The position numbers and the translations under genes were made by a program. This document shows, piece by piece, positions 1 through 64,000 of a stretch of DNA of 64,000 nt (positions within the stretch are counted from its first letter, which is position 1; every line of letters starts with the position of its first letter). The notes below the pieces were generated by a model. The model was not told where the DNA came from. It did no database searches and saw nothing but the letters and a program-made list of their open reading frames with translations. The stretch covers positions 993,589 to 1,057,588 of the forward strand of contig CBDEUK010000002.1 of the NCBI GenBank assembly GCA_965243205.1. Direction: 5' to 3'. Origin of the DNA: Gammaproteobacteria bacterium. Lineage in GTDB: Bacteria > Pseudomonadota > Gammaproteobacteria > Eutrophobiales > Eutrophobiaceae.

Positions 1-243
1 AATGATGAAGGTGTTAAAATGACGGAAGCTTATTGCAAATTAGCTGAAGATAATAATTTAGACCCTGCTCAAATGGCATTAGCTTATGTAACATCACGAC
101 CTTTTGTTACCAGTAATATTATTGGTGCCACGACAATGGAACAACTTAAAATTAACACTGCAAGCAACTATATCAATTTAAACAAAGATATCATCAAAGA
201 AATAGAAGCTTTACACAAACAACAACCAAACCCTTGTCCTTAA
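1..243 (+). CDS. aldo-keto reductase (Tas-like), C-terminal fragment; gene begins upstream of the window
   Basis: ORF 19..243 tail ...IIGATTMEQLKINT... resembles the C-terminus of NADP-dependent AKRs. Reading frame is open to the window start. Confidence 0.55.
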   Translation, partial: NDEGVKMTEAYCKLAEDNNLDPAQMALAYVTSRPFVTSNIIGATTMEQLKINTASNYINLNKDIIKEIEALHKQQPNPCP

Positions 244-256
244 AAATTATAATTAA

Positions 257-1636
<1,380 letters not shown>

Positions 1637-1661
1637 TCATTAATATGAATTCATAAGCTTT

Positions 1662-2825
1662 ATGAAATTACTTAACGGTTTAAGTCGTAGTGAGTTCTTG
1701 CAACAACATTGGCAAAAAAAACCGTTATTGATTCAACAAGGCATTCCAAAATTTAAATGTCCAATTTCCAAGCAACAATTGTTTGAACTTGCATGCAATG
1801 AAATAGTTGAATCACGACTCATCATTGAAGATATAAAAGAAAATTCGTGGCAATGCGAATATGGCCCTTTCGAAATTGATAACTTTAAACAATTATCTAA
1901 CGATAACTGGACATTACTGGTTCAAAGTGTTGATCATTATCATAAAGAAATAGCATTGCTGTTAGATCTGTTTGATTTTATTCCTAATTGGCGAATCGAT
2001 GATATTATGATCAGCTATGCTGTGAATGGCGGTAATGTTGGTCCGCATTTGGATCAATACGATGTATTTTTGTTACAAGCCTATGGTGAGCGTCATTGGC
2101 ACATTAATGAAATAGGCTATAGCGATGACGATTTTATCGAGGATCATGAACTTAAGATCTTGTCGGAGTTTGAATCGGAACAAGACTGGATATTAAAACC
2201 TGGCGATATTTTGTATCTACCACCTGGAGTAGCTCATCATGGTATTGCTAAAGGTGAATGCATCACCATATCAATTGGTTTTCGTGCACCTAATGATCAT
2301 GAATTATTATCTGCTTTTGTTGATGACATATCGATGAACCCATCATCATTTTTTTATACCGATCCCGAATTAGAATTGCAGAATCATTCTGGCGAAATAA
2401 AAAAACACCATATTGAATATATTCATCAAATGATGTTGAGCCGTATAGTGCATGATGACGAATTTGAACAATGGTTTGGTCGCTTTATTACAGATAACAG
2501 AACGTTTGATGAAATAGATATATCTGAAATCAATTTTGAAGATTTCGATGTTCTTTATAAGCAACAAAGTAAGTTAACTCGCTACGGCAATGTACGGGTC
2601 AGTTATATTCAACAGCAGGATCACGTTGATCTTTTTATTGCTGGCCAGCATGAATCATTAAAATTAAATGAACTCGAATTAGTGCAGTTTTTATCAAAGA
2701 GCCGTGAATTGCTTTATGAAAACGTATTAGAACTTTCTAATAGTGAACAGGCTCTCAACCTTTTACATTCTTTTTATCAACAAGGTTTTTATTATTTTGA
2801 AGATGAATCTACCTTTTCAGATTAA
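1662..2825 (+). CDS. roxA: cupin/JmjC ribosomal protein L16 arginine hydroxylase (YcfD/RoxA-like)
   Basis: 387 aa. Collinear similarity to E. coli YcfD from memory (WQKKP, NWRIDDIMISY, GPHLDQYDVF, PGDILYLPPG, GFRAPN). Confidence 0.8.
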   Translation: MKLLNGLSRSEFLQQHWQKKPLLIQQGIPKFKCPISKQQLFELACNEIVESRLIIEDIKENSWQCEYGPFEIDNFKQLSNDNWTLLVQSVDHYHKEIALLLDLFDFIPNWRIDDIMISYAVNGGNVGPHLDQYDVFLLQAYGERHWHINEIGYSDDDFIEDHELKILSEFESEQDWILKPGDILYLPPGVAHHGIAKGECITISIGFRAPNDHELLSAFVDDISMNPSSFFYTDPELELQNHSGEIKKHHIEYIHQMMLSRIVHDDEFEQWFGRFITDNRTFDEIDISEINFEDFDVLYKQQSKLTRYGNVRVSYIQQQDHVDLFIAGQHESLKLNELELVQFLSKSRELLYENVLELSNSEQALNLLHSFYQQGFYYFEDESTFSD

Positions 2826-3231
2826 ACACGTTCAATGGCAACAAGCAGCTGAAGAACTAAAAAATATCCGAACTGAGGTATTCATCAAAGAACAGAATGT
2901 ACCTGAGGAACTAGAATGGGATGAGGAAGATCATATTTGTAAGCATCTATTAGTGTTGCATAATGAACAACCTATTGCGACTGCTCGTATATTGCAAACA
3001 GGTCAAATAGGTCGTATGGCCGTGTTAAAAAATTATCGTAATCAAGGTATTGGTACCGCTATGCTTAAAAACTTACTGGAACTGGCAACGGCCATGCAAC
3101 TACAGTCAGTTTTTTTAAATGCTCAAATAGAAGCAATATCTTTTTACAAAAAATTCGGATTTATAGAACAAGGTGATTTATTTAATGATGCAGGGATTAT
3201 GCATAAAAGAATGATAAAAACATTTGAATAA
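2803..3231 (+). CDS. GNAT family N-acetyltransferase
   Basis: Acetyl-CoA motif region ...RNQGIGTAMLKNLLE.... Start chosen at the internal Met (MNLPFQ); the gene overlaps the roxA 3' end. Confidence 0.7.
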   Translation: MNLPFQIKHVQWQQAAEELKNIRTEVFIKEQNVPEELEWDEEDHICKHLLVLHNEQPIATARILQTGQIGRMAVLKNYRNQGIGTAMLKNLLELATAMQLQSVFLNAQIEAISFYKKFGFIEQGDLFNDAGIMHKRMIKTFE

Positions 3232-3250
3232 TAACTGAGTAAATTTAACT

Positions 3251-3763
3251 ATGTTGAACTTAAGTAATTATGTCCTTGCAGAAACCAAACAAGCAGATGA
3301 AATAAACAATCGTGAAGAAAATGCGTCTACAGCAGAAACAATGGCGAAACAAGCTACACGTTTTATTGACATCTGTAGTCGTGAACTAGATCCTTTTATC
3401 TACGACCAAACAGGATTAGTTATAGCGGTAAAAAAGCTCGCTATCTCTAATCGACACGCCAAAATTCGCATTCTACTAGCTGAACCAGAACGCATCATTA
3501 AACGCGGTCATCGTCTGCTCGATTTAGCATTTGATCTCACAAGTTTTATCGAACTCAGAAAACTCAGTCATGAGAATAAAGACTTCAATGAGGGCATATT
3601 AATTGCAGATAGAGCAGGTTATATACATCGAAAAAATGATGCACGTTACGAAGGAAAATTTAATTTTAATGATTTGAAATTTTCCCAACAATTGCTGTCT
3701 AAATTTGATGATCTGTGGGAAACCGCTAAACCTGATCCGAATCTACGACGAGTAACTATATGA
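3251..3763 (+). CDS. hypothetical protein
   Basis: 170 aa ORF. Its stop overlaps the next gene's start (ATGA coupling). Confidence 0.5.
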   Translation: MLNLSNYVLAETKQADEINNREENASTAETMAKQATRFIDICSRELDPFIYDQTGLVIAVKKLAISNRHAKIRILLAEPERIIKRGHRLLDLAFDLTSFIELRKLSHENKDFNEGILIADRAGYIHRKNDARYEGKFNFNDLKFSQQLLSKFDDLWETAKPDPNLRRVTI

Positions 3764-4644
3764 GATCAAATTATTCGCTCACTAAATTTTTTTTATTGAG
3801 CTTGGTAATTTTCACCATTACACAACCTATTAGCGGTAAAGCTGAAACGATGATGTTTGAAATCATCCCGTTGCAGCATAGTCTGCTTGAGGATGTATTA
3901 CCTGTTGTACAACCACTAGTCGTAGAAGGTGGTACTGTCACAGGAATGAACGATCAGCTAATCATTCGTACAACTCATTCCAATATGCTCGAAATCAAGC
4001 AAGTATTGCGTTCTATTGATACCCCACCTCGTCGGTTGATGATCTCAGTTAAACAAGACGTTAGTGGCAATTTTGCACGAAATGAACATGGGATCTCTGG
4101 ACGTTATAAAAGTGGTGATGTCACAGTTGGAACAGGACGTGACCGAGGTGATGGTGCTAGTGTCGCCATCCGTGATAAAGATGGCAATGTTCTGAGATAC
4201 AGAACTTTATCAACCGAATCGGATATCGACGATCGCAACACATTTAAAGTCCAAACCATTGCAGGGCAACCGGCCTTCATACAACAAGGCAGTTCTGTTC
4301 CTATCGCTAATCAACAAACTTTTGTCACTCCAGGCGGTGTGGTTGTTCAAAATGGTGTTGAATATCGTGATGTCACCTCTGGCTTTTATATCCTACCGCG
4401 AATTAATGGTAACCGCGTAACCTTATTCATCTCACCAAAACTACAAAAGGTAAACCCTTATGACAATGGTACGTTTGATCTGCAAAATATCGAGACCACT
4501 GCCAGCGGCTATTTAGGAGAATGGATTCAAATCGGTGGCATAGACGAAGATTTCAAAGGCAAAAACTCTCGTTATTTCTCCAGCAGCCGCAGCCAAAGCC
4601 AAGAAGCTCGACAAGTCCTCATAAAAGTCGACGAAATTTTATAA
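3760..4644 (+). CDS. secreted protein with secretin N-terminal-like domain
   Basis: Signal peptide, then a segment resembling secretin N domains (IPLQHSLLEDVLPVV...QLIIRTTHSNMLEIKQVLRSIDTPPRRL). No C-terminal secretin beta-domain. Confidence 0.5.
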   Translation: MRSNYSLTKFFLLSLVIFTITQPISGKAETMMFEIIPLQHSLLEDVLPVVQPLVVEGGTVTGMNDQLIIRTTHSNMLEIKQVLRSIDTPPRRLMISVKQDVSGNFARNEHGISGRYKSGDVTVGTGRDRGDGASVAIRDKDGNVLRYRTLSTESDIDDRNTFKVQTIAGQPAFIQQGSSVPIANQQTFVTPGGVVVQNGVEYRDVTSGFYILPRINGNRVTLFISPKLQKVNPYDNGTFDLQNIETTASGYLGEWIQIGGIDEDFKGKNSRYFSSSRSQSQEARQVLIKVDEIL

Positions 4645-4730
4645 CAACTCCCTTTTCCCCGCTGCATGTGTGGGCTAATGCTGCTAAAATCCCCGCTTTA
4701 TTTTTCAGCACGTAATTTAAACAGAAATCT

Positions 4731-7700
4731 ATGCATATCATTCACGGTGCTCCAGCGGCATCTTCATTTCGCCTTACAAAATATTTACAACGTCTGCAAG
4801 AAATTGAGCCTAGTATCACGAAGCTACAAAGCCACTATATCCACTTAATCGAATCTGCACAGCCAATAAGTGAAACAGAAACATTACAATTAGAACAATT
4901 ATTGGATGTTGAGAATGCAACTAACCAACCTGTTTCATCTAATCAATTATTCGTAACACCTAGACCGGGTACGATTTCCCCTTGGTCCAGTAAAGCAACG
5001 GATATTTTGCATAATTGTGGTCTCAAGAATATCGTTCGAATTGAACGTGGTATTAACTGGAGTATTGAAACGCAATCGAATGCTCCTTTAGGCACATCAG
5101 TCATTGAAGAACTCGCTGACATCTTGCACGATCGAATGACGGAATCTGTATTTGTTGCTACTGAAGAACTTGAACAATTATTCAGTCATATCAACCCAAA
5201 ACCTTTGAACAGCGTTCCTGTATTGGAACAAGGCAAGCAAGCCTTAGCAAAAGCCAATAACGATTTAGGCCTGGCATTATCTGAAATCGAAATTGAATAC
5301 CTTCTCAAAGCTTATAACGACTTAGGACGTGATCCTACCGATGTCGAACTCATGATGTTTGCCCAAGCTAACTCTGAACATTGTCGTCATAAAATTTTTA
5401 ATTCCGCATGGACTATTGATGGAAAGAAACAAGACGCAACCTTGTTCGGCATGATTCGAGAAACGCATAAAACAAACCCTGGTCGTGTGCTATCGGCTTA
5501 TAGCGATAATGCCGCCGTGATTAATGGATACGATGCCGCCAGATTTTTTCCAAACAATGAATCTCATCAATACGATTACAGTGAAGAAACCGTAAATGTC
5601 TTGATGAAAGTAGAAACACATAATCATCCAACCGCGATATCACCATTACCGGGGGCCGCAACAGGCTCAGGTGGAGAAATTCGAGATGAAGCAGCAACTG
5701 GGCGTGGCGGTAAACCCAAGGCTGGTTTAACTGGTTTTTCTGTTTCAAACTTAAACATACCCAATTTTAAACAAGCTTGGGAAAACGATTACGGTAAACC
5801 CGATCGTATTGTCTCAGCACTGGATATTATGATCGAAGGGCCTGTTGGTGGTTCTGCGTTTAACAATGAGTTTGGTCGGCCTAATCTAACTGGCTACTTT
5901 CGTAGTTACGAACAATACGATGAATCAACGCAACGGGTACGTGGTTATCACAAACCGATCATGATTGCAGGTGGTTATGGTTCCGTTCGTCCCGACCATG
6001 TTTTAAAACATCGAATTCCTGCTGGTGCACAATTAATTGTATTAGGTGGCCCAGCAATGTTAATCGGTTTAGGTGGTGGCGCTGCGTCATCTATGGCATC
6101 TGGCAGCAGCCAAGAAGATTTAGACTTTGCCTCAGTACAACGACATAACCCAGAAATTCAACGCCGTTGCCAAGAAGTCGTCGACCGGTGTTGGGCCTTA
6201 GGTGATAAGAACCCAATCATTTCCATACATGATGTTGGCGCAGGTGGTTTATCGAATGCTCTGCCTGAACTTGTTAGCGATTGCGATCGTGGCGCTGTTT
6301 TTCAATTACGTGAAATACCAAACGATGAACCTGGTATGTCACCTATGGAGATTTGGTGTAACGAAGCTCAAGAACGTTACGTATTAGCGATAGCTAAAGA
6401 AAGTGTTGAGCAATTTGATCAACTGTGTAAACGCGAACGCGCACCATATGCAGTCTTAGGTCACGCAACAGAAGAGCAACAATTAGTGTTAAACGATGAA
6501 TTGTTTAACAACAAACCGATCGATATGCCTTTATCGGTTTTACTTGGCAAATTGCCACAGATGCAACGTTCGACAGAACATGTTGAAAGCAAATCGAGTG
6601 CGATTCAAACTGATAAAATTGAAATAAACGATGCAATAGAACGCTTACTGCAATTACCGACGATTGCGGACAAACGTTTTTTAATCACGATTGGTGACCG
6701 CAGTGTTTCTGGTTTGGTCTGTCGAGATCAAATGGTTGGACCATGGCAAATACCTGTGGCTGATTGCGCTGTAACGGCCAGTGGTTATGGTTATTACGTC
6801 GGTGAAGCGATGGCAATGGGTGAACGCACACCGCTTGCCTTAATTGATTCCGCAGCTTCTGCACGCATGGCACTAGCAGAATCCATTACTAACATTGCTG
6901 CAGCACGTATCATGCAAATCAATGATATTTCTTTATCGGCGAATTGGATGGCTGCCTGTGGCCAATTAGATGAGGATGCAAAACTGTATGACGCCGTTGA
7001 AGCAATCAGTACTTTATGCCAGCAATTAGGAATTTGTATCCCCGTTGGTAAAGATTCGTTATCCATGAATACTGTGTGGCAAGAGCGTGAACAAACAAAA
7101 CAAGTTACCTCGCCTCTGTCATTAATTGTTACTGCGTTTGCACCAGTAGTCGATATTCGACAAAGCTTAACGCCTCTACTTTCTCAAGAAGAAGACAATA
7201 CTGTCCTGTTATTGATTGACTTAGCGCAAGGTAAACAGCGCTTAGGCGGTTCTTGTTTAGCACAAGTGTTTGAGCAAATTGGTGATGAATCACCTGATCT
7301 AGAAAATCCTAATGCCTTAATTGATTTCTTTCAAACTATTCAAATATTGAATGAGATGGGTTTATTGTTAGCTTATCATGATCGTTCTGATGGTGGCCTA
7401 TATACGACATTAGCTGAAATGTGTTTAGCCTCACGACAAGGCTTGGATATCGATATCAGTTTATTAGGTAATGATGCTTTATCTATTTTATTCAATGAAG
7501 AACTTGGTGCTGTCATACAAATACGAGAAGAATCTCTTAATGTTGTATTAGATACATTTAATCAATCACAAAATCTATCTGGTCATGTACATGTACTTGG
7601 TAAACCTACCAACAATAAACAACTAATCATTCATCACAATAAACAAGAATTAAGTAATCATTCACTAGAAACATTACAAAAACATTGGTCCGCTACGAGT

Positions 7701-8600
7701 TATCACATTCAATCCCTTCGTGATAATCCTGAATGTGCACAACAAGAATATGATGCTGTGTGTAATATGGACGATACTGGTCTGTTTGTTAATAAGTCGT
7801 TTGACAATGGTTTTTTGCAAGCTGATACACGAAGCTTTAAACCCAAAGTTGCTATCCTGCGTGAGCAGGGTGTGAACGGGCAAACTGAGATGGCCGCAGC
7901 ATTTGAACGTGCAGGATTTGAAGCTTATGACGTTCACATGACTGACATTATGCAAGGAAACATTTCTCTTAAACCGTTCTCTGGTTTAGTGGCATGTGGA
8001 GGTTTTTCATATGGTGATGTATTAGGTGCTGGGGGTGGCTGGGCTAAGTCGATCTTATTTGATAACCGAGCTCGCGATGAATTTTCTGCATTCTTTGCAA
8101 GTGAAGATACCTTTGCCCTTGGTGTATGCAATGGCTGCCAAATGCTTTCACAATTAAAGGAAATCATCCCAGGCACTGCATCATGGCCACGCTTTGTTCG
8201 TAACCAATCCGAACAATTTGAAGCACGTCTTATAATGGTAGAGATAACAGAATCACCATCCATATTATTTAATGGCATGGAGCAATCTCAGTTACCGATT
8301 GTTGTCGCCCATGGTGAAGGACGTGTACAAAACTTTGACTCTAGTGTGCCAAGCAATTTAGCAATGCGTTATATCAATCATCATGGAGAAGCCACTGAAT
8401 CATACCCGGCAAACCCAAATGGTTCTGAACATGGCATGGCTGGATTTACTTCAGATGATGGTCGGTTCAGTATCATGATGCCGCACCCTGAACGTGTATT
8501 TTTAAGTTCACAATTTTCATGGTTACCGAAATCCTGGCAGGGTTCTGAAGGCCCTTGGATGGCGATGTTTCATAACGCTCGAAAGTGGCTTAAGTCATAA
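4731..8600 (+). CDS. purL: phosphoribosylformylglycinamidine synthase
   Basis: 1289 aa single-chain large PurL. The N-terminus aligns with E. coli PurL ([32 protein letters not shown]). C-terminal glutaminase domain present. Confidence 0.97.
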
Positions 8601-8781
8601 CGCCTACCTGATAGAAATTAACCCAGATAGGTTAATTTTCCCCATCGATAGACTTAATAGAACCTTTGCTTTGGTTGCGTTCTAAACTCGTGTATAAATT
8701 GTTTTAAATAATATAAAAAATTATTTAAAAACAGACTTTTAACTCAATATGGTTTTATAATAAGCAACCTAAATAGCAACG

Positions 8782-9345
8782 ATGGCAAAAGACGATAAAC
8801 CTCAATCAACAAATCAAAATATCTCGGAAGACGATCGTCGTCTATTTCGTGAGTCCATCGGTGAAGTCAATAAAATTGAATTGAATAAGTTTGAGCATGA
8901 GGTTAAAAAACCTAAACCGATTCCTCAACAATCAAAACACAATGATGCACAGGTGTTAGAGCAACTAGCAGAAGCACCATTTGAAATTGAAGAAGTAGAA
9001 ACTGGCGATGAATTAAGTTTTGTACGCCCGGGTATTCAAAAAAACACGCTTAGAAAATTACGTCGCGGTTATTTTGTTGTAGAACAGGAACTGGATTTGC
9101 ATGGCTTAATTGTGGCGGAGGCCAAGCCCGTTTTGAATCAGTTTTTATCAAGGGCTTTAGATTCAGGAAAACGTTGTCTGAGAATCATTCACGGTAAAGG
9201 GCATGGTTCAAAAAATAAGACGCCTGTTCTAAAAAACAAACTAAATCGTTGGTTACAACAAGATGACCGAGTATTAGCATTTTGCTCGGCAAGAAATAAT
9301 GATGGCGGTACTGGCGCAGTCTATGTATTAGTCAAAAAACTATAA
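8782..9345 (+). CDS. smrB: Smr-domain endonuclease (SmrB-like)
   Basis: 187 aa with a C-terminal Smr domain (LDLHGL...LRIIHGKGHGS...). Length matches E. coli SmrB. Confidence 0.75.
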   Translation: MAKDDKPQSTNQNISEDDRRLFRESIGEVNKIELNKFEHEVKKPKPIPQQSKHNDAQVLEQLAEAPFEIEEVETGDELSFVRPGIQKNTLRKLRRGYFVVEQELDLHGLIVAEAKPVLNQFLSRALDSGKRCLRIIHGKGHGSKNKTPVLKNKLNRWLQQDDRVLAFCSARNNDGGTGAVYVLVKKL

Positions 9346-9442
9346 CTTTTAAGTTTCTGTAATATAAAAACTGTAAATCTTGACTAAACTTTATATACAG
9401 ATGATTAGTCGTCTTGGTTGTACCCATACATAAAGCGGGGAC

Positions 9443-10534
9443 ATGAGTATGTTGGAAGCGAGTAATGGAAATGATTCTTATAGCTACACAGCTATGATCA
9501 TTGACGACCAATCGACTAGCCGCATTATTCTCGAAACCATTTTAAAAAATATTGAAGAAAATATACGAGTTGTTTCTTTCGATAGTTGCCTTAGCGCATT
9601 GCAAGTCATCGAGACTAACCCACCCGACATTATCTTAGCCGACTATAATCTACCCGTTCTAAATGGAATAGAATTTACTCGGCGTGTTCGTTCACTACCA
9701 CAATGTTGTGATATCCCCATTGTGATTGTCACTATATTTGATGATAAATCCGTCTTGTATGAAGCTCTCAGTGCTGGGGCAAGTGAGTTTTTAACCAAAC
9801 CAGTTGACCAACATGAATGTACTGTTCGTTGTAAAAACTTACTGACAATGCGTCAACAACAATTATTACTCAAAGAAAAGGCTGAAAATCTACAACAAGA
9901 AGTTGAAAAAGCTGTAGCTGAAATTCAAATTCGAGAAAAAGAGACTTTATATAGACTTGCACTTGCAGGGGAATACCGGGATGTTGCGACTGGTTCTAAC
10001 CTGATACGAGTAGGTAAAATTGCCCGAAAAATTGCTGAGCTGGTTCCTCTGCCTAAACAGCAATGTAAAATTATTGAAATGGCAGCTCCAATGCATGATA
10101 TTGGTAAAATAGGAATTCCAGATCGAGTATTGCTAAAAGAAGGGCCACTTGATCAAGAAGAACTGAATATCATGCTTAAGCATACGGAATTTGGCTACGA
10201 AATTTTAAAAGATAGTCCTTCACCATTTCTTAAGATGGGAGCAGAAATTGCGTTAAATCATCATGAAAAATTTGATGGAACAGGCTATCCAAACCAGAAA
10301 CGAGGTGAAGAAATTCCTCTTGTGGCTAGAATCGCTACCATTGCCGATGTCTTTGATGCACTTACTTCAAAACGTCCTTACAAACCAGCTTGGTCAATGC
10401 AAGATACATTGGCTTATATGGAAAAACAAAAAGGTATACATTTCGATCCAACTTTGATCAATTTAATGATAGACAATATTGATGAAATCCTAAATGAGAC
10501 TGACTCCACAGCTGAGAGTAAAATCCTAAATTGA
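9443..10534 (+). CDS. response regulator with REC + HD-GYP phosphodiesterase domains (RpfG-like)
   Basis: N-terminal receiver (…ILADYNLP…), then HD (MHDIGKIGIP) and GYP (FDGTGYPNQ) motifs. Confidence 0.85.
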   Translation: MSMLEASNGNDSYSYTAMIIDDQSTSRIILETILKNIEENIRVVSFDSCLSALQVIETNPPDIILADYNLPVLNGIEFTRRVRSLPQCCDIPIVIVTIFDDKSVLYEALSAGASEFLTKPVDQHECTVRCKNLLTMRQQQLLLKEKAENLQQEVEKAVAEIQIREKETLYRLALAGEYRDVATGSNLIRVGKIARKIAELVPLPKQQCKIIEMAAPMHDIGKIGIPDRVLLKEGPLDQEELNIMLKHTEFGYEILKDSPSPFLKMGAEIALNHHEKFDGTGYPNQKRGEEIPLVARIATIADVFDALTSKRPYKPAWSMQDTLAYMEKQKGIHFDPTLINLMIDNIDEILNETDSTAESKILN

Positions 10535-10672
10535 AACTATACTCTTCCTCAAAATATATTATAATTCTCTGCAAGAAATCATTTTAACTTCATAATTATT
10601 ATAGAATTTATTTCTAAGTAACTCTTCTATAAGGAAAGTGGCGATATAACTGGAAATTGAGTACGCTAAATC

Positions 10673-13225
10673 ATGCTAAATAATATTCTTAAAACACTAC
10701 AAAATCGTGAAGATTCTGAACACGAACAATGTTTGATCAGAATCATGATGGGTGTTATTTGGCTAGTTTACATATCCTATGTAAGCATGGGCGCTACTGA
10801 AAAAGATTATTCATCAGGCATCACTGCCTCAATTCTATTTATACTTGCTGGAAGCCTAAATTTTACCTGGATAGTTCTTTATCCGCAGATTCATCGTTTC
10901 CGACGTGTCGCAGGTATGACGATCGACACATTCTTCATGACCTATGCAATGTGGTACTTTGGTGAATCTGGGGCACCTTTATTTGGAGTCTATTTATTCG
11001 TAACGTTTGGTCATGGATTTCGTTACGGCAATCAATACTTATTCTTAAGTGCATGTGCTAGCTTTATAAGCTTTAGCATCGTTATGGCTACCAGTGATTT
11101 TTGGCAATCTCAACAAACCATAGGCTATGGAATATTAGTCGCACTAATAGTGCTGTCTGCTTATGTATCTGTATTAATTTCAAGATTACAAAAGGCTGTT
11201 ACAGCTGCTGAAGAGGCAAATAATGCCAAATCCCAATTTCTGGCCAATATGAGCCATGAAATTCGTACGCCATTAAACGGCGTCATTGGTATGAGTGATT
11301 TATTAAATCGCACGTCTTTAAATGTAGAACAAAAAGACTTTGCCTCAACCATCAACGCCTCAGCAAAAACATTGCTCATGTTGATAAATGATATTTTAGA
11401 TATTTCTAAAATTGAGGCCGGCAAAATTGAAATTGAAATCGTCGAATTCGATATCTATAACCTTATCAATGCAACTCGAGCTATGCTGGCTCCAGATGCT
11501 GAGAATAAAGGCTTACAATGCAATACCTACATTTCGCCTGACGTACCCATATTATTAAAAGGCGATGCATTACATATTCGCCAAGTTCTCATTAACTTTA
11601 TAACCAATGCTATTAAATTTACTAAGGATGGCAAAATAGAGATCAATGTTAATAGTCAGCATATTATTCATAACAAACACCGTATCCGATTTGAAGTAAC
11701 AGATACTGGTATTGGAATACCACAAGACGCTGTGGAAAAAATATTTGATAAATTTACTCAAGCCGACGAATCAACAACAAGAGAATATGGTGGAACAGGC
11801 TTAGGCATGGCCATATCAAAGCAATTGGTTGAAGCCATGGGAGGGAATATAGGGGTTAGCAGTGAAGTTGGCGAGGGAAGTACGTTTTGGTTTGAAATCG
11901 AAGCCGATGAAAATATGGTTTCTGCTGAGCAAATTACTTCACCAATTCATATCAGTGAGAACCATGTACTACTTGTTAGCAACACAAAAGAAACAAACGG
12001 CATTCAGCAACATTTAGAAACTTGGCATATCAGTGTTGAAACTGCAAACAATAGCCATCAATCCCTTTATAAGTTATTAAACGGAAAGAATAGCGGCTTT
12101 CCGTTTCATATTATTCTAGTGAATGAAGAAGGACTTGATGTATCCGCTAAAGATTTTATCCGAAAAGTAACTGCTGAATTTTCTGAACAAATACATTTCA
12201 TTCTACTGAGTGATAAACAATATTCACAAGATGATATAAAACGTATTTATGAAATGGGTTACAAATATGTGCTCAGTAAATATGTTGATCGAACAACATT
12301 ATTTAGAACCTTACATGCGTTAATGGCGGGGACTCTATCTAACGAAGATATTACCCAACTAAAAGTTGTCGAAAACCTCGATAAAGAAACCCGTCAAGAA
12401 TCTCGTCCACTTAAAATTTTAATTGGTGAAGATAACCCTACAAACCAAAAAGTCATTCAAAAAATATTAGAACAAGATTCACACTCAACACATATCGTTG
12501 AAAATGGAGAATTAGTCTTAGATGCTTTAGAAGAGCAAGATTATGATCTAATTATATTAGATATGAATATGCCTGTGATGAGTGGTATCGAAGCAGCAAA
12601 AATTTATCGTTTTACTTTTCCAGATAAAAAACACATACCAATACTTGTGTTATCAGCAAACGCTACGAGTGAAGCTGCTAAAGAGTGTGAAGAGGCTCAA
12701 ATCGATTGCTACTTGACTAAGCCAATACAACCTCAAAAGCTTCTTGATACGATTAGCTCTCTTGCTAATAAAGATAGCGAATTAAATAATGACGATGACA
12801 TCAATACTAAAACGAATATTCAAAGTGTTTTTGATGATAACTCTCCATTGATTGAATATAGTGTTTTAAAAGAAATTAATAACTTATCGGATGATAAAGA
12901 TTTTATTAATGAACTAGCCAATGGTTATCTAATCGATACTCGTATCTCATTAGATGAAATGCAAAATGCCCTTACAGAAAAAGACTATGAACTAATAGGA
13001 AACTTAAGTCATAGTATTGATGGTAGTTCGAGAAGCATTGGTGCAAAAAAAATGTCTTCGCTAACAAAACACATTTCAGAGTGTATACAGAATTTTAATT
13101 ACCAAAATATAACCAAACAGGTTTTGTATTTAGGATCTGTATTTGATGATACTGAACAAGAATTAAAATCTTATTTAGATAATGGAAATTTGACTAAAGA
13201 TGATAAAAAGATTCCTGGTTCTTGA
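10673..13225 (+). CDS. hybrid sensor histidine kinase (membrane input + HisKA + HATPase + REC + HPt; RpfC-like)
   Basis: About 5 N-terminal TM helices, H-box ([12 protein letters not shown]), ATPase G-boxes (DTGIGI, GGTGLGM), receiver (ILIGEDNP...ILDMNMP) and a C-terminal HPt-like region (HSIDGSS). Confidence 0.85.
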
Positions 13226-13248
13226 TAAATCAAGAACCAGTTTTAATG
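13214..13248 (+). terminator. rho-independent terminator for the kinase gene
   Basis: Perfect 11-bp stem (CTGGTTCTTGA/TCAAGAACCAG) with TAAA loop, followed by TTTTAATGTTT. Confidence 0.6.
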
Positions 13249-13303
13249 TTTACAACACTGTTGAGGATGTAAAAAACTATTTAATTATTTATTTAGGATT
13301 TAA

Positions 13304-14242
13304 TTAGCTACTGTACATTCCTTCGACTTTAGCATCTTCATCCATATCTGATTTTGTAGAGAATCTATTTTGACTACGCACTAATCGTTTGATAGTTCGT
13401 AAATCTTTTTGAGTTAGGCTCATTGCCGCATCAACCCATATATCACAGATTTCTAATAAATTATCATAGTCTATCGGGCAAATCGTTTGACGAACTTTAC
13501 GAATTGCTTTGTGAGTATTTGAACGTTTAGCATTCGCACGGATGTAAGCATTTACTGCAGCTTTACCTGATCCTTCTTCAGCTAAAACATCAACAACTCC
13601 TTTGTTATACATATCTTCAGCAGAATAAACATTACCACTGAGCATCATCTTTTCTGCATCGTGTGGGCTCATTCTTTGAGCTAATAAATTATATGCACCC
13701 ATGCCAGGGAAAAGGTTAAACAAGACTTCCGGCAAACCCATTTCAGCATGTTTTTCAGCAATCACAACATGACTCGATAATGCAGCCTCAAAGCCACCAC
13801 CTAATGCATTTCCATTCACTAATGAAATCGTTGTAATGTCTAAATCAAATCCTTGGTAGTTTGGCTGAAAAGTTTGAATGCATTCATAAGCGTATTCGGT
13901 TAGCTTTTCTCGATTACCAGTTTCTATGCATTCGAGAAAATAATTTAAATCGCCACCAAAATTAAACACTGGATGATTGGAGGTAATAACATGGTATTCG
14001 ATGTCTACTAATTCACCTTCCCATGAAAGTTGACCTTTATGTTGTTTTAGAATCGTTTGAAATTCACGAATTTCTTTTAACAATTCGCGGTTCATGCAGG
14101 CCCTAGGCTTAGGATCCATATACAGCCATACAGATCGGTTTTCAGGAATAACTTCTACAGAAATTTGTTTGAACTGATTGAAGCGAACTTCATTAGCAAA
14201 ACGCACAGTATTAATAGCATGAAGAGTACTCATGGCTAACAT
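13304..14242 (-). CDS. enoyl-CoA hydratase/crotonase family protein (RpfF/DSF-synthase-like by context)
   Basis: Crotonase-fold core (LVNGNALGGGFEAALSSHVVIAEKHAEMGLPEV). Strong SD (GGAGGA) before the ATG. Convergent with the RpfC/RpfG-like pair. Confidence 0.7.
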   Translation of the reverse strand: MLAMSTLHAINTVRFANEVRFNQFKQISVEVIPENRSVWLYMDPKPRACMNRELLKEIREFQTILKQHKGQLSWEGELVDIEYHVITSNHPVFNFGGDLNYFLECIETGNREKLTEYAYECIQTFQPNYQGFDLDITTISLVNGNALGGGFEAALSSHVVIAEKHAEMGLPEVLFNLFPGMGAYNLLAQRMSPHDAEKMMLSGNVYSAEDMYNKGVVDVLAEEGSGKAAVNAYIRANAKRSNTHKAIRKVRQTICPIDYDNLLEICDIWVDAAMSLTQKDLRTIKRLVRSQNRFSTKSDMDEDAKVEGMYSS

Positions 14243-14476
14243 CCTCCTTCCGCTTTTCTAAGCAGAACTATATTTATTTAAAAAAAACAAATTTTATTTT
14301 TATAGTTTTAACGAGTGTTGTGTTGTAGCTAGATCTAACGCCCGGCTTACTTCACATTTATAGTTAACAGGAAAAGGGGTTATAAGGTCAAGAAAAAAAA
14401 TATAATAATTTCATGACCGTAGTCAGGGTTGTTCGATTAAAAAATGAAAATTAACCCATATGAGTGAAAGTAGATT

Positions 14477-14953
14477 CTAGGTTTTTGACGCTATTAAAGC
14501 GACTGCATGAACAGCAATTCCTTCCTTTCTTCCTAGGTACCCGAGCTTCTCAGTAGTGGTAGCTTTGATATTGATTTGATCAGTTGAAACCACCATATCT
14601 TGTGCAATGTTATCTTTCATTAACGACATATAGTTAGCCAGTTTTGGAGCTTGAGCAACAATTGTGATGTCTGCATTGACTAATTGATAGTTTTTTTCAT
14701 TCAAAAAGTTAGTCACTTTTCTTAATAAAATTCTACTATCAATATCCTTAAATTCGGCATCAGTATCAGGAAAAAAACACCCAATATCTCCCATTCCAGC
14801 AGCGCCTAATAATGCGTCACAAAGTGCATGTAATACCGCATCTGCATCAGAATGACCCAATAAACCCATTTCATATGGGATGGTGACTCCGCCAAGAATC
14901 AGTCTTCTATTCTCTGCAAACGCATGAACATCGTAACCATGTCCAATTCTCAT
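14477..14953 (-). CDS. ispF: 2-C-methyl-D-erythritol 2,4-cyclodiphosphate synthase
   Basis: 158 aa with the IspF motif ([10 protein letters not shown]...[12 protein letters not shown]...). Confidence 0.9.
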
Positions 14954-15660
14954 GGGGAAATACTCCTATTTTTTAGATAATCTTCAGCAAGTTTAAGATC
15001 ACCTATATGAGTTATCTTGTTGGTGTAAGAATGTGCCGCAATCAACATAGGTTTGACACCTGTGAGTTCAATCGCTTGAGCCTCATCTGTCACAATACTC
15101 TTATTATCAATAGAGGATTTTAGTGCTTTAACTAATTTTTCCAAACGAAAGATTTGAGGGGTCATTGCGTGCCAAAGATTTTCGCGCTCTACTGTATCAA
15201 TAACTTCATTATTGATATTACTACGTTTCATTGTATCTCTAACAGGATACGCTAAAATTCCTCCAACAGGATGATTTGAAACCTGTTCAATTAAATCATT
15301 CAACTGTTGAAAATCAATACATGGACGTGCTGCATCATGAACCATAACCCAATCATTATCATCAGCAAATTCTTGCAAGTGCAGCAAACCATTTAATACA
15401 GAGTAACAACGTTCTTCTCCACCTATAACTGTAATCAGTTTTGCATGTTGAGATAATTTAATCTCAGGCCAATAAGGATCATCTTTACCTATGACAACGA
15501 TAACTTTTTCTATCTGTTTAAAATCAATAAACGTTTCTAATGTATGTTCAAGTATGGTTTTACCTAACAGCTCAATATACTGTTTCGGTTTATCGACTTG
15601 CATTCGACGTCCAACACCTGCTGCAGGTATCACCGCCCAATAACGTGGTTTATTTTGCAT
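14950..15660 (-). CDS. ispD: 2-C-methyl-D-erythritol 4-phosphate cytidylyltransferase
   Basis: 236 aa; N-terminal [11 protein letters not shown] motif; overlaps ispF by 4 nt. Confidence 0.9.
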
Positions 15661-15663
15661 GAG

Positions 15664-15963
15664 TTAATGCGAAGAAGTTTGTTTAGAGTTATGGTTTTCG
15701 ATTACTCGATAAAAAGTTTCATTACTTTTGATCATTCCCATTTCACTACGAGCACGTTCTTCAAGCGCTTCCATCCCTTGTTTTAGATCAACCACTTCTG
15801 CAGCTAAAGAATCATTACGTTCTTTAAGCTGTTCATTTTCTGTAATCTGTTGTGCATGATGTTGTTTTAAATGATGAACCTCCGCTAGTCCACCATTACC
15901 GAACCAAAGCCGATATTGAAGTATTGCTAATAAACAGATTAATGCCGTAAATAAAAATCTCAT
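15664..15963 (-). CDS. ftsB: cell division protein FtsB
   Basis: 99 aa; N-terminal TM, then a coiled coil. LQYRLWFGNGG matches the FtsB consensus. Confidence 0.85.
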   Translation of the reverse strand: MRFLFTALICLLAILQYRLWFGNGGLAEVHHLKQHHAQQITENEQLKERNDSLAAEVVDLKQGMEALEERARSEMGMIKSNETFYRVIENHNSKQTSSH

Positions 15964-15976
15964 TTCATTAAGTAAA

Positions 15977-17266
<1,290 letters not shown>

Positions 17267-17299
17267 CTAATCTCCTAACTCATCTAATTTTAATATTTT

Positions 17300-19805
<2,506 letters not shown>

Positions 19806-19904
19806 TTAAAACAACTAATCACATAAGAAATAACACGTAATCAGAATGGACAGACATACTAACAAATACTGACTGATTCGACTATGAATAAATCATCGAT
19901 TCGT

Positions 19905-21650
19905 TTAAAAACCATTATCTTTTCGGTGATAACTCTGTTCAATATCTTGTCGCGTTACTATTCCGTAGATTCTATCCGCTGCGGCACCGATTCGTTGAAT
20001 CACATACAATGCTTCAGCTTCTGAATCATCAAGTAATTTTAGTGCTTGTTGTAAGGTTGCTTGCTGCATCACAGGCTCTAATTGCAAACGTTTAGATGGG
20101 ACTTCGAACAAATCAAAGTTCTCTTCTGCTGATTCTTCAAGATACCTAGCCAAATCAGCCGCAGGCATTAATAACAATTTTTCGTCACGACGAATCACTA
20201 ACCATTTAGGTTTATTGGCCAATAATTTCATTGCCTGTTCCTTGGTTAACTCAGCATTGACGATTAAAAACTCTTTGTTCATAACAGAGCCAACGGCAAA
20301 TCGTCTCAACGACTGAGCGATAGGGTCATTGCGATAATCCAGGCCTATCTGTTTCATCTGTGAAATAAAAACAGATTCTTGACCAAATAATTCTCTTGCT
20401 GCAAGGCTAGCCGTTACAATCGCCAACATACCAGGAAAAATAATATTTTGATTACCCGTCAATTCCAGTAATGCAATCAAAGCGGCTAATGGTGCTTGCA
20501 AAGTTGCACCCATCATTGCACCCATACCTAACATGGCATACAAACCTGGATGAGAAATCGCTCCAGGAAATAAACTAGCAATTTGCCCTACTAAACCTCC
20601 TAATAATGCGCCCATCACAATGGTAGGACCTATCATTCCACCCGGAACCCCAAGTCCTATACTGATTGATGTTGCTAGCAATTTAGCAATAGCAATAAAG
20701 CACAAAATCGCAATGGTTAAATCCCCAATTAAGGCTTTATTGACTGTGTCGTAGCCGATGCTCATCACTTCTGGCACTAGCCCACTAATCGATGTAAGTA
20801 GAAATCCAGCTAAAAGAATCCGCATACTGATATGGTAATCCTGGCTCATGGAGGTAATTTTTTTTACCGAATTGATAAAAATGGTTGAAAAACCGCCAAT
20901 CAAACACCCCATGATCATAATTACCACAAGCTCATATAACGACCCTAACTCGAAGGCAGGAACCAAAAATATGGGTTCTGTATGAAATATCGTTCGAGAA
21001 ATCGCAGTGGCGCTCACTGCCGCAAGAATAATGGGAGTAAATCCAGCAATGGTGTATTCCATTAATACAACTTCCATCGCAAAAATCACCCCGGCCAAAG
21101 GTGTATTAAACGAGGCGGCGATAGCTGCAGCTGAACCACAGGCCACAAGATTGCGAATGCTATTATTTGGCAAACGCAAACGCTGACCTAAATAACTCGC
21201 TATACCCGCCCCGACATGAATACTGGGCCCTTCTCGACCAACGGAATGTCCCGAAATGACGGCAATAGCACTACCAAAGAACTGCAGAATCGTATTTTTT
21301 AACGGTAAATGTCCTTCGTGGTAGGCTAAACGCTCAAGGACATGAATTACCCCCACTCTAGGAGTCGTTTTTCTAAAAAAAGCATAAATAATGGCCAGTA
21401 TTAAACTACCCACCATTAAGAACGAGGCTCTTGCCATCCAAGATAAGCCTTCGTAATTTTCTGGATCGGCTCCTGGTAAGAAAGACGCTTGGCTCCATTC
21501 GATTAGAAACCGTAATAACACAATCAAAAGGCCGACAACGATACCACTCACCATGCCTAATAATGACAAAATAGGCAGCGCGCTAGCGTTAGCAAGTCGT
21601 GAATTGAACTTATCACGCAAAAGATTTATAAAATCAATGGGTTTAATCAC
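19905..21650 (-). CDS. ClC family voltage-gated chloride channel / H+-Cl- antiporter with C-terminal CBS domains
   Basis: GREGP and GxxxP selectivity motifs, many TM helices, C-terminal CBS pair. Confidence 0.85.
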   Translation of the reverse strand: MIKPIDFINLLRDKFNSRLANASALPILSLLGMVSGIVVGLLIVLLRFLIEWSQASFLPGADPENYEGLSWMARASFLMVGSLILAIIYAFFRKTTPRVGVIHVLERLAYHEGHLPLKNTILQFFGSAIAVISGHSVGREGPSIHVGAGIASYLGQRLRLPNNSIRNLVACGSAAAIAASFNTPLAGVIFAMEVVLMEYTIAGFTPIILAAVSATAISRTIFHTEPIFLVPAFELGSLYELVVIMIMGCLIGGFSTIFINSVKKITSMSQDYHISMRILLAGFLLTSISGLVPEVMSIGYDTVNKALIGDLTIAILCFIAIAKLLATSISIGLGVPGGMIGPTIVMGALLGGLVGQIASLFPGAISHPGLYAMLGMGAMMGATLQAPLAALIALLELTGNQNIIFPGMLAIVTASLAARELFGQESVFISQMKQIGLDYRNDPIAQSLRRFAVGSVMNKEFLIVNAELTKEQAMKLLANKPKWLVIRRDEKLLLMPAADLARYLEESAEENFDLFEVPSKRLQLEPVMQQATLQQALKLLDDSEAEALYVIQRIGAAADRIYGIVTRQDIEQSYHRKDNGF

Positions 21651-21852
21651 GTTATTGTTACCTATTATTCATGATTTTAGATAAAAGACGTTATAGAATA
21701 CGCGTTCAACTTATCTGGTCTGGTTCGGGAAATACACCCGATACCAACAATTACTAATTAAATTACAATAAAATCGTTAGGAAAAACCTTCAGTAATTCT
21801 GTGTATTACAAATTTTTTCCATCCGGTCAAATTACTCAGAGGAGATACCGGC

Positions 21853-23526
21853 ATGTCTGATATTGAAATCGCCCAAAAGGCGAATAAAAAACGCATCATT
21901 GATCTTGCTAAAGAGCAATACGAAATTGATAGCGAACATCTAGAGCCATATGGCCACTATAAAGCAAAATTATCTCTAGACTATATCTCAAGTTTACAAA
22001 ATAAACCCGATGGTAAATTAATCCTTACCACTGCTATCAGCCCTACTCCAGCTGGAGAAGGTAAAACCACTACCACCGTAGGTCTCGGTGATGCCATGAA
22101 CCGCATCGGCAAAAAAACCATGATCTGTTTACGTGAACCATCACTTGGTCCTTGTTTTGGTGTTAAAGGTGGAGCTGCTGGTGGCGGTTATGCGCAAGTT
22201 GTTCCTATGGAAGACATCAACCTGCATTTCACTGGTGACTTCCATGCAATCGGTGCTGCTCATAACTTACTATCTGCAATGATTGATAATCATATTAATC
22301 ATGGAAACGCCCTCAACCTTGATCCTCGCTTAATTGCTTGGAAACGTGTGGTTGATATGAATGACCGTGCTCTACGTAAAGTGGTTATTTCTTTAGGTGG
22401 TACAGCAAACGGTTTTCCTCGTGAAGATGGTTATGACATTACCGTTGCTTCTGAAGTCATGGCTATTTTCTGTTTAGCAACATCATTAGATGATTTGAAA
22501 CAACGTTTAGGCGATATCGTTATTGGTTATACACGTGGTGATAAAAAACCTGTGCATGCTCGTGAGATTAATGCTCAAGGCGCGATGGCAGCCTTATTAA
22601 AAGATGCGATTAAACCAAACCTTGTTCAAACCTTAGAAAACAACCTAGCCTTTATTCACGGTGGCCCATTCGCGAATATTGCTCATGGTTGTAATACCGT
22701 AACAGCGACTCAAACTGCACTTAAATTAGCGGATTATGTTGTGACTGAAGCTGGATTTGGTGCGGATTTAGGTGCAGAAAAATTCATTGATATTAAATGT
22801 CGTAAAGCGGGTTTAAAACCGGCTGCTGTTGTTTTAGTTGCAACTATTCGCGCACTTAAGTTCCACGGCGGTGTTGCTAAAGACGAACTTAACAATGAAA
22901 ACTTAGATGCTTTAGAAAAAGGTATGGTTAACTTAGAGCGTCATATGAATAACATTCAAGAACACTATGGTTTACCTTGTGTCGTTTGTATCAACCATTT
23001 CACTTTTGATACCGATGCAGAAGTAGCAATGCTACAAAAACGTGTTGAAGAGCTAGGTGGTAAATGTGTTGTATCGAAACACTGGGCTGATGGTGGCGCA
23101 GGGGCAGAAGATCTAGCACACGCTGTTATCGATGTAGTCGATAATAACCCTGGTGAACATACTTTTGTTTACGATGAAAACTTACCAGTTATGGAAAAAA
23201 TCGAAGCGATTGCGACAAAAATTTATGGTGCTAGTAATGTTACAGCTAGCCCTAAAGTGAAAGCTGAGATCGATAAGCTCAGTGAAAACTACCCTAACCT
23301 TCCAGTTTGTATGGCAAAGACTCAAATGTCTTTTTCTACTAATCCAACTGCGAAAGGCGCTCCAAGTGGGCACACTGTCGAGATTACTGAAGTAAGACTC
23401 TCAGCAGGCGCAGGTTTTATCGTTGCTATTGCTGGTAGCATGATGACCATGCCGGGCTTACCGAAAGTACCTGCAGCTGAAAAAATTGATGTCGATAGCG
23501 AAGGAAATATTTCAGGTCTATTCTAA
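21853..23526 (+). CDS. fhs: formate--tetrahydrofolate ligase
   Basis: 557 aa with FTHFS family hallmarks ([15 protein letters not shown]...). Confidence 0.95.
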
Positions 23527-23543
23527 ACTATCAATTTAATCTA

Positions 23544-23574
23544 TAAAAAAACCCGGCTAGTCCGGGTTTTTTTA
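23544..23574. terminator. bidirectional rho-independent terminator between fhs and the convergent gene
   Basis: AAAAAAACCCGGctagTCCGGGTTTTTTT: GC stem flanked by an A-run and a T-run. Confidence 0.7.
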
Positions 23575-24573
23575 TTTCGTATAAATTATTTTTAAATATT
23601 CATCAGCATTGTGTAAGTAAAATTCTTTTCGAGTTTTATTCACCATCTCTTTAAACCAAGGAACCGCTTTTTTAGGTAAGTCATCAAGTAAATGAATTGA
23701 CTTTAATGGTATGAGTACTTTATCTCCAAAAGGATTTAACGTCAGTTCATATAAATGATTATCTTTTTTCTGTTGTAGTTTGATATATTTCCAATCGACA
23801 AACACACCTTTTTTTATGATCTCTTTTAATGTTTGAGCGATTAAAATTAAATCAGCTGAAATTTTAAGACACATCTTTTGTTTTAATTGTTTATGTTTAA
23901 TATCTTTAAACACATAATGCAATCCTGTCTTAGTATAAAAAACGTAATTCTTTTCTGTAACCTTCCATCCAGCTTGGACTAATATTTTTTTTGAAATTTT
24001 TTCTGCTGCATTATTTAAATATTCCATATCACAATGCATTCGTTCACAAATGGAATTTATAATGTTTTGTTCTAAAGCAGCTTGTTGATTAATAACCGGA
24101 CTGGTAATTACGACAGGATAGTTATCAACTAATAAATAAGAAGCATAATTATTATCCGTATACACTTGAAAGTGAGAATAATCATCCATACTGTTATATA
24201 CATCTATCAATTTATCTGCATAGGTTAAAACATCGTTGCTCCAACGATATAATTTTTGACGTTTCTTTTTATCTTTTACAACTACAGCTTGCTCTCGTGC
24301 GCGTTCAGATTCCTCTTCATATACAGTGATCATCTCATTGAGTACTATTTGAATATATTGATAAACCTCAAATTGATTGGCCTTTGAAAATTTGTCAGTT
24401 AATACACTCAATCGAGTCTTTTGTTTTTTTTTGCTGGCTTCTGTTTGTGGAAAGATAATTAACTCAGGCTTTTCAACAGAAAAAACATAATCTTGTAAAG
24501 ACAATGCTGATACTGAATAAAGTATCAACATTAAAAACGATGGGATAAGAAATTTATGCCTTGTGTTCAACAT
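23572..24573 (-). CDS. hypothetical secreted protein
   Basis: 333 aa ORF with N-terminal signal peptide. Confidence 0.5.
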   Translation of the reverse strand: MLNTRHKFLIPSFLMLILYSVSALSLQDYVFSVEKPELIIFPQTEASKKKQKTRLSVLTDKFSKANQFEVYQYIQIVLNEMITVYEEESERAREQAVVVKDKKKRQKLYRWSNDVLTYADKLIDVYNSMDDYSHFQVYTDNNYASYLLVDNYPVVITSPVINQQAALEQNIINSICERMHCDMEYLNNAAEKISKKILVQAGWKVTEKNYVFYTKTGLHYVFKDIKHKQLKQKMCLKISADLILIAQTLKEIIKKGVFVDWKYIKLQQKKDNHLYELTLNPFGDKVLIPLKSIHLLDDLPKKAVPWFKEMVNKTRKEFYLHNADEYLKIIYTK

Positions 24574-24623
24574 TGAACACAGTTTAAAACGTTTTATATT
24601 AACGATAAATAACTATCTGTTAT

Positions 24624-25280
24624 TTAAGAGTCCGAAATAGAAAATAACTTTCCAAGGCTATTCATTGTGACTCGATAAAACATTTTATCTATTCCAGTAT
24701 AGATAGATAACAGCGCAACTAGATAAGCAAAAAGTAATAGCCCGATAAGAAATAAACTACCTATTGATTGATTTAAAAGAAAGATTGAAAAAGGCAATGA
24801 TGCCGGCACTGAAAAGCTTAACATTAAACCAGGATGAGACTTATAAATTAACGAACTCATCGCAACTAAGATAGCGATTACAATAGCAAATGAAAAATTG
24901 AATATAAGGCTTTGATTACCGCTAAATTCTATAAACTCGTTCGCTGCGATACCCATTCCGCCCCAAAATAAACCTGAAATGAAAGCACCAACGAACAACA
25001 AAACAAACCAAATAGAACACGCTTCAACTGATAATGGTTTATTATTTTGATAACTTATATAGGTTATATATCTCAAACAACAAAACAATGAATAACTCAT
25101 AAACCAATAAATAATCAGTTTATGTTCATGAAAGCCCCAAAGAATCAAAGAAACTATGCTAGCAGTTAGAAAGCATAAAAAAATGGTAAGGGCTAAACCA
25201 GAAAAATATAACTTATCAAGCTCTTTAATGAATCTGTGTGGCTTAAACTCATTATTTGAGTTACTGAATGATTGATACAT
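24624..25280 (-). CDS. hypothetical integral membrane protein
   Basis: 218 aa with about 5 hydrophobic helices. Confidence 0.5.
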   Translation of the reverse strand: MYQSFSNSNNEFKPHRFIKELDKLYFSGLALTIFLCFLTASIVSLILWGFHEHKLIIYWFMSYSLFCCLRYITYISYQNNKPLSVEACSIWFVLLFVGAFISGLFWGGMGIAANEFIEFSGNQSLIFNFSFAIVIAILVAMSSLIYKSHPGLMLSFSVPASLPFSIFLLNQSIGSLFLIGLLLFAYLVALLSIYTGIDKMFYRVTMNSLGKLFSISDS

Positions 25281-25454
25281 AGTGCATTAGTTATTTTTAT
25301 AATGTATTTATGAATTCCTAAAATATTCACAAATCATCCCTAACTACTGCCTAACTATACCCAGTTGTCATAAATATGTCATTTTTTTCATAAAAACGAC
25401 ATATAAATACATTTAAAATATTATTTTCATCTTATATTTCAAAGAGTTCCAAGT

Positions 25455-27080
25455 TTAAGAATGATAATATTTAAGCGCTTTTATACGGCTATCATGCACT
25501 GCGGCTGCTTCTATATGAGATAATACATTATGACGTTCTAATTCTTCAGTCACTTTATTTTCGCCTAAAACAACCATCACATCTTTTCCATCTTGTAATT
25601 CTTTAATGATCATATCTTCAATCGCTTTTATCGATGTATAGTCGATCGATGTCACATCATGTAGATCAAAAATAATAGATTCATAATTTTCCAATGCAGC
25701 TAATTTCTGGACTACACCTTTAGCCATCGGAAAAGACATCGGTCCATGAATTTGATACATCATTAATTTACCTTCCGCTCTTTCAATCAAGCTTATTTCT
25801 TCTTGCATAAGCCCTTCACTATCTTCAACTGTTCGAATTACGCGAAGCTCACTTAATGATAGATTAGCCATTCGTTGCATAAAGACAAAAGCAGAGATAC
25901 CCATACCAATACCAACAGCTAAGATTAAATCGACAAATATCGTCACTAGCATAACAATGACCATAATAGCTGTACTTAGCCAATAGATTTTTTTGAAATC
26001 TTTAAAGTAAGCCCAATCAATAATATCCGTTCCAACTTTAATTAATATACCTGCCAATACCGCATCAGGAATATAGCTCGCGTATTTACCTGCACCTAAA
26101 ACTATAATCAATAACACAACAGCATGTAATGAACCTGAAATAGGCGTGCGCCCACCAGCTTTTACATTAACCACTGTTCTCATCGTTGCACCGGCACCAG
26201 GTAAACCACCAAACATACCTGCTATGGTGTTACCAATACCTTGGCCTATAAGTTCTTTATTCGAATCATGTTGGTCACTAGTGACCTTATCCGCTACCAA
26301 CGAAGTCAATAATGAATCGATTGCACCTAAAACCGCTAGAACTAACGCAGACTTTAGCATGCCAGGTAATAACTCAAGATTGAAAATTGGCATCGTAGGA
26401 TTAGGAATACCTGTAGGAATATCTCCAAGTGTTTTAGTGTCACTATCAGGCATTAAAAAGATTAATGTTAGAGTGCCTACTATTAACGCCATCAACGGCC
26501 CAGGAAGTAACTTATTTATTTTTGGTGGAATAAAATAAACGATCACTAATGCTAGTCCTGCAAGGATCATTGCATCGAACCCAGGAGATTCTATATAAGT
26601 ATAAATTGATTGAACCGATTCTAAAGGAGACTTTAATTGTGGGTGACCAAATAAAGGACCTATCTGCAATAGAATAATAATGATACCGATACCACTCATA
26701 AAACCTGACAGTACTGGCGCAGGTACGTAGTTTATATAACCACCTAAACGCATCATCCCCATAAGGATTTGCATTACACCACCCAACATAACGACTGTAA
26801 ATGCATAAGCTGGTCCCATCGTAGGATCCAATGCTACATAGTGCGTAAAGATTCCTGCCATGACCACCGTCATTGGGCCTGTTGGGCCAGAGACTTGGGA
26901 CTTAGTACCACCGAATAACGCAGCGAAAAACCCAACAAAGATTGCACCGTATAAACCAGCAATAGGCCCAGCACCTGAAGTTTTGCCAAACGCTAAAGCA
27001 AGAGGCAATGCCACAACAGCTGCAGTAATACCTCCATATATATCACCACGTAAATTCCAAGTTTCAAATTTATTAATCAT
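25455..27080 (-). CDS. SulP family anion transporter with C-terminal STAS domain
   Basis: 541 aa; SulP membrane core and a STAS tail. Confidence 0.85.
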   Translation of the reverse strand: MINKFETWNLRGDIYGGITAAVVALPLALAFGKTSGAGPIAGLYGAIFVGFFAALFGGTKSQVSGPTGPMTVVMAGIFTHYVALDPTMGPAYAFTVVMLGGVMQILMGMMRLGGYINYVPAPVLSGFMSGIGIIIILLQIGPLFGHPQLKSPLESVQSIYTYIESPGFDAMILAGLALVIVYFIPPKINKLLPGPLMALIVGTLTLIFLMPDSDTKTLGDIPTGIPNPTMPIFNLELLPGMLKSALVLAVLGAIDSLLTSLVADKVTSDQHDSNKELIGQGIGNTIAGMFGGLPGAGATMRTVVNVKAGGRTPISGSLHAVVLLIIVLGAGKYASYIPDAVLAGILIKVGTDIIDWAYFKDFKKIYWLSTAIMVIVMLVTIFVDLILAVGIGMGISAFVFMQRMANLSLSELRVIRTVEDSEGLMQEEISLIERAEGKLMMYQIHGPMSFPMAKGVVQKLAALENYESIIFDLHDVTSIDYTSIKAIEDMIIKELQDGKDVMVVLGENKVTEELERHNVLSHIEAAAVHDSRIKALKYYHS

Positions 27081-27159
27081 GATGCTTAATTCCTAATTTA
27101 TTAAATTTATTATTATTATCTAACTTAAATAAAGTATAACAGAACAAACAGACAGGATA

Positions 27160-27588
27160 TCAAGAACCATCCATGATGATTTGGCAACTGACCTCAAACT
27201 TACATTGCATTTTATTGTTTTCATTGCAGACTGATTGACCATTTTCATTCATTAACCAATTTAATGAACTTGTAATCACCAAACAATCAACCGTTATTGG
27301 TTTTGCATCTAAACGTACCATTTCATTATCACTTTTATAAATACATCCGATGAATTCGCCATGATTTTCAATAGAAACGTCAATCAGCTCAGAAACGTTT
27401 AACACTTGTTTTAAAGTGGTTTTATCCGATACGGTCCAATCAAAATCTTTAGATATCTTTCTTGATTTAATCAACTCTATAGAGGGGCAGGTATACGCTT
27501 CAGCATATAAATCGAAAGGCAGCATTATATTAATAAGAGTTATGAATATGGATAATAACCTTTTGATACTAAAACTCTTCATAGCCAT
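27160..27588 (-). CDS. hypothetical secreted protein
   Basis: 142 aa with signal peptide; overlaps the upstream GNAT stop. Confidence 0.45.
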   Translation of the reverse strand: MAMKSFSIKRLLSIFITLINIMLPFDLYAEAYTCPSIELIKSRKISKDFDWTVSDKTTLKQVLNVSELIDVSIENHGEFIGCIYKSDNEMVRLDAKPITVDCLVITSSLNWLMNENGQSVCNENNKMQCKFEVSCQIIMDGS

Positions 27589-28040
27589 TTCTCCATAAAA
27601 TACTGTTCAAACATTAAATTTTTGTAATGTTTATTTTGCTGCTTAACAACATTAAAACCGTTTGCTAAAAAAAATGGTTTAGCAGTAACACTAACATCAG
27701 CAAATAAACGTTTGGTCTTTTCTTTTTTTGCATTTTTTTCTATCTTTGTTAATAACATATTGCCAACTCCTTTACGTTGCCATTCATGGTGAACGTAAAA
27801 ACAATCAATATGTCCAGGATATTGATATTCAGCAAAACCTAAGATCTGTTCATCTTTTTCAACAACATTAACAAAGTAATTATCGAATCGCTTGAGCCAA
27901 AAATCATCTTGCATAATTTCAGATGCCCAAACTTCAAGATGCTTGTCAGAGTAGTCTTTTGAATTAACTTTACGAACGGTATTAAAATACAGCTCAGAAA
28001 TTTGAGCCACATCCTGTTTTTTCCATTCTCTGACTTTCAT
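27579..28040 (-). CDS. GNAT family N-acetyltransferase
   Basis: 153 aa; ...QRKGVGNMLLTKIE... acetyl-CoA binding motif. Confidence 0.75.
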   Translation of the reverse strand: MKVREWKKQDVAQISELYFNTVRKVNSKDYSDKHLEVWASEIMQDDFWLKRFDNYFVNVVEKDEQILGFAEYQYPGHIDCFYVHHEWQRKGVGNMLLTKIEKNAKKEKTKRLFADVSVTAKPFFLANGFNVVKQQNKHYKNLMFEQYFMEKWL

Positions 28041-28609
28041 TATTTAGTATTCTTTAACTCTTTATAACGATGGCAATCTACAACATGATCATTAACCATG
28101 CCGACAGCTTGCATAAACGCATAACAAATCGTACTACCAACGAATTTAAAACCACGTTTTTTTAAATCTTTTGATATATCATCTGATAAATCAGTTTTAG
28201 CAGGAATCTCTTTCAATGTTTTCCAAGAATTTTGAATTGGTTGATTATCGACATAAGACCAAATGTATTTATTGAAGGTTCCAAACTCTTCTCTGACTTC
28301 AATAAAAGCATTTGCATTAATAACCGTGGCTCGTATTTTTAATTGGTTCCTAATAATTCCTTCATTTTTTAACAATAACTGAATCTTTTTCTCTTTATAG
28401 TTCGCAATTTTATTAAAATCAAAACCATCAAAAACTTCTCGATAATTTTTACGTTTTTTTAGGACCGTGATCCAACTTAAACCAGCTTGAGCACCTTCAA
28501 GAATTAAATATTCAAATAATTTTTTATCTGAATGAACTGGAACACCCCATTCCTTATCATGATATGTCACATAGAGTGGATCATTCCCACACCATTCACA
28601 GCGTTTCAT
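28040..28609 (-). CDS. tag: DNA-3-methyladenine glycosylase I
   Basis: 189 aa; N-terminal CEWCGNDPLYVTYHDKEWGVP is the Tag signature. Confidence 0.85.
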   Translation of the reverse strand: MKRCEWCGNDPLYVTYHDKEWGVPVHSDKKLFEYLILEGAQAGLSWITVLKKRKNYREVFDGFDFNKIANYKEKKIQLLLKNEGIIRNQLKIRATVINANAFIEVREEFGTFNKYIWSYVDNQPIQNSWKTLKEIPAKTDLSDDISKDLKKRGFKFVGSTICYAFMQAVGMVNDHVVDCHRYKELKNTK

Positions 28610-28612
28610 TTT

Positions 28613-29557
28613 TTATCCTTGTTCGATCACTTTGATATATTCATTTTTAGCTTCACGACTGGTTCCAACGACGATTCTTTTTTCACCATGTGAATTAATT
28701 TCAATCATACCTGAAATTTCGATCATCTCGCCTTGTATCGCTTGCCCTACATAAGTTGCAGTATAACAAACAACCTCATTCAATTCTGGATTGTCTAGAT
28801 AATATCTTGCAGGCAAATCAAAGCTTTTAGAATCATCAATGACTCTTGCTTTTAGAGTAATTGATGATTCTTTTTTAAAAGGTCCATGTTCATTAATCAA
28901 CTCATTTTCATTTAAGACAAGGCTGACATCCACTTTAGTTCCATTGTATAAAAACTTATTTAACTTACGTTCTTCATGAAATACATATTCATCAAAAGTA
29001 ATAGAAGCATCTCTTCGATTAAAACTGTCTTTCCAAACTTCATAATCAAGTGCTTGAAAAAAATCATTTTCTAATGCTTGCTTTATTAATTCTCTAACCT
29101 TACAAAATGATTCTCTACCATAAATCACAATATCAATATCAGACTTATCTGTTTGAAAACCAATGAGCACAGAACCTGTTACACCTATCGATTGTGTTTG
29201 TAACCCTGAGTTAACAAAAAAGTTAATCAATTCTAATGTTTGAGTTTGTTTAACATCATGAACAGGTAGAGTCTTTAAAAAAAGATAAGCTTCATTAGGA
29301 ATAAAAATTCTTTCAATTTCATCAATAGAAATTGCATGCAATAAAACATCGTGGTTTTTAGAATGAAATAAATATTCAGGTTTATTCTGTTTTAAAAACT
29401 CATTAGCTTGTTGCGTACTTAATTTGACAACATCACCTAATTCATCTTGATAATAACGCAATGTTGTTAAGACACGATCATCTTCCAACTCATATGCAAC
29501 GACGGCTGCATAAAATCCTTGTGTGTAGATATAATCTTTAGGTCTAAAATCAGTCAT
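28613..29557 (-). CDS. nucleotidyltransferase-fold protein (Pol-beta/MNT superfamily)
   Basis: hG[GS]...D[ILV]D motif (GVTGSVLIGFQTDKSDIDIVIY). Specific family not recognisable from sequence alone. Confidence 0.55.
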   Translation of the reverse strand: MTDFRPKDYIYTQGFYAAVVAYELEDDRVLTTLRYYQDELGDVVKLSTQQANEFLKQNKPEYLFHSKNHDVLLHAISIDEIERIFIPNEAYLFLKTLPVHDVKQTQTLELINFFVNSGLQTQSIGVTGSVLIGFQTDKSDIDIVIYGRESFCKVRELIKQALENDFFQALDYEVWKDSFNRRDASITFDEYVFHEERKLNKFLYNGTKVDVSLVLNENELINEHGPFKKESSITLKARVIDDSKSFDLPARYYLDNPELNEVVCYTATYVGQAIQGEMIEISGMIEINSHGEKRIVVGTSREAKNEYIKVIEQG

Positions 29558-29589
29558 AAAACTTTAATAAAATATTTTTTAAATAATGC

Positions 29590-29617
29590 TTGCATTCAAT
29601 TAAGTTATGCCTATAAT
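29590..29617 (+). promoter_or_regulatory. near-consensus sigma70 promoter (TTGCAT-16-TATAAT) with GC-rich discriminator
   Basis: Read directly from the sequence. GCGCGCC follows the -10 element. It sits 33 nt upstream of the divergent nucleotidyltransferase start. Confidence 0.5.
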
Positions 29618-29792
29618 GCGCGCCCATTATGAAACAAGAAACAATTAACACGCAAACGAACTTTATAATGTTGTCTCTAGAAAGCAATGTTAACAGACTT
29701 CATCGTGCCTATAAAAAACCGATAGGTGATGTAGCACATTAGATCAGGTTATCTAAAACATAGAGCCTGATAAAAATTATCATGGCTCAAAC

Positions 29793-29830
29793 AAAACCCC
29801 GATGAGCCGTGAGGACTTCGGGGTTTTTTA
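29793..29830. terminator. rho-independent terminator (CCCCGA...TCGGGG + T6), A-run on the other side
   Basis: Hairpin plus T-run. Closes a ~200-nt transcription unit started by the promoter at 29590. Confidence 0.6.
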
Positions 29831-29842
29831 TTGGAGAAAATA

Positions 29843-29971
29843 TGCCTATAGAAATAAGTAACAATTTTTTATATTTAAAAAATGATAGACGCATCAGATC
29901 TGAACATCCGTGCTGCTCTCAATGGATCGGTACGCCTGTAAAAAATGCTGATGAATATAAAACTACTTAGC
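29843..29971 (+). CDS. possible small ORF (42 aa) with good SD
   Basis: GGAGaaaatATG. No recognisable domain. May instead be part of a non-coding leader. Confidence 0.25.
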
Positions 29972-30028
29972 TTCTTGTAATGTTACGGGAGGCTAATGTT
30001 AAAGCCTTCTGGACTTAAAAATATAAAA

Positions 30029-30061
30029 GCCCGGTTGGCAAAAGCCAAACGGGCTTTTTTT
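30029..30061 (+). terminator. strong rho-independent terminator immediately upstream of the tRNA-like array
   Basis: 11-bp stem GCCCGGTTGGC/GCCAAACGGGC with AAAA loop and T7 run. Confidence 0.65.
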
Positions 30062-30062
30062 A

Positions 30063-30184
30063 TGGCATGTGCACCATAGATAGGTGAGCTGACTGTTAAT
30101 CAGTTGTATGCAAGTTACCTGCAAGGATGCAGGTAAGGGGCGTAAGCAGGAGCGGTAAGCTTTCAAATCTTGCCGTGCCAGCCA
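30063..30184 (+). ncRNA. tRNA-like element A: acceptor stem + D-arm + anticodon arm (GUU, Asn-like) + encoded CCA; T-arm replaced by an ~70-nt structured module
   Basis: Read from the sequence: 5' TGGCATG pairs with 3' CGTGCCA-G-CCA. D stem CACC/GGTG. Anticodon stem GCTGA/TCAGT with loop CTGTTAA. No TTCGA T-loop. Extra hairpin ACCTGCA-AGGA-TGCAGGT. Confidence 0.4.
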
Positions 30185-30192
30185 AATTGAAC

Positions 30193-30269
30193 GGATCGGT
30201 AGCTCAGTCAGGTAGAGCGATTGGTTGAAACCCAATGCGTCGGTGGTGCAAAGCCATCTCGATCCACCA
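30193..30269 (+). tRNA. tRNA-Phe(GAA)-like, degenerate T-loop, encoded CCA
   Basis: GGATCGG-TA-GCTC-AGTCAGGTA-GAGC... D-arm nearly identical to E. coli tRNA-Phe. Anticodon loop TTGAAAC. T-loop is TGCAAAG rather than TTCGAxT. Acceptor 7 bp then A-CCA. Confidence 0.55.
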
Positions 30270-30281
30270 ATTGATTTAAAT

Positions 30282-30501
30282 GGGCATGTTGGCAAATGGA
30301 TGCTACCACCTAAAACGGTTGCTGAAGTGGTCCGAGTAAAACCGGCAGTCGCCTAAGTTGTTAAACCAGCATGGTTGAGGATGCAGGTTAATGCTCTTGG
30401 TAAGCGGGTGTTAACTGGCGCGCGTTTCCAATGGTTTAACAAGTCAAGAGTAATGCCTTGATTGTGATTGTATGTGGGTTCGATACCCGTCATGTCCACC
30501 A
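30282..30501 (+). ncRNA. tRNA-like element C (220 nt): acceptor stem, D-arm, canonical T-arm and CCA, with an ~150-nt insertion between anticodon region and T-arm
   Basis: 5' GGGCATG pairs with 3' CATGTCC-A-CCA. T-arm GTGGG-TTCGATA-CCCGT. Stem ACCAC/GTGGT encloses a 17-nt loop. Insert contains the GGATGCAGGT motif shared with element A. Confidence 0.4.
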
Positions 30502-30512
30502 AATTAAGATAT

Positions 30513-30636
30513 ACGCCTATAGCTCAATGGCGAGAGCAACAGAATACGAATCCGTTAGGTGTAGGTCTCTTGCATGGATGCAAGAGAGGGGCGCGAGCAG
30601 GAAGCGACAAGCTTTCAACTCCTACTGGGCGTACCA
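30513..30636 (+). ncRNA. tRNA-like element B: acceptor stem + canonical D-arm + CCA, no T-arm, carries the same extra module as A
   Basis: 5' ACGCCTA-TA-GCTC-AATGGCGA-GAGC; 3' TGGGCGT-A-CCA. Hairpin TCTCTTGCA-TGGA-TGCAAGAGA followed by GGGGCGCGAGCAGGAAGCGACAAGCTTTCAA. Confidence 0.4.
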
Positions 30637-30652
30637 ATTTTAAATGTAGTAA

Positions 30653-30727
30653 TGGTCGTTAGCTTAATGGAAAAGCAGCTGCCTTTTAAGCAGCCAGATA
30701 TCCGTTCAAGTCGGATACGACCAACCA
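30653..30727 (+). tRNA. tRNA-Lys(UUU), canonical cloverleaf, encoded CCA
   Basis: Acceptor TGGTCGT/ACGACCA. D GCTT/AAGC. Anticodon stem GCTGC/GCAGC with loop CTTTTAA. T-arm ATCCG-TTCAAGT-CGGAT. Then A-CCA. Confidence 0.7.
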
Positions 30728-30741
30728 ATATAAAAGATTTT

Positions 30742-30827
30742 GTCGGTGTGGCGGAATTGGCATACGCACTGGTTTCAGAAACCAGCGTCTTTATGACATG
30801 CAGGATCGTAGCCTGCCACCGATACCA
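30742..30827 (+). tRNA. tRNA-Leu(CAG)-like (class II, long variable arm), degenerate T-loop, encoded CCA
   Basis: GTCGGTG-TG-GCGGAATTGGCATACGC is a Leu-type D-arm. Anticodon stem CTGGT/ACCAG with loop TTCAGAA. Variable arm GTC-TTTAT-GAC. T-stem GCAGG/CCTGC with loop ATCGTAG. CACCGAT-A-CCA. Confidence 0.55.
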
Positions 30828-30980
30828 AATGTTGTTTTATGAATCGAATTTATAAAACACAAAAGCGTTAGAGATAACATGTTTGAGAACAGCGGTTCAG
30901 GCTCGTGAGTTCCTGTCCGGTGCACTGAAGTTTGAATCACAAAGTGTATACCGTTCGATAAGGACATGCTTTGACACCAA

Positions 30981-31053
30981 GTGGATATAGCTCAGTTGGG
31001 AGAGCACCTGACTCATAATCAGATTGTCGAAGGTTCGATTCCTTCTATCCTCA
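30981..31053 (+). tRNA. tRNA with CAU anticodon (Met elongator or Ile2-lysidine type); no encoded CCA; one acceptor mismatch
   Basis: GTGGATA-TA-GCTC-AGTTGGGA-GAGC-A-CCTGA-CTCATAA-TCAGA-TTGTC-GAAGG-TTCGATT-CCTTC-TATCCTC-A. T2:T71 mismatch. Followed by GAAAAG. Confidence 0.6.
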
Positions 31054-31135
31054 GAAAAGTGGCGGAATGGTAAACGCACAGACCTTATAAGTCTGCGGGC
31101 AAAAGCCCTTGTGGGTTCGAATCCCACCTTTACTA
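31053..31135 (+). tRNA. class II (Leu-like D-arm, long variable arm) tRNA with anticodon UAU; abuts the previous tRNA; no CCA
   Basis: AGAAAAG-TG-GCG-GAATGGTAAA-CGC-A-CAGAC-CTTATAA-GTCTG-CGGGCAAAAGCCCTT-GTGGG-TTCGAAT-CCCAC-CTTTACT-A. A3:A70 mismatch. Confidence 0.5.
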
Positions 31136-31429
31136 CTAAGCCGATGTCGAAAGACATCATTACAACAGGGTGCCGTGAATATCCTGTTTATGAAAGATAA
31201 GCAGTCAGTATCTGGAACAACAATTTATTCATCATGATTAAAACCTGTGTTTAGGTAAGAACCTGTTTTATTACGTGACAGGAAATATTCGTCGTTAAAA
31301 AGGAAAACCACCAGGATAGGTGAAACGAATGATTCCACTTACTTAATTAAAACAGAATATTCAAACGTAAACCCGTTTTAGTTGTGTCAGGTGTCCTGTC
31401 TTTATTAACTATATAAAAGGAGAAATTTA

Positions 31430-32572
31430 ATGTTCTTTCTTAAACGTATTGTCGTAGCCGACTACGAACGTGCGTTGCTGATCAAGAACCGCAGTGTTCA
31501 ACGTGTGTTGGAACCTGGCGTGTATCGTTTTTTCGATCCGCTACGTCGTCTCAAGGTTGAGATCTACGATCTAAATGAAGCCGAATTCAATTTTGAAAAA
31601 TTGGATTATTTGATCAAACAAAAAACTGATTTGGTCAATGAACATTTTCAAGTAATTGAACTTGGCGAATTCGAGGTTGGTCTGGTTTATAAAAACGGTC
31701 AGCTCGAAGATGTATTAGAACCTGGTTCTCGTCAGCTGTATTGGAAAGGCTTAGTCGATATCGACGTTGAAGTAGTTGATATCCAAACTGACTTTATGGT
31801 TGCTAAGAATAAATTAAAAGTTCTGGTTCGTAACCGTAATACAAAGTTGGCGAATAAACTGTCTCAGTTTATCTATATCGCTGAGGTAGAACAGAACTGG
31901 GTTGGTTTACTGCTCGTTGATGGCGAGTTGGTTGAACAATTAAATGCTGGTATTTATGCATTTTGGAAGTTCAATCGCAATATCAAAGTTGAGCAGGAAG
32001 ATTTGCGAGTACAAAACATGGAAGTAAATGGTCAAGAAATCTTGACCAAGGATAAGGTGACGCTACGTGCCAACATGGCAGTAACTTTTAAAGTGACTGA
32101 TGCCATTCAAGCACGTAGCTCAGTTAAGAACTGGGTGGATCATCTATATCGCGAAGCGCAATTTGGACTGCGCCAAGCTGTGGGTACTCGAAGCTTGGAT
32201 ACGCTACTCGCAAATAAAGGCGAATTGGATCGTGGAGTCTACGATGCTGTTCGCAATCAGGTGGCTGATAACGGCATTGAAGTAATTAATGTTGGCATCA
32301 AAGATCTGATCTTACCTGGTGAAATGAAGGATATTTTGAACCAGGTTGTTGAAGCAGAGAAAGTCGCGCAAGCGAATGTGATCAAACGTCGTGAGGAAAC
32401 TGCGGCAACACGTTCTCTGTTGAATACAGCGAAACTCATGGATGAGAACCCTACCCTGCTGCGATTGAAGGAGCTGGAAACTCTGGAAAAAGTCACTGAA
32501 AAAGTTGACCGACTCACTGTTTTCGGCGGCCTTGATGGGGTCCTGCAGGATACCGTTAAGATCAATGTTTAA
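31430..32572 (+). CDS. SPFH/band-7 (stomatin/prohibitin-like) domain protein, apparently soluble, with triplicated N-terminal motif
   Basis: SPFH core (…EVINVGIKDLILPGEMKDILNQVVEAEKVAQANVIKRREETAA…). No N-terminal TM. Three ~35-aa repeats (…VLEPG.Y…VE..DL…). Confidence 0.75.
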   Translation: MFFLKRIVVADYERALLIKNRSVQRVLEPGVYRFFDPLRRLKVEIYDLNEAEFNFEKLDYLIKQKTDLVNEHFQVIELGEFEVGLVYKNGQLEDVLEPGSRQLYWKGLVDIDVEVVDIQTDFMVAKNKLKVLVRNRNTKLANKLSQFIYIAEVEQNWVGLLLVDGELVEQLNAGIYAFWKFNRNIKVEQEDLRVQNMEVNGQEILTKDKVTLRANMAVTFKVTDAIQARSSVKNWVDHLYREAQFGLRQAVGTRSLDTLLANKGELDRGVYDAVRNQVADNGIEVINVGIKDLILPGEMKDILNQVVEAEKVAQANVIKRREETAATRSLLNTAKLMDENPTLLRLKELETLEKVTEKVDRLTVFGGLDGVLQDTVKINV

Positions 32573-32656
32573 TGATGAACTGAGATCAACCCATCAAATT
32601 TGAAAGGTTCGGGGAATTGGCCCCGAACCGCTTATTAATATAAATGGAGAAATACA

Positions 32657-33250
32657 ATGTCTATCGTATGTGCAGCAATTAAAAATGGTGAAATAGCAAT
32701 CGCTGCTGATACTCAGTTAAGCTTTGGCTCTTTAATTGTTGGCTCTGATAATTTAGATAATGCATCTAAGTTATGTATGGTCGAAGATAATGTTGTTGGT
32801 ATCGTTGGTTGGAATGCTGTCAGTAGCTTATTCGAATATGTAACAGAAGAGCATAAAGAAATATTTAATTTTTCAGACAGAAAAAATATTTTAAAAACAT
32901 TATTTAAATTACATAAGCTATTAAAAAATGAATATTTTCTTGAAACTGTTGAAGATAGAGATCAACCTGTTGAATCAATTCAACTCAGAGCCATTATCAT
33001 TAATAGTGGTGGTATTTATGAGATCAATAGCTATAGAGAAGTCAATCATTATTTAAAGTACTGGGCAATCGGTTCTGGACGCTACTATGCATTAGGAGCA
33101 ATACATGCTCAATATGAAAGCCAAATTAATGCTAAAGACTTGGTATTAAACGGCGTAGCATCTGCATGTTGTTTTGATGAAAGTTGTTCTTTACCTTCTC
33201 AAATAGAAATCATCAAAGCAAAACAAGAAAGTATTGCTATGGCAAGTTAA
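32657..33250 (+). CDS. HslV-like Ntn-hydrolase (proteasome beta-type) peptidase homolog
   Basis: N-terminal MSIVCAAIKNGEIAIAADTQLSFG parallels HslV (TTIVSVRRNG.VVIGGDGQVSLG). AIGSGRYYALGA parallels the HslV GSGG region. No hslU nearby. Confidence 0.6.
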   Translation: MSIVCAAIKNGEIAIAADTQLSFGSLIVGSDNLDNASKLCMVEDNVVGIVGWNAVSSLFEYVTEEHKEIFNFSDRKNILKTLFKLHKLLKNEYFLETVEDRDQPVESIQLRAIIINSGGIYEINSYREVNHYLKYWAIGSGRYYALGAIHAQYESQINAKDLVLNGVASACCFDESCSLPSQIEIIKAKQESIAMAS

Positions 33251-33277
33251 ACTATTATTTACATTAAGGAAAATACA

Positions 33278-34474
33278 ATGCCTATTAAACAAATTATTAC
33301 CAAAGGGAAAGTCCCCGTTAAAATTTATACTGATGACATTGAATTTGAAGCGTATAACCAACTGAAAAATATTTCAGAATTACCTTTCATTCACAGCCAT
33401 GTCGCGGCAATGCCTGATGTACATATGGGTAAAGGTGCAACCGTTGGTTCAGTTATTCCAACTAAAGGCGCAATCATCCCTGCTGCGGTTGGCGTTGATA
33501 TTGGTTGTGGCATGAATGCCATTCGTTTGTCATTGAAAGCAGAACAATTACCTGACAATTTACGCGGTTTGCGCACTACCATTGAATCGGTTGTGCCTGT
33601 TGGTTTTAACATGCATAAAAAAGATATGGCAAAAGACTCAACCATTCGTGCGGTTGCTAAAGGTCTTGAACCTATCATGGCAAAGCATAAAAAACTCAAT
33701 AACAGTAAAAACAAACCGTTTTTAACTTGGGTAAGACAATTAGGTACTTTAGGTGGTGGTAATCATTTTATTGAAATTTGTCTGGATGAAGAAGATTTTG
33801 TTTGGATCATGTTGCATTCAGGAAGCCGAGGCATCGGTAACCGAATTGGTCAATACTTTATTGAATTGGCTAAGAAAGACATGCAACGTCTACAAATCAA
33901 CTTACCAGATAAAGACCTCGCTTACTTTACTGAAGGTACGGATTATTTTGATGACTATGTTGAAGCCGTTAGTTGGGCTCAAGACTATGCCATGATCAAT
34001 CGTAAAGAAATGATGCGTATGATTTTGGATGTCTTAAAGAAAAAACTACCAAGCTTTAAGATCGATAAACAAGCGATTAATTGTCATCATAATTATGTGA
34101 CTGAAGAAATCCATTACGATGAAAAAGTCTTTGTGACACGTAAAGGTGCAATTAAAGCTGGAGATGGCGATTTAGGTATTATCCCAGGCAGTATGGGAGC
34201 ACGTTCTTATATTGTTTCTGGAAAAGGTAATCCTACATCATTTAACTCTTGCGCACATGGTGCCGGAAGAAAAATGAGCCGTACCCAAGCAAAAAAACAA
34301 TTCAATACAGTCGATGTTGAAAAACAAACCGAAGGTGTTGAATGTCGTAAAGACAAAGGCATCATCGATGAAATCCCTGGTGCTTATAAGGATATTGATC
34401 AAGTGATGGAAAACCAATCGGATTTGGTCGATATTGTTCATACATTAAAACAAGTGGTTTGTGTTAAAGGTTAA
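33278..34474 (+). CDS. rtcB: RNA 3'-phosphate/2',3'-cyclic phosphate ligase RtcB
   Basis: 398 aa. The metal-binding motifs (MPDVHMGKGATVGSV, GVDIGCGM), the HNYV region, and the length all match RtcB. Confidence 0.9.
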   Translation: MPIKQIITKGKVPVKIYTDDIEFEAYNQLKNISELPFIHSHVAAMPDVHMGKGATVGSVIPTKGAIIPAAVGVDIGCGMNAIRLSLKAEQLPDNLRGLRTTIESVVPVGFNMHKKDMAKDSTIRAVAKGLEPIMAKHKKLNNSKNKPFLTWVRQLGTLGGGNHFIEICLDEEDFVWIMLHSGSRGIGNRIGQYFIELAKKDMQRLQINLPDKDLAYFTEGTDYFDDYVEAVSWAQDYAMINRKEMMRMILDVLKKKLPSFKIDKQAINCHHNYVTEEIHYDEKVFVTRKGAIKAGDGDLGIIPGSMGARSYIVSGKGNPTSFNSCAHGAGRKMSRTQAKKQFNTVDVEKQTEGVECRKDKGIIDEIPGAYKDIDQVMENQSDLVDIVHTLKQVVCVKG

Positions 34475-34490
34475 AGGAGGTGATATTTTT

Positions 34491-34694
34491 ATGACTAAAC
34501 GCAGAAACCCGTTTGCTTGCGCACCCATTATGCGAAAAGGTGGAATGCATATTCAATCGAAAACTGGTCAACGTCGTTCGAATAAAAATAAATTATTGGA
34601 CGAAGTAGATGAGTATTTAGATGAACTAAAGCAGACACAAAAAAACCGAATCATCGGCAAATCCGATGATTCGGCCACTATCATTTATTTTTAA
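34491..34694 (+). CDS. small basic hypothetical protein co-transcribed with rtcB
   Basis: 67 aa. AAGGAGG SD upstream of the ATG. Lys/Arg-rich N-terminus and acidic middle. No family recognised. Confidence 0.4.
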   Translation: MTKRRNPFACAPIMRKGGMHIQSKTGQRRSNKNKLLDEVDEYLDELKQTQKNRIIGKSDDSATIIYF

Positions 34695-34859
34695 CATTTT
34701 TTTAACTCCTATTTATTTTGTGAATTCATTCACATCTTTAAACATTCCTTCTTAAACTGATTAGAAATTGTTCACAGTTTTCTACACTTCTTATCGAAGT
34801 AGGTCGATATATGTGTGATTGTAATTATTACACTAGTATCTATTTGTTGGAGTTATAAA

Positions 34860-35708
34860 ATGAAAAATATCATTCATTCCAAATGGCTTTTATTTCATGT
34901 TTTTTGCTTATTTTCCATTAATGCTAACGCTTTTTTAATTGTTGAAGACTTTGAATCTTCTAACTGGGCACAAGAACGTGGCTGGTACGACATAAACAAT
35001 ACCGCTACAAGCTCAGCTCAATCGACATCAGGAAATCAATCTTTATATTATTCTTTTAACCAAGGCGAACAAACAGGAAGTCCAGATAGATCGATGCGCC
35101 TATCATTACCAGATTCAGATTCTATTTATTTAAGTTATAACCGTATGTATGAAGATGGTTGGGTATGGAATTCAGGAGGCATCCATGATTTTTATATATT
35201 TGCTGATGCTGACCAATATCAAACACCAACCAATACAAAATTAACTGCTTACTTTGAACAAGATAGCGGGAAAGCACGCACAGTTCTTAGAGCAGCCCAA
35301 CAAGCAAATAGTCCATATAATGATAATTGGTATGCTAAATCAGGCTCGGATATTGTATTTCAATCCGGTGTTTGGCATAACATTCAAGCCATGGTAAAAA
35401 TGAACGATGCAGGTCAATCTAATGGAGAAATGCGTATGTGGGTTGATGGTGTATTACAAGTAGAGCGAACCGGCCTTTTACTAAGAGCCCAAGGTGATGA
35501 AAACATTATGTTCAATCAATTATTTTTTGGACCTTGGATTGGTAGCAATGGTGCTATTGTTGATAAAGCCTTTTGGACTGATGATATTATGGTATCGGAT
35601 CAAGCCTTTTCAACAGAACCAGTACCAACCCCTATTCCACCTGCTGCTTTATTATTTTCTTCTGCAATAATTGGATTATTTAGATTTTCTAAACAAAATA
35701 AATCTTAA
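34860..35708 (+). CDS. secreted protein with C-terminal Pro-rich/hydrophobic/basic sorting-signal-like tail (PEP-CTERM-like)
   Basis: Signal peptide. C-terminus VPTPIPPAALLFSSAIIGLFRFSKQNKS. Middle region resembles beta-sandwich glycan-binding/lyase-like proteins, weakly. Confidence 0.5.
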   Translation: MKNIIHSKWLLFHVFCLFSINANAFLIVEDFESSNWAQERGWYDINNTATSSAQSTSGNQSLYYSFNQGEQTGSPDRSMRLSLPDSDSIYLSYNRMYEDGWVWNSGGIHDFYIFADADQYQTPTNTKLTAYFEQDSGKARTVLRAAQQANSPYNDNWYAKSGSDIVFQSGVWHNIQAMVKMNDAGQSNGEMRMWVDGVLQVERTGLLLRAQGDENIMFNQLFFGPWIGSNGAIVDKAFWTDDIMVSDQAFSTEPVPTPIPPAALLFSSAIIGLFRFSKQNKS

Positions 35709-35763
35709 TATTAAAAAACGATGACCATAAATATGGTCATCGTTTTAATTTATAAATACAGAA

Positions 35764-36240
35764 CTATTTATATTTGTCCTTAAGCGATGCTAAACCAGCA
35801 TCAAAAATTCCTTCGATAATACTTTTTGCTTCTTCCTCACTTGCTCCTCTTGCTTTAAAATTTGCTTTCCATGTGATTTTAGTCGTACTACCATCACCAT
35901 CTACCATAAATGTTGCTTTATAAGGTTTTACAGGTAAAGGGCCTTTCTTAATAAAGTAAGTATAGCTGTTCTCAACTTCTTCTTTACGTTTTTCTAAAAT
36001 GTTTCCACCATCTGCCAATGTTAAATTACGATAGTAAGTTCCGTGGTCATCATATTCCTGACATTCACTAATAGCAGGATGCCAATCTTTGATCGCGCAA
36101 AAACCACCTATCTCTTGCCATACTTTTTTAACATCTCCAGAAACTTCTATCGATTTTTCAACCTCTATAAAATCAGCTGCTGATACTATTGATGAAATAC
36201 TAAATAAAATAATAGCTACGATACTACGACTAAAACGCAT
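35764..36240 (-). CDS. secreted SRPBCC (START/Bet v1-like) domain protein
   Basis: Signal peptide (MRFSRSIVAIILFSISSIVSA), then a polyketide-cyclase-like fold. Confidence 0.55.
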   Translation of the reverse strand: MRFSRSIVAIILFSISSIVSAADFIEVEKSIEVSGDVKKVWQEIGGFCAIKDWHPAISECQEYDDHGTYYRNLTLADGGNILEKRKEEVENSYTYFIKKGPLPVKPYKATFMVDGDGSTTKITWKANFKARGASEEEAKSIIEGIFDAGLASLKDKYK

Positions 36241-36322
36241 TACTTTCTCCTCTAGAAATATTTTATGCAAAAGAACAATAATAACTTAAAAAGCTAAAAC
36301 GAAGAACGGGAATCTTACCTTA

Positions 36323-36757
36323 CTAATCTTTATGAATAGGTACAGCAAATAACTCTGTTGCGCTGCACATTACACGACAAATTTGACCTTCCTGAGGATT
36401 TTCAATTTTTGACTTTAAGTGATCGTTGTTAAGAAAGATTCTACCTTCTTGAATTACAGAACCTTCCATCACTAATTCATCATTTAAAAAAACTTTTACT
36501 ATCTGGCCTTGTTTCAGTTCAGAATGTTTTAATTTAAATTCAGCTTTTAGTTTAAAATCAATATCTTCTTTTTCGACTTTTCGTAACTCAATATCAAACT
36601 CACCAATTTCACGATGAAATTTATCATGAAAATCAGCTTCATATTCCCATTTTTTTTCTACCCTTTTCCCGAATATTAAAGCTAATAAAACTAATAATGC
36701 AATAAATCCAAAGAAGCCCGAAACCAAATAACTAAGATATTGAAAAAGTGTTTCCAT
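36323..36757 (-). CDS. hypothetical membrane-anchored protein
   Basis: 144 aa with a single N-terminal TM helix. Confidence 0.45.
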   Translation of the reverse strand: METLFQYLSYLVSGFFGFIALLVLLALIFGKRVEKKWEYEADFHDKFHREIGEFDIELRKVEKEDIDFKLKAEFKLKHSELKQGQIVKVFLNDELVMEGSVIQEGRIFLNNDHLKSKIENPQEGQICRVMCSATELFAVPIHKD

Positions 36758-36870
36758 AGTAATTATGAATTTAAATCAAATTGGATATTGAAATTGTATT
36801 CTATGATACACATTTAGTATTGTATATAATTTATAACTTATATCTTAAATAAGGAATATCTCTGTAAAAA

Positions 36871-38388
36871 ATGACTGACCAACGGAATTTAGAACTTCTA
36901 CTTGAGTCGCACTTCCCTATTTTAGTGATTGAAACACACGAAGAATTGCGCACCTTGGAACTATTACAAACGATTGTAAAGAAAACCAATAAAGGTATGC
37001 ATATTTGGTCAGCTGCAGATGGTTTAAAACATCATTTAGTATCTAAATCAGATTTTAGCATCGAGGGTATGTCGCTTGAAGGTAGGCAATCTGATGAAAA
37101 AGATCTGACTGATCCCGAAGAAGCTTTGAGAGAAATAAAAAAATCTATTATCAATGAAATTATTGTTTTAATGGATTTTCATCCTTATTTGACCAACCCT
37201 AAAATTTTACGTTTAGTTAAAGAACTCGCATTAAACGCATCTAGAAGTGAAAATATTTTGGTACTTATTAGCCATAGATTAGAAGTACCAGAAGAAATTA
37301 AACGTCTTACAGCTAATTTTAAATTATCGTTACCGGATGAAAATAATCTTCGTCAATTAATTCTTGAAGAAGCTAAAGCTTGGAGCATTAAAAATCGAGC
37401 TCAAAAAGTAAAAACGGATAACAAGGCTATAGATTTATTGGTTAGAAATTTACTGGGACTAACCATCAGCGACTCTAAACGTCTAATACGCAATGCAATC
37501 TATGATGATGGAGCAATTACTCATAGTGATATTGAATCAGTAATGCAAGCAAAATATCAATTAGTTAGTCAAGATAGTGCGTTAACGTTTGAATATGATA
37601 CTGTAGCATTCAATGATGTCGGCGGTTTTAAAAATTTAAAAAAATGGCTAGATATTCGAAAAAACTATTTCTTAGATTCTTCTTCTGAAAACCAAGTTGA
37701 TACACCTAAAGGCATTCTATTATTAGGTGTACAAGGCTGCGGTAAAAGTTTAGCGGCAAAATCTGTTGCAGGTTGTTGGGGTGTCCCATTATTACGACTC
37801 GATTTTGGCGCTTTGTATAATAAATATATTGGTGAAACTGAAAAAAATATTCGTGATGCACTAAATGCAGCCCAACAATTAGCACCATGCGTGATGTGGA
37901 TAGATGAAATCGAAAAAGGTATACAAACCGATAGTAATGATTCAGGTACATCACAACGAGTATTAGGAACCTTACTCACTTGGATGGCTGAAAATAATTC
38001 AAAAGTGTTTATTGTAGCAACAGCCAATAACATCTCGAGTTTACCACCAGAACTTATTCGCAAAGGCCGATTAGACGAAATATTTTTTGTCGATTTACCT
38101 TGTAATCAAACTCGTGAAGAAATCTTCAAAGTTCATCTTAATAAGCGTAAGATCAAACAAGATAAAATTAATTTTGAAGAGATTATTGACTTAAGTGATG
38201 GGTTTTCTGGTTCCGAAATAGAACAAGCGATTGTCTCCGCATGTTATTCAGCCCTATCTGTTGAAGAAGAGCTTAATTCCCGACATATCTTAGAAGAAAT
38301 AAAACAAACTCGACCGCTATCGATTGTTATGGAAGAAGAAATTTCTCAATTGCGCAATTGGGCAAAAAATAGAACCGTGATTGCTTAA
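36871..38388 (+). CDS. AAA+ ATPase (classic AAA clade) with ~240-aa N-terminal domain of unknown function
   Basis: Walker A GVQGCGKS, Walker B VMWIDEIE, second region of homology (ATANN...LIRKGRLDE). Confidence 0.85.
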
Positions 38389-38389
38389 T

Positions 38390-39367
38390 ATGAAATTAAG
38401 TTCACGACATAAAGCTGAATTATTTCAACAACTCTCTACTATGGAACATGCAGGTATTCCTTTAACCAATGCTTTGCAAACATTATTGCCTCATAGAAAT
38501 AAAAATCTAAATAAATTATTACAATCTTGTCTTATCTCTATAAAAGGTGGTTCTGCATTAGCTAACTCTGGATTACGTAATGGACTATTCACAGAGGTAG
38601 ATGGTTTATTGATTGAATCAGGATCTTATTCAGGGAAACTAGCTGAAAGCTTCAAAAAACTAGCATCTCACTACGAACTAAAAATGAGATTATCTCAGGA
38701 GATGAAAAGTCGATTAATATTTCCATTAGTAATCTTCTCATTAGCTGTGTTTATCGCGCCCTTTCCTAAATATTTTACTGGAGAAATTAGTCTCAATGAA
38801 TATTTATATATAACGCTTGGCTTCTTAATAAAGATCGGATTGGTTGCTTATTGTTTAATAGAATTACCCGGCTGGTTAAGAAATGGTTTTCTAAAAAATT
38901 TAGGGCTAGCTAAATCAATGGATAGTTTAATTTTAAAATTACCTATTATAGGTAAGACATACATCAAACATAATATTGCCCAATTTATAGAAATCTTAGG
39001 CATGTTATTAGGTTCAGGTATTACCGCACATGATGCACTACCAAAAACTGTGAAGACAATTGACAACTTAGTTATTCGTGAAAGTTTTAGCTCTGCAATA
39101 CAAAAATTACAATCTCATTCAAGCATGACTGACGCATTAAAGCTGAACCCTTATCTACCATCTGATGCTATTCTATTTTTGAGAACTGGAGAAACATCAG
39201 GTAAGCTTGACGAAGCACTTATACGTTATGGAAAGAATCTAAGAAAAGAAGTCACCCGTCGTTTCCAAGAAATTGCAGCATGGACCCCACGCATTGTATA
39301 CGCTTTAGTTTGTATTTATATGATTAATTCTATTATGAGTTCCAATCCTTTCATGCCAAGAATTTAA
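38390..39367 (+). CDS. T2SS-F (GspF/PilC/TadB-like) family inner-membrane platform protein
   Basis: Two T2SSF repeats (AGIPLTNALQTL...GSYSGKLAESF and GITAHDALPKTV...GETSGKLDEALIRYG) separated by TM segments. Starts 2 nt after the AAA stop. Confidence 0.7.
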   Translation: MKLSSRHKAELFQQLSTMEHAGIPLTNALQTLLPHRNKNLNKLLQSCLISIKGGSALANSGLRNGLFTEVDGLLIESGSYSGKLAESFKKLASHYELKMRLSQEMKSRLIFPLVIFSLAVFIAPFPKYFTGEISLNEYLYITLGFLIKIGLVAYCLIELPGWLRNGFLKNLGLAKSMDSLILKLPIIGKTYIKHNIAQFIEILGMLLGSGITAHDALPKTVKTIDNLVIRESFSSAIQKLQSHSSMTDALKLNPYLPSDAILFLRTGETSGKLDEALIRYGKNLRKEVTRRFQEIAAWTPRIVYALVCIYMINSIMSSNPFMPRI

Positions 39368-39389
39368 TTATTAGTATTAAAACTTTAGA

Positions 39390-40004
39390 ATGGTTGATAA
39401 ATACAAAAATTATTCTGATCTAGCTTCTCACGAGAATAAAGGTATAGATTATGACATTCTATTTCGTGATCTCAATACACGCTATGCTATCGTAGCCCCA
39501 CATGGTGGTTATATTGAACATGGTACAAAACAAATTTCTGATGCTATAGCCGAAGAAGATCATGCTTGGTATTGCTTTGCTGGTTTACAAGATCATTGCC
39601 ATCGATTACATATTACTAGTAATAATTTTGATGAACCCATTGCTATCAGGATCGCAAATCAAGTCGATACAGTCATATCCATTCATGGTGCTTATGGGAA
39701 AGAGCCTAAAGTGTTTTTTGGTGGATTAGATGGTCCTTTGAAACAAACTTTTATTGATGCATTATTATCGGAAGGTTTTGATGCGAGTCATGACTCAAGT
39801 CCAACACGTCAAGGTAAAGGTCTTACCAACATTTGTAATCGTGGAAAATTAAAACAAGGTGTGCAAATTGAAATGACTCAAGGGTTTCGTAAAAGTTTAT
39901 TTCATAAACCTGACTATGATAATCATCATTGGCGACCCAATGATCGATTCAGACTATTTGTTAGAACAATACGTTCTGTACTAGACAATTTTTCTAATCA
40001 TTAA
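39390..40004 (+). CDS. poly-gamma-glutamate hydrolase (PghP/YjqB, DUF867) family protein
   Basis: AIVAPHGGYIEHGT and SIHG motifs, typical of the phage-associated PghP zinc peptidase family. Confidence 0.65.
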   Translation: MVDKYKNYSDLASHENKGIDYDILFRDLNTRYAIVAPHGGYIEHGTKQISDAIAEEDHAWYCFAGLQDHCHRLHITSNNFDEPIAIRIANQVDTVISIHGAYGKEPKVFFGGLDGPLKQTFIDALLSEGFDASHDSSPTRQGKGLTNICNRGKLKQGVQIEMTQGFRKSLFHKPDYDNHHWRPNDRFRLFVRTIRSVLDNFSNH

Positions 40005-40043
40005 TTCTAAAGTATTTAATTATTCAGCCGATAGCTTAAGTCT

Positions 40044-40502
40044 TTGCATGGAGATCTATCACTTATGGCAGAAACACTTCATCAATTACTGTATGTCAGT
40101 TCAGCAACCGAAACCTTTCAGGAAGATGATTTAGTACCTATTTTAGAAAAAGCACGCGAAAACAATACGAAGCTAAATATCACGGGTATGCTTCTATATC
40201 ATGAAGGTTCTTTTATTCAAGTGCTTACTGGTCCCAAAGATGCCGTAGAAAACCTTTACTCTAAAATTGAAAAAGATGATAGACATAAAAACTCAAGAAT
40301 CTTACTCAAACATGATGTCGATAGTAGACAATTCGAGAATTGGACAATGGGATTTTACAATACTAATTCTAATGTAACCAAGAAGATCCCTGGATTAAAT
40401 AATTTCCTTAAAAAAGGATTTGAGAACATTGAAGGTAGTCGTGTGTTAGAAGTTTTAGCAGGTTTTCGAGAAGGCCGTTGGAGACAAGCCGTAAATACCT
40501 AA
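40044..40502 (+). CDS. BLUF-domain blue-light photoreceptor (short, stand-alone)
   Basis: LYVSSA...DLVPILEKARENNTKLNITGMLLYHEGSFIQVLTGPKDAVENLY...DDRH; conserved Y and Q positions present. Confidence 0.85.
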   Translation: MHGDLSLMAETLHQLLYVSSATETFQEDDLVPILEKARENNTKLNITGMLLYHEGSFIQVLTGPKDAVENLYSKIEKDDRHKNSRILLKHDVDSRQFENWTMGFYNTNSNVTKKIPGLNNFLKKGFENIEGSRVLEVLAGFREGRWRQAVNT

Positions 40503-40553
40503 AGCCTAGCACATTGAATATTCAATAATATCTACTCTTTACAACTTATAACT

Positions 40554-41123
40554 TTATAGTCCATAAATACAAATAAGTTTTGGTGATGAAATATTATTTT
40601 CATCACCAAAAAAAATTTCATTTCGATAATTTGATTTTGATAATTTTTTAACCCAGTCTAAAACGGCTTCATCTTCCAGTTTTCCACCTTCATGCCCTGG
40701 ATAAACTATAATAGTTATTAAACCTTTATTTGAAATAAGCTCAAGAGATTTATTTAAAGCGGTTAATGTTGTTTCTTTTTTAGTAATAATTTTCTTATCT
40801 GAACCAGGCAAATATCCCAAGTTAAACATTATCGCTTTAATAGATTTTTTAATCGTTGGATCAATTAAATCAAATAATACACTATGACAACCTTTGATTA
40901 AAACAACGTTATTTAAATTTTCTTTCTCTAACCGTTCTTTTGTTTTCTCAATAGCTGAATCCTGTATATCAAAACCATAAACAATTCCTTCAACTCCAAC
41001 TGTATTTGCCAAGAAAACTGTATCATGACCATTACCACATGTTGCATCGATCGCAATATCACCAGATTCAATTACAGACTCAATACGTTTATGTGCTTCT
41101 TCAGTTAATGGAATATTTTTCAT
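40554..41123 (-). CDS. class I SAM-dependent methyltransferase (MnmC2/MnmM-YtqB-like)
   Basis: DATCGNGHDT motif. Lies directly downstream of, and overlapping, the FAD oxidoreductase gene. Confidence 0.6.
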   Translation of the reverse strand: MKNIPLTEEAHKRIESVIESGDIAIDATCGNGHDTVFLANTVGVEGIVYGFDIQDSAIEKTKERLEKENLNNVVLIKGCHSVLFDLIDPTIKKSIKAIMFNLGYLPGSDKKIITKKETTLTALNKSLELISNKGLITIIVYPGHEGGKLEDEAVLDWVKKLSKSNYRNEIFFGDENNISSPKLICIYGL

Positions 41124-42165
41124 AAAAACGTTCTATATTAGCATTCGAAGGCAATGGTGTTTTTTCATATAAATTATTGATTAAACATTCTGAATAATAA
41201 GGAATTAACAAACTGCCTTTTGTACCAAAGCCATTAAATGTATACAGTTGTTTATACTTTGGATGCATACCAATCATAGGTTCTCGATCAATAGTTGTCG
41301 GCCGAATGCCGACTTCATGTTTTACGATATCAATATTATTTTTATAATTAATATGATATTTAAATTCAGAAAGCAATTCATTTCTAGCATTTTTCGTGGA
41401 CTCAATATTAGAAAAACCCCTATCAAATGTCGCACCCGTTCTATATGTTTCAGTCCCGAAAGGAGTCAACCAATAGCCATAATTAAGAATGTTATTCTTA
41501 ATTATTTGATTATCATTTAATCCAATCGTCAAAATTTCACCTTTAACAGGTTTCAATGGTAGCCAATTAAAATATATATTTTCAATCTGTTTATAACCTT
41601 CACAAAATATAACCGAATTAAATTCATACTCTTTCCATTTTACCTTTGTGTTTATGCTTAATTCACTGACATTGAAACGCTCTTCTAGATAACAATTTTT
41701 ATCTATAAAAAACTGCTTTAGGTTTAACAAAATACTGGGGATATTTAATAAGGCTGTTTGTTTTTGTTTAGCAATACCAAATGATGAATTTATATACTTA
41801 TCTTCTAAATGATATTCTTCTATATACGACCTATAATCTTCTTGTTTGAATCTTTTATTAGCAGACAAATACTCCTGTTCATTTTTTAAAACTCTAAGCA
41901 TTGGCAATTCAGTATAAAACGATTGATTTAAAAAACCCTCTAATTGTCTATAAAATATTTTAGCTGTAAATAAAAGCTCTTCTATATTATTTGCCTTGAC
42001 CAAGCGCATACCTGTCACAGGATTAATTAAACCAGCAGCCACATGTGATGCATTATTTTCTGCATTATCTAGAATCAGAAATGTTTGATTTCTTTGAAAG
42101 AGTTTGTATGCGAGTAAACTACCAGCCAATCCTTGACCAATAATTAAGTAATCGTATTGATTCAT
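41101..42165 (-). CDS. FAD-dependent oxidoreductase (DAO family; MnmC C-terminal-domain-like)
   Basis: N-terminal Rossmann motif YDYLIIGQGLAGSLLAYKL. Size and family match the oxidase half of MnmC. Confidence 0.6.
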   Translation of the reverse strand: MNQYDYLIIGQGLAGSLLAYKLFQRNQTFLILDNAENNASHVAAGLINPVTGMRLVKANNIEELLFTAKIFYRQLEGFLNQSFYTELPMLRVLKNEQEYLSANKRFKQEDYRSYIEEYHLEDKYINSSFGIAKQKQTALLNIPSILLNLKQFFIDKNCYLEERFNVSELSINTKVKWKEYEFNSVIFCEGYKQIENIYFNWLPLKPVKGEILTIGLNDNQIIKNNILNYGYWLTPFGTETYRTGATFDRGFSNIESTKNARNELLSEFKYHINYKNNIDIVKHEVGIRPTTIDREPMIGMHPKYKQLYTFNGFGTKGSLLIPYYSECLINNLYEKTPLPSNANIERFYEKYSIN

Positions 42166-42231
42166 GCTATAACCAATAAAGTAATATTAGGTTATTTTAC
42201 ATGATTTTTCTGAACGTAATAAAATTTACTT

Positions 42232-43866
42232 CTAATTAGTATTATTTAACCAATCATCCAAATTGGCTTGTTTTAATAATCCACGATGCGTTAATACTGC
42301 ACCATCTTGTTTTATATAATACGATCTTGGTAATTCACCATACCAAGTTGGATCGATTACATAACGGAGTTGTTCATCAAGCCCGTCAAAATACCAATTA
42401 TCTGCTGTATGTAATGAATATCGTTTTAGAACTTGATTTAATTCTGATAAATCCTGTTTCCCATTGGTGGAAATTAAAACCAATTTTGGAAAATTATTCG
42501 ATGTTATATTTTCTTTTAACAATGCCATCTCTTTAAAGCAAGGAGGACAATCAAGAGACCATAAAACCATTAAAACATTTTGCCCTTGATAAGCATTCTT
42601 TATCGTTTCAAAACTCTTCGTAGTAAATGGCTGTAAGGAAGAATCTATCGCATCCCCTATTTTTACGATTTGCATTCCTTTCTCTTGAGTCCACCATGTC
42701 GCTAACAGATGTTCGTCATTCTGTACTAACTGAGGGTGATCCGATGCGCCCGTTGTTTCAGCGATAATACTGATCTCTGACCATTCATTAGAATTTTCCA
42801 CAGAACGCATCATATTCAATAATGTTTTATCTCCCTCGACTCGTTTCCAAATAATAAAAAGCTCATTATCGAATTGTGCTATTTGTGGTCGAGATGCCAT
42901 TGGTGAAGGGTCAATATGATATTCATTTTTAAGAGATTTGGTTTCTACATCAAATTTAGCATAGTGCAAGCCACCCTTACCTTCTTTACCAGTAAACCAA
43001 ACTTGATGTAAATTATCTTCAGAATCTAAAACCATATCAGGCCCATGATGAGGACAAGCATTGATCTGCCAATCATCGAAAGTCACTCTTTGAATATCAC
43101 TATGACCATTCAATGTCATAATTGCATGGTCGCGAATATTGTCACCAAATACATGTCGCCAGAGTACCACTGCGTTTCCTTGTGAGTCCTGCTCGGTGAT
43201 CACTCGACAACATTCACAACTATGGTCAGTGATTTTTTTATTCTTTTCGAAGCTTTTACCTGAATCTTTCGAAACAGTGTAATATACGGCCGAACCGTTA
43301 TATGGTTTTTTAGCACGTTTAGCCGCAACTAAATCGCGTTTATCTAACCAAGTTAAATAAACATCGCCATTATCCATAACCGATAATGAATCATATCGAT
43401 GGCTTGTGAGTAAACCATCATCATTTATAGTGATTGGTTTAGAGAATGTTTTTCCACCATCTAGAGAACGTGAAAAACGAACATCACCCGTATATCGTCC
43501 TTCAGTTTTCTCAGTCCAACTGATATAAATCTCATTGTTATTCCCTATAGCAACTTTAGGACGATTTTCTCCATCCGATGAAATTACTTCAGGTTTCGGA
43601 TTGACTGTGACAGCGGATGAAAAACTTTCACCTTCATCATCGCTAGAAACTAACTTAATATACTTCCCATCAACATAAACTATCCAAAGTATTTTATTTT
43701 TATCAAAGGCAGATGATGGTGTTTTTCCACAATGCGGAACACTATCTTTCAAGTTTTTACAAAACTCAGGTACAAGATGTTCTTTATTGCCATGTGCAAA
43801 AACAGCACTGGAGAAATAAATCATCAGTGCTGTTAGTAAGTAATAATAAGATTTATAAATATTCAT
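42232..43866 (-). CDS. secreted BNR/sialidase-repeat protein fused to a C-terminal thioredoxin-like (CPPC) domain
   Basis: Signal peptide. BNR motifs (SRSLDGGKTF, SKDSGKSF). C-terminal WSLDCPPCFKE redox motif. Confidence 0.6.
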   Translation of the reverse strand: MNIYKSYYYLLTALMIYFSSAVFAHGNKEHLVPEFCKNLKDSVPHCGKTPSSAFDKNKILWIVYVDGKYIKLVSSDDEGESFSSAVTVNPKPEVISSDGENRPKVAIGNNNEIYISWTEKTEGRYTGDVRFSRSLDGGKTFSKPITINDDGLLTSHRYDSLSVMDNGDVYLTWLDKRDLVAAKRAKKPYNGSAVYYTVSKDSGKSFEKNKKITDHSCECCRVITEQDSQGNAVVLWRHVFGDNIRDHAIMTLNGHSDIQRVTFDDWQINACPHHGPDMVLDSEDNLHQVWFTGKEGKGGLHYAKFDVETKSLKNEYHIDPSPMASRPQIAQFDNELFIIWKRVEGDKTLLNMMRSVENSNEWSEISIIAETTGASDHPQLVQNDEHLLATWWTQEKGMQIVKIGDAIDSSLQPFTTKSFETIKNAYQGQNVLMVLWSLDCPPCFKEMALLKENITSNNFPKLVLISTNGKQDLSELNQVLKRYSLHTADNWYFDGLDEQLRYVIDPTWYGELPRSYYIKQDGAVLTHRGLLKQANLDDWLNNTN

Positions 43867-43869
43867 TAA

Positions 43870-46122
43870 TTAAAATACGTATTTCCCTTCTAAGAAGAAA
43901 GTTCTGAATGGCCAAGGGTGAAATACATAGGCTTCTTCATTAAAAACATTATCCACACCCGCTCCCACTTTAAAATTATTATTCACTCGCCAATTACCTT
44001 TAAGGTTCACAAATACAAAACTATCCTGAGCACCAAAAACGTTGCTTTCTCTATCACTATTGTCTAATTGGCCAAAACTATTCGATGCATAACGTACACT
44101 GGTTGAAACATCGATACTAGAATTGACATTATAGGTTAACAATAAGTTCGAACGCCAATAAGGAATGCGTGGAAATTGTCTTCCTTCTATAGAACGATTC
44201 AATGGATTATCTGTTATTTCAGAATCGGTATACGACATATTATAACGAATATCAAACGGCGAATTAAAAATACCGATTTGATTATAAACAAATTCAACAC
44301 CCGTCGTTTCGACTTCACCGACAGGTAAAGTGGTTGTAATAGTATTATTTGATAAGTCGATTGCACTAAAGGTAAAAATCACATCATCTATGGTTTCATG
44401 GAATATATTCACACGAAAAAAACCACCTTTAATATCCTTTTGAATGAGTAAATTATGGTGGATGCCATCTTCTGGTTCTAAATTTGGATCCGATACAAAT
44501 TGACGAATTCCAGTAGATTCATTTCTAAATAGCTCTTCAACTAAAGGAAAACGTATTGCACGAGCTAATGAATAACGAAGTGTTATGTCATTAGTTGGAA
44601 AAAACACCAATGAAAATTTAGGTGATAAGCCTTGTTCATCACGTTTATCAACTTGTCTTGTTCCAGAAAAACCACCGTTGGCTTGCCAATGCTCATATCG
44701 TAAACCCAAACCCAAATCCCATTGTGGATGAAACTCATAACCAAATTGAGCAAATAAAGCATAAGTATTGGTTTCACCACCACTGAAACTACGTGCACTA
44801 CCTATAAGGTTATTTATAGAGTCGTAGTTATATGGGTTTATAGAAAGCTTATAGCGATCATAATGACCACCGACTGACAGTCGTCCTTTACCATTGCCAA
44901 ATAGATTTTCTGTACCTGCTTTTAAATCTACTGTTTGCCAACCAGTATCATTAGCATCCGTTAAACGGCCACCAAAACCTTGGTTCACAGCTATAAATGT
45001 AGGATCGTTCGGATTACGACCACTGCGAATTTCCTCATCTTTTAGGATTTCGAAATTACTGTAGTACAAATCAAATAACCAATTATCAGAAAGTGGACCA
45101 CTAAACCCTAAACCAAGTAGGAGACTATTTCGTTCTTGATAACGTTCCTGAAATGTTGTTCCACTAATATTTAAGTTTGTACCATTAAAAGTAACCGGAC
45201 CACTCCAAATCGTATTACCTGTTGCATCAGTCAAGAAGCTATTAAGGTCAGATAGATCTCGCTCACGCTCCTCGTATGCTAAAGAAGTTCGGATATGATA
45301 GTCACCTAAGTCATATCCGAACTTTATTTTAAATAGGTCGGTTATTGCTTCTTCAGCACCTGAATCGCCAATATAAAACCCATTATCACCCGTTGCATTC
45401 ACACCACTTAGCGCACCATTAACAACAGTACCGCCTGCACCACTGGCAGAGTTAAAAAATTGAGTCTGTGGCTGACTTTCATTTTGTAAATGATTGTATG
45501 AAGCAAAGATGCTTAAGTTTCCGATCTTATCTTCGAATGATCCAAAGAATTTACCACCTAAGTAATTTTCATCTGTACTTCGAACATCATATTGTTGGGC
45601 AAAGAAATTACCCTCTAGAACAATACGTCGTTCAGTCGGTTCTTTCGTAAGGATATTCACCACACCGCCCATTGAATTACCTGCGTATTCAGCTGAGAAC
45701 GGCCCATAGATCACTTCAATCTCTTCAATTTCATCTGGAGAGACTAACGACCAACGAGGCGCACCTGAAAAACGGGTTTGTAAGTGATAATGAAGTGGTA
45801 AACCATCAGCAAAAACTAGAGAACGATGGCCTTGAAACATATTCGAACCACGGATACCAATCACACCATTTGGATCACCGATAAAACGTTTACGTACAAT
45901 GAGACTAGGTTCTAAAGAAATCGCATCTTCTACTGTTGTCACATTAAAATGTTCAAAATCCTCTGCTGTGATCACCGAAGTTGGACTCACTTGTGTTGTA
46001 TCTTTGAACAATTGTTCACCATAGATAACAACTTCATCTGTCTCAGAATTTGAATAAGCTTGATTATGTTCTGCTTGTGTTAATGCAGACACACATAAAA
46101 GAGAAAAGAAAACTAATCTTTT
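43870..46122 (-). CDS. TonB-dependent outer-membrane receptor
   Basis: Signal peptide, plug domain, beta-barrel, terminal aromatic residue (…KYVF). Confidence 0.85.
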   Translation of the reverse strand, partial: KRLVFFSLLCVSALTQAEHNQAYSNSETDEVVIYGEQLFKDTTQVSPTSVITAEDFEHFNVTTVEDAISLEPSLIVRKRFIGDPNGVIGIRGSNMFQGHRSLVFADGLPLHYHLQTRFSGAPRWSLVSPDEIEEIEVIYGPFSAEYAGNSMGGVVNILTKEPTERRIVLEGNFFAQQYDVRSTDENYLGGKFFGSFEDKIGNLSIFASYNHLQNESQPQTQFFNSASGAGGTVVNGALSGVNATGDNGFYIGDSGAEEAITDLFKIKFGYDLGDYHIRTSLAYEERERDLSDLNSFLTDATGNTIWSGPVTFNGTNLNISGTTFQERYQERNSLLLGLGFSGPLSDNWLFDLYYSNFEILKDEEIRSGRNPNDPTFIAVNQGFGGRLTDANDTGWQTVDLKAGTENLFGNGKGRLSVGGHYDRYKLSINPYNYDSINNLIGSARSFSGGETNTYALFAQFGYEFHPQWDLGLGLRYEHWQANGGFSGTRQVDKRDEQGLSPKFSLVFFPTNDITLRYSLARAIRFPLVEELFRNESTGIRQFVSDPNLEPEDGIHHNLLIQKDIKGGFFRVNIFHETIDDVIFTFSAIDLSNNTITTTLPVGEVETTGVEFVYNQIGIFNSPFDIRYNMSYTDSEITDNPLNRSIEGRQFPRIPYWRSNLLLTYNVNSSIDVSTSVRYASNSFGQLDNSDRESNVFGAQDSFVFVNLKGNWRVNNNFKVGAGVDNVFNEEAYVFHPWPFRTFFLEGKYVF

Positions 46123-46272
46123 CATCAGAATCCCCCAAAATAATATCAAAAACTACAAAGAAATATTTATTGTTATATTTTTTTTAGATAAATATTTGAG
46201 GGAGGGATTATATTGATCAAAAAATATTATGGAATGTGACAAATTGTCGCATCCATTTAAAGAATCATCGAT

Positions 46273-46734
46273 TTAATATTTACAACCTCTGTCATACATC
46301 ACAATACTGCCTGCAACAGCAACATTCAAAGAAAATTCTCCTGGTAATTTAACGACTGACTGACATTCCTCGATAAGTTGTTCAGGCAATCCGCTCATTT
46401 CATTGCCTAATAAATACACAGCACGATGCGGATGTTCAAATTCATTTAATGGAATGGCAGTTTCTCCCATTTCAACAGCAATCAATTGTGAAGAATGAGG
46501 AAGGTTCGATTTTAAATCTTCAAAGCTTTGATAATGATATAACGGAATTCTGGTCCAGGCTTTTGTAGTATCACTGCCTTGTGGAGTATATTTTTTACCA
46601 ACGGTATAAATAAAACTCGCACCTAATAAATATGCCGAACGCCATAAAGTCCCAATGTTATATTCATCACTGGTATGTAAAATCCCTATTCCAAAAAAAC
46701 CGTAGTCATTTTTGATTTCTTTAACTCTGGACAC
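46273..46734 (-). CDS. SPOUT (SpoU/TrmH/TrmL-like) RNA 2'-O-methyltransferase
   Basis: 153 aa. The LNVAVAGSIVMYD motif and the length match TrmL. Confidence 0.7.
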   Translation of the reverse strand: MSRVKEIKNDYGFFGIGILHTSDEYNIGTLWRSAYLLGASFIYTVGKKYTPQGSDTTKAWTRIPLYHYQSFEDLKSNLPHSSQLIAVEMGETAIPLNEFEHPHRAVYLLGNEMSGLPEQLIEECQSVVKLPGEFSLNVAVAGSIVMYDRGCKY

Positions 46735-46746
46735 TATTAATATATT

Positions 46747-48102
46747 TTAATTGTTATTTACTTGGCTAAATGCTGGTGGGCATGGACATAAATAATGAAT
46801 GAGATTATTCATCGCTTTATTATTTGTATTCGATAATGCTCTTAGAATCACAAATATCTTCGCTATTTTATCAGCATTATCCAAAGATGCATCACTTTCA
46901 ATAGTTTTATAAACTCTATCAAACTGAGGTAGACTCGAACCTTCAGAAATAACATTCCAGTTTTGTTTTAACTTACCAAGAATCGACTTTAAATTATTCT
47001 CCAATAATACAGATAACATTTTATCATCCTGAATCAAGGTGTTTTTATAAAACGATTCAAACTGATTAAATAACACTTTATCGTATTTACCTTCAGTATT
47101 GCCAATTGACAAACACATACCTTTTAATAAGGCTAATGCTAATGTTGTGTTTTTCTGTTGTTGATAAAAATGATTGAATAATTCACAAAGACCAGAAATT
47201 TGTGCATAAATAGGTACAGTGACTTTACCATCTTTATCAAGCACCATAGGATGTTCTCTTGATGCTAATGGACCACTCGCATCAATAAACTCATGTTGTT
47301 TCAAAATGGAATCTAACACTTCTGAACTAAGGCTTTTTGAAACAGCACTTTTTTTATTAGCATCATTAATAATTCGGTAGCTAACCAATGGGTGCAATAA
47401 CTCATAATTTTCAACATCCTTTGATAGTCTTGAATAACCGATATCCTTAAACACCAACATGCTGATTAAGTTTTTCAAATCTTCATTATTAAAACCTGAG
47501 ATTGTTTTAGAAAAACTGATCGCCAACATTAATGACGCCATATTAGTATCATATTTATCAGACCAATCACTGTGTGCAAAATCATCCAGATAATTTAATA
47601 CATTTGGTGATACGGTTAATTGTTCAATAACAGATTCAACCAACTTTATATTCTCCTGCATTTCAGCAGGATCAAGATAATCATACTTAGCCGCTATCTC
47701 ATCTATTTTTTCTTCAGTATCACTCCAATCAAATTTTTTATCCGATGAATAATTCGTCGCGATATCAGATATCGACGCTTTTTGGCAATTCGCCTCTAAC
47801 TGATCAAGAAAATCGGCGGTTAGCTCCTTTTTTAAGAAGAAATATTTATTGGTTAATTTATGAAAATAGAGAGGCTTATCGATGATAGAGGGCACAAATT
47901 TTTCTGGTATTTCCAAGCCTTTATCAATGTAAGGTGATTGGTTCTCCAGAAAATTCGAATCCGCCATATTGTATTTACTGAGATCGGTAATCAACCAAAT
48001 CGGAACCAGTACACTGTTCGATTTTGAAAAGATCTTTTCCCTAAACCCAGCCTCAGTCTGCGCAAACGCAGACTCCACTAGGTCGTCATACTTATTATCC
48101 AT
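46747..48102 (-). CDS. hypothetical protein
   Basis: 451 aa ORF; no family recognised. Confidence 0.5.
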   Translation of the reverse strand: MDNKYDDLVESAFAQTEAGFREKIFSKSNSVLVPIWLITDLSKYNMADSNFLENQSPYIDKGLEIPEKFVPSIIDKPLYFHKLTNKYFFLKKELTADFLDQLEANCQKASISDIATNYSSDKKFDWSDTEEKIDEIAAKYDYLDPAEMQENIKLVESVIEQLTVSPNVLNYLDDFAHSDWSDKYDTNMASLMLAISFSKTISGFNNEDLKNLISMLVFKDIGYSRLSKDVENYELLHPLVSYRIINDANKKSAVSKSLSSEVLDSILKQHEFIDASGPLASREHPMVLDKDGKVTVPIYAQISGLCELFNHFYQQQKNTTLALALLKGMCLSIGNTEGKYDKVLFNQFESFYKNTLIQDDKMLSVLLENNLKSILGKLKQNWNVISEGSSLPQFDRVYKTIESDASLDNADKIAKIFVILRALSNTNNKAMNNLIHYLCPCPPAFSQVNNN

Positions 48103-48219
48103 GTCAAACTCCTAAACTTTCAACAATAATAAAGCAAACCAACTATTACATAGGGTTAAAGTTCCGTAATGAATTACACAAATTCTGAACCCTATTCCAA
48201 TAATATAGACTAACCATTC

Positions 48220-48810
48220 ATGAATGTAATGAACTTAGCAAAAAAAGCATCGGCAAATATATTAATTCCTTTAGCTATATTATTGCTTGTTTCAGGCTGT
48301 GCAAATAACTTACCAAAAACAATTAACGATGCGCCAGTGCCTGACATTCAATATACTAACATCAAGGAAAATTTAGAAAAAAATACAGGAAAAAATGTAC
48401 GTTGGGGTGGGAAAATCATCTCAGTAGAAAACACCCAACAAACTTCAAGAATTGAAATCTTGAGTATGCCATTAGACTACGCAGGTGAACCAATACCCAA
48501 TGATGATTACCAAGGACGCTTCCTAGCCGATGTGGATGAATTTATTGATGAAGAACATTACAAAAACAAAACGATTACTATCTACGGAACCATCGATTCA
48601 AGCATCATCAAACCCATCAACGAACATGATTACGAATATCCAATCATCACTGTAACTGAATTTCATATCTGGCCAAAACGACTATCCCGTGTTGAACGAT
48701 ATCCCTACTATGATCCATTCTTCTATCCTAGATTCTACGGAAGATTCAATCGCTTCCCTTACCATCCCTATTATCGTTTCCGTTCACGTTTTGGATTTTA
48801 TGGTTGGTAA
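48220..48810 (+). CDS. Slp-family outer-membrane lipoprotein with aromatic/Arg-rich C-terminal tail
   Basis: Lipobox LLVSGC; VRWGGKII Slp motif; tail YPYYDPFFYPRFYGRFNRFPYHPYYRFRSRFGFYGW. Confidence 0.6.
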   Translation: MNVMNLAKKASANILIPLAILLLVSGCANNLPKTINDAPVPDIQYTNIKENLEKNTGKNVRWGGKIISVENTQQTSRIEILSMPLDYAGEPIPNDDYQGRFLADVDEFIDEEHYKNKTITIYGTIDSSIIKPINEHDYEYPIITVTEFHIWPKRLSRVERYPYYDPFFYPRFYGRFNRFPYHPYYRFRSRFGFYGW

Positions 48811-48843
48811 AAAATATAACTGCTTTTATCTTAGTTATAATAA

Positions 48844-49365
48844 TTATTGCTCACCAAATATATCAGAAAATATTTTAGTCAGATTAGCTCCTGATATCTC
48901 ACCTTTAAAGCAACTATGACCTAAATTATCTTTGATACCGTAACATTGAGCTACATTGGATTCGCCAAACAATTCGTTTAATTCCGACTGAATACTATTA
49001 AATACATTTTTAGTCACCGGAGAATAAGACGTTGACATAAGAATAATATTTTCTTCAGAGACTTCGACATCAATTCTAATGTATCTATCCTTATATAGCC
49101 GCTTAAATGTATTAACCCGAGAATAGTTTAGAAGTGGCGAGTGCCATTGGTCATCACCTTCAAATCCCATATTAAAAAACAGGTCTTCTAGATTGTCTCC
49201 AACGGTATAATTAGATTCATCATATAAACTAGGTTGATAGTCAACCTTATATACTTGCCAATAACCAAAAGCAGAACTACTCATAGTACCGCTTATTCCA
49301 CCAGCGCAGGCCGAGAGCATTAATGCAGCGATAAAAGAAATGATAATAATACGTAACATACCCAA
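48844..49365 (-). CDS. hypothetical lipoprotein
   Basis: Lipobox MLSAC; 173 aa. Confidence 0.45.
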   Translation of the reverse strand: MGMLRIIIISFIAALMLSACAGGISGTMSSSAFGYWQVYKVDYQPSLYDESNYTVGDNLEDLFFNMGFEGDDQWHSPLLNYSRVNTFKRLYKDRYIRIDVEVSEENIILMSTSYSPVTKNVFNSIQSELNELFGESNVAQCYGIKDNLGHSCFKGEISGANLTKIFSDIFGEQ

Positions 49366-49428
49366 ACTTTAGCTGTGTTTGGTATGTTATTGCAAGCTAA
49401 GATAACGACAAAACTTTAAAAATTAATT

Positions 49429-49983
49429 TTAATACCATCTTGTTTTTTCAAATGCATCCAAACAAGCTTGATTTTCTTTTGGTACTTTATTATCAAATTT
49501 AGCAATGAGATCTTTTTTGTAACTATTTCGTCCATTCTCAATGATTTCATAAACATCGGTTGTACAACCACCAAAACTTATAGAATAATTTAGCTCATAA
49601 TCTTTGCCCTCATCCATATGAAGATTAACCAAGCTACCACATGAAAAGGTTCCACCAACATTTGATCTATCGCCATCAAACATAACCGTTAATGGCTTTG
49701 TTGAATCGACCTTGAATTCTTTAAAAGCATTCTTATGATAATCGCCTAAAGGCATATCAAGGCTCTTAGGATCGCTATTCACAAAATAACCTTTTCTTAA
49801 CCGCATCCATTCTTGCTCATCTGAGCAATTCATATCTGAATAATAACGGACAACTGTAATGCTGTTAGAATCTGTCACAAACCGTACATTAGCCGTTGGC
49901 CCAGATTCAGGCTCTTGATAACTAATTGAAGCACAGCCTGTCATTAACACTAAAAGAAAACTCAAATAGATAATATGTTTCAA
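49429..49983 (-). CDS. hypothetical lipoprotein
   Basis: Lipobox LMTGC; 184 aa. Confidence 0.45.
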   Translation of the reverse strand: MKHIIYLSFLLVLMTGCASISYQEPESGPTANVRFVTDSNSITVVRYYSDMNCSDEQEWMRLRKGYFVNSDPKSLDMPLGDYHKNAFKEFKVDSTKPLTVMFDGDRSNVGGTFSCGSLVNLHMDEGKDYELNYSISFGGCTTDVYEIIENGRNSYKKDLIAKFDNKVPKENQACLDAFEKTRWY

Positions 49984-50194
49984 CTCATCTCTCCATCAAT
50001 CTAAATTCTAAAAAACTAAGATTTATTCGTTAGTAATAAATACTTTATCTTATATCGTGTTAATGGATTTTATCTTTAAGATTTATTTCTATTTAACAGC
50101 AGGTTTATACAAAAATTGATTGTTAGCCGATCGGTAGATAGTATAATAACATTACTTTATCGTTATAAAGTTTAGCTAAACAACAAATGGAGAA

Positions 50195-50584
50195 TTGAAT
50201 ATGATTACATATGATTGTAAAAAAAGCCCTGAGCAATTTAATAACAACATTTATCCAATCCACTCAGCAAGCAAAGCAAATTATTTAAGAGAAGAAACGG
50301 ACGACTACCATACCGGTTCATCAAAAGACCAAACACTAATTCAAGCTTTACAACAATCTGAACTTAAAGCACTGCGCAAAACCGCTTCTGGTCAAATCGC
50401 TCGTCTCTATCAAGTAGCCAACCTATTTACCCAAGACGATCCAGTTAATTTCACAGCCACTGAACTAAACCAACTCAAGCAAGATATACAAAACGCGACA
50501 GCTGAACTTGAAAATACTCTACACGCAATCACTAACCCACTCATCGATGATCCCGAACCAGGAGAAGATGAAATAGCTAGATAA
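50195..50584 (+). CDS. hypothetical protein
   Basis: 129 aa ORF followed by a terminator. Confidence 0.45.
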   Translation: MNMITYDCKKSPEQFNNNIYPIHSASKANYLREETDDYHTGSSKDQTLIQALQQSELKALRKTASGQIARLYQVANLFTQDDPVNFTATELNQLKQDIQNATAELENTLHAITNPLIDDPEPGEDEIAR

Positions 50585-50595
50585 TCATCAGACAC

Positions 50596-50633
50596 AAAAA
50601 AACCGGAGTGATTTACATAACTCCGGTTTTTTT
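50596..50633. terminator. bidirectional rho-independent terminator
   Basis: A7-CCGGAG-loop-CTCCGG-T7. Confidence 0.7.
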
Positions 50634-51887
50634 AAGGTATTCTTTTATGCTGTATATAGGAATCTCCTTATTCTCAAATATAAATTCTTGATGTGTGGTT
50701 GGTTCTCTAGTTGCTAATTGGATTTGGCCGGTCAATAAAATTCTTTCATTCGTTGTATCTATTTTAAGTGTGCCTTTTATAGTTTTTTCGATACTGTCTG
50801 GCCCACCAAAATTATTAATTAAATGTACATTATTATTGTCTAACATTGAGATAGTAAGTTTTTTAGAAATAAGCTCATCTAATTTTATAACAACTTGTAC
50901 AGCGCCTCCGACATGATTACTCCATGGTCCTTTCGGTACATTAGAAGCACCCATCTCAAGAAAAATTAAATACTTTCCTTTGCTATTACGAAGATCATTA
51001 CCACCTGTCCAACCAGATGCTTCTCTTGCTAGAGTCGCATCCTTCACAATCGAAAAATCAGTCAATGGGATCTTTACTGGAATACTTAAATATCTAGTTA
51101 AAAATACATCAAAATCATCTTCAGAAAATGATGGTGTATCTGACTTTAACGATTCAAGACGTTTAATTTCGCTAGTATACTTTTCAATAAATGAAATACG
51201 ATCGGAAATCGCTGCTATATCTTCTTGTTCTAGCTTATTATATTTCAGGATAAGTTCATATTTTCTCCAGAACTCATCGAAAGGGAAATTGGTTTCATTC
51301 TGAACGACACCATTTTTCACCTGTACTAGGCTAACTTCGGTAGGCTCTAATATCTTATATGTCTTCTTCTCATAAGGGCTTCTATATTCTTTCAATATTC
51401 GTTTATTAAAAATCTCAAGGTTACCTGAATACCAACTAGCAAATACTCTATTATCTGTATCTATCTCGTTTGTAAAAATTTCTGTCATTACCTGTTTTGA
51501 TAATTTTTCTAATTCTGCATCTGTATTTTTATCTGAAAAAGCTTGATCAGATCGTTTAATACCTACCAGATAAAGTTTATTATCTTTAATTTCCCAATCA
51601 GCAACATGGCCCCGATAGTTTGCAGTACTTGATGCACTAAAAGGTGATTCTTCTGATTCATCACGAAAATATATTTCCAATGGACTGGGATATGCCCAGT
51701 GAGTAACTAACTCATTTTTTTCTCCTTGATAAAAGATAACATCATTTATTTGAGGAGTAGCCTGAACAGACAATATAGAAAAGAAATATAAAATAAATAT
51801 GCTCACCAAACCTAAATAGAATTGAATTTGAAAAATACTTATTCTGCAAGAATTTAAACTGTTATAGCTGTCATTGGTTAATCTCAT
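50613..51887 (-). CDS. hypothetical membrane-anchored protein
   Basis: 424 aa with N-terminal TM. Confidence 0.45.
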   Translation of the reverse strand: MRLTNDSYNSLNSCRISIFQIQFYLGLVSIFILYFFSILSVQATPQINDVIFYQGEKNELVTHWAYPSPLEIYFRDESEESPFSASSTANYRGHVADWEIKDNKLYLVGIKRSDQAFSDKNTDAELEKLSKQVMTEIFTNEIDTDNRVFASWYSGNLEIFNKRILKEYRSPYEKKTYKILEPTEVSLVQVKNGVVQNETNFPFDEFWRKYELILKYNKLEQEDIAAISDRISFIEKYTSEIKRLESLKSDTPSFSEDDFDVFLTRYLSIPVKIPLTDFSIVKDATLAREASGWTGGNDLRNSKGKYLIFLEMGASNVPKGPWSNHVGGAVQVVIKLDELISKKLTISMLDNNNVHLINNFGGPDSIEKTIKGTLKIDTTNERILLTGQIQLATREPTTHQEFIFENKEIPIYSIKEYLKKTGVM

Positions 51888-52166
51888 TTTAATAATCCTC
51901 CATTAAAAAACTTTATTTTTATCAACGTCCCTTTTTCAATTCCTATATGATTGATAATAATATTCTCTATAAGTCAAAACCATATCGAAATGTAAAAATA
52001 ATGTATTTATATTGTATAAATAATGTTTATTGAATTATTAATAAGATATAGAGTATTAAAATTTTTTTACTTATACATTTATAGTTGAGGATTATCATAA
52101 TTAAATAGCTCTGCTCCTTTTAATAATTCTCTATATAAATGCATACATTAAAAACATTTTTAATTG

Positions 52167-53204
52167 TTAATCAGGCGTTTGGTTTTGTTTCATACGATGT
52201 TCCCAACGACGGCGAGCATGACGGCGCATATTCGGAATGTCATCGGTTTCATCCATGATGGTTAATCCTAGTATTGATTCAAAAATATCTTCCATTGTAA
52301 TTAAACCGAGCCATGTACCATATTCATCAAAAACCAGTGCCATGTGTTGATGTTCTTTCAGTAATGAAGTGAGTGCAGATTCGGCCGAATCTGTTTCTTT
52401 AAATATCTGAATCGTACTCATCAATTCGCTTATGGGTGTATCGGGTTCAGCATCCAATAATTCATTACGAAAGACGATACCCTTTGGATTTTCTTCATCT
52501 AAAACCGGATAGCGTGAAAAAGAAGTTTCTCGTAACAGCTTTTTAGCATCACCCGCCGTACTATTTTGCTTTATATATTGGCAGACCGTACGTGGTGTTA
52601 AGATGCTTTTTAATTCCATCTCATGTAAATCGAGTATGTTTGAAATAACTCGCTGCTCATCTTCGTCCAACATCTTTCGTTCACGTCCCAACTTAGTCAG
52701 CGCCTTAATTTGATAACGGATATCGGTTTTTGGTGCTTCCTTACCTAAAGAACGTGTGATGACATCTGAAAGCATAATGAAAGGTTTCAGCATTACGATC
52801 ATGCCATTGAGGATAGGCGGTAGAAATGGTGCCAGTTTAACCCAGTATTTAGCGCCGAGTGTTTTCGGGATAATTTCAGACAGTATTAATACTAAAAACG
52901 TTAGGATTGCAGATGAAGCTGCTAGATACCCATCACCAAAAACAATCGCAACTTGTGCTCCCACACCTGCAGCGCCAAAAGTATGAGCTACGGTATTTAA
53001 AGTCAGTATTGCCGCTAACGGCTGATCGATACGTTCCTTGAGATCATCAAGACTCTTATATAACTTTGGCTGTGTTTCCTTGAGGCTAACAATGTAACTT
53101 GGTGTAATGGATAACAACACAGCCTCTAGTACAGAACAAAGAAACGATATACCGATAGCAAGAGAGGCAAACGCAATTAATAGAGTCATTAGTGGTGAAA
53201 ACAA
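52167..53204 (-). CDS. CNNM/HlyC-CorC family transporter (DUF21 + CBS pair)
   Basis: N-terminal DUF21 membrane domain, CBS domains, C-terminal basic tail. Confidence 0.8.
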   Translation of the reverse strand: MFSPLMTLLIAFASLAIGISFLCSVLEAVLLSITPSYIVSLKETQPKLYKSLDDLKERIDQPLAAILTLNTVAHTFGAAGVGAQVAIVFGDGYLAASSAILTFLVLILSEIIPKTLGAKYWVKLAPFLPPILNGMIVMLKPFIMLSDVITRSLGKEAPKTDIRYQIKALTKLGRERKMLDEDEQRVISNILDLHEMELKSILTPRTVCQYIKQNSTAGDAKKLLRETSFSRYPVLDEENPKGIVFRNELLDAEPDTPISELMSTIQIFKETDSAESALTSLLKEHQHMALVFDEYGTWLGLITMEDIFESILGLTIMDETDDIPNMRRHARRRWEHRMKQNQTPD

Positions 53205-53284
53205 TTCCTCGGTTTAAACAATGTTTCCATGCTACACAACATAATCAAGTTCGGCAATGAATGACCCTGTTCCTTTTAGACATC

Positions 53285-53656
53285 CTATATAAACGCATAT
53301 ATTAAAAACATTCCAAAGCCTAGTGAAAAAACACCCACAATGCGTCCATACGGTTTAAATTTAACCATTACCCATAACACTAATTTTTCAAATGTTTTTC
53401 GGCCTATAGCAAGTAAAACAACAGCAGCAATAATCATTATCCATCCGAGGATAGAAATCACTAATGGGAAATTAGAAAAATCAGCCATATAAATAAGAAG
53501 CCCACCAAAAATTAATCTCACAACAACAGCGGTTATATATATCCAAAGTTTCTGAATATTTTTACTAAGAAAATTAAAAATGAGCTCCGGTTGAACAACC
53601 AGTAACAACCCTGCAAGAGTAAGAAAACCACCCAATAGATAAATTAAGTTCGTCAT
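53285..53656 (-). CDS. small hypothetical membrane protein
   Basis: 123 aa with 4 TM helices. Confidence 0.45.
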   Translation of the reverse strand: MTNLIYLLGGFLTLAGLLLVVQPELIFNFLSKNIQKLWIYITAVVVRLIFGGLLIYMADFSNFPLVISILGWIMIIAAVVLLAIGRKTFEKLVLWVMVKFKPYGRIVGVFSLGFGMFLIYAFI

Positions 53657-53713
53657 CTCTAAACTCCTTTAGTAATAAAAGGATATGTCACTATTAATTA
53701 TAGGACTCAATCT

Positions 53714-54574
53714 CTAAGTATTCACTTTATTTATGAACCAACCAAACAATGCTCCAGTAAAAAACATAATGAGAGAGTAAGTAACCGATGGGATCATCAT
53801 TGTATTATTACCAATCAATGTCCCAGCTACCACTAATGCTAAAGTACCATTCTGAATCCCTACTTCAAAACCAATACAGATTGATTGTTTCTTATTAAGC
53901 TTAGCCCTGTTTGCAAGCAGATAACCTAACATTAAAACGACTATATTAAGCACCAAAGTGGCTACGCCTGCTTGGGCAAAAAAGCTCAGCATATTGTCAG
54001 AATTCTTCATTACAATTAAAGCAATGATCAAAAACAAGAAAAAGATTGAAAACCATTTCAGTACATTTTCTATTTTCTTAGCTAAGACTGGAAAGCGTGA
54101 TAAAGCAAACATACCTAAAGCGATCGGAATCACTGTGATGACCAATAGCTGAACAATCGTTTTAATCACAGGCAATTCAAACTCCGTACTACTATCCATA
54201 AAGTACATCATGCTTAAAGACGCAAGCAAAGGAATGGTGAAAGGCGTAATCAAACTAGTCAGTACCGTCAAACTCACCGAGAGCGAAACATCACCTTTAA
54301 ATAAATAAGTAAACATATTCGACGTTGCTCCACCAGGCGCTAAAGCAATAATGATCAAACCAACGGCTAATTCAGCAGGCAATTGAAAAGTTAACGCAAG
54401 AATAAAGGCAATGATAGGTAGTAACATTAATTGCCCAATTAACCCAATCACAACGGCCTTAGGATAAGCAAAAATGTTTTTAAAATCGGCTATCTTTAAA
54501 GAGATACCAATACCGAACATAATCAAAAACAATGACAACGGTAGAATAACTTTAGTTAATACGTCAGCTTGCAT
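53714..54574 (-). CDS. bile acid:sodium symporter (BASS) family transporter
   Basis: 286 aa polytopic protein with BASS-like helices (ALAPGGATSNMFTY). Confidence 0.75.
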   Translation of the reverse strand: MQADVLTKVILPLSLFLIMFGIGISLKIADFKNIFAYPKAVVIGLIGQLMLLPIIAFILALTFQLPAELAVGLIIIALAPGGATSNMFTYLFKGDVSLSVSLTVLTSLITPFTIPLLASLSMMYFMDSSTEFELPVIKTIVQLLVITVIPIALGMFALSRFPVLAKKIENVLKWFSIFFLFLIIALIVMKNSDNMLSFFAQAGVATLVLNIVVLMLGYLLANRAKLNKKQSICIGFEVGIQNGTLALVVAGTLIGNNTMMIPSVTYSLIMFFTGALFGWFINKVNT

Positions 54575-54707
54575 GAATCACCCCAATAGTTAGATTTTTT
54601 ATTTTTCTATATCTCTTTCTATATATCCCATTAGAGATATATTAAACATTTTCTTATGTATTTATTATTAATGCCAATATTTTTACATTACAAACGAGAT
54701 ATTAATA

Positions 54708-55178
54708 ATGAATTCAAGACAATCTTTAAAAAGATTACAACTAAGTTTAGCTGGTATTTTTTCCTTATTACTAGTAACAAACATAGCATTAGCTGAAAAC
54801 TCTACTGATGCAACAGAAATTGAAATCGTAAATCAAAATTTTGAAATGGCAATGAACACAGGGAATGCGTCTGGCCTTGCCGCTATCTACACTGCAGATG
54901 GTCAATTACTTCCACCAAACAATTCTATTATTTCAGGTCAAGATAATATTCGAACCTTTTGGCAAGGCGCAATCGAGCAAGGAATAGCCAATGCTGAATT
55001 GGATACTATTGAACTTGAAATATTAGGTGATACAGCGAATGAAATTGGGCGCTTTACTTTAAAGGCACAAAATGGCGATGTGATAGATACTGGAAAATAT
55101 ATTGTTATTTGGAAAAAAGAAAATGGAAATTGGAAATACCATCGTGATATGTGGAGCAGTTCAAACCCTGTTAAATAA
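54708..55178 (+). CDS. secreted SnoaL-like/NTF2-fold protein (DUF4440-like)
   Basis: Signal peptide plus NTF2-like fold hallmarks. Confidence 0.5.
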   Translation: MNSRQSLKRLQLSLAGIFSLLLVTNIALAENSTDATEIEIVNQNFEMAMNTGNASGLAAIYTADGQLLPPNNSIISGQDNIRTFWQGAIEQGIANAELDTIELEILGDTANEIGRFTLKAQNGDVIDTGKYIVIWKKENGNWKYHRDMWSSSNPVK

Positions 55179-55194
55179 TAAAAAGGAAATCAAT

Positions 55195-55383
55195 ATGACG
55201 AAGAAACTTTTATTGCTTGGCTTATTAATATCATCGAGCCCACTGTTTGCACATGAAACAAGCGGAGTAAATTTACATAGCCATTTGTTAATGCACTTTA
55301 TTCAATATATTGCTCTAGCACTGGTTATTGGCTTTGGTATATATAAATTAATGAAAACGAATAATAAAAATTATAATGAATAA
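55195..55383 (+). CDS. small membrane protein (62 aa)
   Basis: AAAAGGAAAT RBS; signal/TM segment plus a second TM. Confidence 0.4.
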   Translation: MTKKLLLLGLLISSSPLFAHETSGVNLHSHLLMHFIQYIALALVIGFGIYKLMKTNNKNYNE

Positions 55384-55831
55384 CTGGAAAACAAATGGTG
55401 TTCAAGTTATTAGCAAGGATAATTTGAGCTGTGAAACAGCCCAAACTGAAGGAATGAAAAGGGCAATGGCAATATCGGAATCAACTGTAGGCTCATCAAA
55501 AATCTGGGCAGGTACCGTCACTATCTCACCGAATACTAAGACAGGTGCTCACCATCATGGTGAATTAGAAAGCGTGATCTATGTGATTAAAGGCTTAGCC
55601 CGTATGCGCTGGGGTGAAAAACTAGAATACACTGCAGAAGCAGGCCCAGGAGATTTTATCTATGTTCCACCATACGTACCTCATCAAGAAATTAATGCAG
55701 GAGATACTACACCATTAGAATGTGTACTAGTGCGAAGTGGCCAAGAAGCTATTGTGATTAACTTAGATATAGAACCTGTTGAAGAACCTGAGAATGTTTG
55801 GCGTGATGGTTTTCACGACAAGGAAAAATAA
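55376..55831 (+). CDS. cupin domain protein
   Basis: HHHGELESVIYVIKG...FIYVPPYVPH cupin motifs. Confidence 0.7.
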   Translation: MNNWKTNGVQVISKDNLSCETAQTEGMKRAMAISESTVGSSKIWAGTVTISPNTKTGAHHHGELESVIYVIKGLARMRWGEKLEYTAEAGPGDFIYVPPYVPHQEINAGDTTPLECVLVRSGQEAIVINLDIEPVEEPENVWRDGFHDKEK

Positions 55832-55922
55832 ACTCGATTACTTAAATAATTTATAAGTCCTATCCTTCTTTCACAAAACCTAACACCCTTGTAATAATAT
55901 AAAGGGAACAATAATAACCACC

Positions 55923-57368
55923 TTGCAGTCATACTCGCGTCCTAACATTTATCTTTGGAGCGATGCAATGTCTCAATTCGGTCGACGCTTTTTGTTTGTA
56001 AGCGTACTTTTCTTCTGGTTTACAAACACTCAGTTACCCGCATACGCTGCGACTGGCGCATCAGCCACGACCGAACTAGCACGCAAAGCATTGCCTCGGG
56101 GTAGCGTAAAAGACTTCGGCCCAGCTCCTAAAGTTACCAACGCACCCTTATCTAAAAAAACACAACAAGCGCTTGATACTGTCTTCGCTAGCTTAGATAG
56201 TAATGAATGGTCTCAACCACAAATTGATGCATTAAAAACCATCGTAGAATCGGAAGATGTTAGATTAGCCTGGTTGATGGCCGATCTTATGCGCTTCATT
56301 ACGAGCCGTGAAATCAATGATGAATTAATCAGCACTGCTGACAAACTGTTGGGTAGTAATTTCAAAGGATTCGATCAATGGAGTAAGTTAACAGAAGCTT
56401 TGATTGCCTGGGACATCCCTGCTCCACCCAACTACTTAAAGTACAAACGCCAACTGTTTACAACAGCATTACCTGCATGGGAGCCGCTTTTTATCGAAGG
56501 CGATATAGACTGGCGACATGTCACCTGGGGTGGAGTCCGCATTGACGATCGTGAATATGATAAAACAGATGAAGCTTGTAATTGCATTCCAGCTGCAGAT
56601 AACCCAGAAGTCACGAATGCTAAAGAAGCAACTTGGTTAGAAGATGATGACATAGTTTTTGGTATAGAAGTTAATGGTGAGTATCGTGCTTATCCGCGCC
56701 AGATTATGGAAGTACGCGAAATGGTGAATGACACACTTGGCGGTCGTCATCTAGGTATTCCTTATTGTACTTTATGTGGCGCAGCCCAAGCCTGGTTCAC
56801 TGACGATGTACCAGAAGGTGTTGAACGACCTGTGCTTCGAACATCAGGCTTATTAATTCGATCCAACAAAGTCATGTACGATTTAAATACCATGTCTGTA
56901 CTGGATACGTTTCGTGGCAATGCAGTTACAGGGCCTTTAGCCAAACGTGGACTTCAACTCAAACAAGCCGCTGTTGTCACAACCACCTGGGGTGAATGGA
57001 AACGTTCACATCCAGATACCACAGTTCTTATAGAAGAACTTGCACTTGGGCGTGACTTTGACTTTCGCAACAACAGAGATGCAAATGGCCCAATCTTTCC
57101 AATAGGTGACGCCGACCCGCGCTTAGCGGTACATGAAGAAGTACTTGGTATTGTTACCAAGTCAGGTACGCCTTGGGCATTTCATGTGCCTAGCGTGATT
57201 AAAGTGTTGGATGCAGGTGAAGCAGTCACCGTCGAAGATATAAATATCATTCTTGATGCAGGTGGTGTACGAGCCATTAACGATAAAGGTGAATCACTGG
57301 GAACACATCAATCATTCTGGTTTGCCTGGTCACAGTTTTATCCAAGCACTCAATTATGGCCTCAGTAA
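55923..57368 (+). CDS. hypothetical secreted protein
   Basis: 481 aa with signal peptide and a conserved CTLCGAAQ segment. Confidence 0.5.
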   Translation: MQSYSRPNIYLWSDAMSQFGRRFLFVSVLFFWFTNTQLPAYAATGASATTELARKALPRGSVKDFGPAPKVTNAPLSKKTQQALDTVFASLDSNEWSQPQIDALKTIVESEDVRLAWLMADLMRFITSREINDELISTADKLLGSNFKGFDQWSKLTEALIAWDIPAPPNYLKYKRQLFTTALPAWEPLFIEGDIDWRHVTWGGVRIDDREYDKTDEACNCIPAADNPEVTNAKEATWLEDDDIVFGIEVNGEYRAYPRQIMEVREMVNDTLGGRHLGIPYCTLCGAAQAWFTDDVPEGVERPVLRTSGLLIRSNKVMYDLNTMSVLDTFRGNAVTGPLAKRGLQLKQAAVVTTTWGEWKRSHPDTTVLIEELALGRDFDFRNNRDANGPIFPIGDADPRLAVHEEVLGIVTKSGTPWAFHVPSVIKVLDAGEAVTVEDINIILDAGGVRAINDKGESLGTHQSFWFAWSQFYPSTQLWPQ

Positions 57369-57393
57369 AATTAAACGAGTCTATCTCATTTAA

Positions 57394-58341
57394 TTAAATT
57401 GGCATTGCTTCTTGCGACTGTCGTTTAAGATCAGAAATGTTTACTCCCAACATTTTTTTAAATGTTCGTCTAAATGCAGATTCCGATTTATATCCAAGGC
57501 TTTCAACAAAATCTAGGTTAACAGCTTCACCGTTTTTAATTCGCATTGCCGCCATATTCATTCTCCATTTAGTGAGATAATTCATCACAGTATCTCCTAC
57601 CAATTCATTGAAGCGATTAGAAAACGCCGTTCGAGACATACCTACCTCCCTGCCAAGTGAATCAATCGTCCAAGGCTGTTCTGGTTTTGAATGAATACAC
57701 AACATTGCCTTACCAATCCTTTCATCTTTAAGTGCAGTAATCCATTTACATTGTAAGTCATCAGAATTTTCAACCCAGCTTCGAATAGCCTGTATTAACA
57801 ATACATCCGCAAGCCTGGTGATGACAGTTTCACCGCCAATAAAATCACCTGATGCTTCTCTTAAAACTAACCGCACAATTTCGCCCATCATATTGCCAAA
57901 CATATGCTGCTCTTGTTTGATATGAATCAGATGTGGCATTTCGTCTAACAACATCTCACCCGCAGGATGGCTGATCCTCACAACACCACAAAGCAAAGTC
58001 GTCTTGTCGGGTTCTTCAGGATTAATATCCAGTGTTTCATAATGATCGCTCACCTGCTTAATCGGTAATGAAAACAGATCGATCGCTTTTGCCTTTTCCG
58101 AACCTTTAATAACGTGTCCACAAGCTCGGCTGATAAACACCAAATCACCTGCATTTAATTGAATAGAGACATCATTAATTTCCACAACACAGCTACCACT
58201 GGTCACGATATGGAACATACTGGTTCTCTCGAATTCAGGTAACGCCACTCCCCAATCCTCTCCACCAAGCGTAGAGCGACTGTAGTAAATACTGTCCAGT
58301 TTTAGGTAATGAAGAACCTCGTTATAGCTATTCGTACTCAT
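57394..58341 (-). CDS. AraC family transcriptional regulator (cupin sensor + AraC HTH)
   Basis: C-terminal dual HTH (…SLGREVGMSRTAFSNRFNE…LGYKSESAFRRTFKK…). Confidence 0.85.
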   Translation of the reverse strand: MSTNSYNEVLHYLKLDSIYYSRSTLGGEDWGVALPEFERTSMFHIVTSGSCVVEINDVSIQLNAGDLVFISRACGHVIKGSEKAKAIDLFSLPIKQVSDHYETLDINPEEPDKTTLLCGVVRISHPAGEMLLDEMPHLIHIKQEQHMFGNMMGEIVRLVLREASGDFIGGETVITRLADVLLIQAIRSWVENSDDLQCKWITALKDERIGKAMLCIHSKPEQPWTIDSLGREVGMSRTAFSNRFNELVGDTVMNYLTKWRMNMAAMRIKNGEAVNLDFVESLGYKSESAFRRTFKKMLGVNISDLKRQSQEAMPI

Positions 58342-58449
58342 TTTTTTCTATTTTCGTACTATCTGCACTAATAAATGAACCTTAAGGCATTAATAATACA
58401 ATTATTTTATCTAATAATAAACACACAAACTAAACACAGGAGAACATTT

Positions 58450-59118
58450 ATGAAAAACTCAAAGAAAATCACCGTCATCGGCGCCACGGGCGGTTCTGGT
58501 AAAAAAACCGTAGAAACCTTATTAGCGCAAGGTCACCAAGTCACGGCTGTATCAAGAAGTGCCTCAAGTGTCTTTACATCCAATGTAAATTCCATCGATG
58601 GTTCAGCGTTGGACAAAACGGTATTAAGAAAAGCCATTCAAGGACAAGATGCCGTGATCATTACATTGGGTATTAGTGAAAACCCTCTCACGGTACGTTT
58701 TCGTGGCGCACAGAAAACACCACAAAACATCAGAAGCGCTGGCACTCAAGCAGTCATCGAGGTTATGAAAGAAGTCGGTGTTAAACGTTTAATCGTACAA
58801 ACAACTTACGGCTCTGGTCCTTCAAAACATAAATTACGTTTCATGGATCGTTTGTTCTTTAACATATTATTAAAACCACAAATCGATGATACTGAACTGC
58901 AAGATCAGTACGTTCGTGAAAGCGGATTGGATTGGACCATTACCCAACCCGTACATCTTTCGGATGAGGACATAGAAGATGAAAAACTATTTTCATCTCT
59001 GGTCAATGAAGTGGCTAACTGGTCAATCACTCGAACAGTTGTAGGGCAGTTTAATGCTGAAGCGACATTCAATCACAACATGATTGGTAAAACCGTCGCT
59101 TTATCTTCTGCTTCTTAA
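58450..59118 (+). CDS. NAD(P)-binding NmrA/atypical SDR-like oxidoreductase
   Basis: ITVIGATGGSGKK Rossmann motif; SD ACAGGAGAA. Confidence 0.7.
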   Translation: MKNSKKITVIGATGGSGKKTVETLLAQGHQVTAVSRSASSVFTSNVNSIDGSALDKTVLRKAIQGQDAVIITLGISENPLTVRFRGAQKTPQNIRSAGTQAVIEVMKEVGVKRLIVQTTYGSGPSKHKLRFMDRLFFNILLKPQIDDTELQDQYVRESGLDWTITQPVHLSDEDIEDEKLFSSLVNEVANWSITRTVVGQFNAEATFNHNMIGKTVALSSAS

Positions 59119-59200
59119 TACTTAAGTAATATGGATATTAAAAACTAAAAGAGGATTGTATTCATACAATCCTCTTTAAATAAAATGAATCGATACTGAT

Positions 59201-59695
59201 TTAATTTTCTTTTGAAAAATTTCTTCGTCGTACACGATCAACGCGTCGTAAAATTTTATCGTAATCCGTTAACAGATATTCCTCAACTTCCAACTGTATA
59301 GCATCGTCTTCACTAAAGACTTGTTTAAATGCTTCAACTCGGCCGTTGCCTTCAAAACTGATATAACGCCCCTCTTCCTCTTTAATCACTTTAATGCCAG
59401 AAACCGATGGCAAGTAATCTAATAAAGATTCTTTATCCAGTTTACCAATCTTGAGTAATTCATCTTTATGTTTCGCCAGAATCTCTGCACGCTCATTGAC
59501 TTTATCAATCGCGTTTTCTCTATCGATGCAATGGATTGGAGTAATAGAACTCAGCGGAATATACATCATTTCGGTTTTATCCGTATAACGATGAATATCC
59601 GCAATCGCTTTAACCAGTAAGGCATCTCGAAAACGCAAATCCTTTAATTCGGATTTCTTATCATCTAGGTAATCAATGAGGTTTTCTTTAGACAT
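59201..59695 (-). CDS. hypothetical protein
   Basis: 164 aa ORF. Confidence 0.45.
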   Translation of the reverse strand: MSKENLIDYLDDKKSELKDLRFRDALLVKAIADIHRYTDKTEMMYIPLSSITPIHCIDRENAIDKVNERAEILAKHKDELLKIGKLDKESLLDYLPSVSGIKVIKEEEGRYISFEGNGRVEAFKQVFSEDDAIQLEVEEYLLTDYDKILRRVDRVRRRNFSKEN

Positions 59696-59824
59696 ACGCT
59701 AATTATAAAACAGAACTGCCCATATCTGGATATACTAGGACATGTTTTTTTTAATTAAATAATTTTGAACTCTGAATTATATTGACCCATCATATTCAAA
59801 ACACAGAAATTAATAACCTCAGTA

Positions 59825-60661
59825 ATGCGTAGTAAAATCATCATTCCTTTCCTATTTATTCTGATCATCACAGGATGCAGTAAGGCATTTTTTTATAACC
59901 GTCTGGATACTTTGATTCGCTGGTATCTCGATGATTATGTTGAACTGACTGATACTCAACAAATGAGCTTTGACAAGAAATTAGACATGCTACTGAAATG
60001 GCATCGAGAAGAAGAGCTCAAAGTGTATATTGGTTTTCTCGACCAAGTTGAAGAGGATCTCAAGAAAACCATCGATATGACCATTGTGAATAATTGGGAA
60101 GATCAAATAATTCTTGCTTACAAGCGCCTTGAAACCAAAATGCTCCCGTTATTCTATGAAACTGGCGAAGAACTAAATCAACAGCAGATTGATCAATTGA
60201 TTAAAAATTTATGGGAACGTCAAACGGAACTTGAAGAAAAATACTTATCACGCTCTGATGAAGAATACACAGAAATCAGTCATGAGAAGTTAAAAAAGAA
60301 TTTAAAACGATTCCTGGGCCCATTGAATAATGAACAAGATGAAATCATAAAAACAACCATGATATCCCCCAAACGTTTCGACAAAGCTTGGCTTGAAGAA
60401 CGACGGCTCTGGTATACATCACTACAAGAATTACTCAAACGAGAATCAGACTGGCAACAACAATTCATAAAAGCCTATCAAACAAGAATAAAGACGCGAA
60501 CTCAAAACTACAATGAATCTCTGAATTACAATTTGGAAAAGACTAAGCAGGCAACGGTCAAAGTACTAAATTCAAGAACCGAACAGCAGAACCAATACCT
60601 AATACGCGAACTAAATAATTATAAAGACGAATTCAATTCAATCATTGCAGAGAAAAAATAG
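59825..60661 (+). CDS. hypothetical lipoprotein
   Basis: Lipobox ITGC; coiled-coil rich. Confidence 0.5.
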   Translation: MRSKIIIPFLFILIITGCSKAFFYNRLDTLIRWYLDDYVELTDTQQMSFDKKLDMLLKWHREEELKVYIGFLDQVEEDLKKTIDMTIVNNWEDQIILAYKRLETKMLPLFYETGEELNQQQIDQLIKNLWERQTELEEKYLSRSDEEYTEISHEKLKKNLKRFLGPLNNEQDEIIKTTMISPKRFDKAWLEERRLWYTSLQELLKRESDWQQQFIKAYQTRIKTRTQNYNESLNYNLEKTKQATVKVLNSRTEQQNQYLIRELNNYKDEFNSIIAEKK

Positions 60662-60715
60662 TGAATCCACTTTGGTATTAAATAATTAAAGGGCTCAGAC
60701 CCTTTTAATTTCCCA

Positions 60716-61201
60716 CTATATACTTAGCAAATCATCTCTATTGGAATTTCCACCAAAGGTTAAAACACCACTGGTGTAATCAGTACCAAATGTCGCGGCA
60801 AGATTGAACACCTGCACAACAGCACCTCTAATTTGTTCATCATCCAATTTCGATAAAGGATGAATATAGGCAGAATAAACAATATTTTCACTTACCGCAT
60901 ATCGAGCATCCAAAGAGGAGTGAAAATTGGATTCCATGATCTTATCAATTTGCTCTTTTGTAATTTTTGAGTATTCAGCAATAGGAGCGATAATTCGCAT
61001 ACGATCATTTTTTACATCCGAAATAAGATACATAGGCAGGTTTCTAATTTTAAATTGAACCACGCCATTACCACCTTCCGCTTCATCAGCCATCTCTTTT
61101 ACAATTTGTTCCATCGACGCCTGATCCATGACTGAAATTTCCTCAGCATTTCCGTTGATAATAAACACACTTAATAATACTAAAAATACATGCCTTAACA
61201 C
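60716..61201 (-). CDS. hypothetical secreted protein
   Basis: 161 aa with signal peptide. Confidence 0.45.
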   Translation of the reverse strand: MLRHVFLVLLSVFIINGNAEEISVMDQASMEQIVKEMADEAEGGNGVVQFKIRNLPMYLISDVKNDRMRIIAPIAEYSKITKEQIDKIMESNFHSSLDARYAVSENIVYSAYIHPLSKLDDEQIRGAVVQVFNLAATFGTDYTSGVLTFGGNSNRDDLLSI

Positions 61202-61331
61202 TTTACTCTCCTTTTATCGATTTTGATTCAATACCATATAATTAACTATAACGAGTTAATTATATTAAGAAAGTTATTATAATACTTATAATAATTCTTG
61301 CTTTGACGTTAAATATGTACTTTCAGTAGGA

Positions 61332-61589
61332 TTATTTCTTATTTAATTCTTCAATGATATCCATCAACTCAAATGCACAAAATTGCATGATGACGTAAGA
61401 GGCAGGGGAGTATTCAGCGCTTTCCAACTTTTGCGCTAATACAGCCAATCTAGACAACACTGGCTCTACTTTCTTATGACAATATAGCTCTAGAGCATTA
61501 TCAAACACTCGCCTAGCAACGTTTTGGCGAGATAGTAGAACAGCCATGTAAATGGCATCGAAGGCTTGTTCCTGTTGTTCTGAATCCAT
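61332..61589 (-). CDS. hypothetical protein divergent from the XRE regulator
   Basis: Start set at the internal Met (MDSEQQEQ…), which keeps the operator palindromes intergenic. Confidence 0.4.
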   Translation of the reverse strand: MDSEQQEQAFDAIYMAVLLSRQNVARRVFDNALELYCHKKVEPVLSRLAVLAQKLESAEYSPASYVIMQFCAFELMDIIEELNKK

Positions 61590-61630
61590 TCTGCCTTTCC
61601 TTACATAAATATATTTGTGAAAACTACAAA

Positions 61631-61677
61631 TAACCCACATATGGGTTAAAGATTGATTTATAACCCATATATGGGTA
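61631..61677. promoter_or_regulatory. pair of palindromic operator-like sites (TAACCCAcatATGGGTTA and TAACCCATATATGGGTA)
   Basis: Read from the sequence. Two near-identical 17-18-bp palindromes about 30 bp apart. They lie between divergent genes and overlap the XRE gene start. Confidence 0.55.
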
Positions 61678-61880
61678 AAGATCAATACAATTTCAGAGCA
61701 AAACTTGCTAAGAATTTAAGAGCGATTAGAGGAGATTCTAATCAAAAAGATTTTGCTAAAAAGTTAGGTATTAGCCAATCAACTTTAGCTCGTATTGAAA
61801 GTGAACAACAAAATGTCAGTATTGATATGCTCGAACTAATCTGTAAAAGATTAAGATGTCAGCTCAGTGAAATTCTATAG
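61671..61880 (+). CDS. XRE-family helix-turn-helix transcriptional regulator
   Basis: …LRAIRGDSNQKDFAKKLGISQSTLARIESEQQNVSIDMLELICKRL… is a typical Cro/C1 HTH. Confidence 0.7.
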   Translation: MGKDQYNFRAKLAKNLRAIRGDSNQKDFAKKLGISQSTLARIESEQQNVSIDMLELICKRLRCQLSEIL

Positions 61881-61912
61881 TTAATAAAATCATACCTCAG
61901 ACTTTGCCTCCA

Positions 61913-62353
61913 TTAATCTACTACTGGTAATAATAAGCTATCATCCTCACCCAAAGAAAATGAACAAACCCGACGAGCTATCTCTGCCGCGATGCTTGTA
62001 GGAGGAATATTAAACATTGTAATACCATCGAAATATTTTTTCTCAAGCAGTTGTCCTTCTTTCGAATATATTTCTATATCGATAAGTGCCCATATGAGTT
62101 GAACACAATCAATTCTAACTGTCATGATTGATGACCAGTGTTCTTGAGTAAAATGTGGATTTATGAATGGATAATTATATTCAGATAAAAACGTTGCCTG
62201 TACTAAATTATCTTTTTTAGAAATGCTAGATATATCTACAAATCTGCTCATTTCTGGCCCATCGTAAGCTAGCAACCATTCTGGACCTCCACAAGAAGAA
62301 AGTATAAATATAGAAAGGTAAAAAATATTTTTCCGAAATTTATAATTTTTCAT
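61913..62353 (-). CDS. hypothetical lipoprotein
   Basis: Lipobox ILSSC; 146 aa. Confidence 0.45.
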   Translation of the reverse strand: MKNYKFRKNIFYLSIFILSSCGGPEWLLAYDGPEMSRFVDISSISKKDNLVQATFLSEYNYPFINPHFTQEHWSSIMTVRIDCVQLIWALIDIEIYSKEGQLLEKKYFDGITMFNIPPTSIAAEIARRVCSFSLGEDDSLLLPVVD

Positions 62354-62394
62354 ATAAGACTAATTAAATAGATTTAATCTATTGTGATTTTATT

Positions 62395-62925
62395 TTATAT
62401 CTTATGTTTTCGAACTTTAGCGGTAGTTTTTTTTAATGATTCAATAAGGGCTAAGACAAAAGACACATCATAGCTAAGAGATTTATGTTCAAAAGAATAA
62501 CGCCATTCTATGAATGCATTACTTATTTCATTTAATTTATCAATGAATCCATCGTATTTACTGTAGTCACGATTAAACCTTTTGGTCGAAAATATATTAC
62601 CTTTTGTATAGAATTGATTTAGGCTGATTGAATCATCAGAAAATACTTCTTGTTGGATTTCTTTTGGTAATTTCTCAAAGAGTTCATATATACTGTGTTT
62701 GTGTGGAACCTTTCCATCTAGTTCATAATGAAGAGCTTTAATATAAAGCTCAACTGAAAAAGCCAAGCAAACAACATCAACTCCCATGATAGGTAACACA
62801 CCAAATGCTTTTAAATCAGAAGGATATTGTGATAATTTTTTTTCTCTATTAATCAGATCTTCATTACTTTCTTTCAATATTTGAAAAGCATTTAGAAAGT
62901 ATTCGGCATATGTTTGTAATAACAT
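62395..62925 (-). CDS. hypothetical protein (possible HEPN-like Rx4H motif near C-terminus)
   Basis: 176 aa; the EWRYSFEH segment fits Rx4-6H. Immediately downstream of the RT-Toprim gene. Confidence 0.4.
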   Translation of the reverse strand: MLLQTYAEYFLNAFQILKESNEDLINREKKLSQYPSDLKAFGVLPIMGVDVVCLAFSVELYIKALHYELDGKVPHKHSIYELFEKLPKEIQQEVFSDDSISLNQFYTKGNIFSTKRFNRDYSKYDGFIDKLNEISNAFIEWRYSFEHKSLSYDVSFVLALIESLKKTTAKVRKHKI

Positions 62926-63008
62926 TACTTAATTCTCACTATATATATTAAAGGAACACGAATTTAATTTTTTTATTCTAACCCTCAATTCTTACAACTA
63001 TAGTTTCA

Positions 63009-64000
63009 TCAAGCATTTATGATTTTATTAATAATATCTAATATCTTTTTAAAGTTAGTAAATTCAATATTATTTTGATTTTTTCTAATTACTTCATGTG
63101 AAAAGATGTGTTTACCATATTCATTTGTTTCATCAAAAGGGATGTTGTAATTAAAGCTTTTACCTGAAAGCTTTAAATCCATCCATTTTTTATCAAAATA
63201 CTGCTCTATAACAGTATTTTTATTATTTAACTTTGGTATTAAGAAAAAATATAGATTTTCATATACATTTATGAATTCAGAGCCACTAGATGATATTTTA
63301 TATTTTTTATATATTGTTCTTTCTATATCTCTTCCAGCATCGTCATTATCTGCAATAATAATAACCTTTTTTTTATGAGACATATCTTTAAATTGTCTAA
63401 TTGCTTTATCATACTGACTAACAAATTTTTTTAAATCTCCTACTCCACCACTCAATTCTAAAATTCTTTTATTAGTATTTGTATAATTAAAAAATACTAA
63501 TTTATTTTCACCTTCTATAAGTGAAGGATATAGATTACGTAAAGACTTCAACGCACATTTAATATAAATATTATCAGTTTTTCCTTCACATATTATTATT
63601 GGTTTCTCATTTCTGAAAAAATATTTATAGAATAAAAATTTTTTAAAAACCCTTTCTCTTGAATTAAGAATATATTTGTTTTTTTGTTTATTATTGGAAT
63701 CCATATCATTAATGTAATTAAAGTTATCGGATTGATATATAAAACTTAATCTTCCATGTAATTTTTCAAGAGTTCCTTTTTCATTTTCTTTTTTTACTTT
63801 CCCATTATCATCTAAAGTAAGTTTTGGGTAGAAATATTCCCCAGTCTCGAAGACCGAATGACACATGGCTCTTACATTTTTCCAATACTCTTTAGTAGAA
63901 TTTATTTTTTTATTAACTACCAAGCCTGTCACATCCTGTCTAGACCAATAATATTGCATTCTTGTTTTTAAAGAATTTATTTTGAAATCAGCCTTGTAAA
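63009..64000 (-). CDS. C-terminal part of a retron/Abi-type reverse transcriptase fused to a Toprim-like domain; N-terminus lies beyond the window edge
   Basis: Frame stays open to position 64000 (…YKADFKINSLKTRMQYYW…). RQDVTGLVVN matches the thumb motif of bacterial group-II/retron-like RTs. Downstream, a conserved Glu (IIICEGKTDN) and a DxD (VIIIADNDDAGRD) sit ~90 aa apart, as in Toprim/OLD domains. Confidence 0.5.
   Translation of the reverse strand, partial: YKADFKINSLKTRMQYYWSRQDVTGLVVNKKINSTKEYWKNVRAMCHSVFETGEYFYPKLTLDDNGKVKKENEKGTLEKLHGRLSFIYQSDNFNYINDMDSNNKQKNKYILNSRERVFKKFLFYKYFFRNEKPIIICEGKTDNIYIKCALKSLRNLYPSLIEGENKLVFFNYTNTNKRILELSGGVGDLKKFVSQYDKAIRQFKDMSHKKKVIIIADNDDAGRDIERTIYKKYKISSSGSEFINVYENLYFFLIPKLNNKNTVIEQYFDKKWMDLKLSGKSFNYNIPFDETNEYGKHIFSHEVIRKNQNNIEFTNFKKILDIINKIINA

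Follow-up and report, generated by a model that had tools for sequence, protein, structure and literature searches.

Introduction

The tRNA clusters of phages (T4, T5, mycobacteriophages) encode nuclease-resistant replacement tRNAs and are tied to conflicts over tRNA cleavage, and the usually phage-associated GOLLD RNA is known as a neighbor of tRNAs. In the Salmonella rsr-yrlBA-rtcBA operon, the tRNA-like Y RNA YrlA is a non-decoding tRNA mimic in a locus for repair by the RNA ligase RtcB; YrlA has been proposed to be a competitive inhibitor of an anticodon nuclease, and RtcR, the divergent sigma-54 activator (CARF domain) of the Rtc operon (rtcR/rtcBA), was reported to be activated by tRNA fragments (PMC7790460). 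Cyanobacterial tRNA arrays (L-arrays) are co-regulated with rtcB, help survival under translational stress and have been suggested to act as sponges for toxin RNases (PMC8421152, from which the definition of an L-array and of its rtcB neighborhood was taken).

We analyzed a window of 64,000 nucleotides of a gammaproteobacterial chromosome and confirmed that nine tRNA-shaped RNA genes form one same-strand array directly 5' of genes for a slipin and RtcB. The likeness to YrlA is that of a putative non-decoding tRNA mimic in an RtcB repair setting, but the partner gene is that of the slipin, a Ro60/TROVE gene was not found among the larger ORFs nearby, and the core units are complete cloverleaves that follow a distinct element, here called X. 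L-arrays share with the locus their tandem same-strand tRNA genes, non-canonical members and rtcB as neighbor or co-regulated gene, and the short spacers are found here too, whereas the tens of genes are not: L-arrays comprise 20–43 genes whose anticodons are broad in range and serve most amino acids, and they move by horizontal transfer, while arrays of the present type comprise 2–9 units, are tied to slipin and X, and combine anticodons that are hypervariable or impossible with large structured RNAs placed in between. An HNH gene is associated with L-arrays, and likewise an HNH-type ORF lies within the array of one related locus, L080 (related loci are cited by such numbers). RtcB is shared with the Rtc operon, but RtcR is missing (tblastn with two RtcR proteins, 0 matches in the window). 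Like phage clusters, the array combines compact tRNA genes with small stable RNAs; unlike them it is chromosomal, without a phage match, and its members look unfit for decoding rather than like resistant replacements.

The explanation that we tentatively prefer, and to which we would give a little less than an even chance, is that the array supplies the RNA component of a locus of Rtc type for RNA damage and repair, its members mimicking tRNA without decoding and serving an RtcB/slipin response as decoys, sentinels or substrates.

Composition of the Array

Six tRNA-type units were detected on the + strand between 30193 and 31136 by ARAGORN and Rfam (Table 1), and units A and B and the CCA-ending element X were added by direct reading. 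ARAGORN called five + strand tRNA genes in the array and none elsewhere in the 64 kb. Five units passed the gathering score of the Rfam tRNA model (RF00005, 29 bits), with E-values across the array of 1e-13 to 1e-7; the UAU unit was called by ARAGORN alone, and A, B and X were called by neither program. The array is thus far above chance expectation. It has 6–7 tRNA-type units, compared with 2–7 in its relatives.

An earlier note, made from the sequence alone, had described eight consecutive cloverleaf-like units on the + strand. These are real by ARAGORN, Rfam and direct reading, the two programs finding cloverleaf-compatible folds in the array, and element X is a ninth that had been overlooked. 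Direct reading agrees with the note on the N-CCA 3' ends encoded in six units (A, Phe, B, C, Lys and Leu) and on spacers of 8–16 nt, with the CAU and UAU units, which are without CCA, abutting at zero spacer. The T loop is intact (U54-U55-C56 ... A58) in Lys, CAU, UAU and B. The degenerate T loops noted in Phe (UGCAAAG) and Leu (AUCGUAG) were both seen in the Rfam alignments, and those of A and C are interrupted by inserts of 54 and 55 nt. With two degenerate T loops, two inserts and, in the orthologs of the slipin-proximal units, hypervariable anticodons that a decoder could often not have, the expectation that several members are unlikely to decode is well founded.

Apart from tRNA, a search of the array against Rfam at E<=10 gave only noise below threshold (skipping-rope, 23.8 bits against a threshold of 36.7; tmRNA_permuted, 20.1 against 47; His_leader, 26.2 against 49 and over a terminator), and the YrlA model (RF02553) had no match in positions 29800–31400 even at E<=10. 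In L210 a weak YrlA match (35.1 bits against a threshold of 69) falls on the junction of tRNA-like 1 and tRNA-like 2, where a T arm is followed by a D arm; the YrlA authors ascribe matches of this junction type to a tandem-tRNA artefact.

Table 1. Positions of the RNA elements, protein genes and predicted signals at the array locus in the window.
Feature	Position	Strand	Description	Detection
Pol-beta-type nucleotidyltransferase, divergent	28613..29557	-	314 aa	Pfam NTP_transf_2, 2.4e-05
Putative sigma-70 promoter	29590..29625	+	TTGCAT, 16-nt spacer, TATAAT, G+C-rich discriminator GCGCGCCC	
Leader 1	29629..29830	+	Near-leaderless 38-codon ORF (29629-29745), then intrinsic terminator 1 (29794-29830)	
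Leader 2	29841..30061	+	Ends in intrinsic terminator 2 (30026-30061)	
Unit A	30063..30184	+	Asn(GUU)-type tRNA-like; 7-bp acceptor stem, D arm, anticodon arm, G-CCA	Direct reading
Phe(GAA)-type tRNA-like	30193..30269	+	A-CCA end	ARAGORN; Rfam 54.5 bits
Unit B	30282..30501	+	220-nt structured RNA	Direct reading
Unit C	30513..30636	+	Arg(ACG)-type tRNA-like; A-CCA end; insertion in T loop	Rfam 40.9 bits (30513-30633)
Lys(UUU) tRNA gene	30653..30727	+	Most canonical member; A-CCA	ARAGORN; Rfam 65.2 bits
Leu(CAG)-type class II tRNA-like	30742..30827	+	A-CCA	ARAGORN; Rfam 44.8 bits
Element X	about 30875..30979	+	Ends ACACCA directly 5' of tRNA-like 1	Direct reading
tRNA-like 1 (CAU)	30981..31053	+	U2-U71 mismatch, no CCA	ARAGORN; Rfam 65.3 bits
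tRNA-like 2 (UAU)	31053..31136	+	Long variable arm GGGC-AAAA-GCCC, no CCA	ARAGORN only
Slipin 5' UTR	31137..31429	+	Conserved; hairpin 31143-31158, helix 31164-31188 (ACAACAGGGUGCC...), block GUGUCAGGUGUCCUGUC 31386-31402	
Slipin/SPFH protein	31430..32572	+	380 aa	Pfam Band_7, 1.7e-26
HslV/proteasome-beta-like Ntn hydrolase	32657..33250	+	197 aa	Pfam Proteasome, 2.5e-06; weak NCBIfam HslV matches
RtcB RNA ligase	33278..34474	+	398 aa	Pfam RtcB PF01139, 7.5e-134

The Conserved Core and Its Distribution

Of 83 related loci in gamma- and betaproteobacteria, 78 have one to six same-strand tRNA-likes in the 750 nt upstream of the slipin gene. ARAGORN made 134 calls in the relatives, 111 of them in this 750-nt zone and 21 further upstream on the same strand, with just two in the remaining 716 kb. 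The tRNA-likes are placed either upstream of slipin-RtcB or, in RtcR-controlled operons, between rtcB and slipin, RtcR being present in 27 related loci.

Element X precedes the tRNA-likes at a fixed position in about 80 of 89 loci. It consists of a T-arm-like hairpin (CAGG-loop-CCUG), a bulged helix and an enclosing stem, and its covariance model (R1) scores 75.1 bits in the window and has a single match per locus in 75 of the 89 loci, plus five weak matches. In the alignment of X (A2), 96.3% of cells pair, compared with 81% when shuffled and 16–44% when slid, and compensatory changes occur in 7 of 13 pairs. X has no Rfam family match. Its model had no match in the enteric 5' UTR even with filters off, and homology there is therefore not claimed.

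The tRNA-likes that follow X have hypervariable anticodons. For tRNA-like 1, BLAST gave 56 matches in related loci, and its anticodon is different in each close relative. tRNA-like 2 has a weak A/U acceptor stem; it is 87% identical to L308 2329-2410, where the anticodon is CAU, and in distant loci its variable-arm hairpin and T arm are retained. The 111 slipin-proximal ARAGORN calls have 37 different "anticodons", including UUA (stop), AUU, AAA and AUG; 15 have anticodons of 2 or 4 nt, 72% have U33, and 28 of 107 have CCA. Between relatives at 74–86% protein identity the anticodon differs while the remainder of each unit is ~80% identical. Judged from these sequences, the slipin-proximal tRNA-likes are non-decoders, and X, tRNA-like 1 and tRNA-like 2 together appear to be a conserved core that mimics tRNA without decoding.

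The earlier note had allowed for an array that is strain-specific or a degraded remnant without conservation in relatives; neither applies to the core, whose X and two tRNA-likes keep their position across ~80 loci. Its suggestion of a relic of a mobile tRNA island likewise finds no support for a core that ~80 loci share, in a window of housekeeping chromosome. The tRNA-mimic module (X plus one or two tRNA-likes, with an anticodon free to vary) is a near-constant companion of the slipin, and its association with slipin in ~80 loci is apparently undescribed, though tRNA genes or Band-7 genes near RtcB may have been mentioned before. In the Competibacter loci, X, a tRNA-like and slipin are retained without an adjacent RtcB; the slipin is therefore the tightest partner of the module, which counts against a role centered on RNA repair.

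The position of the tRNA-likes, always on the same strand and in the slipin 5' UTR or between rtcB and slipin, also fits an unlikely explanation of another kind, that they are cis-acting parts of the slipin/rtcB mRNA, either as RNase P/Z "punctuation" or as a structured 5' UTR for stability or translation. A further 250–450 nt of conserved UTR lie 3' of the tRNA-likes, and in enteric loci a single T-arm hairpin is all that is left, in a UTR driven by sigma-54. In the window this UTR folds at -17.1 kcal/mol (z -3.65), is 76% identical to that of L001 and has blocks common to L003, L210 and L307. However, a processing signal needs no conserved D arm, anticodon stem and T arm, nor a separate covarying X, and a role in cis leaves the CCA-ending add-ons, unit B and GOLLD at the same site unexplained.

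The Units Added Upstream

Fast turnover between relatives is confined to the upstream, add-on part of the array, where the window lineage has gained copies similar to the tRNAs for Asn, Phe, Arg-ACG, Lys and Leu, and unit B as well. Recurrent members in other loci are Asn, Asp, His, Tyr, Arg-ACG, Lys, Gln, Glu and Phe.

Unit A (fold z -4.5) has a D loop without GG and a T stem (GCAAG/CUUGC) around a structured insert of 54 nt (30115-30168), and its orthologs in L210 (2114-2188, 87% identical in the first 54 nt) and L080 (386-457) are without the insert. Unit C is built alike, with a T stem (GUAGG/CCUAC) around a 55-nt insert (30566-30620; 54 nt in the Rfam tRNA alignment) that its orthologs L001 785-859 and L210 2376-2451 also lack, all having the anticodon loop AAUACGAAU in common. 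The stems of the two inserts differ by compensatory changes. Further copies of the insert were looked for with the pattern GCAGGA(N)GCGNNAAGCTTTC, which had two matches in the window, none in 85 related loci, four in viral contigs and at least 120 in metagenome contigs; none among the matches listed had the flanking motif, so they are chance matches and were rejected.

Because these inserts interrupt precisely the T loop of tRNA homologs that are complete in every other respect, and are missing from the orthologs, they might be taken for introns, all the more as RtcB is the known splicing ligase of tRNAs in archaea and metazoa. Units A and C would then be pre-tRNAs from which the insert is removed in protein-dependent splicing, the exons being joined by the adjacent RtcB. 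We regard this as extremely improbable: direct reading showed no bulge-helix-bulge at the junctions, a splicing endonuclease was not found, Rfam gave no match to a known ribozyme family, and unit A is in addition without the D-loop GG.

The non-canonical T loop of the Phe unit is retained in L001 (95% identity) and L210 (91%), and this conservation in three lineages argues for selection rather than decay. The Leu unit has orthologs in L001 (88%) and L003 (76%, with a canonical T loop there), and the Lys unit in L001 (95%) and L210 (83%). On its sequence the Lys tRNA appears fully functional and could be a plain spare tRNA, which counts against our preferred explanation. Extended to the whole, this would make the array a small operon of spare stress tRNAs resembling cyanobacterial L-arrays, with a few decayed members. 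The 65-bit score and canonical T loop of Lys-UUU, the CCA encoded in six units and the survival benefit of rtcB-co-regulated arrays under translational stress (PMC8421152) speak for it. Nevertheless, such a function is distinctly unlikely, as the T loop is replaced or interrupted in four of the six tRNA-type CCA-ending units, that of Phe being conserved rather than decaying, and slipin-proximal members have stop, A34, 2-nt and 4-nt anticodons and in most loci no CCA.

Unit B and GOLLD

Unit B has a tRNA-Ala-like acceptor (G3-U70, A73, CCA), a D-like arm and a canonical T arm (GGGUUCGAUACCC), and a large internal domain replaces the anticodon arm. Its sole homolog, at 72% identity, is L079 4169-4389, flanked by rtcB and X in an operon under RtcR control. 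Both copies have G3-U70, A73, CCA and GGGUUCGA(U/A)(A/U)CCC, and RNAalifold folds them together with 54 pairs, 11 of which show compensatory changes. A search for other copies found the 15-mer GGTTGAGGATGCAGG in 96 viral contigs, but nhmmer with the unit B profile matched L079 alone, and further copies were not accepted.

The G3-U70 acceptor, A73, CCA, T arm, reduced D arm and large internal domain are also those of tmRNA, which was reported as the most frequent ligation target of RtcB in E. coli (PMC9650030). However, tmRNA is about 360 nt long compared with the 220 nt of unit B, and the two B copies have no conserved tag frame, the GCA-GUC-GCC-UAA of the window copy being absent in L079 by direct reading. 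No model calls unit B a tmRNA: ARAGORN made no tmRNA call in the window and the Rfam tmRNA score was 6 bits against a threshold of 47. A tmRNA assignment was therefore rejected.

Another large RNA occurs at the array site of L210, where a GOLLD RNA with embedded tRNA-like (1619-2105; RF02032, 178.6 bits against a threshold of 150 bits) heads the array. The window has no Rfam match to GOLLD and no BLAST similarity to that of L210, and a literature search returned no account of GOLLD in a chromosomal RtcB/slipin setting.

GOLLD, given its usual association with phages, the rapid change in membership between relatives and the HNH-type ORF in the L080 array would all suit an add-on part that is merely what is left, in decay and without present function, of a mobile tRNA island or a prophage inserted beside the rtc locus. 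We consider this highly unlikely. The window is core chromosome (enolase, CTP synthase, FTHFS) with no integrase or phage genes flanking the array; orthologous units are 83–95% identical, odd features included; the T-loop inserts of A and C have compensatory stem changes; and every insertion lies precisely between the terminator and X. An origin from phage, E. coli or plasmid was also rejected, as megablast gave no match to the array in phages and none to the locus in E. coli.

Transcription Signals and Neighboring Proteins

The array sits between a conserved putative promoter with two terminators and the slipin/HslV-like/RtcB operon. The promoter was not called by a consensus scan because its -35 matches at only 3 of 6 positions, but its discriminator is by direct reading of the stable-RNA type, and it is conserved in L001, L003 and L210; we infer that it may function as a promoter. 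Leader 1 is 79% identical to that of L001 over 139 nt and its terminator hairpin (-18.1 kcal/mol, z -3.1) is followed by a U run. The hairpin of terminator 2 (-20.6 kcal/mol, z -4.0) ends a leader that was considered as a riboswitch and rejected, the leader body not being conserved between relatives; L001 and L210 are arranged alike. As unit A begins 2 nt past the U run of terminator 2, the array needs read-through transcription, and with two strong terminators 5' of it the array could be mostly silent, which again counts against the role in repair that we prefer.

The slipin is an ortholog of PA4582 of the Pseudomonas aeruginosa rtc locus, a homolog bearing that name, and PaFlo8 has been reported in the rtc locus. 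In its AlphaFold model (pLDDT 76), three beta repeats at the N terminus are accompanied by an SPFH domain and a long helix, and a membrane helix is absent. Foldseek matched the model to stomatin, HflK/C, prohibitin and MVP, with E-values of 1e-15 to 1e-9 and TM-scores of only 0.34–0.40. From the model, the slipin is predicted to be soluble and of the cage-forming type (stomatin/vault-like). The vault particle (MVP and vault RNA) is an analogy only, suggested by a putatively cage-type SPFH protein with N-terminal beta repeats that is encoded beside small structured RNAs; the slipin model aligned to MVP over ~450 columns at these low TM-scores, but the best matches were stomatin and HflK/C.

The HslV-like protein was also found in L308. 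In twelve other loci a protein of 303–319 aa occurs that is unrelated to it and has no Pfam match; where gene order was tabulated (L001, L210), this protein is encoded downstream of slipin. RtcB has a 77-codon ORF and a polysaccharide lyase as neighbors. A homolog of the divergent nucleotidyltransferase is at the same position in L001 (62% identity), and since the gene is adjacent in close relatives only, its link to the locus is loose. An unrelated nucleotidyltransferase lies 3' of slipin in E. coli, Citrobacter, L055 and L079; the window enzyme has no detectable homology to the enteric slipin-linked one and no relative in the PDB. PADLOC had no match for the slipin, the HslV-like protein or RtcB and a weak PDC-S09 match for the nucleotidyltransferase, and on this outcome an assignment to a defense system was rejected. 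Among the genes of the window none was identified as that of a nuclease; this and the missing RtcR count against the explanation that we prefer. In the search for a Ro60/TROVE gene, expected within about 4 kb of a YrlA gene, nine flanking ORFs (142–541 aa, 25455-35708) had other Pfam domains or none, and the TROVE domain was absent from ten of the largest ORFs in the window.

A Proposed Role in RNA Damage and Repair

Of the roles suggested in the earlier note, the link to RNA repair is strongly supported by context, with slipin, HslV-like and RtcB genes 3' of the array and tRNA-likes beside this slipin/RtcB module in nearly every related locus, and a function as decoy or substrate is plausible. 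Beyond the observed anatomy, synteny, covariation and non-decoder character of the array, the explanation that it serves an Rtc-type response has its RNAs expressed, processed, cleaved, repaired and bound by protein, steps that we infer as follows. The core would be transcribed together with slipin and, in most lineages, RtcB, and in the window lineage this transcript would have a 5' extension of further tRNA-derived genes (Asn-GUU, Phe-GAA, Arg-ACG, Lys-UUU and Leu-CAG). After read-through of the two terminators, cuts by RNase P and RNase Z would yield CCA-ending species of 75–220 nt that retain the nuclease-recognized anticodon arm and acceptor stem; loss of the T-loop elbow, which is needed for EF-Tu and the ribosome, would keep such mimics out of translation. 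In this way they could serve as decoys or sentinels and take up the cleavage, RtcB rejoining the 2',3'-cyclic-phosphate and 5'-OH halves; where a species has RtcR, the same halves could also contribute to its inducing signal. The slipin might serve the RNAs as a scaffold or an enclosure. The five tRNA species from which the added genes derive are typical targets of anticodon nucleases such as colicins E5 and D, PrrC, PARIS and VapC; this apparent match between membership and nuclease targets we count as a weak point of the explanation.

A bolder proposal, which we put forward as doubtful, is that X and the tandem tRNA-likes form the RNA subunit of a new slipin-cage ribonucleoprotein that works with RtcB as a counterpart of Ro60-Y RNA. 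The variable "anticodon" and the add-ons (unit B, the T-loop modules, GOLLD) would be diversifying baits, there to sense or soak up tRNA-targeting toxins, the broken RNAs being handed to RtcB.

The locus bears on two questions: which substrates and partners RtcB has in the physiology of bacteria, and what PA4582-type slipins do in rtc loci. It makes testable whether bacteria have tRNA decoys or sentinels against anticodon nucleases, whether the slipin is an RNA-binding cage and what role GOLLD-type giant RNAs have. Among complete genomes of E. coli, about 30% have a reduced version of the locus, with a sigma-54 promoter, a UTR with the lone T arm, slipin and a nucleotidyltransferase; the RefSeq annotation has no RNA at this place, and E. 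coli is therefore a tractable system.

Organization of the array and its setting

Our analyses revealed a conserved, structured, non-decoding tRNA-mimic module that is physically tied to a slipin (SPFH/Band-7) gene, and usually to RtcB, and which the window lineage has extended with tRNA-derived units whose elbows are disabled. The units may mature into CCA-ending RNAs that are kept out of translation yet retain an anticodon arm and acceptor stem recognised by tRNA-targeting nucleases; they would be decoys, sentinels or substrates, with RtcB rejoining their broken halves.

An earlier note had described a tandem array of at least eight units, and both ARAGORN and the Rfam tRNA model (gathering score 29 bits) found + strand tRNA genes there. 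ARAGORN called five, all within 30193-31136 and on the + strand, and no others in the 64 kb. The odd T loops quoted in that note (UGCAAAG in Phe, AUCGUAG in Leu) recur in the Rfam alignments, and direct reading agreed with its N-CCA ends in six units (A, Phe, B, C, Lys and Leu) and spacers of 8-16 nt. All eight units stood, but a ninth, the CCA-ending structured RNA X, had been missed inside the skipped stretch 30828-30980. Direct reading also gave unit A an Asn-type anticodon loop (CUGUUAA) and a T stem (GCAAG/CUUGC) around 54 nt, followed by G-CCA. CAU and UAU (tRNA-likes 1 and 2) lack a CCA end, have imperfect acceptor stems and abut without a spacer.

Positions of features in the window and in related loci (L numbers, own coordinates)
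Feature	Position	Strand	Basis or remark
Putative promoter	29590-29625		
38-codon ORF	29629-29745		
Intrinsic terminators	29794-29830; 30026-30061		
Unit A	30063-30184	+	Direct reading: 7-bp acceptor stem, D arm without GG
T-loop insert, unit A	30115-30168		
Phe-GAA	30193-30269	+	ARAGORN; Rfam tRNA 54.5 bits
Unit B	30282-30501	+	Direct reading
Unit C	30513-30633	+	Rfam tRNA 40.9 bits; full tRNA, 54 nt inserted in T loop
T-loop insert, unit C	30566-30620		
Lys-UUU	30653-30727	+	ARAGORN; Rfam tRNA 65.2 bits
Leu-CAG	30742-30827	+	ARAGORN; Rfam tRNA 44.8 bits
X	~30875-30979	+	
CAU	30981-31053	+	ARAGORN; Rfam tRNA 65.3 bits
UAU	31053-31136	+	ARAGORN
Motif AGGAUGCAGGU	30124-30136; 30380-30392		Unit A T-loop insert; unit B
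Slipin	31430-32572	+	Downstream of array
G+C-rich hairpin	32606-32629		Weak T tail
HslV/proteasome-like protein	32657-33250	+	Downstream of array
RtcB	33278-34474	+	Downstream of array; 7.5e-134
Unit B homologue	L079 4169-4389		
GOLLD RNA (RF02032)	L210 1619-2105		178.6 bits (threshold 150)
Reduced-form regions	L084 5680-6003; L085 5680-5995		Form seen in E. coli and Citrobacter
Competibacter-group tRNA-like	L009-L027 ~4470-4560		
HNH-type ORF	L080 777-1340		Motif by eye
Further CCA-ending element	L003 7080-7200		
303-319 aa protein	L001 2902-3813; L210 5216-6175; L035 7592-8527		Plus 9 more loci

The surroundings are ordinary chromosome (G+C ~35%) with genes that include FTHFS, enolase, CTP synthase, SulP and Tag; the array's upstream neighbour is a divergent Pol-beta-type nucleotidyltransferase (NTase) gene, and no RtcR gene was found in the 64-kb window. 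A putative promoter (TTGCAT-16 nt-TATAAT, then the G+C-rich discriminator GCGCGCCC), kept in relatives, is followed by two strong intrinsic terminators. Because unit A starts 2 nt past the U run of the second, transcription of the array would need terminator read-through, and the tandem terminators suggest that this read-through is regulated.

The placement of tandem terminators between promoter and first tRNA-like unit is kept in three close relatives (L001, L003 and L210), and the body of leader 2 is not conserved. The 38-codon ORF (MKQETINTQTNF...PIGDVAH) starts ~11 nt past the -10 box and would hence be near-leaderless; its ATGAA start and QELRD-like stretch also occur in L001 and L210, and it could be a small protein or merely a conserved initial transcript. 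The hairpin in the slipin-HslV intergenic stretch is a candidate partial terminator or intra-operon processing site.

Conservation of element X and of the slipin-proximal tRNA-likes

Iterated nhmmer searches placed X immediately 5' of the first tRNA-like in 46 upstream regions. Its two helices, a T-arm-like hairpin (CAGG-UUCnnnnn-CCUG) and a bulged helix, were tested over 13 pairs in an alignment of 23 sequences: 96.3% of cells form a pair, versus 81% when shuffled and 16-44% when slid, seven of the 13 pairs have compensatory changes, and the covariation score of 0.53 (control 0.23) was reached in none of 500 shuffles. A covariance model of X matched 75 of 89 loci (893 kb searched), once per locus, on the + strand and at the expected position every time; with filters off there were five extra weak matches. 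The 3' end of X, (G/A)ACACC(A), immediately precedes tRNA-like 1, and the element matches no Rfam family. That the tRNA-like elements are cis-acting processing or UTR elements is an explanation we rate lower than the decoy or sentinel reading.

The slipin-proximal tRNA-likes have a conserved D arm (UAGCUCA..GGUAGAGC), T arm (GGUUCGAnUCC) and anticodon stem, together with covarying acceptor stems. Their 111 calls comprise 37 distinct 'anticodons', including UUA (stop), AUU, AAA, AUG, ACA and AAG, and 15 calls have anticodons of 2 or 4 nt; to our knowledge, A34 in bacterial tRNAs is essentially confined to Arg-ACG. U33 is present in only 72%, and CCA is encoded in only 28 of 107 distinct sequences. 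Even among relatives with 74-86% identity the anticodons called in the two proximal units vary by locus: CAU/UAU in the window, CAU/UUA in L001, UGU/UUG in L003, CAU/AAG in L307, UCG/CAU in L308, GU/UGU in L309, and in L210 a 2-nt 'UC' followed by a unit uncalled by ARAGORN. Judged by sequence, the slipin-proximal tRNA-likes appear to be non-decoders, and we place a role as spare tRNAs behind that of decoys or sentinels.

Distribution and turnover

All eight loci with 74-86% slipin identity (L001/L002, L003, L210 and L307-L310) share the order X, tRNA-like 1, tRNA-like 2, slipin, and the part of the array upstream of X varies among them. The window order is A, Phe, B, C, Lys, Leu, X, CAU, UAU; that of L001 is Phe, Arg-ACG, Lys, Leu, X, CAU, UUA; that of L210 is GOLLD RNA (with embedded Asn-AUU), Asn-GUU, Phe, Asp, Arg-ACG, Lys, a 74-codon ORF, X, '(UC)', tRNA-like 2; and that of L003 is Leu, X, UGU, UUG. 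L307-L309 have X and two tRNA-likes, nothing more. The non-canonical T loop of Phe is kept in L001 and L210 at 91-95% identity, which is not what neutral decay predicts, and we rate a decaying mobile relic below the decoy or sentinel reading.

A scan of one genome per species added 80 loci (L004-L083) with slipin relatives of 42-64% identity, in Gammaproteobacteria and some Betaproteobacteria. Together with L001-L003 these make 83 slipin loci, and in 78 of them ARAGORN called tRNA-likes in the 750 nt upstream of slipin and on its strand. This zone holds 111 of the 134 calls, with 21 further upstream on the same strand and two elsewhere in 716 kb. Genes are ordered either tRNA-likes, slipin, RtcB, or divergent rtcR followed by RtcB, tRNA-likes, slipin; RtcR was found in 27 loci. 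In Competibacter loci, slipin and the RNA stay together with no RtcB alongside, and slipin is therefore the tightest associate of the RNA module. The single tRNA-like of the Competibacter group (acceptor stem GGAAAG/CUUUUCC) has G3-U70, A73 and CCA and would therefore have Ala identity regardless of its 'anticodon', like unit B.

Of 5426 complete E. coli genomes, 1632 have a reduced locus, in which slipin and an NTase gene follow a sigma-54 promoter (TGGCACG-N4-TCGCA in E. coli, TGGCA in Citrobacter) and a ~300-nt UTR where a T-arm hairpin (GGGUUCGAUUCCC) stands alone. The Citrobacter locus adjoins rtcR. The X model found no match in the E. coli and Citrobacter UTRs, and RefSeq has no RNA annotation at the enteric locus. 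The E. coli form offers a tractable relative of the window locus.

In L080, the HNH-type ORF (CxxCGG...H..P...GG...N...C..CN) lies between the tRNA-like array and X and recalls the HNH gene linked to cyanobacterial L-arrays. The further element of L003 (...GGUUCGAGUCCUGCCGGGCAUACCA) has a large palindromic interior, sits at the position of the relatives' Arg-ACG and was called by no tRNA finder.

Accessory RNAs

Unit A is the orthologue of the Asn-GUU unit in L210 and L080. Unit C is that of the Arg-ACG unit in L001 and L210, with which it shares the loop AAUACGAAU. As the T loops of these orthologues are ordinary, the 54/55-nt segments are T-loop insertions. Both follow a common design: a 9-bp hairpin (UUACCUGCA/UGCAGGUAA in A, UCUCUUGCA/UGCAAGAGA in C), GGG-GC-GNRA-GC, and a hairpin GGA(A)GC-GNNAA-GCUUU(C). 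On direct reading, the 9-bp hairpin shows three compensatory double changes and the T stem around the insert two, and the z-scores of the folds are -3.3 to -4.5. Pattern scans, a weak search method, found no further copies. RtcB-dependent splicing of the inserts is likewise rated lower than a decoy or sentinel role.

Unit B has one homologue, in a Thiotrichaceae MAG (L079), where an RtcR-controlled operon has it between rtcB and X. G3-U70, A73, CCA, a T arm and a D-like arm are common to the two copies and together make up the full identity set for AlaRS. RNAalifold predicts 54 pairs, 11 with compensatory changes. We rejected unit B as a tmRNA: with no conserved tag frame and no tmRNA call, it is tmRNA-like at its ends only. 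The motif common to unit B and the unit A insert, with GGUAAGC further on and the counterpart UGGAUGCAAG in unit C, may be a binding motif for the same protein, a product of recombination inside the array or a coincidence.

The array of L210, a relative at 78% identity, is headed by a GOLLD RNA, probably starting at ~1210, that carries its embedded tRNA-like upstream of slipin. L210 is a chromosomal, RtcB/slipin-linked setting for GOLLD, a description of which was not found in the searchable literature.

Comparison with known systems

Across loci, array membership includes Asn, Asp, His, Tyr, Arg-ACG, Lys, Gln, Glu, Phe, Leu-CAG and Met. The decoy or sentinel reading is supported by the apparent overlap of this membership with the classic anticodon-nuclease targets. 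It is also supported by the 'sponge' role proposed for rtcB-co-regulated cyanobacterial arrays (PMC8421152) and the competitive-inhibitor role proposed for YrlA (PMC7790460). The array most resembles YrlA-type tRNA mimics and rtcB-linked tRNA arrays but belongs to neither class. The window locus has no Ro60 gene and scores far below threshold with the YrlA model, whose sole weak match (L210) is the tandem-tRNA artefact described by the YrlA authors; compared with L-arrays, the window array is much smaller and is anchored to X and slipin. As far as our literature check extends, which excludes the main RNA-repair comparative survey, neither the X-tRNA-like module nor the T-loop insert module nor unit B has been described.

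Proteins of the locus

The window SPFH protein is the orthologue of the PA4582-type slipin, reported as embedded in the P. aeruginosa rtc locus. Its predicted model (pLDDT 76) lacks a membrane helix and comprises three N-terminal beta repeats, an SPFH domain and a long helix. The best Foldseek matches are stomatin, HflK/C and prohibitin cages; the longest alignments are to major vault protein, with TM-scores of only 0.34-0.40. Apart from a weak PDC-S09 match of the window NTase, locus proteins matched no PADLOC defence system.

The accessory gene of slipin varies among loci: the window and L308 have an HslV-like gene, enterics, L055 and L079 an NTase gene, Cellvibrio one for a Kelch-like protein, and 12 loci one for a protein of 303-319 aa, unrelated to the HslV-like protein. 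The latter is conserved, has no Pfam, NCBIfam or PADLOC match, and in L001 and L210 fills the slot between slipin and RtcB that the HslV-like protein occupies in the window.

Follow-up and report, generated by a model that had tools for sequence, protein, structure and literature searches.

What the extra hairpin module in members of one tRNA gene array represents is the question raised by this locus. The window (the whole stretch of 64,000 nt that was analyzed) holds a tRNA array that is directly followed by an operon (31430..34474) ending in RtcB, which lies 3 kb downstream. The original prediction was that three array members, elements A, B, and C, share an additional RNA module whose compensatory base changes argue for a selected structure. 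We consider it probable that a miniature insertion element has interrupted A and B, both accessory tRNA genes, and that the covariation of the hairpin is a property of this element. The features referred to throughout are these:

30063-31136, + strand: tRNA array (cloverleaf reading, ARAGORN, and Rfam).
30063-30184, + strand: element A, tRNA-Asn(GTT) with encoded CCA and an interrupted T-loop (cloverleaf reading; ARAGORN after insert removal).
30115-30161, + strand: copy A of the putative insertion element, 47 nt (covariance model 67.7 bits; family alignment), made up of a hairpin (30115-30136) and a conserved tail (30137-30161), with a boundary ambiguous by up to 2 T.
30193-30269, + strand: tRNA-Phe(GAA) (ARAGORN and Rfam).
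30282-30501, + strand: element C, a tRNA-like gene with about 140 nt extra (sequence reading).
30513-30636, + strand: element B, tRNA-Arg(ACG) with encoded CCA and an interrupted T-loop (Rfam; ARAGORN after insert removal).
30566-30613, + strand: copy B of the putative insertion element, 48 nt (covariance model 62.3 bits; family alignment), made up of a hairpin (30566-30587) and a tail (30588-30613), with a boundary ambiguous by 1 T.
30653-30727, + strand: tRNA-Lys(TTT) (ARAGORN and Rfam).
30742-30827, + strand: tRNA-Leu(CAG) (ARAGORN).
About 30828-30983, + strand: conserved tRNA-like block X (comparison with the related array L001).
30981-31053, + strand: tRNA-Met(CAT) (ARAGORN and Rfam).
31053-31136, + strand: tRNA-Ile(TAT) (ARAGORN).
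31430-32572, + strand: Band-7/SPFH protein (Pfam Band_7, E=1.7e-26).
32657-33250, + strand: proteasome-like protein (Pfam Proteasome, E=2.5e-6).
33278-34474, + strand: RtcB RNA ligase (Pfam RtcB, E=7.5e-134).

Elements A and B are accessory tRNA genes belonging to the array ahead of the Band-7/proteasome-like/RtcB operon. ARAGORN called five array tRNAs (Phe GAA, Lys TTT, Leu CAG, Met CAT, and Ile TAT), and at gathering score Rfam recovered three of these five (Phe, Lys, and Met) plus 30513-30633, which it reported as a tRNA with a long insertion. In the latter case, element B scored 40.9 bits against RF00005 (gathering 29) and was aligned with a 54-nt insertion in the T-loop. Element A, with its insert present, was called by neither ARAGORN nor Rfam. 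Its cloverleaf can be read as an acceptor stem (tggcatg/cgtgcca), a D-arm, anticodon loop CTGTTAA, variable loop tgtat, and T-stem gcaag/cttgc, with discriminator and CCA present; B likewise reads as a full tRNA-Arg(ACG), its T-stem being gtagg/cctac and its CCA present. The module had been placed at the position of the variable arm and T-arm. This is not so: each gene retains its variable loop and the full 5-bp T-stem, and the module lies within the T-loop. As encoded, 54 nt (A) or 55 nt (B) lie within the T-stem, versus the normal 7 nt, and the final 7 nt there match a canonical T-loop, TTCAAAT for A and TTCAACT for B. When 30115-30161 is removed in silico, ARAGORN calls tRNA-Asn(gtt), and removal of 30566-30613 yields tRNA-Arg(acg). 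Because removal restores both the ARAGORN calls and the 7-nt loops, the module is an insertion between G53 and T54. It should be noted that both host tRNAs keep perfect stems, an observation that runs counter to the explanation we favor.

The claim that A and B have a common module of ~50 nt, with hairpins as originally quoted, is borne out by the sequence. The hairpins are TTACCTGCA-AGGA-TGCAGGTAA at 30115-30136 in A and TCTCTTGCA-TGGA-TGCAAGAGA at 30566-30587 in B, and both are followed directly by GGGGCG..AGCAGGA...AAGCTTTC. The two copies are about 76% identical across 51 aligned columns, the long module pattern had no match in 100 shuffles, and the family covariance model (R1, filters off), with scores of 67.7 and 62.3 bits, identifies them as the only full copies in 64 kb. 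They have a GC content of 54-57%, versus 35.9% for the window. Both carry an extra base ahead of AAGCT that is missing from most other copies of the family, and the hairpin of B departs from the family consensus through several compensated pairs. These compensated differences could mean long maintenance in place and hence function, which would count against our preferred reading. No known RNA family accounts for the module. The proposed look in Rfam for Y-RNA-like or similar families gave nothing for it: searches over 30115-30161 and 30566-30613, at gathering and at E<=10, returned no family, including Y RNA, ribozymes, and introns. HDV-like, hammerhead, twister, and pistol folds are rejected on the same grounds and also because the 4-nt hairpin loop is incompatible with them. 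A group I/II or small-ribozyme core likewise has no Rfam match over the inserts; a group II match at a locus from another genome (L076, below) is to the intron that hosts the copy.

Element C does not belong with A and B, contrary to the claim of a third copy. It retains an acceptor stem, D-arm, T-arm TTCGATA, and CCA, and at 30364-30389 has a hairpin-like piece that resembles the hairpin of the insertion element. However, all it has in common with the module is GGATGCAGGT and a partly complementary 5' strand, and this 10-mer has a further chance occurrence within coding sequence at 57209. C goes undetected by model R1 even at E<=10, and a scan of single deletions with ARAGORN gave many inconsistent tRNA calls and no unique solution. 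We regard C as a separate case or a badly decayed one.

By its gene content, the host locus is of the RtcB/Band-7/b7a-tRNA RNA-repair type. The identical gene order (Band-7, proteasome-like, RtcB) occurs in the closest related array (L001, RtcB 86% identical) and in a contig of P0121. A tRNA-like gene beside Band-7 and RtcB corresponds to the “b7a-tRNA” locus, a prediction of Burroughs and Aravind (2016) as relayed in a preprint (bioRxiv 10.1101/312249), where the tRNA-like RNAs are thought to be cofactors. As in b7a-tRNA loci, tRNA-like genes here lie directly upstream of Band-7 and RtcB; unlike the plain tRNA-like b7a-tRNAs described so far, there is an array of about nine, two of them with an insertion, and the insertion is no part of the definition of that system. 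In cyanobacteria, accessory tRNA arrays have likewise been reported to be co-located and co-regulated with rtcB (PMC8421152). In two relatives (L138 and L139), a single tRNA-Met(CAT) precedes Band_7-RtcB, and the insert is absent from this b7a-type tRNA. A phage tRNA array was rejected as an explanation for the locus because the neighbors are chromosomal (purB, purL, sulfate permease, and tag). Upstream, the - strand carries genes for a sulfate permease, a GNAT acetyltransferase, a Tag glycosylase, and a nucleotidyltransferase, and the window also holds the ordinary chromosomal genes purB and purL (nearest PurB match 79% identical; Thiotrichales MAG 69%). The sole phage matches (70-110 nt) are to the uninterrupted tRNA-Phe, and the module has no match in phage and viral contig collections.

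Collecting homologous copies from other genomes and building a covariance model, as had been proposed, revealed a family present in many Gammaproteobacteria. At least 15 other gammaproteobacterial genomes carry the 47-mer TTGCCTGCATGGATGCAGGTAAGGGGCGTGAGCAGGACGCGGAAGCT, mostly between genes. In a genome scan limited to one genome per species and to the pattern GGATGCA..GGGGCG..AGCAGG, for which copy numbers and taxonomic breadth are lower bounds, the matches listed comprise many chance hits in GC-rich genomes alongside clear full-length TTGCCTGCATGGATGCAGGTAAGGGGCGTGAGCAGGACGCGGAAGCT copies. Algibacillus agarilyticus has the 47-mer at seven or more loci; further hosts among the matches listed are Kangiella, Endozoicomonas, Methylobacter, and Pseudoalteromonas, with MAGs of Chromatiales, Cellvibrionales, Ectothiorhodospiraceae, and other Gammaproteobacteria, and PLSDB adds copies in Pseudoalteromonas chromids, Catenovulum, and Saccharobesus. 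Dispersed copies score 58-80 bits with the covariance model, and mean column identity across orders is 88%. They are mostly intergenic, and none is near a tRNA. The Algibacillus copies are carried inside a MITE of ~290 bp with TATAGTC...GACTATA ends. Elsewhere the family is found within further repeats, in a group II intron that has decayed, and in a plasmid ORF (pglX). Subfamilies 2 and 3, referred to below, are defined on a handful of copies. The hairpin variant of B was not found in PLSDB. We rejected a recurrent association with tRNAs: in the metagenomes scanned, the module pattern with TTCRA after it had three chance hits, none in a tRNA, and thus no other tRNA-embedded copy, and the other RtcB loci examined have no copy of subfamily 1. 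Full-text literature searches found no description of the element. Most likely, then, it is an apparently undescribed miniature insertion element that is conserved across gammaproteobacterial orders.

The element has a simple layout, in which a 9-bp hairpin (loop NGGA) precedes a tail of ~25 conserved nt (GGGGCG-NN-AGCAGGA-...-AAGCT). It starts with TTGCC (or TCGCC) and finishes with AAGCT, and the 5' hairpin is its only inverted repeat. Among 18 distinct copies, the hairpin is paired in 96% of cells, and both sides have changed in four of the nine pairs: pair 2 (UA/CG/GC), pair 3 (GU/AU/GC/UA), pair 5 (CG/UA), and pair 7 (GC/AU). None of 500 shuffles matched the observed covariation score, and shifting the hairpin register lowered the paired fraction to 22-47%. 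Pair 3 is G-U in 15 of the 18 copies, so pairing is better in the strand shown than in its complement. The prediction that the hairpin varies yet stays paired is therefore well founded, on these compensatory changes at four of nine pairs. The second stem, for which AAGC/GCTT in A and GAGC/GCTT in B had been offered as covariation, fared otherwise: the change is a one-sided A-U to G-U. Neither it nor a possible GCG/CGC stem shows anything but one-sided changes or breaks in the 18 copies, with nothing compensatory in the family, and the 25-nt tail is conserved in sequence without covariation. The hairpin covaries across the family, and the selected structure is a property of the element wherever it is located. 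The compensatory changes are best explained by selection acting on the element, rather than by a functional arm gained by the tRNA. Selected RNA structure, in other words, stands for the hairpin and falls as a tRNA-specific arm. The caution once attached to it, that the module might prove to be a mobile-element terminal repeat, was apt in spirit, in that this is a dispersed insertion family, although not a described one.

Several genomes permit comparison of occupied and empty sites. In L001 the order is Phe-Arg-Lys-Leu-X-Met, and the tRNA-Arg(ACG) is without the insert, having a plain gcaag-TTCGAAT-cttgc T-arm. In Endozoicomonas (L076), a copy of the 47-mer lies within a group II intron. A related intron (L127) reads GCGCCGG^TTGTGCACC, and L076 has 47 extra bases at that point, so the empty site is CGG^TTGTGCAC with a 47-nt insert. 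Given that an Rfam group-II-D1D4-3 match ends inside the L076 copy, we considered whether the module could be an intrinsic part of group II introns; the L127 alignment rules this out by showing a 47-nt insertion, and the same alignment rules out the start codon or domain IVa hairpin of the intron-encoded protein. Two more copies, of sister subfamilies, occur downstream in the L076 intron. One of them, 47 nt long, frameshifts the reverse-transcriptase ORF, which is truncated anyway, the intron being a pseudogene. In pglX of a Moellerella plasmid, a 48-nt subfamily-2 copy is in frame and reads DDCMDAGGRATQDAKA, with no stop codons, and there is an equivalent pglX match in a Salmonella plasmid. 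The E. coli homolog lacks exactly these 16 codons (protein 86% identical over the compared 180-residue stretch). A composite repeat in Pseudoalteromonas (L132) has a subfamily-1 47-mer and a subfamily-3 48-mer, both absent from the copy of the repeat at L134, and a subfamily-2 copy at L123 occupies the loop of a REP-like palindrome. Target duplication is absent, beyond an ambiguous T/TT, in three empty-site comparisons (four insertions) and, based on tRNA structure, in A and B. As read from these alignments, the empty-site cases show that a unit of 47-48 nt inserts independently, lacking terminal inverted repeats and target duplication.

The choice of target also has a pattern. G^T is the reading at each of the four subfamily-1 sites whose empty state is known (gcaaG^TTcaaat, gtagG^TTcaact, gcggcgG^TTgtgca, and ctctttG^T(T/A)). 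TT directly follows nearly all subfamily-1 copies and, in the verified cases, is part of the target. For three of these four sites (A, B, and the intron), insertion was at the 5' edge of a 7-nt loop with a short closing stem, the intron loop being CGG^TTGTGCA-CCG. The inserts of A and B are at the identical T-loop nucleotide position in tRNAs with different stems. There are 2596 GTT sites in the window, about six of them at T-loops. Since both window copies are at these rare sites, the distribution points to a preference for T-arm-like hairpin loops, even allowing for purging from coding DNA. The loop-edge geometry of the target matches that of a T-arm, which would explain the two tRNA T-loop insertions.

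How might such an element move? It would insert directly 5' of TT, in most cases at the 5' margin of a hairpin loop of 7 nt, and its own hairpin would presumably be needed while a trans-acting enzyme handles the element in single-stranded form. We infer a single-stranded intermediate and a mobilizing enzyme that may be HUH-type or reverse-transcriptase-linked; a single-strand mechanism would naturally yield the loop preference. We rejected a nearby transposase as the source, as a crude scan for HUH/Y1 transposase motifs near copies (8-kb loci and the 64-kb window) found none. Family copies in transcribed units are all in sense orientation (six of six: A, B, three in the intron, and pglX). This orientation, the position of the element beside RtcB, and the negative HUH/Y1 scan are points counter to the explanation we prefer. 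The interrupted tRNAs are probably impaired or inactive because the 47-48-nt insert replaces the 7-nt T-loop that is needed for the D-loop/T-loop elbow.

The element behaves like the selfish repeats known as REP, MITE, and RPE, yet fails the defining features of each. Like REP/REPIN sequences (mobilized with RAYT), it is short, hairpin-forming, dispersed, and mostly intergenic, with a compensated 9-bp stem of which one strand pairs better. Unlike them, it has no GTAG or CGTC tag (it starts TTGCC/TCGCC), consists of a single hairpin with a 25-nt non-palindromic tail conserved across orders, has a low copy number per genome, and makes precise 47-48-nt insertions in genes, introns, and repeats; a RAYT gene was not seen in the 8-kb loci or the 64-kb window. 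It resembles MITEs (e.g., Correia elements) in being non-autonomous, small, and nested in other elements, but lacks terminal inverted repeats and target-site duplication and is smaller by a factor of two to ten. Rickettsia palindromic elements are also selfish hairpin repeats found in RNA genes and, in frame, in protein genes; reportedly (the account of Ogata and colleagues from 2000, on size, host, and insertion into genes) they are 100-150 bp long and confined to Rickettsia, and their sequence is unrelated. A possible likeness to IS200/IS605 and PATE elements would lie in the missing target duplication, a fixed flank (TT here, AA^ on the other strand), a presumed hairpin dependence, and strand asymmetry, and the far end of our element also reads CAA. 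Those elements exceed 100 nt and have subterminal hairpins at both ends, whereas this one has a single hairpin: the alignment has no second end hairpin, and the crude motif scan near copies found no TnpA gene. Incidentally, we rejected an integron attC site and an IS91-type target: the G^TT is similar to both, but the element does not end in G, RYYYAAC/GTTRRRY boxes are missing, and the target tetranucleotide is split rather than abutted.

There are other ways to read these data. One, which we regard as doubtful, is that the 47-mer represents a minimal mobile element of a new class, one that homes to T-arm-like loops (stem-G^TT-7-nt loop) via an RNA or single-strand intermediate, or that is removed by RtcB. 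By one route, it might be ligated or reverse-spliced into structured RNAs and then reverse transcribed; alternatively, it might be removed at the RNA level with RtcB. If this were true, its presence in tRNAs of the RtcB/Band-7 locus would be functional rather than accidental.

Another reading, and an unlikely one, is that the insert was exapted, staying in the RNA and extending the tRNA-like RNAs associated with Band-7 as a scaffold or a site for protein binding, comparable to the extra helix of YrlA Y RNAs that work with Ro60/RtcB systems. A locus of RtcB/Band-7/b7a-tRNA type would suit such an arm, as would the intact cloverleaf stems, the use of one position by two different tRNAs, and a hairpin kept by compensated changes with a G-U pair conserved in 15 of 18 copies. 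However, the insert is absent from the L001 array and from the b7a-type tRNA of L138/L139, and the element also occurs in intergenic DNA, a dead intron, repeats, and an ORF of unrelated genomes. Moreover, Rfam has no Y RNA match, and Pfam finds no TROVE (Ro60) domain in nine flanking ORFs.

RtcB completes tRNA splicing in archaea and animals, and archaeal tRNAs can have non-canonical introns in the T-loop. The insert could be a mini-intron, 47-48 nt being excised from the precursor and the halves joined by the neighboring RtcB to give functional tRNAs. As the host locus is of the RtcB/Band-7 RNA-repair type, RNA-level removal is conceivable, but we consider it decidedly improbable. As with archaeal T-loop introns, there is a short insert at positions 53/54 and an RtcB ligase nearby (3 kb downstream). 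Two further points speak for removal: an exact canonical 7-nt T-loop results from it, and the copy in the intron reverse-transcriptase ORF is 47 nt, no multiple of three. Unlike archaeal tRNA introns, the element has a bacterial host, has no splicing endonuclease, and also occurs outside tRNAs, and its junctions have no bulge-helix-bulge. The 5' junction falls between two stacked helices, the T-stem continuing straight into the element hairpin, and the 3' junction is in AAGCT^TTC, without 3-nt bulges flanking a 4-bp helix. There is no match to a ribozyme or intron family, and 47 nt is far below the size of self-splicing introns. At 48 nt, the pglX copy is in frame and stop-free, as expected if translated; the intron hosting three copies is already a pseudogene; and the insert is missing from L001, whose RtcB operon is the same. 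Local duplication or gene conversion, by which an aberrant ancestral T-arm would have spread from one array member to another without a mobile element, has very little to recommend it, as the 450-bp spacing of A and B and their common extra base before AAGCT (missing from most other copies) are set against T-stems, tRNA bodies, and hairpin stems that all differ and a family with verified empty sites in many other genomes.

Interruption of A and B by a miniature insertion element, if this reading is right, explains why ARAGORN missed both genes and Rfam found only one. It would also mean that a 47-nt element with one hairpin, no inverted ends, and no target duplication is conserved across gammaproteobacterial orders, and that its target rule (5' of TT, at a loop edge) makes the universal T-loop GTTC a natural landing site. 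The element is small enough to occupy in-frame sites in proteins, as well as introns, and may offer a clean system for the movement of hairpin repeats of REP size. Its RtcB neighborhood provides a testable link to RNA repair or splicing.

Copies of the 47-mer, the dispersed 47- to 48-nt hairpin-bearing insertion element that splits two tRNA genes of the window, occur in other hosts within quite different sequence contexts. In an Endozoicomonas MAG (L076, 6170-8000), three 47-mers of different subfamilies are nested in a decayed group II intron, the reverse-transcriptase ORF of which ends after ~80 codons. On a Moellerella plasmid, the BREX methyltransferase gene pglX contains a subfamily-2 copy of 48 nt in frame (L126, 3007-3054). 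This copy contributes 16 residues absent from the E. coli homologue; an equivalent match is found in a Salmonella plasmid. In Algibacillus agarilyticus (L008, L013, L025, L046, L049, L065 and L093), the 47-mer is part of a multi-copy repeat of ~290 bp with the ends TATAGTC...GACTATA, and is followed there by a decayed second hairpin (CTTACATGGATGTAAG). Finally, GTCATTCCCGCGAAAGCGGGAATCCAGTC-type palindromes lie densely upstream of a further RtcB gene (L123, 6330-6900), and two of them carry a subfamily-2 47-mer in the loop.

The window has its own RtcB operon (Band-7/proteasome-like/RtcB, 31430-34474), of the type tied in the literature to "b7a-tRNA," a tRNA-like gene beside Band-7 and RtcB genes. 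The middle gene encodes 197 aa with a weak match to the Proteasome family, and that of L001, the locus with the closest related tRNA array and RtcB operon, encodes 303 aa with no match in Pfam. Three segments within or beside the array are common to the window and L001:

Window 29590-29835: unit of ~230 nt upstream of the tRNA array, with a conserved -10 box (TATAATGCGCGCC) and a strong terminator at its end
Window 30828-30983 (L001 1040-1195): block of ~150 nt in the interval from tRNA-Leu to tRNA-Met
Window 31137-31420: conserved leader of ~280 nt between the tRNA array and the Band-7 gene

In the array, the T-loop of tRNA-Phe is noncanonical (UGCAAAG), and that of tRNA-Leu is AUCGUAG. The final member is called as tRNA-Ile(TAT) in the window (31053-31136), but in L001 (1263-1336) the call is for a suppressor-like tRNA whose anticodon is TTA. 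Element C (30282-30501) is a tRNA-like gene of ~220 nt that may belong to type II and have GCT as a Ser-like anticodon, and its extra sequence holds a perfect 9-bp inverted repeat (GTTAAACCA/TGGTTTAAC).

For the block that separates tRNA-Leu from tRNA-Met, the window and L001 share ~88% identity, more than for the neighboring tRNAs. The block has no match in Rfam. In its fold, the termini pair over 7 bp (GUUAGAG/CUUUGAC) and ACCA comes next, as at the acceptor end of a tRNA. We consider this block a candidate RNA of the RtcB/Band-7 locus, either tRNA-like or Y-RNA-like.

Follow-up and report, generated by a model that had tools for sequence, protein, structure and literature searches.

A proteasome homologue and a small basic protein in a probable tRNA-like RNA/SPFH/RtcB RNA-repair locus of a narrow gammaproteobacterial lineage

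[quoted passage not shown] In cyanobacteria, HNH and rtcB genes are linked to long tRNA arrays that are induced by translational stress, and the tRNA array of Anabaena is co-regulated with rtcB (PMC8421152). The rtc locus of P. aeruginosa includes an SPFH protein, PaFlo8 (PA14_60630) (PMC13086221), and the Betaproteobacteria proteasome homologue (BPH) has been described in argG, PDC and Hsp33 contexts (PMC5777263). Here, we compare with these systems a locus in a 64,000-nt stretch of gammaproteobacterial DNA (contig CBDEUK010000002.1), which is referred to below as the window. The locus is likely to be a member of the predicted b7a-tRNA/SPFH (Band-7)/RtcB RNA-repair system with a short auxiliary tRNA array, to which BPH and a small protein have been added in one narrow gammaproteobacterial lineage. 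What is new here, relative to that summary, is that the orphan BPH and the small basic protein are joined to an otherwise already-predicted core. BPH is an orphan proteasome-like protease, and the RNA-repair context is a first hint at its possible purpose.

The operon-like part of the locus consists of four ORFs. The first, at 31430-32572, encodes an SPFH protein, the second (32657-33250) an Ntn peptidase, the third (33278-34474) RtcB and the fourth (34491-34694) a basic protein of 67 aa. All lie on the + strand, like every other window feature given below, and where a preliminary description of this DNA had placed them. They are separated by intergenic gaps of 84, 27 and 16 nt, in that order, and a Shine-Dalgarno-like sequence is present at each. 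A distance of 293 nt separates the last tRNA-like gene from the SPFH ATG, in line with the earlier estimate of about 300 nt for the distance from the array, and Pfam profiles bore out the Band_7, Proteasome and RtcB domain calls. As the description had also held, no RtcA, RtcR or Ro60/TROVE-type ORF is seen, by size or domains, among the ORFs at 25-38 kb of the window. It further suggested a module for RNA repair or stress that acts on the neighbouring tRNA-like RNAs, by analogy with Rsr-Y RNA-RtcB loci, and this agrees with the proposal of Burroughs & Aravind in its summarized form, but the neighbourhood, which it did not recognize, has a core that this summary gives as an already published prediction.

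The SPFH protein ('slipin', PA4582-like) matches Pfam Band_7 (PF01145) over residues 152-323 (E=1.7e-26). In the AF2 model (pLDDT 71.7), three N-terminal beta modules lead into the SPFH domain, which is followed by a long helix at the C terminus. The best Foldseek matches of the protein are the stomatin, HflK/C, prohibitin and QmcA cages. There is no transmembrane (TM) helix and no TM-compatible hydrophobic stretch (maximum Kyte-Doolittle 19-residue mean 0.98), and hence its characterization as 'apparently soluble' holds. More than 8,000 homologs, around 60% identical and many from metagenomes, were found, some of which are named PA4582-like. In 58 of 65 homolog loci a same-strand tRNA ends 237-616 nt (median 353) upstream of SPFH; this pairing of a tRNA-like RNA with SPFH shows very strong conservation. 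Long tRNA arrays (4-24 tRNAs, in 17 of 40 SPFH loci) and RtcB (directly downstream in 11 of the 33 testable loci) are common but not obligatory neighbours, and an HNH endonuclease, an RlaP RNA-repair nucleotidyltransferase and an HTH regulator are also found. Given that two thirds of SPFH loci have no adjacent RtcB, the SPFH-RNA pair may serve a role apart from ligation. The slot between SPFH and RtcB varies: it is empty, or holds a protein of about 300 aa, or BPH. In L163, whose SPFH protein is the closest relative among the loci compared (86% identity), the slot is taken by an unrelated protein of 303 aa. In the window, the SPFH-BPH gap contains a GC-rich, terminator-like hairpin of 9 bp (32606-32629), possibly a weak terminator, an RNA stabiliser or an insertion scar; a strong hairpin at this place counts against SPFH and BPH being a unit.

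A structured RNA motif, R1 (30885-30959), lies immediately 5' of the SPFH-proximal tRNA-like RNA and has no match in Rfam 15. Its covariance model scores 74.8 bits in the window. Of 82 comparison loci searched, 43 have a match, in every case on the + strand and just 5' of the proximal tRNA, and L163, L164 and L165 match as well. For R1, 91% of cells are paired and compensatory changes occur in 11 of 17 pairs; none of 500 shuffles equals this covariation, and slid controls reach at most 56%. The proximal tRNA-like RNA 1 that follows (30981-31053; anticodon CAU, no encoded CCA; ARAGORN/Rfam 65.3 bits) occupies the position of the conserved tRNA of the 58 loci and is a candidate b7a-tRNA. Across loci, the D and T arms of the proximal tRNA are conserved (1.4-2.0 bits) and the anticodon is variable (0.1-0.7 bits, 27 anticodon classes), with non-standard anticodon loops and a stop anticodon among them. 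Proximal tRNA-like RNA 2 (31053-31136; ARAGORN) has anticodon UAU, a long variable arm and a hairpin directly 3' of it; at the orthologous position the anticodon is UUA ('Stop') in L163, CAU in L081 and UUG in L165. The tRNA-like RNAs and SPFH are separated by a spacer or leader of 293 nt (31137-31429), whose sequence is conserved in L163 and L081 only.

The window array is short (6-9 tRNA or tRNA-like genes), and three of its members bear large insertions. ARAGORN calls five tRNAs at 30193-31136, and Rfam adds one more at 30513-30633. The array includes tRNA-Phe(GAA) (30193-30269; ARAGORN; Rfam tRNA 54.5 bits), tRNA-Lys(UUU) (30653-30727; ARAGORN; Rfam 65.2 bits) and tRNA-Leu(CAG) (30742-30827; ARAGORN; Rfam 44.8 bits). 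A tRNA-Arg(ACG) (30513-30636; Rfam tRNA 40.9 bits; fold) carries a 54-nt structured T-loop insertion that its L163 ortholog lacks. The tRNA-like RNA at 30281-30508 folds with acceptor, D and T arms, has a CCA tail and an insertion of about 150 nt in the anticodon/variable region, and matches no Rfam family at E<=1; nhmmer detects homologs of it elsewhere among the SPFH loci (L094 3159-3371, E=3e-24; L160; L114). The first member, a putative tRNA-like gene at 30063-30184, is called by neither ARAGORN nor Rfam and has no counterpart in L163. By eye it has a 7-bp acceptor stem (tggcatg/cgtgcca), D-, anticodon- and T-stems, anticodon GUU, an encoded CCA and a T-loop insertion of about 55 nt that is about 70% similar to the insert at 30566-30620.

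RtcB matches Pfam PF01139 over its full length (E=7.5e-134), and its motifs AMPDVH, DIGCGM, GGGNHFIE, HSGSRG and CAHGAGR align with solved RtcB structures, with the catalytic motifs intact. The small basic protein downstream has a strong Shine-Dalgarno sequence (AAGGAGG, 8 nt upstream) and no match in Pfam, NCBIfam or PDB. It carries an N-terminal RNPxAxxP(I/L)MRKGGxH motif and then an acidic helix, and is a member of a previously undescribed family for which 406 or more cluster representatives are found at E<=1e-3. Its homologs elsewhere adjoin RtcB, adjoin BPH or sit within tRNA arrays, including those of four BPH-free SPFH loci (L086, L087, L091 and L095).

The peptidase is a BPH-family proteasome homologue with a Ser1 nucleophile (Pfam Proteasome PF00227, E=2.5e-6, 27.7 bits against a cutoff of 22.4). 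The profile of its family reaches E=3.4e-52 against PDB 5OVU and E=1.6e-43 against 5OVS but only about 6e-6 against HslV. M1-S2, D18, K38 and G139-S140-G141 are invariant in the family and the catalytic residues are intact, and the Ntn-hydrolase call stands with Ser1, Asp and Lys conserved. The peptidase had been termed HslV-like, of which the proteasome type is right but HslV itself is not: it scores 23.7 bits, below the NCBIfam HslV cutoff of 157.75, and the profile favours BPH.

We propose that ribotoxins such as anticodon nucleases would leave 2',3'-cyclic-phosphate and 5'-OH ends on tRNA or rRNA and that RtcB would reseal them, with the array as a possible source of spare or decoy tRNAs. 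SPFH may form a ring or cage, as stomatin and HflK/C do, by oligomerising via the C-terminal helix, and together with the R1-motif-plus-tRNA-like RNA could be a scaffold or cofactor, as proposed for Ro60 and YrlA with RtcB. In HflK/C-FtsH and QmcA-YbbJ (NfeD), the SPFH protein physically encages or regulates a protease. Known cages of this kind are membrane-anchored, with FtsH or ClpP-like NfeD as the protease, and the missing TM helix of the window SPFH counts against the cage model. Like these systems, whose SPFH proteins are its top fold matches, the window SPFH is encoded with a protease, but it is soluble, the protease is a proteasome-type barrel and the pairing is here known from the genes. 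Since SPFH generally pairs with a protease, as in HflK/C-FtsH and QmcA-NfeD, the unfoldase-less BPH barrel would most likely be a proteolytic accessory of the module in the narrow lineage, and the disordered small basic protein could be an adaptor, regulator or substrate of BPH.

BPH might instead be a hitch-hiker, a nomadic stress-operon gene that, with a small ORF upstream or downstream of it, inserted by chance between SPFH and RtcB in one lineage, so that the module would be real and BPH without an RNA-repair link. We hold this to be possible but rather doubtful. BPH is found in 0 of 80 SPFH metagenome loci, and the 80 BPH genome loci include RtcB once and SPFH never, with BPH in the riboflavin operon (nrdR-ribD-ribE) in about 27; the published contexts are also heterogeneous (PMC5777263), several small-BPH pairs have no RNA-repair gene nearby, and both the other gene in the slot of L163 and the intergenic hairpin fit an insertion. 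Because BPH is absent from the 80 SPFH loci and sits mostly in unrelated housekeeping or stress operons, its physical coupling to SPFH or RtcB is confined to a lineage at most and may be accidental. Yet in the nearest BPH subclade (>=51% identity to the window's BPH) the gene lies beside RtcB, SPFH, HNH or the small basic protein in at least four gene orders, which is unlike the prediction of chance insertion. SPFH-BPH-RtcB-small occurs in the window and the closely related P0001 contig, tRNAs-SPFH-BPH in L081, RtcB-BPH-small in L166 and tRNAs-RtcB-HNH-BPH in L005, and small-BPH pairs occur in L167/168, L169/170, L082 and L001. The small protein that pairs with BPH is, in addition, found beside RtcB and inside the arrays of BPH-free loci. 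The same counts contradict the preliminary description where it took SPFH, an HslV-like peptidase and RtcB for a conserved unit. A dedicated trio of a previously unrecognised kind, acting on the adjacent tRNA-like RNAs, would account for the single strand and short gaps, for the same arrangement in one related contig and for the neighbouring tRNA-like RNAs being real, but it is highly improbable: the arrangement is found only in the window and that near-identical relative, L081 has no RtcB, L163 no BPH and the 80 SPFH loci no BPH, and the summary of the 2016 work already describes the SPFH, tRNA-like RNA and RtcB core.

The RNAs themselves could also be read in another way, with R1, the proximal tRNA-like RNAs and the spacer of about 300 nt forming a single long 5' leader of the SPFH(-RtcB) mRNA, in which cleavage of the embedded tRNA-like decoy by an anticodon nuclease, or its processing state, would turn on the genes downstream. 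Such a leader would stand in for the missing RtcR/CARF sensor, and no RtcR is seen nearby. Dozens of loci have the motif, tRNA-like RNA, 240-620-nt spacer and SPFH in this fixed order, all on one strand, and the hypervariable anticodon on a conserved body, with non-standard loops and a stop anticodon, would suit a sensor. A consensus scan of the spacer finds no strong sigma-70-like promoter, although such scans are weak evidence. We nevertheless consider this reading unlikely, given that CCA is encoded in 24 of 54 proximal tRNAs, which fits released mature tRNA-like RNAs and not a leader, and that a hairpin follows the second tRNA-like gene.

As a probable RNA-repair locus of the predicted Band-7/b7a-tRNA/RtcB kind, the window shares with that system, as far as the published summary goes, an SPFH gene next to a tRNA-like ncRNA and RtcB, with a fitting spacer of 293 nt; the RlaP nucleotidyltransferase occurs in some SPFH loci. 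It differs from the summary (bioRxiv 10.1101/312249), which does not mention a 5' R1 motif, in that motif, in having two proximal tRNA-like genes and an array with insert-bearing tRNAs, and in BPH and the small basic protein.

The Rsr (Ro60)-YrlA/YrlB Y RNA-RtcB(A) operon of Salmonella and other bacteria likewise combines a ligase, a ring or cage scaffold and tRNA-mimicking ncRNA genes, with the same proposed logic of scaffold plus RNA as RtcB cofactor (bioRxiv 10.1101/312249). In the window, by contrast, SPFH takes the place of Ro60 as scaffold, no TROVE/Ro60, RtcA or RtcR gene is seen among the ORFs at 25-38 kb, no Y RNA is matched by Rfam in the region searched, and the tRNA-like RNA has retained the full cloverleaf, anticodon arm included. 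The cyanobacterial arrays resemble the SPFH loci in their clustered auxiliary tRNAs near rtcB and HNH, given that SPFH loci have up to 24 tRNAs and a similar HNH gene, whereas the window array of 6-9 has no HNH gene and three insert-bearing members, and SPFH has no occurrence in PMC8421152. The peptidase matches BPH (PDB 5OVS/5OVT/5OVU; Fuchs et al., JBC 2018, PMC5777263) in sequence (E=3e-52), in the Ser1 nucleophile reported outside Betaproteobacteria, in having no propeptide and in the conserved Asp17, Lys37 and Gly-Ser-Gly. Whereas the published argG, PDC and Hsp33 contexts gave BPH no known partner, its subclade here stands with SPFH, RtcB, HNH and the small basic protein.

All four open reading frames of the operon lie on the + strand where the preliminary description placed them, separated by gaps of 84, 27 and 16 nt and each preceded by a Shine-Dalgarno-like sequence; RtcB begins 705 nt 3' of the SPFH stop, within one operon. 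Pfam assigns Band_7 to 31430-32572, Proteasome to 32657-33250 and RtcB to 33278-34474, so the earlier domain calls hold apart from the HslV identity of the peptidase, which is instead a proteasome homologue (BPH). The neighbourhood had been called unfamiliar, but its core of tRNA-like RNA, SPFH and RtcB was already predicted by Burroughs & Aravind in 2016, as summarised in bioRxiv 10.1101/312249. The core of the locus is thus already published, and the link between BPH and a small basic protein, together with an RNA motif that we term R1, are the new leads. The name 'b7a-tRNA' (band-7-associated tRNA) was found in the literature only in that preprint, on Y RNAs, which states that the non-coding RNA of the predicted system was never validated. 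Our literature search found nothing that joins RtcB, SPFH and the proteasome. To our knowledge, the SPFH/b7a-tRNA/RtcB system has since 2016 stayed at the level of computational prediction.

The association between tRNA-like genes and SPFH was evaluated in 80 metagenome contigs encoding SPFH homologs of 47-63% identity. Counting L081, a contig carrying a BPH homolog, 65 loci extend at least 700 nt upstream of SPFH, and in 58 of them a same-strand tRNA ends 237-616 nt (median 353) before SPFH. In the window, tRNA-like genes at 30981-31136 lie on the same strand and leave a 293-nt spacer to the SPFH ATG. Where at least 3 kb of upstream sequence is available, 17 of 40 SPFH loci contain 4-24 tRNAs. 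RtcB is optional across the SPFH loci: 33 extend far enough 3' for it to be looked for, and in 11 of these it directly follows SPFH; some loci carry it at another position. Three further genes recur nearby: 13 loci have an HNH endonuclease, 7 an HTH regulator and 3 the RlaP nucleotidyltransferase of the 'RNA repair pathway'.

The tRNA closest to SPFH has conserved D and T arms in these loci, whereas its anticodon is hypervariable (27 classes, some with non-standard loops), and CCA is encoded in just 24 of 54 cases. Such anticodon variation and sparse CCA agree with a tRNA mimic more than with a tRNA used in decoding. In the second tRNA-like gene of the proximal pair the anticodon drifts freely: it is UAU in the window, CAU in L081 and UUG in L165. 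In L163, the closest relative (1263-1336), and in L164, a further comparison locus (390-463), the same gene has the anticodon UUA and is called 'tRNA-Stop' by ARAGORN.

R1 is a covarying motif of approximately 75 nt that lies 5' of the proximal tRNA at a distance of 20-100 nt, at 30885-30959 (+) in the window. Besides the window, its model matches 43 of the 82 loci searched for comparison, in every case on the strand of the tRNA, as well as L163, L164 and L165; instances include L081 2162-2235, L088 6476-6549, L163 1098-1172 and about 40 others. The consensus reads AGCGGUUCAGGUUC...CCUGUCCUGUGCAC..GCU[variable hairpin]AUYGCA.GGUGURUAC. In the alignment 91% of cells are paired, and compensatory changes are seen at 11 of the 17 pairs, a level equalled by 0 of 500 shuffles, while slid controls reach at most 56% paired. 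R1 is unmatched in Rfam 15, and together with the tRNA mimic it may form one composite RNA.

ARAGORN and Rfam place tRNA genes from 30193 to 31136 in the window, one of them with a 54-nt T-loop insertion. Two tRNAs carry related structured T-loop inserts of about 55 nt, at 30063-30184 (+) with anticodon GUU (assigned by eye) and at 30513-30636 (+) with anticodon ACG (Rfam); the ACG insertion is recent, given that the tRNA-Arg(ACG) ortholog in L163 lacks it. We know of no bacterial tRNAs with T-loop inserts beside an RtcB ligase. The insert was considered as a mobile repeat and dropped, with two copies in the window and none beyond chance in other loci. A further tRNA-like RNA, 228 nt long at 30281-30508 (+), ends in CCA and retains the acceptor, D and T arms; an insertion of about 150 nt replaces its anticodon/variable region. 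This RNA matches no Rfam family and falls short of the usual length of a group I intron; three other SPFH loci contain homologs, at L094 3159-3371 (nhmmer E=3e-24), L160 1305-1499 and L114 2713-2897. Searching the inserts and R1 for a known ribozyme, intron or Y RNA family returned 0 Rfam matches at E<=1. Ahead of the array lies a 500-nt non-coding stretch, 29560-30062 (+), with a near-consensus promoter (TTGCAT-17-TATAAT, ~29591-29619) followed by a pair of strong terminator-like hairpins (~29797-29832 and ~30027-30062), an arrangement that suggests one or two small RNAs; its Rfam matches are weak and sub-threshold.

RtcB matches Pfam PF01139 with 447.6 bits (cutoff 27) over the entire profile (1-426 of 426). 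Its motifs AMPDVH, DIGCGM, GGGNHFIE, HSGSRG and CAHGAGRKMSR align to the Thermus and Pyrococcus RtcB structures; in RtcB these motifs hold the metal-binding Cys, His and Asp residues and, in HGAGR, the guanylylated His. On this alignment the catalytic motifs are intact. SPFH matches Pfam Band_7 at E=1.7e-26, and several of its close homologs are annotated PA4582-like or 'slipin'. An AF2 model (pLDDT 71.7) places three beta-rich N-terminal modules in residues 1-190, the SPFH domain at 197-294 and a long C-terminal helix at 296-362; Foldseek matches the model best to cage formers, namely stomatin, HflK/C, prohibitin and QmcA (E down to 2e-11). The protein was earlier judged apparently soluble, and the hydropathy profile agrees, with no hydrophobic segment (19-residue maximum 0.98) and hence none of the N-terminal membrane anchor usual in stomatin, HflK/C and flotillin cages. 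The modelled fold is thus of the cage type without a membrane anchor. Resemblance to a mini major vault protein was discarded, as MVP lies outside the top 50 Foldseek hits.

For the peptidase, a profile built from its homologs matches the BPH structures 5OVU (E=3.4e-52) and 5OVS (E=1.6e-43) far better than the best HslV (E=6.3e-6) or the best 20S beta subunit (E=1.1e-5). The HslV-like label therefore does not survive: the match to NCBIfam TIGR03692 reaches 23.7 bits where the cutoff is 157.75, and no HslU-like gene is adjacent. Across 25 homologs the residues M1-S2, D18, K38 and G139-S140-G141 are invariant, Ser2 becoming Ser1 once Met is removed. As a class, BPHs are described as homo-tetradecameric double rings with an acidic pore loop. 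Their published hallmarks are a propeptide-free Thr1/Ser1 N-terminal nucleophile, Asp17, Lys37 and Gly-Ser-Gly, with the Ser1 subtype reported for BPHs outside Betaproteobacteria (Fuchs et al., PMC5777263). By its sequence, the protein encoded at 32657-33250 is a Ser1-subtype BPH with intact catalytic motifs. The same study found BPH to be a tetradecamer, reported no unfoldase, partner or function, and gave argG, PDC and Hsp33 operons as its genomic contexts (PMC5777263).

SPFH, peptidase and RtcB had been proposed as a conserved trio, and this part of the earlier interpretation fails, since genome and metagenome loci rarely combine them; the other part, an RNA-repair or stress module acting on tRNA-like RNAs, is favoured by the tRNA-SPFH link. 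A search from a 10-sequence BPH alignment found 488 relatives, and among the 80 GTDB genome loci examined RtcB lies within 8 kb of BPH in one and SPFH near BPH in none. Conversely, BPH occurs in 0 of the 80 SPFH metagenome loci. In about 27 of the 80 genomes (L009-L080, for example L023, L024 and L025) BPH sits between nrdR/ribD and ribE, in the order glyA-nrdR-ribD-[BPH]-ribE-ribBA-ribH-nusB, a context outside the three given in the structure paper (PMC5777263). Among the nearest relatives, P0001, a contig closely related to the window, repeats the SPFH-BPH-RtcB-small protein order with the same flanks (BPH 83% identical); L081 (BPH 69%) has tRNAs-SPFH-BPH without RtcB; and in L163 (SPFH 86% identical) a 303-aa protein stands between SPFH and RtcB, with the small protein after them. 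The position between SPFH and RtcB is thus variable across relatives and the trio is therefore not conserved as a unit, which the preliminary description had itself named as evidence against its reading. The 303-aa protein belongs to a family of ~300-335 aa (L163 2902-3813, L085 1271-2278, L087 4802-5809 and six more loci) that occupies this position in nine loci and has no match in Pfam, PADLOC or PDB.

Within its nearest subclade, BPH placement is non-random. L166 (BPH 63%) has RtcB-BPH-small protein, L005 (BPH 51%) has tRNA-Arg, tRNA-Cys, RtcB and HNH followed by BPH, and in four distinct contigs (BPH 53-58%) an ORF of 47-51 aa lies 10-25 nt 5' of BPH and belongs to the same family as the 67-aa protein of the window (34491-34694, +). 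This family, with at least 406 cluster representatives in a full HMMER search, combines the motif RNPxAxxP(L/I)(M/L)RKGGxHxxSKxGQR with a following acidic helix; homologs include L166 1116-1319, L163 5046-5261, L167 512-655, L082 9239-9394 and L087 1852-2085. Its members occur beside RtcB, beside BPH and within tRNA arrays, including those of four SPFH loci without BPH, and the small protein is the thread that joins BPH to the RNA module. The family has no match in Pfam, NCBIfam or PDB. A by-eye likeness to ArfA or Pup was set aside, having no Pfam or NCBIfam support at E<=10 and none in PDB.

Several features around the operon were also inspected. A GC-rich 9-bp hairpin at 32606-32629 (+), GGTTCGGGG...CCCCGAACC, inside the 84-nt SPFH-BPH gap might act as an attenuator, stabilise RNA or be a scar left by BPH insertion. 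An AAA ATPase of 505 aa (36871-38388, +) of the classical clade (PAN/Cdc48/FtsH-like) lies 2.2 kb downstream, beyond three opposite-strand genes, with IetA as its best PADLOC match (E=8e-32); it is the AAA gene nearest to the peptidase. It is shared by the window and P0001, both with BPH, while L163, which has no BPH, yielded no call of an AAA-domain gene at the equivalent position; given that just three genomes are compared, this co-occurrence is probably synteny, not partnership. Divergent from the tRNA array is a Pol-beta-type nucleotidyltransferase of 314 aa (28613-29557, -) with a weak NTP_transf_2 match and a GS...DxD motif, outside the RlaP family. Neither gene was retained as a system part (0 tblastn matches in L001-L162, the comparison loci). 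An anti-phage defence system was likewise rejected, with no PADLOC match for the four operon proteins or the 303-aa protein, as was a phage origin, as IMG/VR holds just one SPFH relative.

The gene and RNA architecture is conserved, and a mechanism can be outlined for it. RtcB, whose substrates in bacteria are still debated, would reseal RNAs cleaved by ribotoxins; the SPFH oligomer with the motif/tRNA-mimic RNA could act as a scaffold or cofactor, similar to what has been proposed for Ro60-YrlA; and the array may be a source of spare or decoy tRNAs. A rival, less probable reading makes the tRNA-like leader a cis-sensor, which would fit its fixed order before SPFH on the same strand and its conserved arms with a hypervariable anticodon.

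BPH and the small protein might add a proteolytic or regulatory arm in this lineage, a proposal based on the general SPFH-protease theme (HflK/C-FtsH, QmcA-NfeD). In its most specific form, the Ser1-BPH subclade and the disordered small protein would be the proteolytic arm of a tRNA-like-RNA/SPFH/RtcB module, in which a soluble SPFH cage carrying R1 and the tRNA-mimic RNA houses or gates the unfoldase-less BPH barrel and the small protein serves as adaptor, tag or substrate; we consider this version improbable. The rival is that BPH is an unrelated hitch-hiker in the locus of an RNA module. The census of genome and metagenome loci speaks for the hitch-hiker and the recurrent linkage in the nearest subclade for coupling, and because the sample is small (11 contexts) we regard functional coupling of BPH to the RNA module as about evenly balanced.

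The comparison set sharpens the anatomy of the system to a fixed order of motif, tRNA mimic, spacer and SPFH, a hypervariable anticodon, RtcB, HNH, RlaP and tRNA arrays as optional elements, and an accessory slot of variable content. It also ties two orphans to the system, BPH, with a solved structure and no reported function or partner, and the small-protein family. If the coupling is real, it offers testable BPH partners and a tractable soluble SPFH ribonucleoprotein model; if not, the locus simply joins the other members of a system already predicted. Should the proteolytic-arm reading be true, it would give BPH its first physiological role and partners and define a soluble SPFH ribonucleoprotein compartment in bacteria.

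Compared with known systems, the locus differs from the rtcBA-rtcR operon, which has RtcA and RtcR. The earlier remark that both are missing beside rtcB is borne out, as the neighbour ORFs scanned at 25-38 kb (SPFH, BPH, the small protein, a PL14-like protein, an SRPBCC protein and the AAA ATPase) contain no RTC or sigma-54 activator domain. The Rsr-Y RNA-RtcB operon has Ro60/TROVE and a Y RNA, whereas the same ORFs lack a TROVE domain, as had been stated for Ro60, and Rfam scans of the window contain no Y RNA family (YrlA/YrlB). In P. aeruginosa an SPFH gene also lies within the rtc locus (PMC13086221). Cyanobacterial long tRNA arrays have HNH and rtcB nearby; translational stress induces them, and they share their regulation with rtcB (PMC8421152). 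An L-array operon comprises tens of tRNA genes and usually has an HNH gene on its 5' side. The window has 6-9 tRNA or tRNA-like genes and no HNH; across the SPFH loci, arrays reach up to 24 tRNAs and 13 loci have an HNH gene.

Follow-up and report, generated by a model that had tools for sequence, protein, structure and literature searches.

Structure of the locus

The analyzed stretch of DNA, hereinafter called the window, is 64,000 nucleotides long. On its minus strand an open reading frame runs from position 63998 to a TAA codon at 63009–63011, which gives 329 sense codons, and continues past the window edge at 64000. This agrees with the original prediction, according to which the frame leaves the window. 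Per 330 codons the frame contains one stop, the terminal one, versus 27 and 60 in the other two minus-strand frames; its openness is therefore far beyond chance. The GC content of this stretch is 22–26%, and it belongs to an island of low GC content (22–28%, versus 35–45% in the adjoining DNA).

The frame encodes the end of a reverse transcriptase (RT) thumb followed by a linker and a Toprim domain. Downstream of it lies a gene for a protein with a predicted HEPN fold. The coordinates of these features are collected in Table 1.

Table 1. Features of the RT-Toprim and HEPN genes in the window, with examples of HEPN homologs in other loci
Feature	Position	Strand	Basis or relation
Predicted retron type I-C RT-Toprim gene, 3' part (329 codons and TAA)	63009..64000	-	Profile, PDB and homolog matches
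RT thumb with the linker, residues 1 to ~130	63609..63998	-	Alignment to Eco2 (from ~237 to Toprim) and 26 homologs
SRQDVTGLVVN, retron region Y with VTG triplet (RT7/thumb), residues 19–29	63912..63944	-	27-sequence alignment
Toprim nuclease domain, residues 134–234	63297..63599	-	Pfam PF01751
Toprim motif IV EGKTD (E138, D142), residues 138–142	63573..63587	-	Corresponds to Eco2 E374/D378
Toprim motif V DND (D217, D219), residues 217–219	63342..63350	-	Corresponds to Eco2 D460/D462
Predicted HEPN-fold protein, 176 aa	62395..62925	-	Pfam PF05168; 83 nt downstream of RT-Toprim gene, same strand
RYSFEH (Rx4H string), residues 142–147	62485..62502	-	Sole Rx4–6H string in the 176-aa ORF
HEPN homologs, examples among loci L081–L108	L081:6001-6528; L088:5995-6528; L085:6001-6492		

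Identity of the RT-Toprim gene

The frame had been described in the original prediction as a partial RT-Toprim fusion of a retron-like or DRT-like kind. The assignment to retrons stands and can be narrowed to type I-C, while the DRT alternative has to be dropped. A PADLOC search, which had been proposed as a check, gave RT-Toprim_I-C as the top match of the fragment (E = 2.5e-97, model positions 233–546 of 552). The NCBIfam model NF038237 (retron_Ec67_fus) matched with E = 7e-91 and 305 bits over positions 235–570 of 572; its whole-protein cut-off of 450 bits is out of reach because the query is a 58% fragment. In a sequence search of the PDB the sole matches were structures of the Retron Ec67 protein (9LM3, 9I2F, 9I2G, and 9S1F; E = 1.3e-55), and query residues 3–325 were aligned with residues 237–575 of the Eco2 chain.

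Both motifs that had been pointed out beforehand, RQDVTGLVVN of the RT thumb and a Toprim-like Glu...DxD arrangement, are present at the positions given in Table 1. The Toprim domain exceeds the Pfam gathering cut-off (E = 4.2e-7, 30.5 bits versus 23.1). Weaker Toprim matches were obtained with RNase M5 (E = 8e-5, NCBIfam) and OLD-like TOPRIM (E = 0.12, Pfam). The RT thumb segment also matches the PADLOC models RT-TIR_XII and RT-Protease_XI with E of about 1e-14. Types I-C, XI, and XII make up one RT clade (PMC7736814).

Among 5.8 billion proteins we found 426 homologs at E ≤ 1e-10, the closest being 47% identical to the fragment. Full-length homologs are 546–576 aa long, every one has an N-terminal RVT_1 domain, and several bear the name “retron Ec67 family RNA-directed DNA polymerase/endonuclease”. 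We aligned the fragment with 26 full-length homologs (alignment A1, 27 sequences). The fragment follows the family collinearly through the C-terminus; of the 56 positions with ≥90% conservation among the 26 homologs, it retains 53. The invariant columns include S19, Q21, V23, T24, G25, E138, G139, T141, D142, D217, and D219. According to the same alignment, the catalytic YADD motif should be placed about 40 residues ahead of the fragment start, the region X motif NAxxH at least as far, and 208–242 N-terminal residues (median 233.5) should lie beyond the window edge. This is in line with the earlier expectation that the RT catalytic motifs are located past position 64000, the palm itself being unseen.

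The VTG triplet of region Y is regarded as a defining signature of retron RTs, and EGxxD together with DxD is the signature of subtypes I-C1 and I-C3, while subtype I-C2 has DxE (PMC7736814). Since motif V of the fragment is DxD and not DxE, subtype I-C2 is excluded; subtypes I-C1 and I-C3 are not distinguished by this feature. Judging by sequence, the region 63009..>64000 of the minus strand is the C-terminal part (approximately 58%) of a retron type I-C RT-Toprim protein of the Ec67/Eco2 family, with the RT palm outside the window.

Retron RNA in related loci

A search with Rfam found no family at E ≤ 1 in window positions 56000–64000 and only tRNAs across the whole window. Likewise, no retron RNA family was detected in 12 related loci at the gathering threshold (Rfam 15). 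As Rfam evidently does not cover the ncRNA of type I-C retrons, we built a covariance model.

The three closest relatives checked (loci L109, L110, and L111) have an inverted repeat of 13–14 nt, with arms about 100 nt apart, in front of the RT start; in L109 and L110 the distance between its end and this start is about 28 nt. The a1/a2 stem carries compensatory changes between the three loci. The covariance model R1, derived from these loci, includes 133 positions and 37 pairs. Applied to 60 further RT-Toprim loci, it gave a full-length match upstream of the gene and on the same strand in 57 of them (E from 1e-16 to 3e-4).

In the R1 alignment 89% of the cells are paired, versus 67% after shuffling and 33–44% with slid partners. 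The pairing is somewhat inflated, because the R1 alignment was fitted to the model; the slid controls argue against an artifact. Double changes occur in all 13 a1/a2 pairs and in six of the seven pairs of the first msr hairpin. The ncRNA family of type I-C thus modeled has a 13-bp a1/a2 stem, a 7-bp msr hairpin, and a conserved GCATAAGAG before a2. The size of the matches is 128–153 nt with a median of 140 nt.

Relative to the codon that is the homolog of the fragment's first codon, the 3' end of the ncRNA lies 670–806 nt upstream in 56 of the 57 loci, with a median of 721 nt. In loci L001–L061 the ncRNA was observed about 700–900 nt upstream of the start of the tblastn match. Because the ncRNA-to-gene geometry is constant in the relatives, it allows positions to be predicted for the locus under study: the minus-strand ncRNA would occupy about 64,680–64,930, and the RT would start near 64,620–64,725. 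The original prediction had also put any ncRNA past position 64000, and in the relatives the ncRNA is indeed directly upstream of the gene. R1 has no match inside the window, as the geometry predicts.

The HEPN neighbor

The neighbor had been called HEPN-like and was noted for an Rx4H motif. The HEPN fold holds: Pfam HEPN (PF05168) matches the 176-aa ORF with E = 2.2e-8 and recognizes eight of the 13 family members, and the AlphaFold2 model obtained from the 13-sequence alignment has a mean pLDDT of 80. The motif fared less well. The string RYSFEH is present, but its histidine at position 147 occurs in the protein of the window only, and all 12 homologs have S, T, F, or A there. In the HEPN alignment (A2) W141, R142, Y143, and E146 are conserved at ≥90%, R142 being nearly invariant, and the invariant residues of the family are E59, K63, and H77. 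The catalytic Rx4–6H is not a conserved feature of this subfamily. Due to the non-canonical active site, an RNase function of the protein is uncertain.

The subfamily is small, with 13 word-index hits. An exhaustive profile search of cluster representatives yielded 23 sequences at E ≤ 1e-30, 210 at E ≤ 1e-10, and 2,374 at E ≤ 1e-3; at the last threshold the subfamily merges into the broad HEPN superfamily. The HEPN protein has no match in PADLOC (E ≤ 1), NCBIfam, or PHROG, and no PDB chain was matched by sequence, profile search included.

The genomic surroundings of the homologs point to defense islands. In at least six of the loci examined the HEPN homolog is preceded by integrase, restriction, or other defense genes. 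The contexts include a position after QatABCD and Hypoth_Ymh, one after an array of UG13a DRT, HsdM, mREase, and Mrr, one between HsdR and RhuM, positions directly after integrases, and an array of small genes of unknown kind beside a ThsB-TIR-like gene. The stop codon of the integrase abuts the HEPN start codon in loci L085, L090, and L102. The sole RT detected near a HEPN homolog, in locus L088, is no retron: it belongs to the UG13a DRTs and lies about 3 kb from the homolog, within an RM/Mrr island. Clustering of the neighboring ORFs in 20 homolog loci revealed no conserved partner of HEPN.

Three kinds of known HEPN proteins invite comparison. HepS of Gifsy-1, a stand-alone HEPN defense gene (PMC13043305), and the HEPN-MNT toxins resemble the neighbor in small size and in location within mobile elements or defense islands. 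They differ from it in the canonical Rx4–6H histidine, which is not conserved in the family studied here. In addition, in contrast to HEPN-MNT pairs, no MNT gene adjoins the HEPN gene of the window, whose neighbors are the RT-Toprim gene and a gene for an Adhesin_E-like lipoprotein. In type IX retrons (the Retron-Kva2 class) a HEPN protein is encoded beside the retron RT, as in the window, and the type IX HEPN effectors likewise have no canonical histidine (PMC7736814). However, type IX combines an RT of clade 7 with a winged-helix partner, whereas the RT of the window is a type I-C RT of clade 8 and has no adjacent winged-helix gene; moreover, the HEPN ORF of the window matches no PADLOC model, retron effectors included, and its family does not occur together with retron-type RTs.

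Alternative explanations

We consider it highly probable that the locus is a type I-C retron whose RT-Toprim acts in the manner of Eco2, with the HEPN gene as an independent passenger within the low-GC island that both share. The class of the RT is deduced from about 130 thumb residues and the fusion architecture, so one might suppose that the gene is no retron and that an RT of the DRT, UG, or Abi class, or another Toprim nuclease, merely resembles the Ec67 family. The chance of this is close to nil: the top PADLOC matches are all retron models, with none of the DRT, UG, or Abi RT models matching the RT part; the fragment carries the retron-specific VTG triplet; and the match to Eco2 spans the thumb, the linker, and the Toprim domain from end to end. 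Somewhat more weight, though still little, belongs to the idea that the retron is a remnant. With its visible part intact, the gene would then be broken or shortened beyond position 64000, by a frameshift, an IS insertion, or the loss of the RT palm or the ncRNA, and would be a recent pseudogene. The collection of 5.8 billion proteins contains no product of the RT-Toprim gene, while the HEPN protein and the products of six other ORFs of the contig are present there, and the gene is split in six of 55 related loci. Nevertheless, we regard a remnant as unlikely, given the 329 open codons in DNA of 24% GC, where the other frames have 27–60 stops, the 53 of 56 conserved positions, and the complete set of Toprim catalytic residues. 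Since these positions and residues are kept, any disruption would be very recent. The missing database protein was rejected as a proof of pseudogenization, since the gene may instead be unannotated in the deposited record or its product left out of the collection. The unseen 5' part and the ncRNA are presumably intact in this genome.

The possibility that would make the locus novel is a two-gene variant, in which the HEPN protein is co-transcribed with the RT-Toprim and serves as a second RNase effector or as an msDNA-controlled regulator; such an arrangement would be private to the lineage and would constitute a new I-C subtype. The two genes are on the same strand, separated by 83 nt, and share one low-GC patch; type IX retrons provide a precedent for HEPN effectors that also have no canonical histidine (PMC7736814). 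No terminator-like site was found between the genes, which makes their co-transcription possible but is weak evidence for it. Co-occurrence argues the other way. A tblastn search of 80 related RT loci, extending over 6 kb around each, found no HEPN homolog (best E = 3.4). None is located beside the three closest relatives, where a 180-aa protein of unknown kind, RhuM, and Shedu SduA are found instead. Conversely, 28 loci with HEPN homologs have no type I-C RT (tblastn) and no shared neighbor, and the homologs come after QatABCD, Mrr, HsdR, or integrases. The retron HEPN models of PADLOC gave no match, and in published descriptions type I-C consists of one gene (PMC12916289). We therefore hold a two-gene variant to be very improbable. 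An independent defense-island passenger is the most economical description of the HEPN gene. By analogy with HepS, it is possibly a stand-alone HEPN defense or toxin gene; the subfamily is more likely to be an uncharacterized stand-alone defense gene with a non-canonical site (E59, K63, H77, R142, and E146) than to be coupled to the retron.

The other surroundings of type I-C genes give the same impression of variable neighbors. The ORFs downstream of the gene in 55 relatives are mutually unrelated, except for split Toprim halves, and are unrelated to the HEPN of the window. Type I-C relatives adjoin Shedu and RhuM genes, and their defense-island contexts vary. One close relative, P0003, which shares 45% identity with the fragment in A1, is followed by the 180-aa ORF; this ORF was tried as a counterpart of the HEPN protein and proved unrelated to it. 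Three more proteins of the window (the 117-aa ORF product, the HTH protein, and the lipoprotein) were compared with the 80 RT loci by tblastn; the best E value was 0.027, for the lipoprotein. Judged by these comparisons, the locus appears to have one coding gene and no conserved accessory effector, which is the composition of a type I-C retron.

Split RT and Toprim ORFs were observed in loci L037, L040, L046, L052, L058, and L059, i.e., in six of 55 type I-C loci from genome contigs. They are either frameshift pseudogenes or errors of MAG assembly.

Proposed mode of action and comparison with known retrons

Eco2, the single-gene retron of the same family, forms a 3:3 complex of RT-Toprim with msDNA, the latter acting as a cage for the Toprim domain; decay of the msDNA is initiated by the phage nuclease DenB, and the released Toprim cuts tRNA/RNA and stops translation (PMC12916289, PMC12405507). 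Synthesis of msDNA and Toprim-dependent phage defense are known for Eco2 only. If the gene under study works as a type I-C retron of this kind, the events would be as follows. An msr/msd RNA of about 140 nt, encoded just upstream of the gene, would be converted to msDNA by the N-terminal RT, starting from a branching G. As long as it stayed bound, the msDNA would retain the Toprim domain as part of an inactive oligomer. Once a DenB-type phage nuclease had broken down the msDNA, the freed Toprim domain would cut tRNA/RNA, so that translation would be switched off and the infection aborted. For the gene of the window we infer every biochemical step of this scheme by analogy with Eco2.

The similarity to Eco2 (Ec67, type I-C1, from E. 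coli; structures 9I2F, 9I2G, 9S1F, and 9LM3) extends to the order of the thumb, the linker, and the C-terminal Toprim domain, and to the VTG triplet. The residues E374, D378, D460, and D462 of Eco2 are those mutated in the catalytically dead dTOPRIM variant (PMC12916289); they correspond to E138, D142, D217, and D219 of the fragment, so all four are kept. The layout with the ncRNA followed by the gene is also found in the relatives of the fragment. On the other hand, the two proteins are far apart in sequence, and the nearest database protein of the fragment is only 47% identical to it. In the HMMER alignment the fragment has a 12-residue gap at the trimer-contact loop of Eco2 (residues 325–347), and this segment is poorly conserved. 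For this reason, a trimer of the Eco2 type is not assured for the fragment. The locus of the window also differs from Eco2 in that its DNA is very AT-rich and in that there is no sign of a prophage context within the window.

Retrons of types XI (RT-protease) and XII (RT-TIR) have an RT thumb of the same clade, hence the secondary matches mentioned above, and are single-polypeptide fusions of an RT and an effector too (PMC7736814). Their effector is a protease or TIR, whereas that of the fragment is Toprim, and for the fragment the type I-C models of PADLOC outscore the models of types XI and XII by about 80 orders of magnitude. The OLD-like ATPase-Toprim effectors of types I-B1 and I-B2 (Eco8) and RNase M5 share with the fragment the Toprim fold with Glu and DxD. 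In types I-B1 and I-B2, unlike in the fragment, Toprim sits on a separate ATPase protein. The Toprim of type I-C is regarded as a lineage of its own (PMC7736814).

Significance of the locus

The RT-Toprim fragment is a divergent addition (at most 47% identity) to a known kind of retron that has been characterized both structurally and mechanistically. The locus is not a new retron variant, since the only candidate for a distinguishing feature, the HEPN neighbor, fails the tests of co-occurrence. Another member of type I-C adds little, because cryo-EM structures of the founding member, Eco2, are already available and both its trigger and its target are defined. The locus is modestly useful as a copy that is at most 47% identical to anything among the 5.8 billion proteins and that comes from a genome without close relatives. 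The work also indicates that the ncRNA of type I-C can be modeled, and its strong covariation over 57 loci offers a test that can be applied directly to the missing flank. The HEPN subfamily, which recurs in defense islands, is absent from PADLOC (2023), and has no canonical catalytic histidine, could merit a separate study.

Other features of the window

Three of the nine ORFs of the window that were looked up are absent from the protein collection in the form tested; the other six (including the 1289-aa ORF at 4731–8600), as well as the HEPN protein, are singleton clusters at 90% identity, all from a single NCBI/ENA contig of 2,333,710 bp. The source genome is without a close relative in this collection.

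A cluster of tRNA genes predicted by ARAGORN is located at 30193–31136 on the plus strand (Phe-GAA, Lys-TTT, Leu-CAG, Met-CAT, and Ile-TAT). A 121-nt tRNA-like Rfam match at 30513–30633 was not called by ARAGORN.

Within the low-GC patch, a 146-aa ORF (61913–62353, minus strand) follows the HEPN gene in the same orientation at a distance of 41 nt. Its hydrophobic N-terminal stretch with a Cys after it makes it look like a lipoprotein by eye, and it matches Pfam Adhesin_E with E = 6e-8; PADLOC, NCBIfam, and PHROG gave no match for it.

Next to it, a 117-aa ORF (61332..61685, minus strand) and an XRE/HTH_3 gene (61653..61880, plus strand; Pfam E = 1e-12) are divergently oriented. Between them, at 61629–61682, are two direct copies of a palindromic box, ATAACCCAyATATGGGTwAAAGAT, about 30 nt apart. 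The first box was flagged by the terminator scan, and the second one contains the likely start codon of the HTH gene (ATG at 61668). The box pair looks like an operator pair for autoregulation.
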